From NCBI RefSeq assembly GCF_963921235.1, contig NC_086097.1:39000001-39064000 (forward strand): a DNA stretch of 64,000 nt. The letters run 5' to 3'. The notes under the pieces were generated by a model that saw nothing but the letters and a program-made list of their open reading frames with translations, did no database searches and had not been told where the DNA came from. A program made the translations under genes and the position numbers. This document shows, one piece after another, positions 1 to 64,000 of this stretch; the first letter of the stretch is position 1, and every line of letters begins with the position of its first letter. This DNA is from Mobula hypostoma (taxonomy: Eukaryota).

Positions 1-1164
1 AGCTCCTGCCCAAACTTCAATGTATTAGCACTGAAATGCAATTAAGACCAACAAAATCATGGAACTAGAGGTACATTCATTTCTGGAGAGAGAAGTTTTT
101 CAGCTAGTTATTTCTGGCAATTTGGTCTCACCAGCAGCATCAGTATTTATTCTCCTTTACTGTTTACTCTTGAGAACTGCATTTTTTAAAACCCAGCAGT
201 CCTGGTGTTCTTGCATATATCTGTATATCATACAGTTTAATCAATATCTATGATGGTGAAGGTGTACCACTACTTTTGGAGAGAGACTTCTAAGATGCAG
301 ACAGTTATGAAGAACTAGAGCTGTCTTTATTAATCAATATGGTGTGCATTTTGGAGAGGGACATGTTCTCCTTAGTTGCAGAGGTCACAGATTTGGGAGG
401 TAATAAAGCAGCCTAGACTAGTACCTGCCATACATTTTGTAGATGGTACACTCCGCAGTCATTGTGTGCTGGTGGTTGAAAGAATTAATGTTTAGGTTTG
501 TGAGTGGTGTAGGCTGTTTTATCAAGAGCTCTTGAATATTGTTGGAGCTTTGCACAAATGAAGGTTATTTTATATTTTTGACTTGCAGAAAGTGGAAAGT
601 ATTTGAGTGGTTAGTAGGTAAGTCACTCGTTGCAGGGTATCCAGTCTCTGACCTGCTTTTGTTGCTACAGTATATATGTAACTGGTCCAGCTGAACTTCT
701 AGTCAGTGGTAATATTACGATTTTGATAGTGTGTGCTCAATGGTAATGATGCCAGTGAATATCTCCCTTAACCTTCTCAGCAATTTAAAACATAACAGAT
801 TTCTAACTTTTTCTCTATTCTAGTAAAAACTCACCAGCCTGCAACATTTATCAGGTTTCCATTTCTATACGTGCTGCCTGACCAGACTGTCTCCAACAAT
901 TTCTGTTTCTTTGTTCTCAGACTCCATCTGTAGAGTTTTTCTTTCATAGTACAGTTGTTTATAGGTTAAAAGAAATTTGGCAAAATATTGCTAATAAAGT
1001 GAAATCCCAATTTGTTAGCAATGGCACAGAAAGCAGAAGTGGTGGTGAATTGTTGCTTTTAGTACAGGAAGAAAAGACATGCTAGTATTCTATTGGTGTT
1101 AGAACTTTGGTTCTTTCAATTAACTTGACATTAATGACCAAGACATCAGTATGTAGAACATAGG

Positions 1165-1345
1165 CACAAGAAATTCTGCAGATGTTGGAAATCTTGAACA
1201 ACAAACATAAAATGCTGGAGGAACTCCAAGTCAGGCAGCATCTATGGAGGGGTCGTGATGAGACCCTGCTTAAAATGTCAGCTGCATATTTCCTGTCATA
1301 GATTCTGCCTGATCTGCTGAATTCCCCAATATTTTGTGTGTTGCT
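1165..1345. mobile_element. Older palindromic PLE 3'-end copy
   Basis: cacaagaaattctgcagatgttgg...gcagcatctatgg followed by its inverted copy ...gattctgcctgatctgctga...tgtgtgttgc. Confidence 0.65.
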
Positions 1346-1862
1346 TGGCTGCTTTCTGGGCACCATGTTTAAGGAATGATATGACAGCCTTGTCAAAGAT
1401 ACTCGAGCGATTTGTAAAAAGACATCAGGAATGATGGATTTAGTTATGTGGAAAGATGGGGAAAGCACTGTGAGTGGGTAGGACAAAGGGATTATCTCTT
1501 TGGAAGTGGTCCAGGATTGTTGTGGAGGGAAGCTGTAGGTGAACATATTTGATTGATCTTCACCCCATTGACAATCCTGGCATCACACTCCTAATTATCC
1601 TCTCTCACTGTCTCCACAACTTAAAACTGACTTGTTTTTCCCTCTCAACCTGAAATATTAACTTTTTTTTCCTTTCATATATTACTTGACCTGCTAAGTA
1701 TTTCCAGCATTTTCTGCTTTTGAGTGAATTAAAAATTGCTTCACAAGTGATTTTAATGGATTGTTGAAGTGGTATTTAAAATTCAATATAAACTTGTGTG
1801 TAATGCAAATCAAATCAAAATATAATTTCATAAAGTACTCCAAATTTTTTTATCCTTCATAG

Positions 1863-2019
1863 GTGTAGAGAACTCTCCAGGTTGCAGACTATTACATAGA
1901 GATCAAACACCTTCAGTCTTGCCTGGATCAGAGCTTATAGATCCATGTGAAGCAAGACCTTTCTCCAAACCGGATCTTGCATTATCAGAAGCTTTGAAAC
2001 TCGTATCTGATGAGGATTG
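1863..2019 (+). CDS. TOGARAM1: TOGARAM1/FAM179B internal coding exon (...ARPFSKPDLALSEALKLVSDEDW)
   Basis: AG acceptor at 1861-62 and GT donor at 2020. The peptide matches the start of the TOG3 region, and the split codon TG|G joins the next exon in frame. Confidence 0.85.
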
Positions 2020-2703
2020 GTATGGATTGAATATTTTCTTTAATATCAGTTGTTTTTGTTCTGTATTACAGTTGAATAATCTATATCAGAACAATCACAT
2101 TTTCATGTTCTGTGATAAAGCTGGTCTATGAAACCTAATTTTGCCTCTCTGAGATCAATCTTAGCTATGTCAGCAGAGTAAATTTGCTTCCCTTAATTCT
2201 GCACGATATAAAGTCTAGTTTAAAATTGATCCTATTCACTTTTTTTTAAGAAGATATGCATTTGGTTTCCTTTTTTGACATTTCAAATTCTGGATTGGTA
2301 CAGCTCCTGGAATGCTAAAGCACTTTAATGAAAATGTGTTTTTTTTTTCATGGAGATTTTATAACACTTTCACTCTCCTTTCTTGACTGCTGTAAGTTAT
2401 AAACAATTATGTGTATCTCAGTGGTTCCACTGAGAAATAACAAATTGTGTCAAGCAGCCTGAGAACTGGCATGGAATCTAATCATTGTTCTGATAAATAT
2501 GCATTTTAACATAAATATGAACTTTAAAGAAAAATGTGGGCTTTCCTCCACCCTTTCTACTCCTTAACAAGACTCTTCTTCCCTTCAGAGATAGTCCTGT
2601 TCCAGTTTTTATCATATCACTAAATATGTATAAATGTTGATTTGTATAAAGGTAACCTGAATCGAGTGTGGATGTCTAATTCACTTTCTGTACATCTTCA
2701 CAG

Positions 2704-2809
2704 GGAGAAAAAAATTGAAGGCATCAATTGTATTCGATGTTTGTCCGCACACCACATAGATGTTTTAACAGCAAGATTGCATGAGGCCGTCTTTGCTGTT
2801 GTTCAAGAG
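2704..2809 (+). CDS. TOGARAM1: TOGARAM1 exon (EKKIEGINCIRCLSAHH...AVVQE)
   Basis: cag|G acceptor and GAG|gtggtt donor; HEAT-repeat TOG domain peptide. Confidence 0.92.
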
Positions 2810-2959
2810 GTGGTTATTTTAAGCTTTGTAGCTGAGGATTTATTGACCATACTGTTGCTTTTCTATATGATATTAAAACATAACTTATAAATTGGTGTTA
2901 AAATTGGGGCTGCAGTCTGAAAATGAGTTGAAAATGTATTGGAAGGTTTGAAGCACAAG

Positions 2960-3625
2960 TGTAGTTTGTTGAAAGCAATTTCATGGGTAACAGGAGGAAG
3001 AAAAAGTTATTTAGCATGCTGCCCTTCAGTCAGGGCATTGCGTATAGGAGTTGGGACATCATTGCAGTTGTAAAAGTTATTGGTGGTGCCTCACTTGGAG
3101 TACTATGTACAGTTTTGGTCACCCTGTTATAGGAAAGATGTAGTCTAAACTGGAAAGAGTGCAGACAGGATTTATGAAGTTGTTGCCAAGACTAGAGGTC
3201 TTGCGTTATAGGGAGAGGTTAGCCGGGCTAGTTCTTTATTTGCTGGTATGTTGGAGAATGGGGCAACCCTACAAAAATGTTTAAAATTATGAGAGGTATA
3301 GATGAAGTAAGTGGTAACAATCTTCCGCAGGGTAAGGAAATCCAAACGTAAGGGCATGGATTTAAGATGAGGGGAAAGATTTAAATGTGACCTGAGGGGC
3401 AACTTTTTCATGTAGAGGTGGTGAGTATATGGAATAAACTGATAGAAGAACTGGTTGGGGTAGGTATGGTAGTATTTTTAAGAAGCACTTGGATAGGTAG
3501 ATGGAAGGGTCGGGTGTAGAAGGACATGGGCTGAATGCAGGAAATTGGGACTAGTTGGGTGGCATTATAGTTGGCACGGACTCGCTAAAGGGCCTTTATC
3601 TGCTGTTTTGCTCTATGGCTATATA
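2960..3625 (+). mobile_element. Older CR1 3' fragment
   Basis: cctcacttggagtactatgtacagttttggtcacc...aggaaagatg and the typical CR1 3' end. Confidence 0.8.
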
Positions 3626-3631
3626 TGCATT

Positions 3632-5878
3632 CTAAGGTGTAAGTTGAATCAAGAGTTAAAATTGGCATGTCACAAAGGTAATGCTACAGTTGTTATGGGG
3701 GATTTCAACATGCAGGTAGACTGGAGGAGTCAGGTTGGTACTGGACCCCAAGAAAGGGAATTTGTGGAGTCCCTCGGAGATGGATTCTTAGAACAGCTTG
3801 TACTGGAGCCTACCAGAGAGAACGCAATTCTAGATTTAGTGTTGTGCAATGAACCGGATTTGATCAGTGACCTCGAGGTAAAGGAGCCATTAGGAGGTAG
3901 TGACCATAATATAATAAGTTTTAATTTACAATTTGAGAGGGAGAAGGGAAACTCGGAAGTGTCAGTATTACAGTTGAACAAAGGGAACTATGGGGCTATG
4001 AGGGAGGAGCTGGCCAAAGTTCAATGGAACAATACCCTAGCAGGGATGACAGTGGAACAGCAATGGCAAGTATTTCTGGGAATAATGTGGAAGGTGCAGG
4101 ATCAGTTCGTTCCAAAGAGGAAGAGAGATCCTAAGGGGAGGCCATGGCTGACAAGGAAAGTAATGGACAGTATAAAAATAAAAGAGAAGAAGTATAACAT
4201 AGCAAAGACGAGTGGGAAGCCGGAGGATTGGGAAACTTTTAAAGAGCAACAGAAGGTAACTAAAAAGGCAATATGCGGAGGGAAAATTGAGGAACGAAGG
4301 TAAACTAGCCAAGAATATAAAGGAGGATAGTAAAAGCTTCTTTAGGTATGTGAAAAGAAAAAAAAATAGTTAAGGCCAAAATTGGGCCCTTGAAGACAGA
4401 AACGGATTAATTTATTATGGGGAACAAAGAAATGGCAGACGAGTTGAACAGGTACTTTGGATCTGTCTTCACTAGGGAAGACGAACAGTCTCCCAGATAT
4501 AATAGTGGCCAAAGGACCTAAGGTAATGGATGAACTGAAGGAAATTTATATTGGGCAGGAAATGGTGTTGGATAGACTGTTGGGTCTGAGGCTGATAAGT
4601 CCCCGGGACCTGATGGTCTGCATCCCAGGGTACTTAAGGAGGTATCTTTAGAAATCATGGACGCATTGGTAATCATTTTCCAATGTTCTATAGATTCAGG
4701 ATCAGTTCCTGTGGATTGGAGGGTGGCTAATGTTGTCCCTCTCTTCAAGAAGGGAGGAAGAGAGAAAACGGGGAATTATAGACCGGTTAGCTGACGTCGG
4801 TGGTGGGAAAGATGCTGGAGTCACTTATAAAAGATGAAATTATGACACATCTGGATAGCAGTAACAGGATCAGTCCGAGTCAGAATGGATTTACGAAGGG
4901 GAAATCGTGCTTGACTAATCGTCTGGATTTTTTTTGAGGACGTAACTGTGAAAATGGACAAGGGAGAGCCAGTGAATGTAGTGTACCTGGACTTTCAGAA
5001 AGCCTTTGATAAGGTCCCACAAAGGAGATTAGTGGGCAAAATTAGAGCACATGGTATTGGGGGCAGAGTACTGACATGGATTGAAAATTGGCTGGCTGAC
5101 AGAAAACAAAGAGTAGCGATTAATGGGTTTCTTTCGGAATGGCAGGCGGTGACCAATGGGGTGCCGCAGGGTTCAGTGCTGGGACTGCAGCTGTTTACGA
5201 TGTATATTAATAATTTAGATGAGGGAATTAAAAGTAACATTAGCAAATCTTCCAATGACACAAAGCTGGGAGGCAGTGTGAAACGTGAGGAGGATGTTAT
5301 GAGAATGCAGGGTGACTTGGATAGGCTGGGTGAGTGGGCAGATGCAGTTTAATGTGGATAAATGTGAGGTTATCCACTTTGGTGGTAAGAACGGGAAGGC
5401 AGATTATTATCTAAATGGAGTCAAGTTAGGAAAAGGGGAAGTAGAACGAGATCTAGGTATTCTTGTACATCAGTCACTGAAAGCAAGCATGCAAGTACAG
5501 CAGGCTATGAAGAAAGCTAATGGCATGCTGGCCTTCATATCAAGGGGAATTGGGTATAAGAGCAAAGAGGTCCTTCTGCAGCTGTACAGGGCCCTGGTGA
5601 GAACACCTGGAGTACCGTGTGCAGTTTTGGTCTCCAAATTTGAGGAAGGACATTCTTGCTATTGAGGGAGTGCAGCGTAGATTCACGAGGTTAATTCCTG
5701 GGATGGTGGGATCAAGAAAGAGATGGATAGAGCTCTTAAAGATAGCGGAATCAAAGGTTATGGGGATAAGGCAGGAACTGGATACTGATTGTGGATGGTC
5801 AGCTATGATCACAGTGAATGGCAGTGCTGGCTCAAAGGGCCGCATGGGCTACTCCTGCACCTACTGTCTATTGTCTAA
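3632..5878 (+). mobile_element. CR1 LINE ORF2 (APE-RT), frameshifted, with a (CTATTGT)-like tail
   Basis: MGDFN, LDLVL, GGSDH, YLDFQKAFDKV, GVPQGSVLG and QFNVDKCEV motifs. Confidence 0.93.
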
Positions 5879-6736
5879 AATCTGAGGCGATGTTTCAGTG
5901 GACATAAAACAAAATAGTTGCATCTTTGAAAGAATTATCTTTTAAAGTCCCCTTCTGTTTGATATCCTTTCATTTCTAACTTCTCATCAGTAAGAACAGT
6001 TAATATGCTGTTTGTAGTACCATGCTGAATTTGGATTCTGGAAAAGTAATTATTTTTAGGCATTTCCTCAGAACTGAGGATGATTTACTTGCATTCTAGC
6101 TTCATTTGCCACCTTAGTACCAATGGGAGAACTGCAGCTTCTTCCACAGATGAAGCAGGTGATGCCTGTGAGGTAGTCTGCTGCTTCTTGCTCAGGATCT
6201 CTGCACCTTCAGCATGGTGTTGAGGTTGTCAATATCATCCCGAATGTTCCCTCTCCATTTTGAGCAGTCATGGCTTAGAGAGCCCAAAAAATTTTAATTA
6301 ACTGTACAGCTCTAGAACATACGTGGCCAAATTGTACTGACATCCTGTGATCTTTGCCTGCCTACCCTTCTCCAGGCTGGGCATAGAAGGCTGAAGCTGA
6401 CTGTCTGCACCTTGGAGGGATCCAAGGAAGCTTCAGTGGTAAGTCAGGTTTGATGGTCTTGTCGTAACGGCGTCAGCTGCTCAGGCATCTCTCGCCTCAA
6501 CACCTCCCAGCCTTGCAATAAGTCTCCACGATCCAGGATTTATTTGCTTGGCAGTAGCTGAACATAGTAGTCTTTAATAAACTTCTAGCTATAACCAGCC
6601 CAATTCAGCCAACTGAGGATAAATGGATGAATGAATTCCAAGCAGACAAATAATAATATATGGGTACTTAATTTAGGAATTAAAGTTTTTAAAACTCTGC
6701 TATTTTTAGAATTCACATTTCTTTTCCTATTGCTAG

Positions 6737-6972
6737 GTGAAAAATCTACGTTCTAGTGTTTCACGAATAGCAGTGCTCTGCTTGGGAGAAATGTTCACAG
6801 CTTTAAAAAAGAATATGGATCAAGAGCTGGATATTACTGTTAAAGTCCTTCTACATAAAGCAGGTGAATCAAATGCCTTCATAAGGGAGGATGTTGACAA
6901 AACATTGAATGCAATGGCCCTCAATGCTACCCCAGCACGAGCAGTTTCATCCTTAATAAATGGTGGACTAAA
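6737..6972 (+). CDS. TOGARAM1: TOGARAM1 exon (VKNLRSSVSRIAV...LINGGL)
   Basis: tag|GTG acceptor and AA|gtaagc donor; contains the NLRS motif typical of TOG/CLASP-like domains. Confidence 0.95.
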
Positions 6973-7269
6973 GTAAGCATATATTTATTCCAGTATCAGT
7001 AATTTACAGGAGAATATTGTGCAAGCAGTTTTCTCTCACATTAGTTTTCTGATTGAATATTTGGTATTATCCTTCCTTAAAGAACAATCAAAATGTAATT
7101 TATTTTTCAGTTTTGAAATCGATTTAAATCCAGCAAGACACAGAAATAATACAATTGTGAAGCTTCTGTGAAGCAAAATGCTTGCTTGTATTTACTTCAC
7201 CTTGAAAACCTATTAAAACCTTCCTTTGCTTCTGCAGTTTTTCCTTAACACGTTTTCACTTCTTTTCAG

Positions 7270-7428
7270 CCATCTTAATACTGCAGTCAGAAAATGTACA
7301 GCACAGCATCTTGCCAATGTAGTGGAACGAATGGGAGCAGGTCGGATTTTATCTGGAATTAAAGATATAACTGATCGAGTTATACTGGCAGTGGCAAAAT
7401 TTACGCAGGATGGATCACCAGAAACTAG
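7270..7428 (+). CDS. TOGARAM1: TOGARAM1 exon (HLNTAVRKCTAQHL...QDGSPETR) with a GC donor
   Basis: ttttcag|C acceptor. The exon ends at AG|gcaaga, and AG|G-TAC-TAT-GGA gives ETRYYGRKM with the next exon. Confidence 0.9.
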
Positions 7429-7782
7429 GCAAGAAAATATATTTTAAGATGATTTAATAGAACTATCAGTGTGTGTCGCTGATTGTAAATAAGAAGCACT
7501 CTTTGTAACATGAAATCCAGAATATAGATGAGAACCAAATGGCCCACTTGGTCAGTGCTTTATATATAGAGTAAGCATTCATCTTTCAATGCTAATTATT
7601 TCCTTCAAACCTGCAAGAATATCTCTGATTGCTTTTCCTTCATGAACACATTAAATGTTCCTCTCAATGCTTCAGTCATTCCATTTGGCAACGGGTTCCA
7701 AAGAATTCCATATTTGATCTTTTGTTGCCATCTAATTTTCTTCTAAACATTCACAAATAGAAATTGACCTAATTAATTCCTT

Positions 7783-8142
7783 GCAACACACATAAAAGTT
7801 GCTGGTGAACGCAGCAGGCCAGGCAGCATCTCTAGGAAGAGGTACAGTCGACGTTTTGGGCTGAGACCCTTCGTCAGGACTAACTGAAAGAAGAGTTAGT
7901 AAGAGATTTGAAAGGAGGAGAGAGAGACCCCTCCTGTCTTCTATCATTTCGGATCTCCCCCTCCCCTTCCCACTTTCAAATCTCTTACTAGCTCTTCTTT
8001 CAGTTAGTCCTGATGAAGGGTCTTGGCCTGAAACGTCGACTGTACCTCTTCCTAGAGATGCTGCCTGGCCTGCTGCGTTCACCAGCAACTTTTATGTGTG
8101 TTGCTTGAAATTCCAGTATCTGCAGATTTCCTCGTGTTTGTG
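7783..8142. mobile_element. Palindromic PLE 3'-end insertion (arms about 7783-7914 and 7974-8105) with a 14-bp TSD
   Basis: TSD ctaattaattcctt (7769-82) and ctaatgaattcctt (8143-56); sequence is close to the tail of the 29-32 kb PLE. Confidence 0.85.
8006..8041 (+). ncRNA. Minimal hammerhead ribozyme motif with an intact core, sense to the TOGARAM1 pre-mRNA
   Basis: AGTC-CTGATGA-AGGGTCTTGGCCT-GAAA-CGTC-GACT; predicted cleavage after C8037. Confidence 0.7.
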
Positions 8143-8299
8143 CTAATGAATTCCTTCTTACTTTTGGTATCAGTCAGTTATCTTGGTTACTTTTTGATAG
8201 AAAATAATTCATACTTGCTGAACCATTCATGATTATTGCATCTTCAATTCTGGTATGTCCATATAAACCTTTGCATGTTCTTCAGTTCTCAATGTCCCT

Positions 8300-9220
8300 T
8301 TCAAAGTTCAAAGTAAATGTATTATCAAAGTACATATATGCTACCATATACTACATTGAGATTCATTTTCTTGCAGGCATTTACAGGAAAGAAATCTAGT
8401 AGAATATAATGAAAAAATTATAATTGTATAAGCAAAGACTGACAAAAACAACCAATGTGCAAAAGAAGACAAACTGTGCTAATAAAAATGACACTGAGAG
8501 CATGAGTTGTAAAGAGTCCTTGAAAGTGAGTCTGTAGGTTATAGAATCAGTTCAGAGTAGTGGTGAATAAAGTTATTCATGTCAGTTCAGGAGCCTGATG
8601 GTTGTAGGCTAATAACTGTTTCTGAGCCTGGTGGTGTGGGACCTAAGGTTTCTGTTGATAATAATGGTGAGAAAAGGGCAAGATCTGTATGGTGTGAGTC
8701 TTTGATGATGGATGCTGTTTTCTTGTGGGAGTGCTCCATGTAAATGTACTCGGTGGTGTGGAGGGCTTTGCCTGTGATGAACTGTGCTAAATTCACCACT
8801 TTCTGTAGCCTTTTCTGTATTTGGATATTGGTGTTTCCGTATCAGGCCAGGATGGAACCAGTTCGGACACTCCTACTGTGCACCTATAGGAGTTTGTCAA
8901 AGTTTTAGATGACATGCCAAATCTACGCAAACTTCTTTTTAAAAAAAAACCTGGAAGTTTCTTTGTGATGACCCTTATGTGCTGGTCCCAAAACAAATCT
9001 TCTGATATGTTAGCGCCAAGGTATTTGAAGCTGCTGACCCCCCTCCACTGCTGTTGCTCCAATGAGGACTGCCTCATGGACCTCTGCTTTTTTTCTTCAT
9101 ATAGTCAATAAACAGCTCTTTGGTTTTGCTGATGTTGAGTTAGAGGTTATTGTGGCACCATTCAACCAGATTTTCAGTCTCCATCCTGTATGCCAATTTG
9201 TCACCACCTTTGATTTGTGT
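8300..9220 (-). mobile_element. Rex1/Babar-like 3' fragment; similar copies at about 10400-11150, 21440-21810, 37230-39050, 39815-40590 and 62110-63500 (minus) and 41390-41745 (plus)
   Basis: Shared FKYLG.NISEDL, LRRFGMS and ASIIKD.HH peptides, with the aataaa-bearing tail. Confidence 0.75.
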
Positions 9221-9689
9221 ATTTTTATACATGATTTGTAAGATGAAATCAGAATTAAGTGCACATCTGATTTATAGTCTAGTTTAAGGCTGAAACATGG
9301 CTTCTATAGGGATAATAACACTCACTGAATACAGTTATTTTTGCATGGAAAATTTTTTAAAAAGAAAACTAAATTAGCTATTACTGAGTGTGAATGTTTT
9401 TACATGGATTGAAATTTAATTTTGATCCTTTTTTGGCATGTTCAAATAGATGTTTTATTTGATAAATTGCTTCCAATGATCTAACAAAATTAGGAAATAT
9501 GACTACTTGTCCGATAATCTAAATACTTGAGCATAAAAAGGAACTTTCAGATTATTACTTGATACCCTATATGACAGCTTTGTCAAACTATCTAACGCAC
9601 TTGAATTCTGAAGGTAACCTACTATCCATTGTATATTCTTAACTTTTGCAATAAAAATACTGAAATTTAATATTGTGATGCATATGCAG

Positions 9690-9816
9690 GTACTATGGAC
9701 GAAAGATGCTGTCTGTTATGATACCTCATCATGATTTTGACAGAGTACTTGAAAAGCATTTATCGCCCAGGGACCTTCCTTATATTCGAGAGACTGTCAA
9801 TAATCTCCGACAAAAG
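9690..9816 (+). CDS. TOGARAM1: TOGARAM1 exon (YYGRKMLSVMIPHHDFDRVLEKHL...NLRQK)
   Basis: gcag|G acceptor and AAG|gtacaa donor; manual translation is in frame with both neighbours. Confidence 0.92.
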
Positions 9817-9959
9817 GTACAAGAAAATTTATTTTGAAGTGCCAAGTTCTGAATTCAGTCATTAATAAGGAGCTTTTGAAATAATTTGCTTATCAAATTT
9901 TGTGGTGCTTCATCATTTTTATGTTGTTATGAATCCAATTGTATTTTTATTTCTGTAAG

Positions 9960-10072
9960 GGACTTGGAGAAATGCCATTAGATACCCCATCAGCGAAAAT
10001 TAGACGATATCCAGGTGGTGGAAGTATGCGAGCTTCATCTAGCTCCAGGGAAGTACAAAATTTAACAGGAAG
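9960..10072 (+). CDS. TOGARAM1: TOGARAM1 exon (GLGEMPLDTPSAKIRR...)
   Basis: taag|G acceptor and AG|gtattt donor; conserved GLGEMPLDTPSAK motif. Confidence 0.9.
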
Positions 10073-10227
10073 GTATTTACTTTGCACAGTTAACTATTTA
10101 CAAAAGGAGCATAGCGATGTAGTAACTGAATTTTTAGTTTAATCACTATTTCATGCAATAATTTTACATGAAAAGCAAATTATTGTAGATGCTTGGAAAC
10201 CTTTCATTGGTGAAGAATAGTTTTGGG

Positions 10228-10335
10228 CAATGTCGACTGTTTATTCATTTCCATAGATGCTGCCTGATTGGCTGAGTTCCTTCAGCATTTTGTGTGTGTT
10301 CTGGATTTCCAGCATCTGCAGAATCTGTGGTGTAA
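10228..10335 (+). mobile_element. PLE 3' tail fragment
   Basis: tgtcgactgtttattc...gatgctgcctg...ttccagcatctgcagaat. Confidence 0.65.
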
Positions 10336-11429
10336 ATGTAGAACCATTTTCTTCAATTTCCAAAAAACATTGCAGAAATCCTGGCAAACTGAAATTCAAA
10401 TGTTGAAAAGGTTCATAATCAAAGTTCAAAGTACATATATGTCACCATATACAACGCAGATAGTCACTTTCTTGCAGGCAATTGCAGTAAGTACAAGACC
10501 TACAATAAAATCATTGAAAGAGCATGCAAGACGGACAGCAACTAATGTACAAAAAAAACAACAAACGAAGCAAGTATAAAGTGAAAGAAATAATAATAAT
10601 AAATAACTAAGCAATAAATATCAAAAACATGAGATAAAGAGTCCTTGACAGTGAGTCCATTGATGGGCTGAGTGAAGTTATCCCCTCTAGTTCAAGAACC
10701 TGATGGTTGAGGGGTAATAACTGTTCTTGAACCTGGTATTGCAAGTCCTGGGGCACCTGTACTTTCTTCCTGATGGCAACAGCAAAAAGAAAGCACAGCT
10801 TTTGGGGGAGGCGGGGGAGGGGGTGGGTTCTGATGGATACTGCCTTCCTGCAACAGCATTCCGAGTAGAGGTGCTCAGTGTCGAGGAGGGCTTTATCGAT
10901 GATGGACTGGGCCATATCCACGACTTTTTTTAGCTTTTCCATACAAGGGCATTGGTGTTTCCAAACCGGGCTGTAATGCAGCTTGTCAATATAGTCTCCA
11001 CCACACATCTATAGAAGTTTGTCAAAGCTTTAGGAAACATGCCGAATCTTCACAGACTTCTAAGAAAGTAGAGGTGCTGCTGTGCTTTCTTGCAGGCTGG
11101 ACTCAGGACTGAAGTGATAATACCAAAGAATTTTAAATTGCTAACAATCTGAAGTTGAAGTGTTTTGGGGAAATTAGGTGGGAGTGAGGCAAAGAATTAA
11201 AGTGACAGGCAACAGGAAGCTGAGATAATCGTTGCGCATTGTTCAGACCATGTTCCACAGAGCAACCACACAAACTGTGTTTGGTTTCCATATGAACTAA
11301 GTAAAGAGAAATACAAATTAAGCACAGTTTAACACAGTGATATATCTGGTAGTGGCATTATTTTGAATGTATTGGAAATTATGGAAGATGTTAAATTGAC
11401 TTTGTAGGTTACAATGGGACATTGAGAGG

Positions 11430-12160
11430 AAACAGCTGGACTAAGAAGTAGCTGATGGAGTTGAATCCAGGGGAGTGAAATAATTCACTTTGGAAGATTG
11501 AATTTGAAGGCAGAATACAGGGTTAATGGCAGGATTCTTAGCAGTATGGGGAAACAGAGGAATCTTAGTTTCCATGTTCATTATATCCATCAAAGTTACT
11601 GCGCACATTGGTCTGGTTATTAATAAGGTGTATGCCAGATTTGTTGGGAGGGGATTGAGCTCAAGAACCACAAGGCAATGTTACAGAACCTCGGTTGGAA
11701 TATTGGGTTCAGTTCTCTTCACCTCATTATAGGAAAGATGTGGAAGCTGTAGAGAGGTTGCAGAGGTTTACCAGGATGCTGCATGGATTAGAGAGCACGT
11801 TTTATGAGGATAGGTTGAGCAAGCTAGGGCTTTTCTTTTTCGAGTGAAGGAGGATGAGCGGTGACTTAATAGAGGTGTACAAGATGATACAGGCGTAGAT
11901 CGAGTGCACACACAGGACAAAAATAGTTAATATGAGGGGGTATAATGTTAAAGTATTGAGAGGAAATATAGGAGGGATGTCAGAGGTATATTTTTTACTC
12001 AGTGTATGAGTGCATGGAACACACTGTGTCAGGGTTGGTTGGTGATAGAGGCAGATACATTAGGGACATTGAAGAAACTCTTAGATAGGCGCATGGATGA
12101 AGGTGGGCACAACATTGTGGGCTGAAGGGCCTGTACTGTGCTGTACTGTTCTATGATCTA
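11430..12160 (+). mobile_element. CR1 3' fragment
   Basis: CR1 C-terminal coding remnants and the gggctgaagggcctgtactgtgctgtactgttctatg tail. Confidence 0.8.
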
Positions 12161-12499
12161 TGAATTTGAGGGCTGGTATGATGGATAGTGAGGATGAGAA
12201 CATTCTGTCCTAGTTTTGGATGTTGGAAGGAGGAAAGAGAACAAAAGTACAGGACACAAAACAAAAACAGTTGAAGGCCTGGCAAATCTGGTGGAGGAGG
12301 ATCCACAATTATTTTTAAAAAAGAGCATGTAAGCATTACAGTTAAGGAAGGTAGCATCATCAGAACAAACTTGATAAAGAAGGTGAAACTAGCAAAGTTG
12401 TTGCCTTAGACACTTAAGGGAAGCAGGGTGACAGGATGTATATTCAACTTATTATTCTGTAAGATATAAGTCCAGTTGCTCTAGCTCCTATATGAGTTG

Positions 12500-12559
12500 C
12501 ATTTATTAGTATTTTACATTTACCAGAGTTACATTTATTAGTATTTTACATTTACCAGA
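12500..12559. repeat. Tandem duplication with 32-bp period (catttattagtattttacatttaccaga twice)
   Basis: Identical 28-mers at 12500-27 and 12532-59. Confidence 0.9.
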
Positions 12560-13188
12560 ATATATGATATGTTGTTTTTAAAATATTTTATTCTCTAATT
12601 TGGACTTGCATCTTTAGCTGAACTGTGCTTAAATAAGATCAAATGACAGATAATATGAAACTCCAACTCCAGACATCATAATTGGTTGGGTATCCTTGTT
12701 CTTTCTAATCTTTTGCTTAAAATAAAAACTGCTGGCTTAAATTTGGTTTATCTTATACATACTATAAATCTTGTATGTTTTATCATATTAGTCAATTTTT
12801 GTGCGGAACTATAAGAATTTAAACAAGGCTGGCATACATCTTTAATGCAGGTGAAAACAGACGAGGCACAACAACAATAGTAGATATCCCATTTAACTTT
12901 CAGAAACAATGTTTTGGAGAATGTGGACTAATGTTTAATCTCTTTTGTAGTTCTTGATTAAGCTTCTATTACATTTATTAGTCATCACTCAAGCAACCAG
13001 CAGTGGAGGTACAGTTATGCAAACTATGCACTGAAGGTGGTATTCTGAAAGGGAAATCACATGGAATCAAAACTACAGTTTCTCTTTGGAAAGAAAAGCC
13101 TTTTCTGTATGCATTTATGTATTTTAATTTCTTTCTATGAAAATCTGCCTTCAAATTTTATTTGATTGTAGATTTTAATTTGTAACAG

Positions 13189-13390
13189 GGATATCACAGA
13201 TGCAGTAATGAATTTACGTGATTATACATGGAAACCATCTCCACGAAACTTGATGGAAAACGCAGAATACCTGAAGGAAATAACTGGTCTTTTGAGTGCT
13301 AAGGACTTTCGGGATCGTAGCCGAGGGATTGAACAGTTATTAACAGATTGCCAAAACAACCAGGAACTTGTTATAGTGAACATCGTTAAG
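13189..13390 (+). CDS. TOGARAM1: TOGARAM1 exon (DITDAVMNLRDY...SAKDFRDR...NIVK)
   Basis: acag|G acceptor and AAG|gtaata donor; start of the last TOG domain (AKDFRDR). Confidence 0.92.
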
Positions 13391-14953
13391 GTAATATAGG
13401 GATAATCATTATTTAAGTCACTGTGATATATGACTAATTGAGATATTTCTACTTTCCGGATTATTGTCTAGTTTTAAAGTAATGCGTGTTTCTGTGGTTG
13501 AGATGGTGGAGGAAAAGGTGTTGAGATAGAAAGTGGAATAAGAAAGGAAGGATCTGCTGGTATATGGTTCTATTAATTGCAGAGTTTTAATGTTTTTTAA
13601 AAAATCTCATTAAATATCAAAATATTATTAACTGACTTATGCTACTTGTTCCACAATCCTCATTAATTGCAGAGGTTATGTTCCAGCTATGTCCATGAAT
13701 AACAAATTTTACAAGTAATTTTGGCCTCAATAAACTGAACTACTTTAATGCCCATATACAAAAAAAAACTGGAATAATACCAGGATAAGCTATTAAATAT
13801 GCAACATTATGTTTTAAAAATATTGATAATAGAAATCTGTCATAGATATGGAAGGGTATACTATCTGTGCAGGTTTATAAACAATTAGACAATAAACTGG
13901 AATCTGTGAGCCAGCTTTATTAATAGTGTCTGGGAGTAAACCACTATAGTAGCAGGCTATACATTTGATCTAGTAACCTTTGAAATAAGCATGAACCGTA
14001 CTTTAAGCTGTTGAATATATTGATTCATACCAGCAGTAATAAGTTTTCAAATCACCCAGGTTTTTAAACAAAAACTGTTCTCTTTTAGAGCAGCAGCTGC
14101 CATGTTGCATAGCAGGAAACCACTTAATACAACGGATCCAGAAACTGATAACCCCGTATGCAATTTTTCATGTTTCATGGATACTGGTTGATAATAGTTA
14201 AAGCTACAAATAACAAACCTGTGAATAACAAGGAATGAGTCTACATTCCAATTACATAATCCTGCTTTCACAACTGAATCTGTATTTGTGAATTTATAAT
14301 ACAGTTCTGATTTTACTGCTTTAATTACTCATAAAATGTGGTCTGATCTTCATCTAAGTTCAATAATAGACAAACACAATCTGCCTAAACTAGTAACACA
14401 CAAACAATTGCACTTTTCATGTCTTTATTGAACACATTGTTTAATCATTCACAGTCCAGGCTGTGCCACAAGGCATGGAAAGGAACAGCTGAGACTTTTG
14501 CACAGTACTGTATACGGAAAGATTTAGTGGGCTATGAGCAGAAGGGGCTAGCTCACTGGGCAATACAGTTTGCATGGGTGAAACTAGAACTAGAGGTCAT
14601 AGGTTAAGGATGAAAGGTGAAATATTTAAGGAGAAAGAACCTGAGGGAGAACAACCTCGCTCAGAGGGTGCCAGCAGTGGTCATGGATGCGGGTTCATTT
14701 GCAACACTTAAGAGAAGTTTGGATAGGTACTTGGAAGAGGGTATGGTGGGCTATGGTCCAGGTGTAGGTAGATGGGACTTGGAAGAAAAGCAGATTGGCC
14801 CCGAGTAGGTAAGGTGAGGGATCTGTTTCTGTACTGTAATGTTCTGTGGCTATATCCTGCAGCTGATGAGATTTTAATGTGTTGAGATCAAGTGGGGTTG
14901 TTGGCAGATATTTAATGACAATATAAAGTGATATGGTTACCTTTCTCATCTAG

Positions 14954-15173
14954 ATATTTGATGCCTTCAAACCTCGATTACATGATTCCAACAGCAAGGT
15001 GAATCAAATGGCATTAGAAGCCATGCAGAAAATAATCCCATTATTGAAGAATAATCTGGCTCAAGTTTTGAATATACTTATTCCTGCTATTGTAGACAAT
15101 AATCTGAATTCTAAGAATCTTGGGATTTATAATGCTGCCATCAATGTTATTCATGCCTTCGTTCAACATATAG
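14954..15173 (+). CDS. TOGARAM1: TOGARAM1 exon (IFDAFKPRLHDSNSKVNQMALE...VQHI)
   Basis: ctag|ATA acceptor and G|gtatgt donor; RLHDSNSKV motif. Confidence 0.95.
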
Positions 15174-15867
15174 GTATGTAGAATTGATATTTGAGATGTC
15201 TGTCCTGTAATCAAATTCACGTCTGTGAAAATTTGTCTCCAGGTATTTGCAGACAAGAATACGTTTGGAGACTGCCATTGTCTTACTACAATAACATGAA
15301 TCATTTGTGTTGAGCATATCTTTTTCACTAAGTGTAATCTGGTTTTATTCTCATCTGACTAAAATAAGAGTAGAAAATATTGGGGAAGTCAGGCAACTTC
15401 TATGGAAAGAGAAAAGAGTTGAGGTTTTGGGTCTTCATTTCCCTTTCTCATTTCTGACAAGCCAAAGATTTGTTGAAGATTGTTTTTAAATCTCCATTAG
15501 CAGTGTTTAAAGATATTCAGTAAAAGTTATTGCTCTCCCAGCTTTTACCTAAACGGGTAAGTTGCTAAATAAAATTTATTTAAAAAGCACAGAAAATCTT
15601 TCAATTTCCCAATGGGTCAGGCATCATTTCTGGAGAAACAGGTTTAACAGTTGGGGATGATAACCTTTCATTGTAATGGAACTGTTAATAATTTTATTTT
15701 CTTGCTGTGCAGGTGTTGGCTATTTCCAGAATTTTCTGTTTTGTATTTTAGATTTCCAACATCTGAAACTATTTTAATTTTTCAATGTAAATTACTTAGA
15801 GTTAAAATATGAAAATAATGTAAGTGCAAATCCTATCTTTAAATATTTTAATTTAATTTGTATTCAG

Positions 15868-15954
15868 ATAATTTGCAGCTGCTTCAGCATTTCTGCAACA
15901 AGGCTCAATTCCTAAATGGAAAAGCAAAACAAGACATGACTGAGAAGCTTGCAG
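15868..15954 (+). CDS. TOGARAM1: TOGARAM1 exon (DNLQLLQHFCNKAQFLNGKAKQDMTEKLA)
   Basis: tcag|AT acceptor and G|gtgagg donor; 87 nt, phase 1 at both ends. Confidence 0.92.
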
Positions 15955-16949
15955 GTGAGGTATTTATCTTTGATTACAATTCGTCAAGAAGGGAAACAAT
16001 GTAGTGAATAAATATCCAGTATTGTATATCCGCACTTGTAATTTGCCATTATGATGAATGGAATCTGTGCCGTTACCTTTTCTCCTCAACAGCTGATTTC
16101 AGGATGTGTCATGGATATTCCATGGCAGCAATGAGTTGATCTCCATTATAAAGTGAGTATGTCCTCTCCAAGATGTACTGTATGAAACGTTGAAAGCATT
16201 TCCCATTTTGGTGCTATGAACTACTTGATCAAATACTATCTAGTTATTTCAGCTGTTGACACTTATATGCAAACAACCATTCCAGAAGATTCTTCAAGCA
16301 AAGATTAAACTGGTCACATTAATTTAACTGCATTATTCCAAGGGCTTTTGCTTGGCTTCAAACAGACAAAATGTTTTCAGCTACTAAAAATTTATCATAA
16401 ATTTGGTTTTTGAATAAATGAATCTTGTGGAGAAGGAATTTTGTAAGGTATATAGTGACAGTTTATTTTAAGCTCCATTATTGCAATGACACTCCAGCAA
16501 TTTATCCACCTCTGTCTTGAGGTATAAACTGGGTACTATAGACACGTAAACTAGTTGTAAATACCTTCTTGTGACTTTAATATAGTCCAGAAATAGTTAT
16601 TATAAAGATATGGATTAATTAAGGAAATGCAATTTGTATTTGTAAAACAACATTGATTTAAGGAAAATACTGATGTATGAATTTAAAGGAGTGGAATTTG
16701 TAGAATCACAGGAAAATCTGTCATGTGGGAGGTAATTCAACTTGGTAAAAGATGGCTCTCCAACATGATCAAATCTCCAGCACTAGATTTGTAATGCTAC
16801 AGTTTATAGAACTACAAGTACATATGCAAGTACTGTTTAACTGTGATGAGCATTCCTGCCTCTTAACACTCTTTCATCATCCCTTTTTGTTGCTTCCTCA
16901 AAAAATGTAATGACATTAGTCTCAATATTTCAAAGTGTACCAGGCAATT

Positions 16950-19574
16950 GAATTGAATTGACTTTATTTCTTACATCCTTCATATGTGTGAGGAGTAAAA
17001 ATCTTTACACTATATCTCCGTCTGTATGTGCAATTTATAGTAATTTGTAATAAATAGTATGTACAGTATGATATACAACAGAACAGTCAATAGAGCTTAG
17101 AAATACAATTGTGTCAGCGTAAATTAATCAGTCTGATGGCGTGGCTTTAATACTGCGATACTGTTTCTCAGATGGTAGCAGCTGGAACATTTGTGAGTTG
17201 GGATTACTCGGGTCTCTAATGATCCTTAAGCCCTTTTTACGTGCCTGTCTTTTGATTAGTGGGAAGTTCACATCTACAGGTGTACTGGGCTGTCCACACC
17301 ACTCTCTGCAGAGCCCTGCGATTGGGGGAGGTAATGTTCCCATACCAGACAGTGATGCAGCCAGTCAGGATGCTCTCAATTGTGCCCCTATAGAAAGTCC
17401 TTAGGATTTGGGGACTCATGCCAAACTTCTTCAACCGTCTGAGGTGAAAGAGGCGCTGTTGTGCTTTTTTCACCACACAGTCAGTATGTACAGACCAAAT
17501 GAGATCCTTGTTGATGTGTATACTGAGGAACTTGAAGCTGTTCACCCTCTCAGCCCCAGATCCATTGATGTCAATAGGGGGTGAGTCTGTCTCCTTTCCC
17601 CCTTTAGACCACAACCAGTTCCTTTGTTTTTGCAACATTGAGGGAGAGGCTGTTTTCCTGACACCACTATGTCAGGGTGGTGACTTCTTCTCTGTCAGCT
17701 GCCTCATTGTTATTTGAGATGTGATCAGTCAGTGTGGTATCATCTGCAAATCTAATTTGCAGATTGGAGCTATGGCTGGTGACACAGTCATGGTTGTACA
17801 GAGAGTAAAGGAGGGGGCTTAGGACAAAGCCCTGGGGGACTCCTGTGTTGAGGGTCAGAGGGGCACAGGTGAGGGAACCCACTCTTACCACTTGCCGGCA
17901 ATCTGACAGGAAGTCCAGGATCCACGGTGGTGTCTGAAAAGAGGATGCTGTCTAAGTTGCATGCCATCTTGGTCAATGTCTCCCATCCACTGCATAATGT
18001 ACTGGGTGGGCACAGGAGTACATTCAGCCAGAGACTCATCCCACCGAGATGCAGTACTGAGCATCATAGGAAGTCATTCCTGCCTGTGGCCATCAAACTT
18101 TACAACTCCTCCCTTGGAGGGTCAGACACCCTGAGCCAATAGGCTGGTCCTGGACTTATTTCATAATTTACTGGCATAATTTACATTTAACTATTTATGG
18201 TTCTATTACTATTTATTATTTATGGAGCAACTGTAACGAAAACCAGTTTCCCCCAGGATTAATAAAGTATGACTATGACAATGACAACTGCACAAGACAG
18301 GGTGAAGGCCGAGGTTTCTGAGCTTCTTGTCAAGCCTGGAGAAAATTTTGGTGTTGAATGCTAAACTGTATTCTAAGAGCAGCACTCTCACATAAGCATC
18401 CCTCCTCTCCAGGTGTGTAAGGACAGTGTGTAAGAGCTGTAGCTATTGCATCATCTGTCAATCGGTTGTGTTGGTAGGCAAATTATAGAGGGTCCAGTGT
18501 GGGTGGTAGCAAGCTGCAGATGTAGTCCTTGACCAGCCTCTCAAAGCATTTGCTTGTTATTGAGGTGAGTGCAACAGGACACCACTAGTTCAGACATGCT
18601 ACCTTGGTCTTTTTAGGTACAGGGACAATGCTGGATGATTTGAAGCAGGAGGGCACTCTGCACTGGGTGCCATCCAGTCCTGTGCCTTGCGGCTGTTCAT
18701 TCATTGGAAAGACCTGCATACTTCAGCCTCAGAGATGACCAAGGTACAGGTTGCATCGGCATCTCTCCTCGGGGGCTCGGTGTTGGTGACGTTGAACCAA
18801 GTGGAAAGAAGATTTGGCCCATCTGGAAGAAAGGCAGCAATGCTAGCAGCACCACTGTGTTTAGCTTTGAAGTCTGCGATGGTGTGTAGACCTTGCCATA
18901 AGCTGCATGTGTTGTCAGTGGGGAGTTGTGTCTGGATCTTGTCCCTATACTGTTGTTTCGCTGCCTTGATGATTTTGTGTAGATCGTAGCTGCATTTCTT
19001 GAGTGCTTGGTGGTTACTGGCGGCAAAAGCTCTGAGTTGTTCTGGAAAGTGCAGCGCTCGGAACTGTTGATCCAGGGTTTCTGCTTTGGATAAACCCTGA
19101 CTGAATTTTGGGAGACAACGTCCTCGATGCACTTCTGGATGAAGCTCATGACCACTTCTGTGAACTAGGAGACATCCTCATCACAAAGGACATTCCAGTT
19201 GAAGTCATCAAAGCGGTCCTGTAGCATGGATACTGATTGGTTGGACCAACAGTGGACGGTTTTAACTATGGCCGTCTCTTGTTTCAGCTTCTGCCTGTAC
19301 GCGGCAGAAGCAGGATGGAGGAGTGGTCAGATTCTCAAATGGTGGACAGAGGAGCACTTTGTAAGCGTTGCAGAAGCGAGAGTAGCAGTGGTCGAGTATC
19401 TTATCTCTGTGTGCTCACCTGGATGTGTTGACAAAACTTCAGAGAGACTTCAGTCAGCAATGCTCAATGTCTCTGGTGACAATGAGAGCAGCCTCCAGGT
19501 GTATAGTCTCCAGGGTGCTGATGGTCTCGCACAATTCCTTGACAGCCAGGTCAGTATTGGCCTGCAGTGGAATA
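16950..19574 (-). mobile_element. Rex1/Babar-like LINE, with a nested + strand LINE 3' end at about 17926-18280 carrying a (TATGAC)n tail
   Basis: TGVPQGFVLSPLLYSLY, RFADDTT, FKFLSIHI and YRGTIESILTGCITVWYG motifs. Confidence 0.85.
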
Positions 19575-19576
19575 TA

Positions 19577-20079
19577 CAGTTGAAGTCAGAAGTTTACATA
19601 CACCTTAGCCAAATACATTTAAACTCAATTTTTCACAATTCCTGACATCTAATCCTAGAAAACATTCCCTGTCTTAGGTCAGTTAGGATCACTACTTTAT
19701 TTTAAGAATGTGAAATGTCAGAATAATAGTAGCAAGAATGATTTATTTCAGCTTTTATTTCTTTCACCAGTGGGTCAGAAGTTTACATACACTTTGTTAG
19801 TATTTGGTAGCATTGCCTTTAAATTGTTTAACTTGGGTCAAACGTTTTGGGTAGCCTTCCACAAGATTCTCACAGTACGTTGCTGGAGTTTGTTCCACTC
19901 CTCCAGACAGAACTGGTGTAACTGAGTCAGGTTTGTAGGCCTCCTTGCTCGCACACACTTTTTCAGTTCTGCCCACAAATTTTCTCCAAAGTTGTGGTAA
20001 AATTGCTTAAGGACAACAAAGTCAAGGTACTGGAGTGGCCGTCACAAAGCCCTGACCTCAATGCGATAGAAAATTTGTG
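19577..20079 (-). mobile_element. Sleeping Beauty-like Tc1 right end: IR/DR (19577-19793) plus transposase C-terminus, with an inverted segment at 19986-20079
   Basis: TA followed by CAGTTGAAGTCAGAAGTTTACATACACCTTAG (outer DR); inner DR CCAGTGGGTCAGAAGTTTACATACACT. Peptides [36 protein letters not shown] and [12 protein letters not shown]. Confidence 0.9.
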
Positions 20080-20955
20080 ATCACTGTCATCAAATTCCCT
20101 CTCATTGGTGAATACCAAAGAGAAGTATTCATTGAGGACCTCGCTCACTTCCACAGCCTCCAGGCACATCTTCCTACCTTTATCTCTAATCGGACCTACC
20201 TTCACTCCTGTCATCCTTTTGTTCTTCACATAATTGAAGAATGCCTTGGGGTTTTCCTTTACCCTACTCACCAAGGCCTTCTCATGCCCCCTTCTTGCTC
20301 TTCTCAGCCCCTTTTTAACCTCCTTTCTTGCTACCCTATATTCCTCAATAGACCCATCTGATCCTTGCTTCCTAAACCTCATGTATGCTGCCTTCTTCCA
20401 CCTGACTAGATTCTCCACCTCACTTGTCACCCATGGTTCCTTCACCCTACCATTCTTTATCTTCCTCACCGGGACAAATTTATCCCTAACATCCTGCAAG
20501 AGATCTCTAAACATGTCCATAGTACATTTCCCTGCAAAAACATCATCCCAATTCACACCCGCAAGTTCTAGCCTTATAGCCTCATAATTTGCCCTTCCCC
20601 AATTAAAATTTTTCCTGTCCTCTCTGATTCTATGCTTTTCCATGATAACGCTAAAGGCCAGGGAGCGGTGGTCACTGTCCCCCAGATGCTCACCCACTGA
20701 GAGATCTGTGACCTGACCCGGTTCGTTACCTAATACTAGATCTAGTATGGCACTCCCCCAGTCGGCCTGTCAACATACTGTGACAGGAATCCATCCTGGA
20801 CACACTTAACAAACCCTGCCCTGTCTAAACCCTTGGAACTAATCAGGTGCCAATCAGTATTAGGGAAGTTAAAGTCACCCATGATAACAACCCTGTTATT
20901 TTTGCACCTTTCCAAAATCTGCCTCCCAATCTGCTCCTCTGTATCTCTGCTGCTA
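20080..20955 (-). mobile_element. CR1 ORF2 APE/tether fragment
   Basis: ORF 19963..20697 minus (GDSDH...PWVTSEV...KENPKAFF). Confidence 0.85.
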
Positions 20956-21410
20956 CCAGTTTATAAAAGATATCAGTAGATAGACTGTCTCCGGAGATGG
21001 AGACAGAGAGATCGAGAAAGGGGAGGGAGGTGTCAGAAATGAACCAAGTAATTTTGAGCGCAGGGTCAAAGTTGGAGGCAAAGTTGATGAAATCGAGCTC
21101 AGTATGGCTGCAGGAAGTAGTACCAGTGCTGTCGTCAATGTAGCGTAAGAAGGGTTGGGGAGTGATGCCGGTGTAGGCTTGGAACGTGGAAGGTTCCACG
21201 TAGCCGATGAAAAGATAGGCATAGCTGGGACTCGTGCAAGTGCCCATGGCTAACCTTTGGTTTGAAGGAAGTGGGAGGAGCCAAAGGAGAAATTATTGAG
21301 GGTGAGGACCAGTTCTGTCAGACGGAGAAGAGTGGTGGTGCAGGGGAATGAGTTGGGACTGTTGGACAGAAAGAAGAAGTCTTTCAGGCCCTCCTGATGG
21401 GGGAGACGGT
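20956..21410 (-). mobile_element. PLE RT fragment (MGTCTSPSYA...FLRYIDD...LPFLDL)
   Basis: ORF 20843..21247 on the minus strand is similar to the PLE RT at 30-31 kb. Confidence 0.85.
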
Positions 21411-21989
21411 GGTTAAGTTACTGGACAGACATCATAGTGTTGCTGAACTGCAGTGATTAAGAGTTTTTCAGTTGGATCAAGGACTGAATATTTGAAAGGA
21501 AGTGGCTGGTTTCAGGCTTCTGCACCTCCTGCCCAGTGGTGGCTGCATGAAGATGGCATGGCTCAGATGGTGGGGATCTTTAACAGTGGATGCTGTCTTC
21601 TTGAGACAATGCCTTATGAAGGTACTTTCGCTGCTGGAGAGGAATGTGCCCATGTTCCAGTGGGCTGAGTCCACTACTCTGCTGCAGGACATTCCTGCAC
21701 ATTGAAATTGCTTTACCAGACCGTGATGCAACAAGTCAGGATACTTTCAACAGTACATCTGTAAATAAATAAATGTAAATATGTTCGGTGACAAGCCAAA
21801 CCTTCTTAATCCCAGTCCTAAACTGGGGAATTTAAATTCAGGTAACTAAATATTGACCCACTACAAATTCACCTATCACTGAAACTGGTCTACCCCAGAT
21901 GCCATCTCCCTGGTCCTACATTCATCTCTGGAGCATCTGGAGAGTAAAAACACTTGCATTAGACTACTGTATATTGGTTACAGCTTTAT

Positions 21990-23050
21990 TTGAATTTATT
22001 TAAATCTTGCAGCCATCCCACAACATGAGGGAGTAATAATCTTTGTGTTATGACTCCGTTGCAATATACAGACACGTGAATTTATAAGTCTAATGGCTTG
22101 TAGAAAGAAACTGTCCCATAGCCTGTTCGTCCTAGCTTTTATGCTACAGTTTGCCAGACAGCCGCAGCTTGAACAGTTCGTGGTTGGGGTGACTGGTGAC
22201 GCCAATGATCTTCCAGGCTGCCTTTATGCACCTGCTACTGTACTGAATCACCAACCGGGAAGTCCTTGACAGAGCCACCAGCACAAGAATTGAGGCAAGG
22301 GTCCTCCAGGCCCAGCTACGCTGGACTGGCCATGTAATCCGCATGGGTGAAACAAGAATCCCCAGGCAGCTGGTCTACAGTAAGCTTGAGCATGGCAGTC
22401 GCAATCGGGGCTGCCCCAAAAAAAGATTCAAAGACAACCTGAAATCGTACATCAAATGAGCAGACCTCCAGCCTCGACAACTTGAGGAGTCCGCAACCGA
22501 CAGGGCTGCGTGGCGCACCCTAACCAGAAAAGCTGCATCTGACTTTGAGGATGACCGAAATCAGCGCCTTGCAGCAGCATGAGACCGACGCCACAAAGCT
22601 GTGTATGCACCTGTTCTAACAACCACCATTCCATGTCCAACCTGCAACCACATGTGTGCTTCGGCCTTTGGCCTCCAAAGCTACGCGCGTATCCACAGAT
22701 GACTGCACAATGTCTTCCTCGGACCCTGAGAGACAACCACCACCACTGCTGTAATTGTCCAAAATAGAGGAAGGCTAATGTCCACAGATGTGCTGGGCTG
22801 TCCATACCACTCTCTGCAGTGCCCAACAATCGAGGTTGGTGCAGTTCCTGTATCAGGCGGTGATACAGCCAGTCAGGTTGCTCTTAGTGGTGCCCCTGTA
22901 GAAGGTCTTGAGGATTTGAGGGCTCATGCCGAACTTCTTCAGTTGCCTGAGTTTGAAGAGACACTGTTGTGCTTTTTTTTTTGCCACATAGCTGATGTGT
23001 ACAGTCCAGGTGAGATCTTTGGTGATGTGTACACAGAGGAACTTGAAACT
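21990..23050 (-). mobile_element. Rex1/Babar-like 3' part, interrupted by an RTE fragment
   Basis: ORF 22853..23107 minus (FKFLCVHIT...LKKFGMSPQIL). Confidence 0.8.
22243..22746 (+). mobile_element. RTE-clade LINE 3' end with a (CAC)n tail
   Basis: ITNREVL...QLRWTGHVIRM..RIPRQL...GCPKKRFKDNLK, and a C2H2-like remnant CPTC..MCAS.FGL. Confidence 0.85.
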
Positions 23051-24385
23051 GGGTATAGTATTGCCTTCAATACTATAATTCCAAGCAAACTCATCAACAC
23101 CTCCCACTACAACTGGATCCTCCTGACTAGAATATCACGAACAACATGAATAGGCAGAAACACCTCTGCCTCAATTATTCTAAACACTGGTGCTTCTTGA
23201 GGTTGCACCCTCAGCCTCCTACTCTACTCCCTGAACAGTCATTACTGTATGGTCAGATTCTGCTCTAACCCCATCTGCCAGTTTTCAAATGATACCACTG
23301 TACTGGGCCATGTCTCAAATAATGATGGTGTACAGGAAGGAGATAGAGAGCTTAGTAGCATGGTGTTATGGTAATAACCTTTCTCTCAATGACCAGCTCT
23401 TTTGTTTTGTTGACATTGTCTTTGGGAAGTGGGTGTGCACATGCTCCTGTCTACTTCAATAGTATTGAGATTGAGAGCTTCAGGTTCCCAGGAATAAACA
23501 TCCTGTCGTCCAACCACATGGACACCATGGCCAACATGTCCACCAATGCCTCTACTTCTTCAGGAGGCTAAAGACTCCTCATTGACCTTTGCCAATTTTT
23601 ATCCATGTACCATAGAAAGCATCTAATCAGGAACTATCCAGATTTGGAATGGCAGTTTCTCAGCATATGACTTTAAGAAACTGCAGAGAGTTGTGTACAC
23701 AGCTCAGCACATCATGGAAACCAGATTCCTCACAATGGACTCCATTTATACATTTTTCTACCTCTGTCAAACAGCCAACCTAATCAAGGAGCCCACACAA
23801 CCCGGAAATTCTCTCTTCCCCCCTCTTCCACTGGGCAGAAGATACAAAAGTCCAAAACCATGTACCACCATTCTCAAGCAAAAGAAAATATGCAGATACT
23901 GGAAATCCAAGCAACACACACAAAATGGTGGAGGAACTCAACAGGCCAGGCAGCATCTATGGAAAAGAGCATAGTTGATGTTTCAGGCTGAGACCCTTCT
24001 GCAGGACCTGATGAAGTGCCTCAGCCCAAAACACCGACTATACTCTTTTCAATAGATGCTTCCTGGTTTGCTGAGTTCCTCCAGCAACTGGTGCATGTTA
24101 CCACCATTCTCAAGGACATCTCCTATCCTGCTGTTATAGAACAATTGATGGTTCCCTGGAATGATAAGGTGGAATCTTGACCTCACAATCTTGCTTGTTA
24201 TGATCTTGCACCTTATTGTTTACCTGCTCTGATGTTGGACAGTAGCTGTTAGATTTTATTCTGCATTTTGTTATTGTTTTATGTTTTCTCTGTGCACTGG
24301 GTAATGATTTGATCTGTATGAACAGTATCGAAGACCAGCTTTTCACTGTTTCTTGGCACTTCTGACAATAATATTCCAATTCCAA
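23050..24385 (+). mobile_element. Rex1/Babar-like fragment on the + strand, host of the 23879 palindrome
   Basis: gccttcaatactataattccaagcaaactc... and LQRVVYTAQHI...GRRYKS remnants. Confidence 0.7.
23879..24098. mobile_element. Palindromic PLE 3'-end insertion with a perfect 16-bp TSD
   Basis: TSD taccaccattctcaag at 23863-78 and 24099-114; inversion centre about 24006, between two degenerate HHR motifs. Confidence 0.85.
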
Positions 24386-24694
24386 GGATTAAAAAGTCAT
24401 CTGGTTCATGACTGCCTTTTTTACTCTTGCAATTAGAAAGGAAATATGTTTGTTTTATTTGGTCTGGCCTATACGTGAATCTAGAACTTAGTCGTCTCAA
24501 TTAGGACCAATTAGGGGTAAACGGTGAATGCTGATACAGTTCATATCTCACAAACAGGTTTTAAAAACACTAATGATCCTACATGCAACCGTTCAGCAAA
24601 TGCAATGAGTGCTTCACTGAATGTAACAATGGGTTGATGCATTTGAATTTAAAATAAAGCTGTAATAACACATTTATTCCTTTTTCCATTTCAG

Positions 24695-24948
24695 ATCTGG
24701 TGCCAGATCTTTATATACGAAAACCACAAATTGTCGAACAAAAGGTTCTGCCAGTTTTGTGGCATCTTCTGGGGAACATGACAAACAGTGGTTCACTTCC
24801 TGGTAGCGGAGGAAACATTCGTATTGCTGCAGCTAAATTGGCAAAAGTTCTGTTTGAACAAATGGGTCAAAGTTTAATTGATCAAACCCCAACTCGGCCA
24901 CCACATATTTCAAAGGCTTTACAGGACCTGTTAGATTCCACATCCTAA
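24695..24948 (+). CDS. TOGARAM1: TOGARAM1 terminal coding exon (DLVPDLYIRKPQIVEQKVLPVLWHLLG...stop)
   Basis: Polypyrimidine tract and tcag|AT acceptor; TAA at 24946-48, followed by a unique AT-rich presumptive 3'UTR. Confidence 0.93.
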
Positions 24949-26829
24949 AACCAGAAAGCAGCTTCAGAAACATTTTTAGTGAAAGCAAGAGGGCTTTCGT
25001 GTTCCTGTTGAATGTGCACTTTTCACACATTGAAATGGTTCTATTTTTACAAACAGGAACAAATCTCTGTTTATTTATATATGCTACAAGTTAATATTGG
25101 ATTCTAAATTCTGCAATTACAGGTTGGTTTCTGCAGTAGCTATGGATAACATTTACACTAAAATCACTGCAGCTAATCTTGCACTTCTGTACAGTAGAAT
25201 CCAATAAGCATTTAACACTATCACTGTATGGAAAATGTCATTAATTGTAAAGATGTGGTGCATATCAAATATGTTTCTAAATTTGTAATCAAGTGTACAG
25301 TGTTAATTAATACACCTACAAATCACTATTTAATGCTAAGTTTCTATATCATTGGAGGCTGGGAGAGGGAAGAATATAATTGGTAAAGTGCCTTGGCTGG
25401 CAGAGTTGAATCAATGTTTATTTTGTATTAGTCCTCCAATATGAAAATGTTTATCTCTCCAATTGTGTATTGTACAGTGTTAATTTTCTCCTAGTTGTAA
25501 ATTATTTCATTAGCTTGAAGGCTGAACTTAAAATTCTACATTTACACATTGTGTTTAAAATGTTACCAAGGCATGATCAAGATCCCTGCAAGAAAAATAT
25601 TTTTGTTACAGATTCTGATACATACACAGTTGTCTTAAAGAAGCATTGATAAATGTATATTCCATATTTTTGAGCATACAAACATATAATCTTGTTTTAC
25701 CTACATATTTGTGAAATAATAACACTCAAATTCATTTGTGTAATTGTACAGTCAGTTGACAATAGTGCCAGTGCTCTTGTACAGGCAAAAGTATGTGCTT
25801 CTTGGTAAAATGTTTAAAGGAAGTAAATGACTTTATTTGTTTAAATCCAGTATTATTGATTATTTTTTGGTAAATTATTCAAATGTTTATCTGCATTTCT
25901 ACCTTGATTTGCTATAATAGAATTCAGTACAATTTCTTATCCTTATCTATGGTTGCAGTCACAACTCAGTCTATTATCACCATGGTGAGACTAAATACCT
26001 TTATATTCATACTTCTGTTGAATGGTAAGTAGTCATACAATGTCTAAGGTGAAATACACAGCTTCAGCAGTTCTGAAAGATCGGTCACAAAATGCTCTGC
26101 ACTATACCTCAGTCACTCATATTTTGAGGATTTTTATTTAGGTACATTTATGATAAGAATTGATCACTTTTTTTAAAGTTCAGCAGGCAAAAAAAAACAC
26201 CATCATAAGTATGTGGGCAGTAGTATAAATATAAAGCCAAGAAATATCTAGACTTGTGATAATTAGTTTTTGCTTAATGGCAGATGTGGAACTGCTCCAT
26301 TTGGAAGGTTGTTCTATTAATGTCTCATGAATTCTTTCCCAAAGGGCAGGTGGGTAAAATACTTGGAATTGGTATTCTCAGTGAATAAGCTGCACTATAA
26401 AGCTGCAATTGTGCTGCTTCATGACACCACTTAATACGAATATGGTTCATGTATTTATGGCAATCAAAAGTATTGCATATGCTGGGAATTTAAATTAGTA
26501 AATGCTGGAAGTACTTAGCAGGTCAGAGCAACCTTTCCCTTCTCATAGCTGCTGATTGTTTTCAGCATTTTCTGTTGGTAATCATCTGCATTAATGGTAT
26601 TTCAACAATAATTTTTTTTAACTCTTTCATTGCCAACAATGTATATAACTAGGAACCCAGGAAAGAGGCTAGATAGAAAGTGAAAAAGTTAGTTCAAAAG
26701 ACAGCTTTATATACAAGAATCGGGCTGAATGTATAGAAAAATACAGATGAGATGTCAGTTAAAAACTGACCAGACAACGCAAGTAAAAAGAATGGGGATT
26801 AGCAAGTGTAGAATGGTATTTATAATGGT

Positions 26830-27035
26830 ATTGGGAATTTGAGTTCAATTCTGTTGCTGTCTGTAAAGAGTTTGTACGGTGCCTCATGACCACATGGGTT
26901 TCTGCTGGGTTATCTGGTTTTTTCCCATAGTCCAAAGATGTATCAGTTAGTAGGTTAATTAATCAATGTAAATTGTCCTGTGATTAGGGTAATGTTCAAT
27001 AGGTGAGCTGAAAGGGCGCACGCTGTAACTCTTAT
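26830..27035 (+). mobile_element. V-SINE/HE1-like SINE; a second copy lies on the minus strand at about 35805-36050
   Basis: Box B gagttcaattc and the central gggtttc..ctggttt..cccatagtccaaagatg..ttagtaggttaatt motif. Confidence 0.65.
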
Positions 27036-27779
27036 TTTAAAAAAAATTATTTATTTTCACAGAAATTTAAAGGATTTTGAAATGTGCATAACAATAAACA
27101 AGTTGTCAGAAGAGTAGTGGGGTTCATTAAGGACCAAACTGGGAATCTATTAGTGGGGACAGAATTTGAGGCTAAATGTACATTTTGGGTCCATGTTCAT
27201 CAAGAGAGTATTGACAAAGCTGACAATGGCAGGCAACTCAATTTAATATTGGCTACAGTGAGAATTCTGAAAGCAATAATCCAGATGACAATTTTGCAAG
27301 TATGATTAATGAAGGAGAGCACTCCTGCATTTGTCATAAGGAAATGGTGCTTGACCGTCATGATGGTTTTTTACAGCATGGGCACAAACTTGTCTGAGCC
27401 AAGTAAACCATTGTAGCAAATATGTTTTTGTTTAGTATTGAAAGAATAGGTTCTGTCCTGAAACATACTGTAGGTTTTTTTTAAATTTCACTAATTTAGA
27501 TTTAGGATTATGGAACAAATTTTTGAAACTTACAGATGAGACCAATGTTGCTAAGTCTGTAATGTTCGGTAAGACTGGCTGTTGGAATAGTACAACGGAT
27601 GACAGATATACTTCAATATGGAAAATTGCATGTGGTACCACAATGTACTCAGGCTGCCAACCTTTTCCAAATGGGATTGATAAATAGTCCAATTACAGCG
27701 TGATACATCACAGACTGCAAAGGCTTTAAGGATTAAAACACCATGCGCAAGACTATCAAGGATTGACATCATTGAGGAC

Positions 27780-28580
27780 AAGTGGCGTGTGCCAGGATTC
27801 CTGATCATAGCAGAAAAAGTTGCAGCAAATTGATTTATTTCCCAGAAATCTAATCACTGGTATTTGCTGCTGCTGGGCATCTAAACGTATGGATTATAAC
27901 GATGTACTTGTTATAATGTGTTTGTTTTTTTCAGTGACTGGAGGCATATCCAGCTCATCGAATGGATGTTGTGACTGATGCTAAACTTTTATTATGAGAA
28001 TTTGTTCCTAGGTTTGTAATCCCTGAGAATGTGATAATTCTCCACACTTTACAAGCAAGGGTGGTTCAAGAGTTGATAAAGGCCCTACTGTGTAAAGCAT
28101 CACTTTACTTGTCTGTACCACTCACAATTTACTGGAGCAATTGAGAAATAGACGGGCTAAATTGTGTGAGGAAACTGAAGTGATTAAAGGCACTTCCACT
28201 GGCTCTCAAGGCAATGCATATGTGAAGGTATTGGGATGTCCCATGCACTTACCAAGTACTCCTCCACTTTCAGTTAACAGATGAGCATCAATACTATGAG
28301 TGAAAGTATGGTACAACATTGTGTGGCACGAACACAAACTCTTAAAGATTTTCCTCAACAGGTGCTTGAGACCCATAGGTGTGACACTTGGCAGCCGTCA
28401 TAACTTATCAGCCAGGAGTCTGGGTACTGGTGAGGTCCTACCACTGGAAGAATTGCTTTGAGCCCGTTTGGGAAGGTCAGTTTCAAGTATTGCTAACCAT
28501 GTACTGCTAATCAAGTACTGCTTTGAAGGTCCATGGAAGACCAACCTGAGTCCATGCATCACATGATAAGCCAGCTGGGC
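27780..28580 (+). mobile_element. Endogenous retrovirus pol (integrase) remnant, gamma/epsilon-like
   Basis: Degenerate peptides DVLVIMCLF..LEAYP...DAKLLL*EFVPRFVIP, LYHSQFTGAIE, KALPLAL, FEPVWEGQFQVLLT and GRPT*VHASHDKP. Confidence 0.8.
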
Positions 28581-30975
28581 GACAAGTCCAGGAAACCAGT
28601 GGCAGTAAGAAACGTGATGACAAGGACTGAATTATTTGATCATTACTGTTTACGGCTTAAGTAATCACTATGAATTATAAGTTCTGGATAGTCTGTATGC
28701 CTTTTTGCTTAATTATAAAACTACCTCGTACACTTACACTGAAGAACAGAGTATATAATGTACAAGGCAGAATGATTCAGATTTATTTATCACTTATACA
28801 TAGTGGCCACTTTATTAGGTACACTTGTACACCTTGTTGATGTAAATATCTAACCAGCCACTCAAGTGTCAGCAACTGTACATAAAAGCATGCAGACATG
28901 GTCAAGAGGTCCAGTTGTTTGAACCAAACATCAGAATAGGGAAGAAATATGATCTAAGTGACTTTGACCGTGGAATGATTGTTAATGCCAAACAACACAC
29001 ATCAAAGTTGCCGGTGAACGCAGCAGGCCAGGCAGCATCTCTAGGAAGAGGTACAGTCGACGTTTCAGGCCGAGACCCTTCGTCGGGACTAACTGAAGGA
29101 AGAGTGAGTAAGGGATTTGAAAGTTGGAGGGGGAGGGGGAGATCCAAAATGATAGGAGAAGACAGGAGGGGGAGGGATAGAGCCAAGAGCTGGACAGGTG
29201 ATAGGCAAAAGGGGATACGAGAGGATCATGGGACAGGAGGTCCGGGAAGAAAGACAAGGGGGGGGGGGACTCAGAGGATGGGCAAGAGGTATATTCAGAG
29301 GGGCTGAGGGAGAAAAAGGAGAGTGAGAGAAAGAATGTGTGCATAAAAATGAGTAACAGATGGGGTACGAGGGGGAGGTGGGGCCTTAGCGGAAGTTAGA
29401 GAAGTCGATGTTCATGCCATCAGGTTGGAGGCTACCCAGACGGAATATAAGGTGTTTTCCTCCAACCTGAGTGTGGCTTCATCTTTACAGTAGAGGAGGC
29501 TGTGGATAGACATGTCAGAATGGGAATGGGATGTGGAATTAAAATGTGTGGCCACTGGGAGATCCTGCTTTCTCTGGCGGACAGAGCGTAGATGTTCAGA
29601 AAAGCGGTCTCCCAGTCTGCGTCGGGTCTCGCCAATATATAAAAGGCCACATCGGGAGCACCGGACGCAGGATATCACCCCAGTCGACTCACAGGTGAAG
29701 TGTTGCCTCACCTGGAAGGACTGTTTGGGGCCCTGAATGGTGGTAAGGGAGGAAGTGTAAGGGCATGTGTAGCACTTGTTCCGCTTATACGGATAAGTGC
29801 CAGGAGGGAGATCAGTGGGGAGGGATGGGGGGGACGAATGGACAAGGGAGTTGTGTAGGGAGCGATCCCTGCGGAATGCAGAGAGAGGCGGGGAGGGAAA
29901 GATGTGCTTAGTGGTGGGATCCCGTTGGAGGTGGCGGAAGTTACGGAGATAATATGTTGGACCCGGAGGCTAGTGGGGTGGTAGGTGAGGGCCAGGGGAA
30001 CCCTATTCCTAGTGGGGTGGCGGGAGGATGGAGTGAGAGCAGATGTACGTGAAATGGGGGAGATGCGTTTAAGAGCAGAGTTGATAGTGGAGGAAGGGAA
30101 GCCCCTTTCTTTAAAAAATGAAGACATCTCCCTCGTCCTAGAATGAAAAGCCTCATCCTGAGAGCAGATGCGGCGGAGACGGAGGAATTGCGAGAAGGGG
30201 ATGGCGTTTTTGCAAGAGACAGGGTGAGAAGAGGAATAGTCCAGATAGCTGTGAGAGTCAGTAGGCTTATCGTAGACATCAGTGGATAAGCTGTCTCCAG
30301 AGACAGAGACAGAAAGATCTAGAAAGGGGAGGGAGGTGTCGGAAATGGACCAGGTAAACTTGAGGGCAGGGTGAAAGTTGGAGGCAAAGTTAATAAAATC
30401 AACGAGTTCTGCATGCGTGCAGGAAACAGCGCCAATGCAGTCGTCGATGTAGCAAAGGAAAAGTGGGGGACAGGTACCAAAATAGGCATGGAACATAGAT
30501 TGTTCCACAAAGCCAACAAAAAGGCAGGCATAGCTAGGACCCATACGGGTGCCCATAGCTACACCTTTAGTTTGGAGGAAGTGGGAGGACCCAAAGGAGA
30601 AATTATTAAGAGTAAGGACTAATTCCGCTAGATGGAGCAGAGTGATGGTAGAGGGGAATTGGTTAGGTCTGGAATCCAAAAAGAAGCGTAGAACTTTGAG
30701 ACCTTCCTGATGGGGGATGGAAGTATATAAGGACCGGACATCCATGGTGAAAATAAAGCGGTGGGGGCCAGGGAACTTAAAATCATCGAAAAGTTTAAGA
30801 GCGTGAGAAGTGTCACGAACATAGGTCGGAAGGGATTGAACAAGGGGTGATAAAACAGTGTCGAGGTATGCAGAAATGAGTTCGGTGGGGCAGGAGCAAG
30901 CTGAGACAATAGGTCGGCCAGGACAGGCAGGTTTGTGGATCTTGGGTAGGAGATAGAAACGGGAAGTGCGGGGTG

Positions 30976-32058
30976 TGTCCCCCACTTTTCCTTCGCTACA
31001 TCGACGACTGCATTGGCGCTGCTTCCTGCACGCATGCAGAACTCGTTGACTTTATTAACTTTGCCTCCAACTTTCACCCTGCCCTCAAGTTTACCTGGTC
31101 CATTTCCGACACCTCCCTCCCCTTTCTAGATCTTTCTGTCTCTGGAGGCAGCTTATCCACTGATGTCTACTATAAGCCTACTGACTCTCACAGCTATCTG
31201 GACTATTCCTCTTCTCACCCTGTCTCTTGCAAAAACGCCATCCCCTTTTCGCAATTCCTCCGTCTCCGCCGCATCTGCTCTCAGGATGAGGCTTTTCATT
31301 CTAGGACGAGGGAGATGTCTTCCTTTTTTAAAGAAAGGGGCTTCCCTTCCTCCACTATCAACTCTGCTCTTAAACGCATCTCCCCCATTTCACGTACATC
31401 TGCTCTCACTCCATCCTCCCGCCACCCCACTAGGAATAGGGTTCCCCTGGTCCTCACCTACCACCCCACTAGCCTCCGGGTCCAACATATTATTCTCCGT
31501 AACTTCCGCCACCTCCAACGGGATCCCACCACTAAGCACATCTTTCCCTCCCCGCCTCTCTCTGCATTCCGCAGGGATCGCTCCCTACACAACTCCCTTG
31601 TCCATTCGTCCTCCCCATCCCTCCCCACTGATCTCCCTCCTGGCACTTATCCGTGTAAGCGGAACAAGTGCTACACATGCCCTTACACTTCCTCCCTTAC
31701 CACCATTCAGGGCCCCAAACAGTCCTTCCAGGTGAGGCAACACTTCACCTGTGAGTCGACTGGGGTGATGTACTGCGTCCGGTGCTCCCGATGTGGCCTT
31801 TTATATATTGGCGAGACCCGACGCAGACTGGGAGACCACTTTGCTGAACATCTACGCTCTGTCCGCCAGAGAAAGCAGGATCTCCCAGTGGCCACACATT
31901 TTAATTCCACATCCCATTCCCATTCTGACATGTCTATCCACGGCCTCCTCTACTGTAAAGATGAAGCCACACTCAGGTTGGAGGAACAACACCTTATATT
32001 CCGTCTGGGTAGTCCCCAACCTGATGGCATGAACATCGACTTCTCTAACTTCCGCTAA
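30976..32058 (+). pseudogene. 5'-truncated PLE ORF (RT C-terminal half, Cys linker, GIY-YIG), open to its stop codon
   Basis: ORF track 30973..32058, 361 aa with no internal stops. Confidence 0.9.
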
Positions 32059-32344
32059 GGCCCCACCTCCCCCTCGTACCCCATCTGTTACTCATTTTTA
32101 TGCACACATTCTTTCTCTCACTCACCTTTTGTCCCTCTGAATATACCTCTTGCCCATCCTCTGGGTCCCCCCCACCCCTTGTCTTTCTTCCCAGACCTCC
32201 TGTCCCATGATCCTCTCGTATCCCCTTTTGCCTATCACCTGTCCAGCTCTGGCTCTATCTCTCCCCCTCCTGTCTTCTCCTACCATTTTGGATCTCCCCC
32301 TCCCCCTCCAACTTTCAAATCCCTTACTCACTCTTCCTTCAGTT

Positions 32345-32380
32345 AGTCCTGATGAAGCGTCTCGGCCTGAAACGTCGACT
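32345..32380 (+). ncRNA. Minimal type I hammerhead ribozyme motif in the PLE 3' end
   Basis: AGTC-CTGATGA-(AGCGTCTCGGCCT)-GAAA-CGTC-GACT: helix I AGTC/GACT, intact core boxes, GUC cleavage triplet. Helix II is weakened by a G>C change. Confidence 0.65.
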
Positions 32381-33754
32381 GCACCTCTTCCTACAGATGC
32401 TGCTTGGCCTGCTGCGTTCACCAGCAACTTAGATGTGTGTTGCTTGAATTTCCAGCATCTGCAGAATTCCTGTTGTTTGCGTAATATCCAGTGAACGGCA
32501 GTTCTGTGGATGAAAATGCTTTGTTAATGAGAGAGATCAGCAGAGAATGGCCAGACTGGTTCAAGCTGACAGGAAGGTGACAATAATTCAAATACCCACA
32601 CATTTCAACAGTGATGTGCAAAAGAGTATCTCTGAGTGCACATCAAACCTTGAAGTGGATGGGCAACATCAGCAGAAGACCATGGTATACATCAAAACAG
32701 AGTGAAATGTGTCATTTGCAATAACAATCAAGAAGTGTGCCATATATTCTTGTGCCAAAAATCACACCCATGATGTTCAACACAAGCAGCAGCAACAACA
32801 TAACAAAACAACAATAGCCAAACTATCCCCCTACCTATCTTCTACCCCATCACACACACAGATCTCCAACCTCATGTCAGGTGCCTTGGGGGTCCAGACT
32901 CAAGTGCACAAACATCAGCTCTCCAATCTTCAGTCTCTAGCCCAGGCTCCCCGACTTGCTGACTTTGTGCTCCTAACCTCTAGTCTCTGGTCCAGGTTTG
33001 CCATCTACTCACTCTCCTTGTTCAGTCTTCGACCTTCCAGGCTTTCTATCTCTGAATTTGCTGACTTCAGCTTTTGACTTTTCAGTCTTTCTATCTCTGA
33101 ACTCACCGAGTTCTGGATTTCAACCTTCAGCTTTGCCAACCTCACAGACCTCCAGTCCTTGGTGGCCTGGTTTGGGGGTGGGGTGGTGCTGTCACTGGCC
33201 CTTGTGACTCCTGCCTGTACAGACTTCAGACTCGGGACTAACTGAAGAAAGCAAATGAAAATGAGGTGGGAACCGTTCAGATAAATCAGGAAGGGATGGA
33301 GGAAAGTCAATCAGTGGGGTCAAATAAATAAAAGGGGAAAGAAGTCATAGAATACAGTGTAGGTAAGCCCACGGTCACGCTCTTTTGTAGGATGAATATA
33401 GGCATAGACTGTTTTCTAAGCAGGGAAAAAATTCAGAAGTGCAAAGAGAATTGAGAGTCCTCATGTTGGATTCCCAAAACGTTAACTTGCAGGTTAAGTT
33501 GGTGATAAGGAGGCAAATACAATGTTAACGTTCACTTCGAGAGGACTAGAATGTAAAAGCAAGGATGTAATACTGAGGCTTTATGAGGCATTGGACAGAC
33601 CACACTTGGAGTATTGTGAGTACTTTTGGGCCCTTTATCTAAGAAAGGATCTGCTGGAATTGGAGAAGGTTCAGGAGAATGATTCCAGGAATGAAAGGGT
33701 TAAGGTATGAGTAGCATCTGGACCTGTACTCGCTAGAGTTTGGGAGAATGATCT

Positions 33755-34475
33755 TTGGCCACAACCAAAGTCATGGAGAGGTTGTTGTTATCTGGCCTAC
33801 GTGATCCCACATAGGTACCAGCTGCTATCACTCTCCCTATATCCAACTGCGCGAGGCTGCCATCAAAGGACTTTTACGGAATCTGAGCATTTCAGGATAA
33901 TTGTGTCCCGTTGTATGGACCTGTTGGACTAACTCCTGAGAGCGTCAATATGGCCCCAGTGATGGAGAAATTAACTAATGAAATGATAGCATTACACGAT
34001 ACAAGCTGAGCCATTAAAGACATTATAGCTGAAATGGTGGCAATTCCTACTTGAAAATCGATTGGCCGAGAAAGGTGATACTTGTACTATCATTGGCCAG
34101 GAGTTTGCACATATATTCCTCATATATCAGAAAACATTCAGTTGGAAGCCGACAAGGTCAGAAAGATTGGGCAGGAATTACACTGTGTCCTATCTTTCAC
34201 CTTGTGGACCCTTTAACAGACCTCACTTCTTCCTGGGAGATTGTGGCGGCTCCATTATAAAGTGGGTAATGGGAGACTTACTCCTGTTAATTGTGGTATT
34301 TGTTTTAATCTCTTGCCCAAAATCATTCTGTGGAATGAAGGCCCAAAGACCAGCCACCTCCATTATGGTCAAACAGGCCTCCTGCTGCTCTGTGATATTA
34401 AGCCTTTGCCAAGGCTGCTATCGTTCTTTGCTGGATAAAAGTGTGGAAGTTGCAGCAAGGCAAGTGTTAAGATAA
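33755..34475 (+). mobile_element. Endogenous retrovirus env remnant (SU C-terminus plus gamma-type TM)
   Basis: WPQPKSWRGCCYLAYVIP; ISD remnant LENR..LAEKGDTCTIIGQE(C)CTYIP (CX6CC with a frameshift); hydrophobic anchor WVMGDLLLLIVVFVLISC. Confidence 0.8.
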
Positions 34476-34767
34476 TGTGTTGACAGACATAGTTTGTAGA
34501 CATTGTACAGTTACTTAGCTGAACATCGTTATCTAGCAAAACTTGAATCTTGCGAACTTGGCTCTCCTTTGCATGGCTATGCCTTTCAAGCCTAGGAACC
34601 AAGGTAATCAGGCATGTCCAAACAAGTTTAGGATGCTAACAAAAGCCAGGTGGTATTTACAAGCTATTGGATAGTTTGTTTTACTCATTCTCAATTATTA
34701 TTTATCTTCAATGCATTGATTTTATTGGTTATTAACACTTAAAATATGTATTTTGACACTTTTAAAT

Positions 34768-35675
34768 ATAGATGACCTGGATAAGGAAGTAGAAGGGTGG
34801 GTTAGTAAGTTTGCTGATGACACAAAAGTTGGGGGTGTTGTGGTTAGTCTGGAGGATTGTCAGAGGTTACAGCAGGACATCGTTAGGATGCAGAACTGGG
34901 CTGAGAAGTGGCAGGTGGAGTTCAACCCAGATAAGTGTGAAGTGGTTAATTTTGGTAGGTCAAATTTGAAGACAGAATAGAATATTAACGGTAAGATTCT
35001 TGGCAGTTTGGATGATCAGAGAGAACTTGGGGTCCGTCTCCATAGACACTCAAAGCTGCTGCGTGGGATTGAGTTCAAGAGCCGTGAGGTAATGATACAG
35101 CTAAATAAGACTTAAATTAGAACCCACTTGGAGTACTGTGTTCAGTTCTGGTCACCTCACTACAGGAAGGATGTGGATACTATAGACAGAGTGCAGAGGA
35201 GATTTACAAGGATGTTGACTGGATTGGAGAACACACCTTATGAGATTAGGTTGAGTGAACTTGGTCTTTTCTCCTTGGAGCATGGGAGGATGAGAGGTGA
35301 CGTGATAGAGGTGTTTAAGATGGTGTGTGGATTGATCCTGTGGATAGCCAGAGGCTTTTTCCCCAAGACTGAAATGGCTGACATGAGGGGACATAGTTTT
35401 AAGGTGTTTGGAAGTTGGTACGGGGGGATGTCAGAGGATAGGTTTTTCCACACAGAGTGGTGGGTGCATGGAAGGCACTGCCAGTGACAGTGGTAGAGGC
35501 AGATAGAATAGGGTATTTTAAAAGATCCTAGTGTAGGTACGTAGAGCTTAGAAAAATAGAGGGCTATGTGGTCAGGAAATTCTAGGCAGTTTCTAGAGTA
35601 GGTTACATGGTCGGCACAACATTATGGGCTGAAGGGCCTGTAATGTGCCGTAGATTTCTATGTTCCATGTTCTAT
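34768..35675 (+). mobile_element. CR1 3' part (KFADDTK...QFWSPHYRKD)
   Basis: ORFs 34753..34980 and 35128..35487; (ttctatg)-type tail. Confidence 0.88.
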
Positions 35676-38600
35676 ATAGATTTAGCAGTTCATCAGGAGG
35701 CTCTTAAAGAGCCTTTTTATTTCTGATTTCTACTATGTGCAGTTACAACATCGATTTATTTTTAATATCCATGTCCATGATTGTGTGTTCAATTGTATTT
35801 TTTACCTGAGCTACAGCACAGAACAAGCCCTTCCAGCCCAGCGAGCTGCAACACCCAGCAACCCACCTAACTTGAGCATAATCACAGGACAACTTACAAT
35901 GACCAATTAACCTACTAACCAGAACGTCCTTAGAATGGGGGAGGAAACCCACGTGCTTCTTACAGGTGACATCAGAACTGAACTCCGAACTCTAATGCCC
36001 TGAGCCATAATAGTGTTGTGTTAACTGCTGCACCACCGAGGTACCCCCATTAGATTCCTGACCACCATTTTCTTGATATCACTTTTATATGCTATATTAT
36101 TCATGTAAAACCTAACATAGGAACTAATGACTTATAAATTCCTGCAGTAATTCTGATTAAATGTTATTTAATAGCTCAAATTCAAGTTTAATTATCATCA
36201 AACCATACATGAATAAGCCAAACAAAACAGCATTCCTCTGGGACCATTGTGCAAAACATAAACAGCACAAGGCACACAGCACATTCAAGATGGGAAGCAT
36301 ATTTACAGTCACACAAGAAAAAAATATATATATAGCCTAAGTCCCTGAGTGACAGGTCCCAGAATAACAGAAGCCTAGTTGCAATTTATTGCTTCCTAAG
36401 GCACTTTGGTTTTGTCCTTCTGATTTCACATCATCTGGCAGTGACTCCCTTAAGGTACTGAATTCAATTTTCCTACTGCCCCTTTAGAGATTGAAGTCAC
36501 CTCTTCAGACTCTCTGTATTGTCTCCAAGGCTTTGAATTTAGCCACAACTATTCTGAGTCAGTCAAACACTGGCCACACTTATTGAGCTTTTATTACTGT
36601 CCATTCCTGTTGTTATGTCCTTCAGAGTTTCTGAACTGCCTCCACACTGTATTGCAGATCTCTCTTAAATCAGCCAACTAGTGTTCTTGATTTGATGATT
36701 CAGTGCTTCCACAGTAGATGCCAAGTTCTTCTGCAGAATACTGGAGTCTTACTGTAATGGCACAGAAGTTTCTGAATCTTCTGGAAAGTGGCTTTCTCCT
36801 GCTGTTCAGATTCCTCTGAAATGTTTGCCCTCAAGGCTTGTGAATAGTTCCATTACTTGGACTCGAACCAATCAAAGTGGGCTCAGTTATTCATTTCCTT
36901 TGGGTCATATTTCCCTGTTTGAATTTTCCATGCAGCTTGTTACTTCCCTTTATAGGGGAACTCCTGATCTCACAGTGACCTTTGCAGATGGTTCTTTAGA
37001 TGACTCTATTAACATTGCATTTCATTGCTGTTATGATGCAATATCAACTTCACTGTTTACCAGTGGCATAACAGACATGACCAGCACTTGGCACCAGACA
37101 CCACCCCACACTGCTAACTGTCACCTCTACGGAGATGTGATTCTCACTTACTCTCAGTATTTTGTTTCTAAAGATGTATTCTTTGCTAATATTACTCAGA
37201 TCCTTTGCAAACCAACCTCCAAGAATATCAGTATCAGAATTGGGTTTAATATCACTGAAATATGTTGTTAAAAAGTGGTTTTGTGGCAGCAGTACATTGC
37301 AATACATAACAAACTAAATAAATACAACAAGAAATATGTATGTATTAAAAATGAAAATTAAAAAGTAGTGAAAAAGAGAGCAAAAAATTGAGGTAATGTA
37401 CATTGTCTATTCAGAAATCTGATGGCAGTGAGGAAGAAGCTGTTCCTAAAATGTTGCCTGTGTGTCTTCAGGCTCCTATACCTCCTTGATAGTTGCAATG
37501 AGAAGAGGGTGTGTCCTGGGTGATGGGCATCTTAATGACAGATGTTGCCTTTTTGAGGCATCGCTCCATGAAGATGTCGGTGATGCTAGGGAGGCCAGTG
37601 CCCGTGATGGAGCTTGCTGAGTTTGCAGCTTTTTCCTATCCTATGCAGTGACCCCTCCATACCAGACAGTGGTGCAATCAAATAAAATTCTCTCCATGGT
37701 ACATCTATAGAAATTTGCAAGAAAGTTGGTGTCTCCTCAGACTTCTGATGGAATATAGCCACTGTTGTGCCGCCTTTGTAATTGCATCTATATACTGAGC
37801 CTTGGATAGATCTTTAGAGATGTTGACACTTAGGAACTTGAAACTGCTCACCCTTTCCACTGCTGGTCCTTGATGAGGATTGGTGTGTGTTCCCTCAACT
37901 TCTCTTTCCTGAAGTTCACAAACAGTTGCTGCAACATCATTCAACCAGCTGATCTATCTCACTCTTGTACGCCTTCTCGTCACTACCTAAAATTATGCCA
38001 ATAATAATTGTATCTTTTGCCACACAGCTGTGAATGTAGACAGAAAGAGCAGTGGGCTAAGCACACCTCTTTTAAGTGCACCACTGTTGATTTTCAACAA
38101 GGAGGAAATGTTATTTCTGATCTGCACTGACCTCTTGGTAAGGAAGTCAAGGTTCCTATTACAGAGGGAGGCTGGCACAGGTTTTGGAGCTTGTTGATTA
38201 GAACTGAGGGTATGATGGTGTTAAACACTGACCTGTTATCAATAAACAGCATCCTGACATGGGTATTGCTATTGTACAGGTAATCCAAGCCCAAATGGAA
38301 AGTCACTATAGACCTATCATGATGGTGGACAACATGCACCAGGTCCTGGTCCTAGCTTAGGCAAGAGTTGATTTTGGCCAAGACCATCCTCTCAAAGCAC
38401 TTCATCATAGTAGATATGAACGCAATTGGGTGATAGTCTTTGAGCCAACTTACTTGGGCAGCGTTAAGACTGTCGCCCTTTTGAAGCATGTGGGAACCTC
38501 TGACCACAGCAGTGAGAGAACAAAGATGCCTCCAACATTCCAGCAGTTGGTTGGCATGGGTTTTCAGTGTCGCCTGGCAAGGGTTCACCTTCACAAAAGC

Positions 38601-41600
38601 TGCTTTGACATCAGCCTCGAAGACAGATCGCAGGGATTTGTACATGTGGAGTTCTACTCTTCCCTTTGAAAGCATGCATAAAAGACATTTAACTCATCCA
38701 GGATAGGTTTTGCCTTGTAGGAAGTAATGGCATGCAATCCCTTCCTCGCTCTCAAAACAGCCTTCCGTATGTTATACCTGTATTTGTAAAGTTCTGGATC
38801 ACCAGTCTTGAATGACGTAGATCTAGCCCTTAGCAGCCTATGAATCTCCTGATTCATCCTCTATTTTTGGTTTGGGTATGTTCAGTATGTACCCGAAGAC
38901 GCACACACTCAACTATGCAGATCTTAATGAAGTCGGTGACAACTGTGGTGCATTCATCCAGATCCAAAAATTAATCCATGAATATCGTCCAGTCCACTGA
39001 CTCAAAGCAGACCTGTAAGTGCTCCTCCACCTCTTCTGGATCCTCGCTACTGGTGCTGCAGTCTCTGTCTCTACCGAGAGTAAAAGTACAGCCAGGTAAT
39101 TGGACTTTACAAACTGTGGGCATGGGATCACATTCTTATTCGCCATCATGTTACTTTACCAATGCTGTCAGCTAAAATGTCTCATTTTTTAGTACCATCT
39201 CTACAATAGGTGCTGCCCTGTGCATTAAGTCTGGTTTACAAAATATTTTCATCTTAGTTTTCCTAACTGCCAGTAAGCAATGCCTAACCTGGAAGTTACA
39301 CAATTGTGCCACTGTCTTTCATCTAGCCATTTATTCACTGTCTATTTCTACTCATACTATGTTAAACAGTCTTTTCAAGGTTTTTAATTAATCTTCATGT
39401 TAACATTTTTTAGAACATTAATAGATTCACTGGTAGTCCCCCCCACCCAACCCCAACAACAGCAACAATATCACCTTCCATTTCTCATGTGTGGGTTTGC
39501 TTCTCTGTGCTTTGCTGCTACCCGCACATCAACTGTAATTTTGCTCTTCAGGGATACTTCATTTTCCTTGCAAAGGTCAAATACTAGAGTTTGCTCATGT
39601 CTCTCCAACCTGCTGTCATCACTCTACCAAGAGAACAGCTTTCTTAAATGTTTCTTTCAAGCGGATCCTTGTTCCTGTTTCTCAGTGGTTACAAGCTCAA
39701 GGGTGGTCACTGGCTATTGAGTCTGTTGCCATGGAGAAAACTCCAAGGTGAGGAAGAGTCCAAACCAAGAAAAACTGACGCTTCATTTGGTGATGAAAGA
39801 GAGTTCAGGTAAGATATCAGAATTAGGTTTATTATCACTGGCATGTGTCGTGAAATTTGTTAACTTAGCAGCAGCAGTTCAATGCAATATATAATATAGA
39901 AGAAGAATAAAGAAATTACAGTATACATATATTGAATAGATTAAAAATTGTGCAAAAAATATACTTTAAAAAGGTGAGGTACTGTTCAAGGATTCAATGT
40001 CCATTTAGGAATCAGATGACAGAGGGGAAGAAGCTGTTCTCCTGAATTGCTGAGTGTGTGCCTTCAGGCTTCTGTACCTGCAGCCTAATGGTAACAGTGA
40101 GAAAAGGGCATGCCCTGGGTGCTGGAGGTCCTTAATAATGGACGCTGCCTTTCTGAGACACTGCTCCCTAAAGATGTCCTCAGTGCTTTGTAGGCTAGTA
40201 CCCAAGATGGAGCTGACTAAATTTACAACCCTCTGCAGCTTCTTTCAGTCCTGTGCAGTAGCTGCCCCCCATACCAGACAGTGATGCAGCCTGTCAGAAT
40301 GCTCTCCACAGTACAACTATAGTTTTTGAGTGTATTTGTTGACATACCAAATCTCTTCAAACTCCTAATGAAATATAGTCACTGTCTTGCCTTCTTTATA
40401 ACTACATCAATATGTTGGGACCAGGTTAGGTCCTCAGAGATCTTGACACCCAGGAATTTGAAACTGCTCACTCTCTCCACTTCTGATCCCTCTGAGGACT
40501 GATATGTGTTCCTTCGTCTTACACTTCCTGAGGTCCACAATCAGCTCTTTTGTTTTACTGACGTTCAGTGCCAGGTTGTTGCTACCAACACATGACATGG
40601 ATGTTGCCAGTCACCAGCAGTGGCCTGCACACACTTTGCCAGCTTATGTGCTGCCCTGAGATCTCAATGGTGAAAGATGATACCCTCACCCTGGGCTACC
40701 CAGCGCCAGCAAAACCTCAAGAGTAAGGCAGCAGGCCCCTCTGTCTGCCCTGCTATTCAATATGATCCATGCTGATGCCAACTCCCCTTTTGTGCCAGTG
40801 GAATGCAGGCAGTATTTTTCAACATAGTTTTCTTCTTGCACTCATCAACAAAAGTATCATATCTTTTGGCTAATGGGCACAGTGAAAGCTCCCAAGTCAT
40901 TCTTATCACCCATGCGCTATGCTCGAACATCAAGTAGGTCGAAAGTTAGAGTATACAGCACAGAAGCAGGTCCCATGGCCCACCACATCCATTAAGGATC
41001 CAACAAGAGACTCTACAATGATCCCATTTACCAGTGTCTGGTTCATATACCTTGGCATTCAAGTGACATGGTTTTTGTACTCGGTGGACTCCTCTTGTTC
41101 CAAATGAATATCTTGAGTGTTCCAGGCATACAATGTCCTCTCATCCTTTTAGGATGCCCCAAAAGTGCTTTACAGCTATTAAGTATTCATTCTTTTTAAC
41201 TGACACATTCATATATTAATACATACTAAACATTGCAAAACAGCAAAATAAAACTTGCTTTATGAATCATTGCTTAACCCCTTTGGAAATTGTCATCGAG
41301 ACAGAGGAATTTCAGTCCTGTTTGCTTTTTCTCTTCTTGTAATAGTTGTTATGACATGTTACACAATCATTCACCAACGCCTCTAAATTCTGAAGGGGCT
41401 GGATTACGCACATCTGTACTTGCGTCCAACAATGCAGCGAGGCCACCAGATTCAAAAACAGTTGCTTTCCCCAAGCAGTAAGGCTAATCAAAACATCCAC
41501 CCACTAACCCACGCCTCCAGACCACCAATCGCCGCTATTATTCCTGTCAGTCACCTTATGTACAAACACTCCTGTGCCTAGCGTCACTTTATGGACATAC

Positions 41601-41859
41601 AATTAATCTATGTATATAGCTATCTTAAGTATTTACTGTATATTCATAGTGTTTTTTTATTATTGTATTCTTTATCTAATTGAGTTTTTGCTTGTGCTGT
41701 ATCGGATCCGGAGTAACAATCATTTATTTTTCCTCTACACGTGAAGACACTGCACGCTGCATTTTCTGGTGTTGTTTTAGTGATATATCCATTGCAATTT
41801 CAAGAGGTGAACATGTAAAGCTGTTTTTAAAATTACTTTTAAAGTCCAATCATCCTATT

Positions 41860-42270
41860 AATACGGTAGTTGCGCAGCTGGGGTAAGCGAATCAGAGTCG
41901 GCTGCCCTGTGACGTGAAGGTGATGTCAGAAGGCGGGCGGGGTTTCGGGCGGAGTGTGTCCGGAGTGCGAGTTCCGAGCGGCCGCAGTGGAGGACTGCGT
42001 TATGGCGACACGAGGTGAGTGTTGGTGGCGAATCCTGGCGGGAAGTCGGGTCGAGCGACCCTGGTGGCGCCGGCATCTGCCTCCACCGCCCCTTGTTCTC
42101 GCAGGTTGGCTGCGCGGCGCTCGCGTTGCTGTCGAGCCTGACTGGAGGCCTAATCTTGGGACCTGTAGCAAAGGTACCAGACCAGGCCCGTGTTGAGTCC
42201 CGGATCCTCGCGAAGCGGCGAAGTCCTTATGTGGGCTGCGCCTGTGTCTAAATATATCAGATCTCCGGCA
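41860..42270 (+). promoter_or_regulatory. PRPF39: CpG-island promoter of PRPF39 with a CRE/ATF-like TGACGTGA (41910-41917) and GC boxes (GGGCGGGG about 41935, GGGCGGAG about 41947)
   Basis: The only strongly GC/CpG-rich unique segment in the window; it contains a strong donor GAG|gtgagt at 42014. Confidence 0.85.
42002..42014 (+). CDS. PRPF39: PRPF39 exon 1 coding part (ATG GCG ACA CGA G)
   Basis: The ATG at 42002, spliced to 44754, gives an open frame MATRGLSETASSPSDG... continuous with the exon 2 ORF. Confidence 0.7.
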
Positions 42271-42594
42271 GCCCAGGGTCACCCAGCTTTTACTTTGACT
42301 GTAAGGACACCCGTTCCTTGGAGTTTTGTATTTAATTGTTGAAATGTCTTCACCTAGTGTCATGTTCCACTAGGTGTAACGAAGCACAACTTTTAAAACG
42401 TTGTCCTTTCATTTCCAAGGCATTGTAGTAAGTTTACAGCACCCTGTTTTACAAGGACCACCGTAGGCAGAGGTTAGTATCAGGAATATCGCCTTAAAAG
42501 TTATGTTCTAGGCACAGAACATTAGACTGACACGCCAGAGGGGTATTGGGGAAATGCTTAGTTTTCAGGAGTGCTGTCTTCCGAGTGGGACGTT

Positions 42595-43350
42595 AATTAA
42601 GACGTAACAGAAGTAGGCCATTCAGCTCATGGAATCTACTCCGATTTGATCATGGCTGATGGATTTTCCCCCTCAACCCCGTTCTCCCTGTGACCTTTGA
42701 CGTCCCTATTATGATTATGAAGACACGTAGTCCTCTTTTATTGTCATTTGGTAGTGCATTCATTAATCATGATGTTTTAAATATACCCAATGATGTGGCC
42801 TCCACATCTCAGTTCTAAAGCGATGTTCTTCTATTCTGAGGATGTGCCATCTGATCCTAGACTCTCCCTCGAATGGAAGCATTTTCATTCTATCTAGGCC
42901 TTCCAATATTTAGTAGGTTTCAAAGAGATCCTTCCTCATTCTTTTAAGTTCTGGTGAGTGCTGGCCCAGAGCCATCAAATGCTCCTACATCTCCTAGAAA
43001 TGGATGCTAGCATTTCATTTGCTTTCCTTACTATTGACTCAACTTACAAGTTAACCTTTAGGGAATCCTGCATGAGGATTCCCAACTTCCTGTGCACCTC
43101 TGATTTGTTTTTTCTCCCCATTTAGAAAATAGTCTATACTTTTATTCTTTCTACTGAAATTCATGACCATACAGTTCACTACCCGGTATTCCCTCTGACA
43201 CTTTGCCCATTCTCCTAATCTGTCCAAGTCCATCTGCAGACTCCCTGCTTCCTCAACACTACTTGCCCACTTATCCTTGCAAACTTAGCCAGATCATTAA
43301 TGTATAATCTGAAAAGTAACGGATCCAATGCTGACCCCTGCAGAACACTA
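42595..43350 (-). mobile_element. CR1 3' fragment
   Basis: ORF 43051..43233 minus (DLDRLGEWAK). Confidence 0.75.
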
Positions 43351-44753
43351 GCAGCCAACAAATAAGTTGTAAATTTTACTCATTTTCTCTCCCCAATGTG
43401 TTTTGTTGCATATTTCTACTTTTTCTGTGTTACGTGTTTCTGTGTAATTTTTATTATTCTTTAAGATGTATTTGATCATTCTTGGTCTAAAACCAGTGTA
43501 CTTGACTGAAACACAACAGCTTCTATACTGTTTAGATTAATGGAAATTGAATGTTTATTACATCTGATAACTACCATTAACAGCACAAACTGAACACTAC
43601 AATTCTTTAAGTAGTTACTGCACACAGGGAGACCATGTAGCTCATCATGTCTGTGGTGCCCCTTTCTCCTGGCTTGTAAGTTTCGCTTTATCAAATAATC
43701 CATTCCCTGTAGAAGTTTACAGTGGAACCTGTCACGTTGGCAGGCAGTGCATTTCAGATACCAGCCATATGTTGTATTCTCTCTCTATACCTGTGACCTC
43801 TCATCTTCAACCATTCCATCATCCACTTTTGTATTCTGTGTTTTTATTGATTTAAAAACCCCAAATTGTGTATGTCTTGTTAAACCTGCCCTGCTTTTTT
43901 AACGGTACACTTACCCTTGGGTCTCTCTGTTCCAGCATTTTTTTGAGAACTTAAGGTAAACTTTGTGTCATTCTTTCTACCATACCATGCATCTCTGCCC
44001 ATTCCATCAGTCTACTTCCTTCTGCAATCTATCAATATCCTGCTCACTGTTCAAAAATATAAGCAAAGGTTTCTCATTCAGTTCTCTTCAGTCCCTTTTT
44101 GCCCTCTTGTACACTCTGCAAATTTATATTAAATGTTTCAGTTATTGACATTAATGCTACTTTGAAAAAGATTTTTCCCTTTATGTCCATCATAAAAGTA
44201 GTGAAACAATGCATAGTTTCTTATGTCCACTGAAAGGAATGGTGCCACCAAAAGATGCCTGTCTGAATTGTTTGCAGACATTATTTTGTCTAAATCTGTG
44301 GAATATCTTTGTGTTACTCGAGGAAAATCAACAAAGATATTTTATACATACTTCCCAATAATGAATCTTATTGGGATTGCCATTAGTTTTCATTTAAAGA
44401 TAAATGTAGGATTGGCATCAAAATTTCTAAAATTGTGGATAAAATGCATTCTCTTAATCAAAAATAAGCTTCTAGGCCTGAGCAATGTTGAAATGTTGCT
44501 TCCAACATTGAGTGATCTTGAAAAGAGAGCTTAAAGAAAAACAAATATTAATGTTGCACATATTTCAACTCTGATTTAAATGCCATTGATTTATGGTAGT
44601 TAGTAAAATAGTCTTATAACTGAATTAATTTGCTTTTTTCTGATGGGAATCATTAGCGATAGGTTTGTATTTGTAAACCAAAGAGAGGACAATTTGAATT
44701 TTGGACAATTGCTTTGTGGTATGATCAGTGTCTCTATTTATCTACCTTTTAAG

Positions 44754-45214
44754 GCTTAAGTGAGACAGCATCGTCACCAAGTGATGGACTTACTTCTACT
44801 GATGAAAGTGACTTGTATAAAAATATCTCCACCACAAGCAATTCTCTTCCAAAAGAGATGCTCGTGCCAAACTCTCAGCCTTCTGATACCCATGAGACCT
44901 CAACTTATGAGCCACAAACTTTAGAAAGTGAAAATGAAGTTATTGAACAGGAAACCAGTATGGAGCCCTTTACAAATTTGCCACATTCATTAGCAGCGCA
45001 AGTAGAATCTCCTGAAGGTTCAGCATCAATGGACACTGAATCTCAGGCTGAGAACTCTTCCCCTGATCGAATTGTTGACGATGTAGTAAATGTGGGACTC
45101 AGTGACTCTGAGATTTCCTTTCCTGCGGAATATGAAAAGTTTTGGAAGGTGGTTGAGGACAATCCCCAAGACTTTACAGGTTGGACGTATTTGCTGCAGT
45201 ATGTCGAGCAAGAG
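44754..45214 (+). CDS. PRPF39: PRPF39 exon 2 (...FPAEYEKFWKVVEDNPQDFTGWTYLLQYVEQE)
   Basis: taag|G acceptor and GAG|gtgagt donor; signature N-terminal HAT repeat of Prp39. Confidence 0.93.
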
Positions 45215-46023
45215 GTGAGTAAATTATACAAAAATTTTTTAAATGGTTAAAGTACAGTGTGTTGTCATCTTTACACTGAAAACTTAGTTCTGTAGCTATC
45301 AGAATTTTTATTGCTGGTGCTAATAACAGTTCCTATCAATTGAAAAATGTGGTCCATAGTAAACTAGATGAGCCTCCAGATCCAGCATTTTCGTTGCATC
45401 ACTGTAAGATTTACAATGAAGATTTCATTATGGTTCACTGCTGAGTCTTTTGTTGGTAATTTCAACCATAAGACGAATTGGAGAAAATTTGGGTTATCTT
45501 CTGTGTCAATCTTTAGAGGTTTGTATGTGAAACAATAAATTTGAGAGTTTCTGTGTTAAAATAGTTATATTATAGGTATTTGTTGTTCTATAGTTATTTG
45601 AGTTTACATTAAAGCTTTATAATTTAGATTAAATAACTATAGAGATCAGAATAAATCTTTGTACAGGCAGTTCCCAAGTTACTTAAGTGTTCTATCAGTA
45701 AGCCTTTTTCCCATTAAGTCAGAAATTCTACAGCTACCCATATTATATCACTCCACATGCATTTTCTATAATTTCATTTTATCAAATATCTTTTGAACTT
45801 GCCTAATGCTCTGCTTAATTAAACTAATGAAAGGTATAGTGGATCCAGTTGTTAATGAATACCACAAAACTACTACTTAGTATAATAGTAATAATAATAT
45901 CTTGAAAAATGCTTTGAAATTATTGGGCATATTTACAGAATGTTGGATTCTTCCTGAGTCTTCTGTAATCCAGAAAGTTCTTGGACTATTAATTCTATCT
46001 GGTGGCTAGGAAATAGAGATCAT

Positions 46024-46220
46024 AGAAAAAGGAGGAGGATAGCCCTTAACTCAGGAGTGGCGTTATCGGGGCCCTGTCATGACAGTGTTTCCGTAGCAAG
46101 CTATTCTTGTTTTTACGAGGCCAAGTTGCTAGCTCGACGCTTAACCCGACTTGGATTTGAACTCGGGAACCTTCGCTCCGGAGTCTGGTGCTGATGTTAT
46201 TGCACCACCAAGCGGGATGC
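46024..46220 (-). mobile_element. tRNA-derived SINE, 197 bp, 13-bp TSD
   Basis: Box A-like TGGTGCAATAAC (46196-207), box B GAGTTCAAATCC (46153-64), (CCT/CTT)-rich tail, TSD aaatagagatcat at 46011-23 and 46221-33. Confidence 0.85.
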
Positions 46221-46997
46221 AAATAGAGATCATGTTCAATGTTAATAATCTGATATTTCTTTTAAAAAATCCTTTTTTTTTTGTATAGCTGGTTATATTA
46301 ATAATGCTGTGGCCGGGTGTAGTTGAGGGAATTGCATAATTGCTTTGTCAGTCAAGCTCAACCCTAACGAGATGAGATTTCAGCATGTATTTTAAAGTCC
46401 AATATCCTTCCTGTTATAAACACAAGAGATTCTACAGATGCTGGAAATCCAGAGTAACACACTCAAAATACTGGACAAACTCAGCAGGTCAGACAGCATC
46501 TAAGGACAAGAATAAACAGTTGACGTTTTGGGCCAAGACCCTTCATCAGGACTGGAAAGAATGGGGGAAGAAGCCAGAAAAATGTGGAGGGAGGCTGAGG
46601 AGTACAAGCTAGCAGATGATAAGTGAAGCCATATGGGGAAGAAGGTAGGTGGTTGGGGTGGTACAGTGAGAAGCTGGGAGGTGATAGGTGGCAAGGAAAA
46701 GGGTTGAAGAAGGAATATGCCAAGTGAGGAGAGTGAGCCAAGGGGGAAAGGGAAGGAGGAGGGACACCAGAGGGAAATGATAGGCAGGAAAGGAGAGGGG
46801 TGAGAGGAGATGGGGGTGAAATTACCAGAAGTTAGAGGAACCAATGTTCATGCCGTCAGGTTGGAGACTATCCAAACAGAATGAGGTGTTACTTCTCCAA
46901 CCTGAGAGTAGCCTCATCTTGGCAGTAGAGAAGGCCGTGAGCTGGCATGTTAGATTAGGATTGGGGATTGGACATAAAATGGTTGGCTATCAGGAGA

Positions 46998-47139
46998 CAA
47001 CAGGAATTCTGCAGATGCTGGAAATTCAAGCAACACACATAAAAGTTGCTGGTGAACGCAGCAGGCCAGGCAGCATCTCTAGGAAGAGGTGCAGTCGACG
47101 TTTCAGGCCGAGGCCCTTCGTCAGGACTAACTGAAGGAA
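46998..47139 (-). mobile_element. 142-bp PLE tail (HHR plus 3' end) with a 10-bp TSD, nested in an older PLE
   Basis: TSD tatcaggaga at 46988-97 and 47140-49. Confidence 0.85.
47093..47128 (-). ncRNA. Minimal hammerhead ribozyme motif with an intact core
   Basis: Reverse complement is AGTC-CTGACGA-AGGGCCTCGGCCT-GAAA-CGTC-GACT. Confidence 0.7.
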
Positions 47140-48630
47140 TATCAGGAGATCCTGCTTGTTGCAGATGTAGAGAAGATGCTTGACAAAATGGTCCCCACAA
47201 TCTACATTGGGTCTTACCAATGTTGGGGAGGCTGCAACAGGTACAGTAAATGATCCTGACAGACTCGCAGTTGAAGCATTGCACCACCTGGAAGGACTGT
47301 TAGGAGCCCTGAATGGTTCCAAGGGAGGATGTGAATAGACAGGTGTAGCACTTCTTGTGCTTGCAGGAATAAGTGCTGGGAGGAGATCGGGGGGAGGGGC
47401 AAATGAACAACAAGGGAATCACAAAGGGAGCAATCCTGTGGAAAGTGCAGAGTGGTGGGGGTGGGGAGTTAAAAATATGTTTAGTGATATCCTTTTGAAG
47501 ATGGCAGTGGTTGCAGAGAGTGATTTGCTAGATCAGGAGACTTATGGGCTGGTAGGTAAGGACAACAGGATGGGAAGATGGGGTGAGGGTGGATGTCTGG
47601 GAAATGGAGGAGATGTAGATGAGGGCAGCATCTTTCATGTTGCATGCTTCATAAGAAGTTACTGTGGTTTCTCTTCCTTATTGTTAGCCATAAGCATTTC
47701 TCTAACCGATAAACACTATTATACAGTTTATGCAAACCAGACACATTTACACCAGCTGTTGGCTTGTATGTTTTTCTGATTTTTAGCCCAAATATCTGCC
47801 GATTGCTTTCATGCAATAATCTGTTTAAATAAATTTTGGTGTTCTAGAAAGCATTTTTTTAAAAAAAGAAGAAATTAGAGTGAATTGACTAGATAAAGTT
47901 GTGGGATAGAATCTGTCAGTCGTCATTTGCTCACTTTTTATTGGCTGCAGAATTTTTGGAGGATGTTAAACTGCACTTTATGTATATTGGTTCATTCCTT
48001 ACTATCATTACATTCTTGGTGCATTCAAGATTTAGTCCAATTAATGCAGTCTTTCAGATAGCAACCTCATTCTTTAACAGGCTGTCCAGATTTTGTCTTG
48101 GTGGAAGATATGTTTTGGCATCCCAGTCATTCACTCAGTTGTGTAAATCTGGAATTTAGGTCAACCCTTGCTCTGGAGTGAAAGTGCTCCGGATAGTTGA
48201 AGCAACTAACCATATCAATGTTTAATGTAAGCCTAGTGCAGAATACTCAGCTTGATTTTATGTTTGAATAAATTCTACTTCTTATTCACACTTTTGGCTT
48301 GGCCTAAGAATTAAAAGATAATGGATTCTTCTGTGGTTGGAATGCAGGCTTTACTGATAACAGCAGTTGCTGTATTGAATTGTTGCTTATGATAAACTAT
48401 TTAACTAGTTTAGTAATTTAAAAATGCATAGTTATTACATCAATTTACAAAAGATGCATCTCAGTGATTAATGTTGGTACACTGAATGGAAATCTGAGCA
48501 ATTGAATTGTAAATATAACAAATCAAAATGCAACCACATAAGTGAACTCAGCAAATGAAGAGGTGCCCGAGAGGTAACATTTGTGTATAATGTGTTGAAA
48601 GTAAACTTAAAACTTTTTTTTATTTTACAG

Positions 48631-48756
48631 AACCACGTTCTGGCAGCCAGAAGAGCCTTTGATGAATTTTTATCTCACTATCCATATTGCTATGGCTATT
48701 GGAAAAAGTATGCAGATCTTGAACGACGCCATAACAACCTGACAGAGGCAAATGAG
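48631..48756 (+). CDS. PRPF39: PRPF39 exon 3 ([31 protein letters not shown]...)
   Basis: tacag| acceptor and GAG|gtgaat donor; [13 protein letters not shown] motif. Confidence 0.96.
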
Positions 48757-49450
48757 GTGAATGATTTCTTGTGACTTTGTCCCTTTATTTACATTTCACT
48801 TTTAATTTGGCCATGTCTCAGATTACTACAAGCCATATTCTACTCAAAAGACTAAAACAAACCATGTTTGTAAGAGGTTTTGAGATTTTGATTTTGGCTT
48901 TAGTAAATAATTTATGGTCTCATCCACTTTTTCAGAGTTAAAATAAAAGAAAATATTTTCCCTTAGCAGTTTTCAGCTAATGTCTTCTCTCTTTGTTAAC
49001 AGGTTCATTAGTACTACAGTTTGTCAAGCTTTGCAGTGCAAATCAATGCAATTTAACAAGTAGGGCAGGGCTTTTCTGACAGTTTTACTTGGGTGCTATG
49101 ATTTTAAACCCAATTATTTTTCCCTGTATTTACGTTCATGTTTTTGTTTTTGCTGAATTTTATTACATTTGTGGTTAGAGGCTGTCAGTGATGTTCTAAT
49201 GGGTCTGTGCCCTATGGTCTGTACCCCAAGCCTGCCCTACCTTGTCAGAATGCAGGAGCCATCTCACACTCTGAAGATCAAGGCTGTACGCGTGGAGAGC
49301 AGAACATTGTGATGTTCTTACCACCCTCCACATAATGGTAATGGATGATTATTCAAACAAATTCCTGGAAAGTAACATTTTCAGTACAGACTCTGCTGGT
49401 GGTTTTTTATTACATTTATTTCAGATATTACTAGAAACTCTTTGTCACAG

Positions 49451-49569
49451 GTGTACCGACAAGGACTGCAAGCAATTCCTCTTAGTGTTGATCTTTGGCT
49501 CCACTATATCAATTTCTTGAAGGAGACCTTGGATAGTGACAATCCAGAGACTGATGCAAGAATAAAAAG
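49451..49569 (+). CDS. PRPF39: PRPF39 exon 4 (VYRQGLQAIPLSVDLWLHYINFLKETL...)
   Basis: cacag| acceptor and AG|gtaata donor; manual translation. Confidence 0.95.
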
Positions 49570-50954
49570 GTAATATTGGAATCATACCTGTACTTTGGTA
49601 TGAATACATGATAATTCAATTGGTAACTTTCTCTTGACTTTGTCAGTAAATTTCATTAGAATAAAAATTTAAGATGGAAGTTTTACTTGATGATATGATT
49701 CTAAGTATATTAACCATCACCTTCATAATTCAGAATTTTGGAACTTGTCAACACACAGGTCTTTCCTAGTTTCTTCGTTAGACTGCAAGGTATAAATAGG
49801 TCAGACATTTATGACCTTTGGTCATGAGATTGTTGAGTTTAAATGTTTTGTCAGCAGCTTATGCTTGTCTTTCACAGTGAATTTTATCGCATTTAAGAAC
49901 ATAGGAAATAGGAGCAGGAGTAAACCATCTATAGAACATGGTTGATCTGGCCATGGACTCACCTCCATCTACCTGTCTTTTCAGATGACACTTAATTCTC
50001 CTGCTATGCAAAAAATTCTGTGTCTTAAATACATCTAATGAGGTAGCCCCCACTGCTACCCTGGGCAAGAATTCCATAAATTTGTAACTTGCTGCGGGAA
50101 AACTACCCATCTCCACCCCTGAATCTTGAGGCTAGGTCTCCTAGTTTGAGTCTCACTTATCAGTGGAAACAATTTTCCTGTCTCTGTCTGATTTATCCCT
50201 TTCATAATTTTATGTTTCTGTCAGATTTGCCTCTCTTTCTCTGAATTCCTGCAAGTATAGTCCTTCGTTATTAAGGCATGTTACATTTTTAGCAGAAAAC
50301 ATTCCAGTAAAGTTTCAAATGAGGTTAGGAAGATCTGAATTCCTACAATTTAAAATTATTTAGGCTAAATAGCCATCTATTGTAAATAACAATGAGGCCT
50401 CTAAACAACAGGGAAGAAATATCTCCTGCAGTTTCATCGGTTACTGGTGTAGAAGAGTGAGTGTTGCTGGAGATTGAAGAGGAAAAGCTCCCTTTGAAAT
50501 GGAAGGAGAGAAGGAAAGTGTGACTGGTGCTTTATTTATGTTGAGGATGTTAGAAATTGTGGAAGATAGACAACTGAAACTGTTGGCTGAAGGGGTAGCA
50601 GAGGAGGACAAGCAAAATAATCCCCTTATATCTGATGAGGTTGGAGATGCAAGATGGAATAAAGGCTGGGGATAGCATTGATGGGTTGTGCATGAAGTTT
50701 CTGATGCAGAGAGTGAATTATCACACTATGTGGGATTTATTTAATCATTTTTCAATCAATGCTATGTCAGTAGAGCGGCAGGAACTGATACCTGGAAGGC
50801 TTATCATGTCATGGAAATGGGCCCTTTGGCCCAACTGATCACTCCTGTTTGTCCCATCTGCCCACGTTTGGCTCATTACCTTCTCACCCCTCTCCTTCAT
50901 GTTGCTGTCCAAATGCCTCTTAAATGTTGCACTTATACCCACCTCACCCACTTC

Positions 50955-51805
50955 ATAAGACAATAAGACATGGGAGGAAAATTAGGCCATTCAGCCCATC
51001 AATTCTGCTTCACCATTCCATCATGGCTAATCCCAGATCCCACTCAACCCAATATCCTTTGCTGCCTTGACCGATCAGGGAACTATCAACTTCCACCTTA
51101 AGTATATCCACGGACTTAGCCTCCACCACATCTGTGGCAGAACATTCCACAGATTCACTACTCTCTGGTTAAAAAAAAACTTGCTCTTTCTTCTGCACTA
51201 AAAGGTCACCCCCTCAATTTTGAGGCTGCGTGCTGTAGTTCTGGATACTCCCACTGTAGGAAGCATCCTCTCCACATCCACCCTTGCTGGTTCTTCCAAC
51301 ATTCGAAAGGTTTCATTGAGATCCCCACATATTTTCTTAACTTCCAGTAAGCATAGGCTCAGAGCTGCCAAACACTCCTCATGCATTAACCCCTTCGTTC
51401 CCAGAATCATCCTTGTGAATCTCCTCTGAATTCTCTCCAATGACATTGCATCCTTTTTGAAATACGAGGCCCAAAACTGTTGGCAGTACTCCAAGTGCAG
51501 CTTGGCTGGTGTCTTGTAAAGGCTCAGCATTATCTCCTTGCTTTTATATTCTATTCCCCTTGATAAATGTCAACAATGCCTTTGCCTTCTTTACCATAGA
51601 CTTGCATAAGGACTCCAAAGTCCATCTGCAGCTCTGAAATTTGAATCTTCTCCTTCATTATGATACATTTTCCAAAACTGTATTCCATCTGCCACATTTT
51701 TGCCCATTCTTCCAATTTTCTGTCCTGCTGCAATCGCATTGCTGCCTCAGCACTACCTACCCTTCCACTTATCTTCATATCATCCGCAAACTTTGCCACA
51801 AAGTC
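50955..51805 (-). mobile_element. CR1 3' fragment, nested in an older CR1 (about 50780-51960)
   Basis: ORFs 51198..51530 and 51551..51799 minus (AKFADD; LEYCQQFW). Confidence 0.85.
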
Positions 51806-52597
51806 TGGCAGCTCATTCTAGGTGCTCAGTATCCTCTGTAAAGAAGTTGTCTCTTAAAAGATCTCCCCTTAAAAATTTCTCCCCCTTTTTGTATTTGTGC
51901 TGTCTAGTTTTGTTCTTTCAAGTCTTGGGAAAAGACTTTGACTATCCACCTTATCTGTACTCATGATTTCACAAACTTCTCAGAGACAAGGGTATCTAGG
52001 AAAGATAGATGCAGTTTGAGAGTCATGTTCAATGACTTGGAGGGGTGGAATGAGATTGCAGAGATTAAGAGAGAGACTTCTGTTTTGAGTAGAGTGCCAG
52101 AGGAATAGGTATTACAGACCATGGCATAGTTTTATTATTAGTTTCTGGGCCTAAAAAAATTGTAAAGTTGTCTATCGCCACCATGAGTAATGTGATTTAA
52201 TTAATGAAAATGACTTTTGAGAAAATATTCAGGAATATTCCTGGCTAGATAGCAGTACAGTAATCAATTCCTTTTTTTATAAATATTTAAACTTCTCAAT
52301 TATAACAGCTCTATTCTATGATAATTCAGCTTATTTCTTTCTCAGATCCTCTTCAGTCTTGCCAATCAGCACAACCAACAGAAGGTGATGAATTTATACT
52401 TGGGCTGTGGCCAGAATCATAGGCAATGCTTGTTTCTGAAGTGTTTCTAAAATGAGCACAAATGGTTGCTGAAACTTAAATTCAATGTATTTTGACCATA
52501 AAGTTGTATCAATTAGGCACTTCAAACAAAAAAACAAGGCATGTGGAAACTTGTGGTTACAGCAACAAACTTGACAATTTCTTCTGTGTTCTTACAG

Positions 52598-52765
52598 TGT
52601 GTTTGAACATGCCGTGTTAGCTGCAGGAACTGACTTTCGTTCAGATAGATTGTGGGAAACTTACATTAACTGGGAAAATGACAGAGGAAATCTGCAAGAG
52701 GTGACAGCTATTTATGATCGTATTCTTGGTATTCCAACACAGCTCTACAGTCATCACTTCCAAAG
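52598..52765 (+). CDS. PRPF39: PRPF39 exon 5 (VFEHAVLAAGTDFRSDRLWETYINWE...YSHHFQ)
   Basis: tacag|T acceptor and AG|gtaagg donor; AGTDFRSDRLWE motif. Confidence 0.95.
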
Positions 52766-53210
52766 GTAAGGTAGACTGAAAACCATTCATATTTATACTT
52801 TAAATGAGTTCCTGCTATTGAAAATATTCCTCTACTTTTTGAGGAATGAAAATACATGCCAGAGTAATAAGAAATACAGAAATGGGAAATAAGAGCAATG
52901 TTAGTTAGTTACCTATGGAAAGGGGACTCTTCTGTCCTGGCAAACCAAATTTAAAGAAACCGCTGGCGCAGATTCCATCTTTTTTAATGGTTTTTTGTTG
53001 CAGTTTATCTATGTTAAGAATTTTATTGCTGTGGACATTGTTGTATTATGTTGGGCTGTTCGTGAGTGCCAAACGATTCCACATTACAACAAATTCAATT
53101 TTTATATTCCTTTGTTTCATAACTGATACCATCTGCAAAAATCATTAAGAAATTAACTTCAAGAGCTGTGGTAAACCTCAAAATATATTTTTTAAATTCT
53201 CCATATTCTT

Positions 53211-56200
53211 TCTTTCTTTTTAAATCTTTTTATTGAGTAAGTATACAAAAAAGGTAAGCCATATAAACATTAATACAATGTTAAAGTATAATAAAATTCC
53301 AAAAGATATCAATACCAAAAAGAAATTACTACAAACAATGTAATTTAAACATAAGAAACCAAGATAACATAATAGTATACTAAATTTTATATATATCAAT
53401 GGAAAAAAAAAAGAAAAAAAAAACCCCCAAAAAAAAACCCACCGTGCAGCTAACTAAAAGCAAAGCAAAGCAATGGGCTAACTTGAAACCAAACAGAGTT
53501 AAACTTAAAATCACGTCCTCAATCCCGACCTCCATTAAAAACAGTGAAAAAAAAACAAGAAGGGTAAATATTACATTAAATGAAAATATCGAATAAAAGG
53601 TCCCCAAATCTGTTCAAATTTAAATGAAGAATCATAAAGGTTACTTCTAATTTTCTCCAAATTCAAACATAAAATCGTCTGAGAAAACCAAAAAAAGGTA
53701 GTTGGAGCATTAAGCTCTTTCCAATGTTGTAAAATACATGTTTTCGCCATTAAAGTAAGAAATGCAATCATTCTACGGGCTGAAGGGGAAAGATTACTAG
53801 AAATTTTAGATAGTCCAAAGATAGCAGTAATAGGGTGAGGAGAGATATCTATATTTAATACCTTAGAAATAATATTGAAAATATCTCTCCAAAAAGTTTC
53901 CAAAGCAGGGCAAGACCAAAACATATGAGTTAAAGAGGCTATCTGCCCCGAACATCTAACACAGAAAGGATTAATATGCGAGTAAAAACGCGCTAACTTA
54001 TCTTTGGACATATGTGCTCTATGAACCACTTTAAATTGAATTAGGGAATGTTTAGCACAAATAGAGGAAGTATTAACTAATTGTAAAATCTGCCCCCAAT
54101 CATCCACAGAAATGGTAAGCCCCAATTCCTGTTCCCAATCTACCCTAATCTTATCAAATGGAGCTTTCCTAAGTTTCATAATAATATTATAAATCATAGC
54201 CGATGCACCTTTCTGACATGGATTAAGGTTAATTATCGAATCTAAAATATATGTAGGAGGAAGCATTGGAAAGGAAGAAAGTATAGTACTTAGGAAATTT
54301 CTAACTTGTAAATATCTAAAAAAATGTATTCTTGATAAGTTATATTTATTAGATAATTGTTCAAAAGACATAAGGGAACCATCTAAAAATAAATCCAAAA
54401 ACCGTAAAATGCCCTTAGTCTTCCAAGTTTGAAAAGCGCGATCCGTAAAAGAGGGAGGAAAAAATATGTTACCTAAAATAGGAATCGCTAACCCGAATTG
54501 ATTAAGATCAAAAAATTTTCTGAATTGAAACCAAATGCGCAAAGCATATTTAACTATCGGGTTAGAGACCTGCTTAAGACGTTTCGAATCAAAAGGGAGA
54601 GAGGAGCCTAAAATAGAACCAAGTGTATAACCCTGAACCGATTGTAATTCCAATGCTACCCATTTAGGAATAGATAGTATGTCCTGGTCAAGTAACCAAA
54701 ATTTCATATGTCGAATATTAATAGCCCAATAATAGAATCTAAAGTTAGGTAATGCTAAACCTCCATCTCTCTTAGCTTTCTGTAAATGTATTTTACCCAG
54801 TCTCGGATTCTTATTCTGCCAAATAAATGAAGAAATTTTAGAGTCAACTTTATCAAAAAAAGATTTTGGAACGAAAATTGGTAATGCCTGAAACACATAT
54901 AAAAATTTTGGCAAAAAAAACATCTTAACCGCATTAATACGACCAATCAAAGTTAAATATAAAGGAAACCATTTAGATGAAAGTTGAGTAATATGGTCTA
55001 TTAATGGTAAAAAGTTAGTCTTAAATAAATCTTTGTATTTACAAGTAATTTTAATCCCAAGATATGAAAAGTAATTATTAATCAATTTAAATGGAAATTT
55101 ATAATATAAGGGAAGATGTTTATTAATCGGAAAAAGTTCACTCTTACTAAGATTTAATTTATAACCTGAGAAAAGACCAAATTGTGCTAATAACTCTAAA
55201 ACAGCAGGAATGGATCTCTCAGGATTAGAAATATATAAAAGTAAATCATCAGCATAGAGTGATAATTTATGGGACTTTAATCCCCGAGTTATCCCAGTAA
55301 TATTTGAAGATTCTCGAATAGCAATTGCAAGAGGTTCTAATGCAATATCAAATAATAGGGGACTAAGAGGACAGCCTTGTCGAGTACCACGAAAAAGAGG
55401 AAAAAAAGGTGAGTTTAAAGAGTTAGTACGAACCGAGGCTTTAGTATTAGAGAAATTGATGCTCTATTAAAAGATTCAGGAAGTTTACCAAGTTTCAAAG
55501 AAGCCTCAAAAACCCTACCGAGCCAAGGAATCAATAAAGAAGCAAAACATTTATAAAATTCAACGGTAAACCCATCAGGGCCAGGAGCTTTCCCCAGATT
55601 CATAGAAAAAATAACATTCTTAATCTCATCCATTGTAATGGAAGTATCTAATAAGGAAGACATATCCTGTGAAATCTGAGGGAAGTCTAACTTATCTAAA
55701 AAATCATTCATATATTTAGAATCTCGAGGAGACTCTGATTGATATAAAGAAGAATAAAAATCACAAAAGGTTTGATTAATCCCCACATGATCCAGTATCA
55801 ATCGATCATTTTGGTTATAAATCTGATTGATTTGAGATTTAACATAATTAGATTTCAATTGATTAGCCAGCAGCTTGCCAATTTTGTCACTGTGAACATA
55901 AAAGTCACTTCTTGTTTTCTTTAATTGGTTTACAATCGAGGACGAGAGTAGTAAACTGTGTTCCATTTGAAGTTCAGTTCTTTGTTTATATAACTCAGAA
56001 GGAGCCATAACATATTTCTTATCAATTTCTTTAATCTTGTCCACAATTACCATCTCCTCCTGCTTCTGTTTCTTCCTCAGAGCAACCGAATACGAAATAA
56101 TCTGACCCCGAATATAGGCTTTAAAAGTGTCCCAAAGAGTGTTAACCGAAATATCTTCTGTATGGTTAATTGTAAAAAAAAGCTCAATCTGTTCATTCAT

Positions 56201-56632
56201 AAAATTAACAAAGTCCGAGTCCTGAAGCAACAGCGAATTAAAACGCCATTGTCTATTATTTGGTATATTGGCCATAATTTTAATAGAAAGCTTAAGTGGA
56301 GCATGATCCGAAATGGTTATAGAATCATAATCACATTTAATCACTGAAGGAATAAGACGAGAATCAATGAAAAAATAATCAATTCTTGAATAGGAATGAT
56401 GAACATGTGAAAAGAAGGAAAAATCTTTTTCCTGAGGATGCAGAAAACGCCAAATGTCCGTCGACCCAGAATCAGAAAGGAAAAAATTAATCAGATTTGC
56501 AGATTTATTAGGTAAAGTCCGTAAAGGAGCCGAACGGTCCAAAGCTGGAGACAAACAGGTATTAAGATCTCCGCCCCAGATCAATGAAAACTCGTTCAAA
56601 TTCGGAAACTGATCGAACAATGATTTATAAAA
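53211..56632 (-). mobile_element. Young 5'-truncated L1-clade LINE (ORF2: APE C-terminus, RT, CCHC) with a 19-bp TSD
   Basis: ORFs 55415..56620 and 53571..55085 with GGDLN, SRIDY, SDH, RQGCPLSP, YADD and CVRC..THMFWSC. AATAAA at 53229-34 plus an A-rich tail; TSD ttaaattctccatattctt at 53192-53210 and 56633-56651. Confidence 0.95.
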
Positions 56633-56889
56633 TTAAATTCTCCATATTCTTAGTAAATTAAAAATTGTAATAGTTTATTTTTTATTTTTGTGCAGAAATT
56701 CTACTACATTCAACAAAGGATTGAATGTGAAATTCACAATAAACTGAATCCTTAGGGTAGGAAAACTCCTGTAGAGTATCCCAATATTTTGCATTATAAG
56801 CTAGAATTTTCTTTCCTAACTTTGTCTGGTAATAAAAAGCTTATTGTTTGGGGATACCCCATAGTGTAAATGTTGCTGCTGTTTTTCAG

Positions 56890-57052
56890 GTTTAGAGAGC
56901 ATGTTCAGAATCACTTGCCTAAAGATTTAATCTCTCCAGAGGATTTTATTAAACTACGACATGAGCTGGCATCCATAAATGAACACTTTGACAGTGATGG
57001 TACTCCAAGAAGCAATCCAGCAGCTGCAATTGACATAAATGATCCTGCTCAA
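56890..57052 (+). CDS. PRPF39: PRPF39 exon 6 (FREHVQNHLPKDL...INDPAQ)
   Basis: ttcag|G acceptor and CAA|gtaatg donor; in frame with exons 5 and 7. Confidence 0.9.
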
Positions 57053-57899
57053 GTAATGTGAACTACATAGCAATTATGATTCATCAACAGTCTGAATGTT
57101 TTGGATAACTTTGAGAATTTTCAAATGCATGAGTGTAACTAACACACATGGTTAGACATTGATTAAATAGTCAAACTTGTTCTAGTTTTTTTCCCAAAGT
57201 TCTGTTGTGCTACCTTAGCCATCTGACCCATCTTAGCCCAGGATCCTTGATTCCATTTGAAATTTCAAAGAGGGAGAAAATTAAATTTCTGTTCGTAGCC
57301 CTCATTTTAGCTTTATTAACAACAGATTTCTGGAAGCGATATCATCAGGTTTGATTGTGTCATTTTCTGTTTTTAATACAGACTTGCAGCATTTGTTCTT
57401 TGCTGACGTCGCCACTATCTGGCTCCGTACTGCATTCATAACACTTCTTCATACTGTAGGATTCTGTTGTCGGATTTCAGAATAACTTTTTCCTGAACTC
57501 ATTTTTCCCAATCCTTGAAGCCCCAATCTTTTCCATAAGTAACTAGAGAGACTATAATGTGAAGTAGTAGGAATTATCGTTTGACGGTTGATTACTAGTC
57601 ATAATTGTACCTTTCTTTGATCATTGGTCATGATGCCACTTAAGAAGTGGGGGGGGGGGGAGACAAGTAAGGTAAATTTTGTTTTCTTTTCCTGGTGTTA
57701 CAATTCCTAAATATCAAATATGTTAACAAATTATTTTTAGTTGGTGAATTAAAAAGTGTTTCAGTCACTGTTAGTGAAACTTGTAAAGAGGGTTCTGTAT
57801 GTTTCAAAAGCAAGCAGATGGATTGGTGGAGCAGCTGAATTTCTTGTGATGCATGGTCTAGATACATAGGAAGCTTTCAGAACTGGATCTCTGTTTCAA

Positions 57900-58215
57900 G
57901 CAAGAGAAAATCTGCAGTTGCTGGAACTCTATGGAGAACAGTACAGTCAACGTTTCGGGACGAGACCCTTTGGTAGGACTGGAGAAAAAAAGCTGAGGAG
58001 TATATTTAAAAGATGGGGGGAGGGGAGAGAGAAACACAAGGTGATAGGTGAAACCTGAAAAGGGGGGGTGGGAATGAAGTAAAGAGCTGGGAATTTGATT
58101 GGTGAAAGAGATACTGGGCTGGAGAAGGAGGAGTCTGATGAGGACAAAGGCCATGGAAGAAAGAAAAGGGTGGGGGGGAGCACTAGAGGGGGGCATTTTG
58201 TGTGTGTTCCTCTGA
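57900..58215 (-). mobile_element. PLE 3'-end fragment with a degenerate HHR (57945-57980)
   Basis: Same tail motifs (tctgcag.tgctgg, cgtttcggg.cgagaccctt) followed by a purine-rich UTR. Confidence 0.7.
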
Positions 58216-60951
58216 TTACATGGGATTTTTCTTTTTGCATTCATCCAGGGGATGAGAGCTTTGCAGGCTGAGCAGGCTTTTAATTGCCTATTTCAGGTTG
58301 CCCTTGAGAAACTGCTGATATCCTGCATTCTTCAATCACTGTGTTTCTGGAGGCGTAGGTATACCAACAATGTTGTCGTGAAAGAGATTTCAAGGATATT
58401 AACCCTGTGACTGTGAAGGAATGGTAGTATGTTTCCAAGTCAGAATGTTGTGTGGTTTGGAGGGCAACTTCCAGATGGTAATTGTTCCCGTGCTATGATG
58501 CCCTTGTCCTAGTCAGTTGAGGGTTGTGGAATTGGAAGATGTTTTATGTGATGAGACTTGGGGGTTGTTGCAGTGCATTCTGTAGAAAGTACAAATTACT
58601 GCTACTGTGCTTCAGTGGAGGAGTGAGTAAATGAATGAATAAATGTAGTGCCTGTTAGGTGGGCTGCCATATACTGTATTGTGTTGAGCTTTTTGTATGT
58701 TCATCTGGTGAAATATTCCATGACACTTGTGCCTTGCATCTTGTAGACGTTGCAGAGTTAGGAGATGAGCTACTGGCTGCAACATTCCTAGCCTGTGACC
58801 TGCTCTTGTTGTCTTGTGTATCTGGCTTCTCCAATTCAGTTTCTGCTTAATGATAACACCTGGTATATTGAAAATGGGTGATTTAGTAATGGTAATGCCA
58901 TTGAATACCAGGGGGCGACAGCTGATTTAAAAAAAAATTTTGACTGTTGTAATTGCCGGAGTCAAGTTGCGCAGTTGTTTCTTGCCACCGATCAACCCAG
59001 GCCTAGATATGTTCCAGGTCTTGCTGCTTTTGGTTGTGGATTGCTTTATCCGAGAAATCATGAGGGCAGTTCCAAAAAACGGAATGAAACTAGATGAATT
59101 TATATAGTGCCTTTCAAAATGTTACTGTTGCCTTTCAGCAACCAAGGTAGTTTTGAAGTTTAGTTACTGGAATCTTTTGAAATCCAGTGTCTAATTTTTA
59201 GTAAGTCTTTCATCAAAGAGCTGAATCCATCCAATCAGTTATTGGAGTTAGTTGAGGGATGAATTTTAAATTATCTACTGAGAGAACTTCACAGTTTTAA
59301 CGATCCCTTGAGATCTTTTATGTCTACCTGGGAGCTTGATTTTTTTATATTTTGTTAAAAGAATGTACTACCAGCAGTGAAATTTGCTGTGCTTTATTGA
59401 ATTACCTGTCTAGACTGTATGCTGAAGCTTCTGGAATGGGCCTTGAATTCAAACGCACCGAGAACTAGAGTGCTACCACTGACCAGAAAAGTTTGCAAAG
59501 TCTAGGCTATATTTTCCCCTTTATGTCAGGATCAATGACTGCTGTAGCTTATCTTGGTTCCCCGGTCATTAGAAGACAACAACATCACTGGTAGGGCACC
59601 ATATTCCATGGCTGAATGAAGAGCTATCTATCCCCAGTCACTGTTGCCTCTTAAGTGTAAACTTAAAAGTGGGTACATTCTCAGGAGTCACTGAATAGTA
59701 TTTTGACGCAAAATATGGAAAAGAAGTTTTAATTTCCTCTTTTGCCCCTTATTCCTGTTTGTGGGATTTTGTTGTGCATTTGTTATGTTTGTATATTTTA
59801 TGTTCTATTCATTCCAATTGTGAGAATACATCCCTTCTTATAATGTTTATTTAGTTAATAGTTTGCACAAGATACAAGTGTAAAATAATTTTAAAATTAT
59901 TTTTAATTCAATATTATATTTTACCTTGTACACTGCAGATGTATTTTTCAATTTACTCAGTTCCTCTTTAGTTAATAATTAAATTCCAACTTTTTAAAGG
60001 ATGAAAATAGCGAATTTCTTAATTGATAATACTGAGGGTCTAACTTGTGCAAGATACCTGTATGTGAAGTCTGTTACCTTAGGGTGGCTATTGCATGCTA
60101 GCTACTATATGAACTTGCCTGAGCAGCAGTGAGCCCCTCCCTGTACAATCATTGCTACTTTGTTTGGCAGTGTAGGCTTTGAGGAAGAAACTGGATTCAT
60201 GAGAATATGGATATGGCAGGTAAAATGCTATGCGAAATATTCTGGGTCTTCCATTTTTATAAAACAATACTTTTTAAATCTAATAGATTTGAAGCTATTG
60301 GTGTTGTGAGGCACCCAGAAGTAGACCGTAGACATAGGAGTGGAATTAAGCCATTTGGCCAGTCAAATCTGCCTTGCTATTCCATCATGGCTGATTTATT
60401 TTTCCCTCTCAACCCCATTTGCCTGCCCTCTCCCTGTAACCTTTGATGCCCTGACTGATCAAGAACCTATCTACCTCTGCTTTAAATACACCCAATGACT
60501 TGGCCTCCACTGGCATCAGTAGCAATGAATCCCACAGATTTACCATCCTCTGGCTAAAGAAATTCCTCCTCATTTGTGTTCCAAAGGGATGTCCTTGTAT
60601 TCTCGTATTAGAAACCTGTTTTTGCCTGATTCATAGATGCAGGTACAACAAGCCAAGTGGTATGTTGGCCTACAGAGTATGGAATACAGAGAACATTGTT
60701 GAGTACAGGGTCCTGGTGAGACTACAGATGGCATATATTGCGAGTGAGGAAGTTTTTATGATAGATGGAATGCTGCAACAAAGGTTCAACAGATTGATTC
60801 CCAGGATTCTGGGTTTGTATTCTGAGGAAAGATTGAGCGAACCGGACTAGAATAATTGGAAGAATGAGAGGAAGTCCTATTAAAATAGACATTCTTTCAC
60901 AGCTTGGTGGGTTACATAGTTAATATTTCCTCTGGCTGGGGTGCCTAGAAC

Positions 60952-61152
60952 TAGCAGGCCAGGCAGCATCTATGGAAAAGAGTAAACAGTTGATGTTTCG
61001 GGCTGAGACTTTTCATCAGGGCAGATGAAGGGTCTCGACCCAAAACTTTGACTGTTTACTCTTTACCGTGGATGCTGCCTGGCTTGCTGAGTTCCTCCAG
61101 CATTTTGTGCACATTACTTTTGTTTCCAGGTTCTCTAGATTTTCTGTTGTTT
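60952..61152. mobile_element. Palindromic PLE 3'-end insertion inside a CR1 fragment, 11-bp TSD
   Basis: TSD gtgcctagaac (60941-51) and gtgtctagaac (61153-63); centre about 61020. Confidence 0.8.
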
Positions 61153-61735
61153 GTGTCTAGAACCAGGGTCACAAACCAGCCTAACAATACAAATGAGAAG
61201 AAATTTCCTCATCTGTGTCCAAGAAGGCTTTGAAGGTGGTGTTAGTATATATTTGGATATAAACAAAAGCAATAATGGAGGAAAGTTATACTGAGATGGA
61301 AGACTAGACGTAATGACAAAGTAACATTAAGGAATCAATGGGCTTATCCTCATATTCTTATGCTCCTTTCCTCCCTTTACACACTTCAACTTTTTTATTA
61401 CTTTTCACTTTAAATACCTCATTTTCTGTTCTTATCTTTTTGCCCCATTGTTTTTGTTGTTTCCTTTTCTGTTTTTATTCCTCATTTTCTCTTTATTTCT
61501 AGATTATTTATTGTGCATAATCATATAACAATTACAGCACAGAAACAGGCCATCTCAGCCCATATCGCTTAGATATTGTGCATTTGTGTAGCTATCCATA
61601 GATTATTAACCTGGTCTTCAGATTTCATGAATGTTTACAGAATGTGGAATTGTGTGCTTCCTTTTTACCTCATTTAATCTCTTTCAGGTTGGTTTTCAGT
61701 ATTTTAAGTTTGAGAATTTTTTATACTTTTTTTAG

Positions 61736-61843
61736 ATTGTTTCTGAAATAGAAAATATGCGCCATAGAATTATTGAAGTTCGCCAAGAAATACATAATCA
61801 TAATGAAAATGAAGTTAGCCGAAGATGGGCATTTGAGGAAGGA
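61736..61843 (+). CDS. PRPF39: PRPF39 exon 7 (IVSEIENMRHRIIEVRQEIHNHNENEVSRRWAFEEG); the gene continues beyond the window
   Basis: tttag|ATT acceptor and GGA|gtaagt donor; conserved EIENMRHRIIE...RWxFEEG. Confidence 0.95.
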
Positions 61844-62739
61844 GTAAGTATTTTTTAACAGAACTAAATAGTAACAAAAGCAAATTAACTAATATTTCTT
61901 AACATCTATATGTTGTATTGTCTAGAAGATTTCTAAGATTTTCCAAGCATAAATTTGAGGTGAAAAGAAAGACTAATTGTTGTAACTGTGACTAAATCAC
62001 TGGAGAAACAGGCAGACGTGCTCTTGGAGAACCTCTTGGTGGTCTCCCAAACTCAACGTTCTGTACATCAATATTTTGAACTCTTGAGAACAATAGTAAC
62101 AGCAAATATTTTGATAAAATTTATCACATATACATCAAAGCATGCCATGAAATGTGTAGTTTTCGTTAATAACCAGCACATCAATGATGTGCTTGGGGTC
62201 AGCCAGCAAGTGTCTCCACATTCCAATACCAACATAGCATGCCCACAATGTTCAACAGAACAACAACAGAGCAAAACAAGATAATAACAGCAAAACAAGC
62301 CAGTTTCTCAGCCTCCCATCCATCCCCTCACATACACAGACCTCCAACCCCAAGACAGGCTGACTCTGGGCCTCCAGTCCTTGGCCCTGGGGTCATTGGT
62401 TCCCTTGGCCATGATGTCTATGTGGTTGGTCCAGGACAGGTTATCGGTAATGTTCTCATCTAGGAACTTAAAGCTCCCAACCCTTTCAATCTTAGCACCT
62501 TCGATGTAAACAGAAGTATGTGTACTCACCCTTTCCTGAAGTCAATAACAAGTTCTTCTGCTTTGCTGACACTGAGGGAAAAATTGTCATGTCAGTAGGC
62601 TCTCTTATCTCCTTCCAGTACTCAGACTCATCATTTGAGATATGACCCTCTACAGTGGTATAATCTGCAAACTTGCAGGTAGACTTGGAATAGAAGCTGG
62701 CCACATGGTTATAATTGTATAGGGAGTGGAGAAGGCTAA

Positions 62740-63215
62740 AGGCTGATTTATGCTTTTGTGTCAAATCGATGCCGTAGGTACGGCATAGCTGTGAACCCTA
62801 CGCCGTAGCCTGACGCGCACCTCCCCCAAAATGTAACTACGCGTCGTGGCAGCGCAGACCGCAACAACTGTGGTCCACTTGATAGCATCTCATTTCCTCC
62901 TACGCCGCAATAGCTTCCCATTGGGCGACTGAAGGGCAGGGAAGGAACTCTGGCTGCAATGCTTTCCATAAAAGCTTTCCGAAATTATGGAGGACACATT
63001 TCGCTTTTACGAAAAAAGACGCACGCCTTAAACTTGTTTACCCCAAGAAAGACTACCATGACCATGAAGCCTTGCACGGGCAGGTGTGTGCGCGTGTGCG
63101 CATGTGCGACGTGCCTGAATTGCAGAGCGACGCAGACACACCAACACACAAGTATAAATGCTCACAACGCGCGTAGGTTAAGGCGTCGATTTGACACAGA
63201 AGTATAAATCAGCCT
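62740..63215. mobile_element. PIF/Harbinger-type MITE, 476 bp
   Basis: TIRs of about 34 bp (AGGCTGATTTATGCTTTTGTGTCAAATCGATGCC and GGCGTCGATTTGACACAGAAGTATAAATCAGCCT); TAA TSD at 62737-39 and 63216-18. Confidence 0.85.
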
Positions 63216-64000
63216 TAAGGGTACAGCTTTTTGGGGCACCAGTGTTGAGGATAATCATTGTGTAGGTGTTGCGGCCTATCTTTACTGATTGAGTTCAGGA
63301 AGTCAAGGATCCAGTTGCAAAAGGAGGTATTAAATTCCAGCTCTTGGAGTTTGTTGAGCTTGCTTGGAATTATAGAATTAAAGGCATAGTTGTAGTCAAT
63401 GAACAATAGTCTAATGTAGTCTTTACTCTTCAGGTGCTCCAGATATGAGTATAGGGCCAGGGAGATGGCATCTGCTGTGGATCCTTTTCTGCATCCTTGT
63501 AGTCTTTAATCCACAGTTGTTCATCAAATCACTCTATTGTCATATTAAACACTTTGCCATCTGCCCAAGTGTCATGTGTATATTTTTACCCCTAAGTGAG
63601 AACTGTTTTTTAATACTCTGCTTGTATTACTGGATTACACATCCCCCTATGTTACACATACACGATTTGTCTGCTCTTCCTGTACCAGCTCACTCATTAG
63701 CTGTTTATTTCCAACTTACAGACATTCACTTTATAAATTGTTCTCAGGGATGAAAAACTGTTGTAACCTAGCGATTGCTTGTACAAATATGCCAGTGGGC
63801 AACAACTCTGCATATTTCTGTACAGTTTTTATTATTTCAGAAGTCTGCAGTTGTTTCCAACACAAACATTAAGTTAACTGACTGATATTTACTGGTTTTG
63901 TTTTCCTTCGTTTTGAATAGAAATACTTAATACAGCACATGGCAAGATTAAGCTGTTTTGCCAAGCTTACTTCTAAAGGCAACATGCATTCAATCCTTCA

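Follow-up and report, generated by a model that had tools for sequence, protein, structure and literature searches.

A decayed Sleeping Beauty-clade transposon in a myliobatiform ray lineage, very probably acquired by horizontal transfer

The window, that is, the whole 64-kb stretch of DNA that was analyzed, carries at positions 19577–20079 the dead 3' third of a Tc1 element of the Sleeping Beauty (SB) clade, and the presence of such an element in a ray lineage is very probably best explained by horizontal transfer. We propose that an SB-clade IR/DR Tc1 transposon would have entered the germ line of the myliobatiform ray lineage by this route, with ray-finned fishes or a vector common to both lineages as the most likely source, and that the invader would have spread by cut-and-paste transposition and then decayed. 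The copy described here is integrated at a TA within a LINE of the host. The breadth of the SB family in ray-finned fishes suggests the direction into the ray. A sequence-only reading of the same DNA had already named the element a candidate for horizontal transfer and had set an identity to SB below 75% as the result that would speak against it; the identities of 92–95% that we find lie far above this limit and support the candidate.

The element and its host

Our reference for the comparison was L001, a natural, TA-flanked, full-length element of 1639 bp obtained by a metagenome pattern scan (four rows on two contigs). L001 is 99.3% alike to L003, which is also full-length with 1639 bp, and the label "salmonid type" that we use for these two metagenome contigs rests on their identity to SB structures and to salmonid-labelled proteins. 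The L001 protein agrees with the SB PAI domain structure at 53/53 residues, with the RED domain at all aligned residues except the first, and with the SB100X catalytic domain at all but a few positions; these few differences are presumably the engineered changes of SB100X. Another, dissimilar Tc1 element occupies positions 1–1612 of the L001 sequence; it has an open frame of 358 aa, lies head to head with the SB element and has the TA in common with it. This arrangement may result from two collapsed repeats having been joined in assembly.

In the window, a TA target dinucleotide (19575–19576) marks the right end of the element. TA is found on both flanks of the full-length elements L001 and L003; here, a single side survives, so no target-site duplication is demonstrable. 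The TA is followed on the minus strand by a 217-bp inverted repeat of the IR/DR type (19577–19793), which aligns to the post-stop right end of L001 with 209/220 bases (95.0%) and differs from it by one 8-bp deletion beside the inner DR. As it is only 71.6% identical to the left IR of L001, we identify it as the right end. The outer DR, the transposase-binding site (19577–19608, minus strand), matches L001 at 31/32 positions and, compared by eye, differs at a single position from the SB end primer given in PMC5224488, and the inner DR (19767–19793, minus strand) carries the 8-bp deletion at its outer edge and has an intact core. The DR core is repeated at 19585–19606 and 19774–19795, with the two cores 95% alike and the second one 189 bp inside. 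A 27-nt terminal pattern matched once in the window and in 0/100 shuffles. Members of the IR/DR subgroup of Tc1/mariner DD34E are described as carrying two direct repeats in a long terminal IR of about 230 bp (PMC5224488), a trait that this end shows. The sequence-only reading had described a TA followed by an inverted-repeat end of roughly 217 bp with outer and inner DRs, and in this it was right. A paired left IR with the HDR enhancer is missing from this truncated copy: no second element end was found within the 64-kb window, and the left 1138 bp of the element are absent from it.

The repeat adjoins transposase codons 279–340 and the stop (19797–19984, minus strand), with 175/189 aligned bases in agreement with L001 (92.6%). 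This main coding piece is broken into two reading frames by a 1-nt deletion near 19883–19887, and both frames of the minus-strand peptide match SB100X (PDB 5cr4; E 9.9e-14 and E 3.6e-10). The adjoining C-terminal transposase peptide that had been read from the sequence is thus present, but it is split over two frames. Taken together, the window from 19985 to 19577 corresponds to nt 1222–1639 of the L001 element, with 384 matches, 25 mismatches and the two deletions, of 1 nt in the coding part and of 8 nt in the IR. The earlier description as nearly identical to SB amounts to 93.9% over the aligned bases of the main piece (384/409; 91.9% with gaps) and not to about 99%. The element also does not end at 19985, as had been assumed, but reaches 20079, and a 95-bp flipped piece and a 12-bp inverted duplication had been missed. 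Of the DD34E triad and the PAI-RED domain, the surviving codons 251–340 contain the catalytic Glu; the codons for the two Asp residues have been lost from this copy, and so has the N-terminus. We take the Glu, which lies in codons 279–340, to be E279.

The host was identified from PRPF39, six coding exons of which lie on the same contig (44753–61846, plus strand), 25–42 kb from the element. The first exon has its best match in Hypanus sabinus (92%), followed by other batoids, sharks, the chimaera and bony vertebrates. For 11 of the 43 matches, identities of the host protein were summed over local alignments. They amount to 89.7% with the Hypanus sabinus cluster, 79.6% with a skate and 80.3% with an electric ray; two sharks give 70.3% and 69.3%, the chimaera gives 66.5%, and four ray-finned fishes outside the teleosts, namely bowfin, sturgeon, gar, and reedfish, give 57.2–65.6%. 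None of the 43 matches was a teleost PRPF39. These exons place the host as a myliobatiform ray, in line with the earlier supposition of a chondrichthyan rather than a teleost host. PRPF39 probably has its promoter and first exon in a GC-rich, CpG-island-like region with a splice donor at 41900–42250.

Identity to Sleeping Beauty and possible routes into the ray

Over all aligned bases, the window agrees with L001 at 461/492 positions (93.7%, JC distance 0.066), and the peptide at 78/89 residues. The SB clade has been delimited by a coding identity above 80% within the clade, with 61% between SB and SB-like elements and at most 61% to sibling clades (PMC9777934); the two coding pieces of the window reach 92.6% and 93.7% to L001, and the nearest representative of another family that spans the whole protein is 66% identical to P0043. 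In a 62-residue tree with the Mobula protein P0013 as the ray row, the ray tail falls inside the SB group (support 95/95), and it groups with the salmonid type at only 80/80, with one outgroup in that group as well. By these identities, the window element is assigned to the SB clade of Tc1.

The lineages of rays and teleosts diverged about 462 Ma (PMC13343379), and DNA transposons are reported to evolve neutrally within their hosts (PMC7070016). Vertical descent is hard to square with non-coding DNA that is 5% divergent and with differences from L001 at 3/29 fourfold-degenerate sites, when the host protein has changed by 34–43% since that split, a comparison in which the host side is the protein divergence of PRPF39 and not synonymous DNA divergence. 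By the same PRPF39 comparison, the non-coding DNA of the element is closer to a bony-fish element (95.0%) than the host protein is to that of a ray of the same order (89.7%). Inheritance from a jawed-vertebrate ancestor, kept by a slow elasmobranch clock, could appeal to the very low mutation rate of sharks (7e-10 per generation; PMC10587355) and to ancestral-looking residues kept by the ray copy: P312 stands in 77/114 outgroup proteins, and L303, in place of which the ray copy has F303, in only 4/118. Because of this low rate, the ray branch alone says little and the insertion is not datable, but the teleost branch still counts, and it would need to have kept non-coding DNA 95% intact over about 462 My. 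The teleost SB subfamilies, moreover, differ by 14–18% in protein, more than the ray copy does from L001 (11/89), and the host PRPF39 has diverged by 34–43% in protein, so that we regard vertical inheritance as extremely improbable.

It could also be asked whether the element is a product of contamination or mis-assembly, with DNA of a salmonid or of an SB vector wrongly joined to ray sequence. Part of the stretch was found in 24 public runs from 11 coded organisms, with shares of 0.44–0.51, and the best-matching runs are all of the salmonid letter type; as none exceeds 0.51 of the sampled words, there is no independent ray run among them, which favors contamination. Four of the 24 runs were compared letter by letter, and they have the L001 letter at 21/21 positions where all four differ from the window; none of these four covers the element junctions, and they are carriers of the salmonid type and not of the ray type. 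Against a contaminant stand the 31 substitutions, two deletions and an inversion that separate the copy from L001, its insertion at a LINE-internal TA, with ray PRPF39 on the same contig, and the lack of any match among 72,556 plasmids. The six residues that the window has in common with P0013, a Mobula gene model at another locus, and as a set with no other retrieved protein, likewise argue against salmon or vector DNA. A contaminant is very improbable on these grounds.

More weight, although it too seems unlikely, has to be given to a real transfer by another route, from ray to teleost or from a third host such as a parasite, a virus, or a lamprey that seeded both lineages. The ray element is not nested in the salmonid copies but stands between the salmonid (7/11) and the Prochilodus/Muraenolepis (4/11) types, and a parasite-linked Tc1 transfer has been published for lampreys (PMC3516227). 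What speaks against such a route is that the diversity and host range of the SB clade are centered in ray-finned fishes, with 107 actinopterygian species from 33 orders and one mollusc, a snail (PMC9777934), and that the viral contigs and prokaryote genomes searched yielded no SB relative: the pattern had 0 matches in either set, and none of 21 viral and 14 prokaryote stretches was confirmed. Transfer from ray-finned fishes or a shared vector into the ray lineage is therefore the reading that we prefer. Among the 65 and 120 SB-matching proteins listed, one is from a named chondrichthyan, a count that reflects annotation practice as much as biology.

The ray subfamily and its relatives

P0013 is the TTC33 isoform X3 of Mobula hypostoma on a 199-Mb contig, and this gene model ends in an exonised SB tail. 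At residues about 142–235, a short antisense piece of the transposase 5' region is joined to the sense C-terminal tail. By its structure, this second ray copy is rearranged as well and exonised in a host gene model, and both ray copies examined are broken or rearranged. The window and P0013 are possibly from one and the same species. F303, L305, N309, P312, A313, and E317 are common to the window and P0013, and this set occurs in 1/164 retrieved proteins (20 of which do not cover the sites), which places the window copy in a ray-specific subfamily represented at two loci.

The relation of this subfamily to the known types was analyzed at 11 clear sites, defined from 25 salmonid-labelled proteins versus 11 proteins of the Prochilodus/Muraenolepis type. 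The window has the salmonid residue at 7/11 of these sites and the Prochilodus/Muraenolepis residue at 4/11, and all four sites of the latter kind lie within codons 303–317, with 0/6 among the clear sites outside. The ray-subfamily residues lie in a cluster of differences from the salmonid type at 19866–19912 (minus strand), which holds 12/31 mismatches in 47 of 492 columns (permutation p about 0.0006 with a 50-column window), and identity outside the cluster is 95.7%. Such a pattern could mean that the ray (or the salmonid) subfamily is a recombinant in which a short tract around codons 303–317 was swapped between two SB subfamilies, as both the mismatch cluster and the confinement of the four other-teleost-type residues to this tract would be expected in that case. 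However, the tract was picked after the data had been seen, part of the excess consists of ray-specific or copy-specific changes (305, 309, 311, and 318), and F303 and P312 look ancestral, so that a salmonid-specific change explains them without recombination; we therefore treat a recombinant origin as possible but doubtful. The outgroup states in 143 proteins show P312 as the commonest residue (77/114) and L303 as rare (4/118), with position 313 split and 317 uninformative. The reading that fits best, though weakly supported, places the ray subfamily beside the salmonid SB lineage as its sister, which would have kept older residues, and does not make it a direct copy. As the ray element is a separate subfamily, these comparisons do not point to a salmonid fish as donor. 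In the segment 303–317, SB100X carries N314, a residue of the other teleost type, and the SB-clade protein P0102 combines Prochilodus-type residues at 303–317 with the salmonid-type K287 and T298. The residue mix of P0102 indicates that further intermediate SB subfamilies exist.

Compared with known systems, the window copy is like SB10/SB100X (PDB 5cr4, 5unk, 2m8e), L001, and L003 in its IR/DR right end with two DRs, in the TA, and in the C-terminal peptide. Unlike SB and L001, it has a ray host, one end only, a frameshift, the 8-bp IR deletion, and a 95-bp inversion, and it differs in the subfamily residues 303, 305, 309, 312, 313, and 317. The non-salmonid teleost SB type (Prochilodus magdalenae P0076, Muraenolepis orangiensis P0072, and P0070) has F303, P312, A313, and E317 in common with the ray copy but differs from it at seven other clear sites, and it has a protein identity of 82–86% to L001. 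The SB clade of Jia et al. (2022) is likewise a DD34E/Tc1 branch with frequent horizontal transfer, and the available text of that survey gives no SB host in Chondrichthyes but one chondrichthyan with a ZB-like element (PMC9777934). The teleost–lamprey transfer of the DTSsa1 group also shows 92–99% identity across a very deep vertebrate split; it involves a different Tc1 family, which was not amplified from the cartilaginous fishes tested (PMC3516227). Many transfers of Rex1 and L2 connect the same pair of host lineages, rays and teleosts, but these are retrotransposons and not DNA transposons (PMC13343379). Tc1 transfers are on record among teleosts, lampreys, frogs, and bichir (PMC3516227, PMC2198921), and a vertebrate survey counted 975 transfers, mostly in ray-finned fishes, with Callorhinchus and Rhincodon as the cartilaginous species and, as far as its accessible text goes, no batoid (PMC7070016).

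The open literature that was searched contains no account of SB from cartilaginous fishes, and an SB-type family in rays is apparently previously unreported. The share of TcMar elements has been given as 3.28% for skates, 2.30% for rays, and 0.14% for sharks, in an account that, in its accessible parts, leaves horizontal transfer unmentioned (PMC12361510). A mobulid genome preprint (10.64898/2026.10.27.761883) reports DNA transposons of up to 2.90% and, in the portion available, no Tc1 analysis, and sharks and rays are unmentioned in what is accessible of the main text of another preprint (10.1101/2024.12.18.629015). It is tempting, though we consider it rather improbable, to suppose that marine ray-finned fishes passed a distinct SB subfamily on to myliobatiform rays, that this invasion helps to explain the batoid Tc1/mariner excess over sharks (2.3–3.3% vs 0.14%, PMC12361510), and that the subfamily survives somewhere as intact 340-aa copies. 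If this were true, the intact ray copies would be SB variants of natural origin, set apart by the 303–317 segment. With the ray copy, the best-known transposon for gene transfer in vertebrates gains a host on the cartilaginous side of the split from bony fishes. Its horizontal transfer would add a DNA transposon to the exchanges between rays and teleosts, which have so far been reported only for LINEs. As the large vertebrate transfer survey had no batoid among its two cartilaginous fishes, rays are a real sampling gap. A dated family-wide analysis could show whether the batoid Tc1/mariner excess stems from repeated invasion. Two things limit the surprise: this copy is a dead one, and Tc1 elements have commonly moved between fishes.

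Rearrangement of the copy and its surroundings

Beyond the main piece, an inverted piece of the same transposase gene (19985–20079, plus strand) corresponds to element nt 1139–1233, codons 251–281, with 89/95 nt in agreement with L001 (93.7%). Its translation (19985–20077) matches 5cr4 at 28/31 residues (E 6.8e-12) and Pfam DDE_3 with E 0.0008, below the curated cut-off. The last 12 bp of this piece (20068–20079, plus strand) form an inverted duplication with 19974–19985, 12/12 identical, so that element nt 1222–1233 are present in both pieces. Where the left 1138 bp of the element would be expected, a LINE fragment (20080–20960, minus strand) is fused to the inverted piece; we take it to be of the CR1 type. 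On the other side, a decayed LINE (18697–19574, minus strand), which presumably is of the Rex1/Babar type, hosts the insertion, and because its reading frame resumes directly at the TA, the element must have been inserted into an older LINE. Pfam gave no match on the flanking LINE pieces at 18697–19574 and 20080–20960, and an RVT_1 match was obtained at 17667–17951.

A single complex break-repair or template-switch event may have flipped the 95 bp, duplicated the 12 bp, and fused the LINE that now replaces the left two thirds of the element, as such an event would fit the combination of an inversion, a short inverted duplication, and a direct fusion to foreign DNA. Autointegration was rejected as the origin of the inversion because both junctions lack an element end and a duplicated TA, and LINE twin priming because the 3' end is a precise IR with a TA and has no tail. 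The flipped piece is also unlikely to stem from a second SB copy, since it and the main piece adjoin each other in element coordinates. SB transposition requires both IR/DR ends (PMC5224488), and since the copy has one end only and no catalytic aspartates, it is immobile, neither able to make transposase nor mobilisable as a unit. An intact 340-aa ORF between two IRs is absent in this truncated, frameshifted, and rearranged copy.

Between 17237 and 21400, about 20 kb upstream of PRPF39, deletions have fused the LINE pieces, the main piece of the SB element, and a piece of Penelope type into one co-oriented pile on the minus strand. Two long, near-intact frames of 447 aa (minus strand) and 381 aa (plus strand) face in opposite orientations at 29412–32058, and we assume that they are of the Penelope type. 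A 93-bp inverted repeat with a 1-nt spacer and 78% complementarity (23913–24099) is possibly a MITE, and a 190-aa open frame without a Pfam match (36699–37271, plus strand) is possibly an exon of a neighboring host gene. An L1/Tx1-like ORF2 with frames of 405 and 630 aa and with RVT_1 and zf-RVT matches lies antisense in a PRPF39 intron (53571–56632, minus strand).
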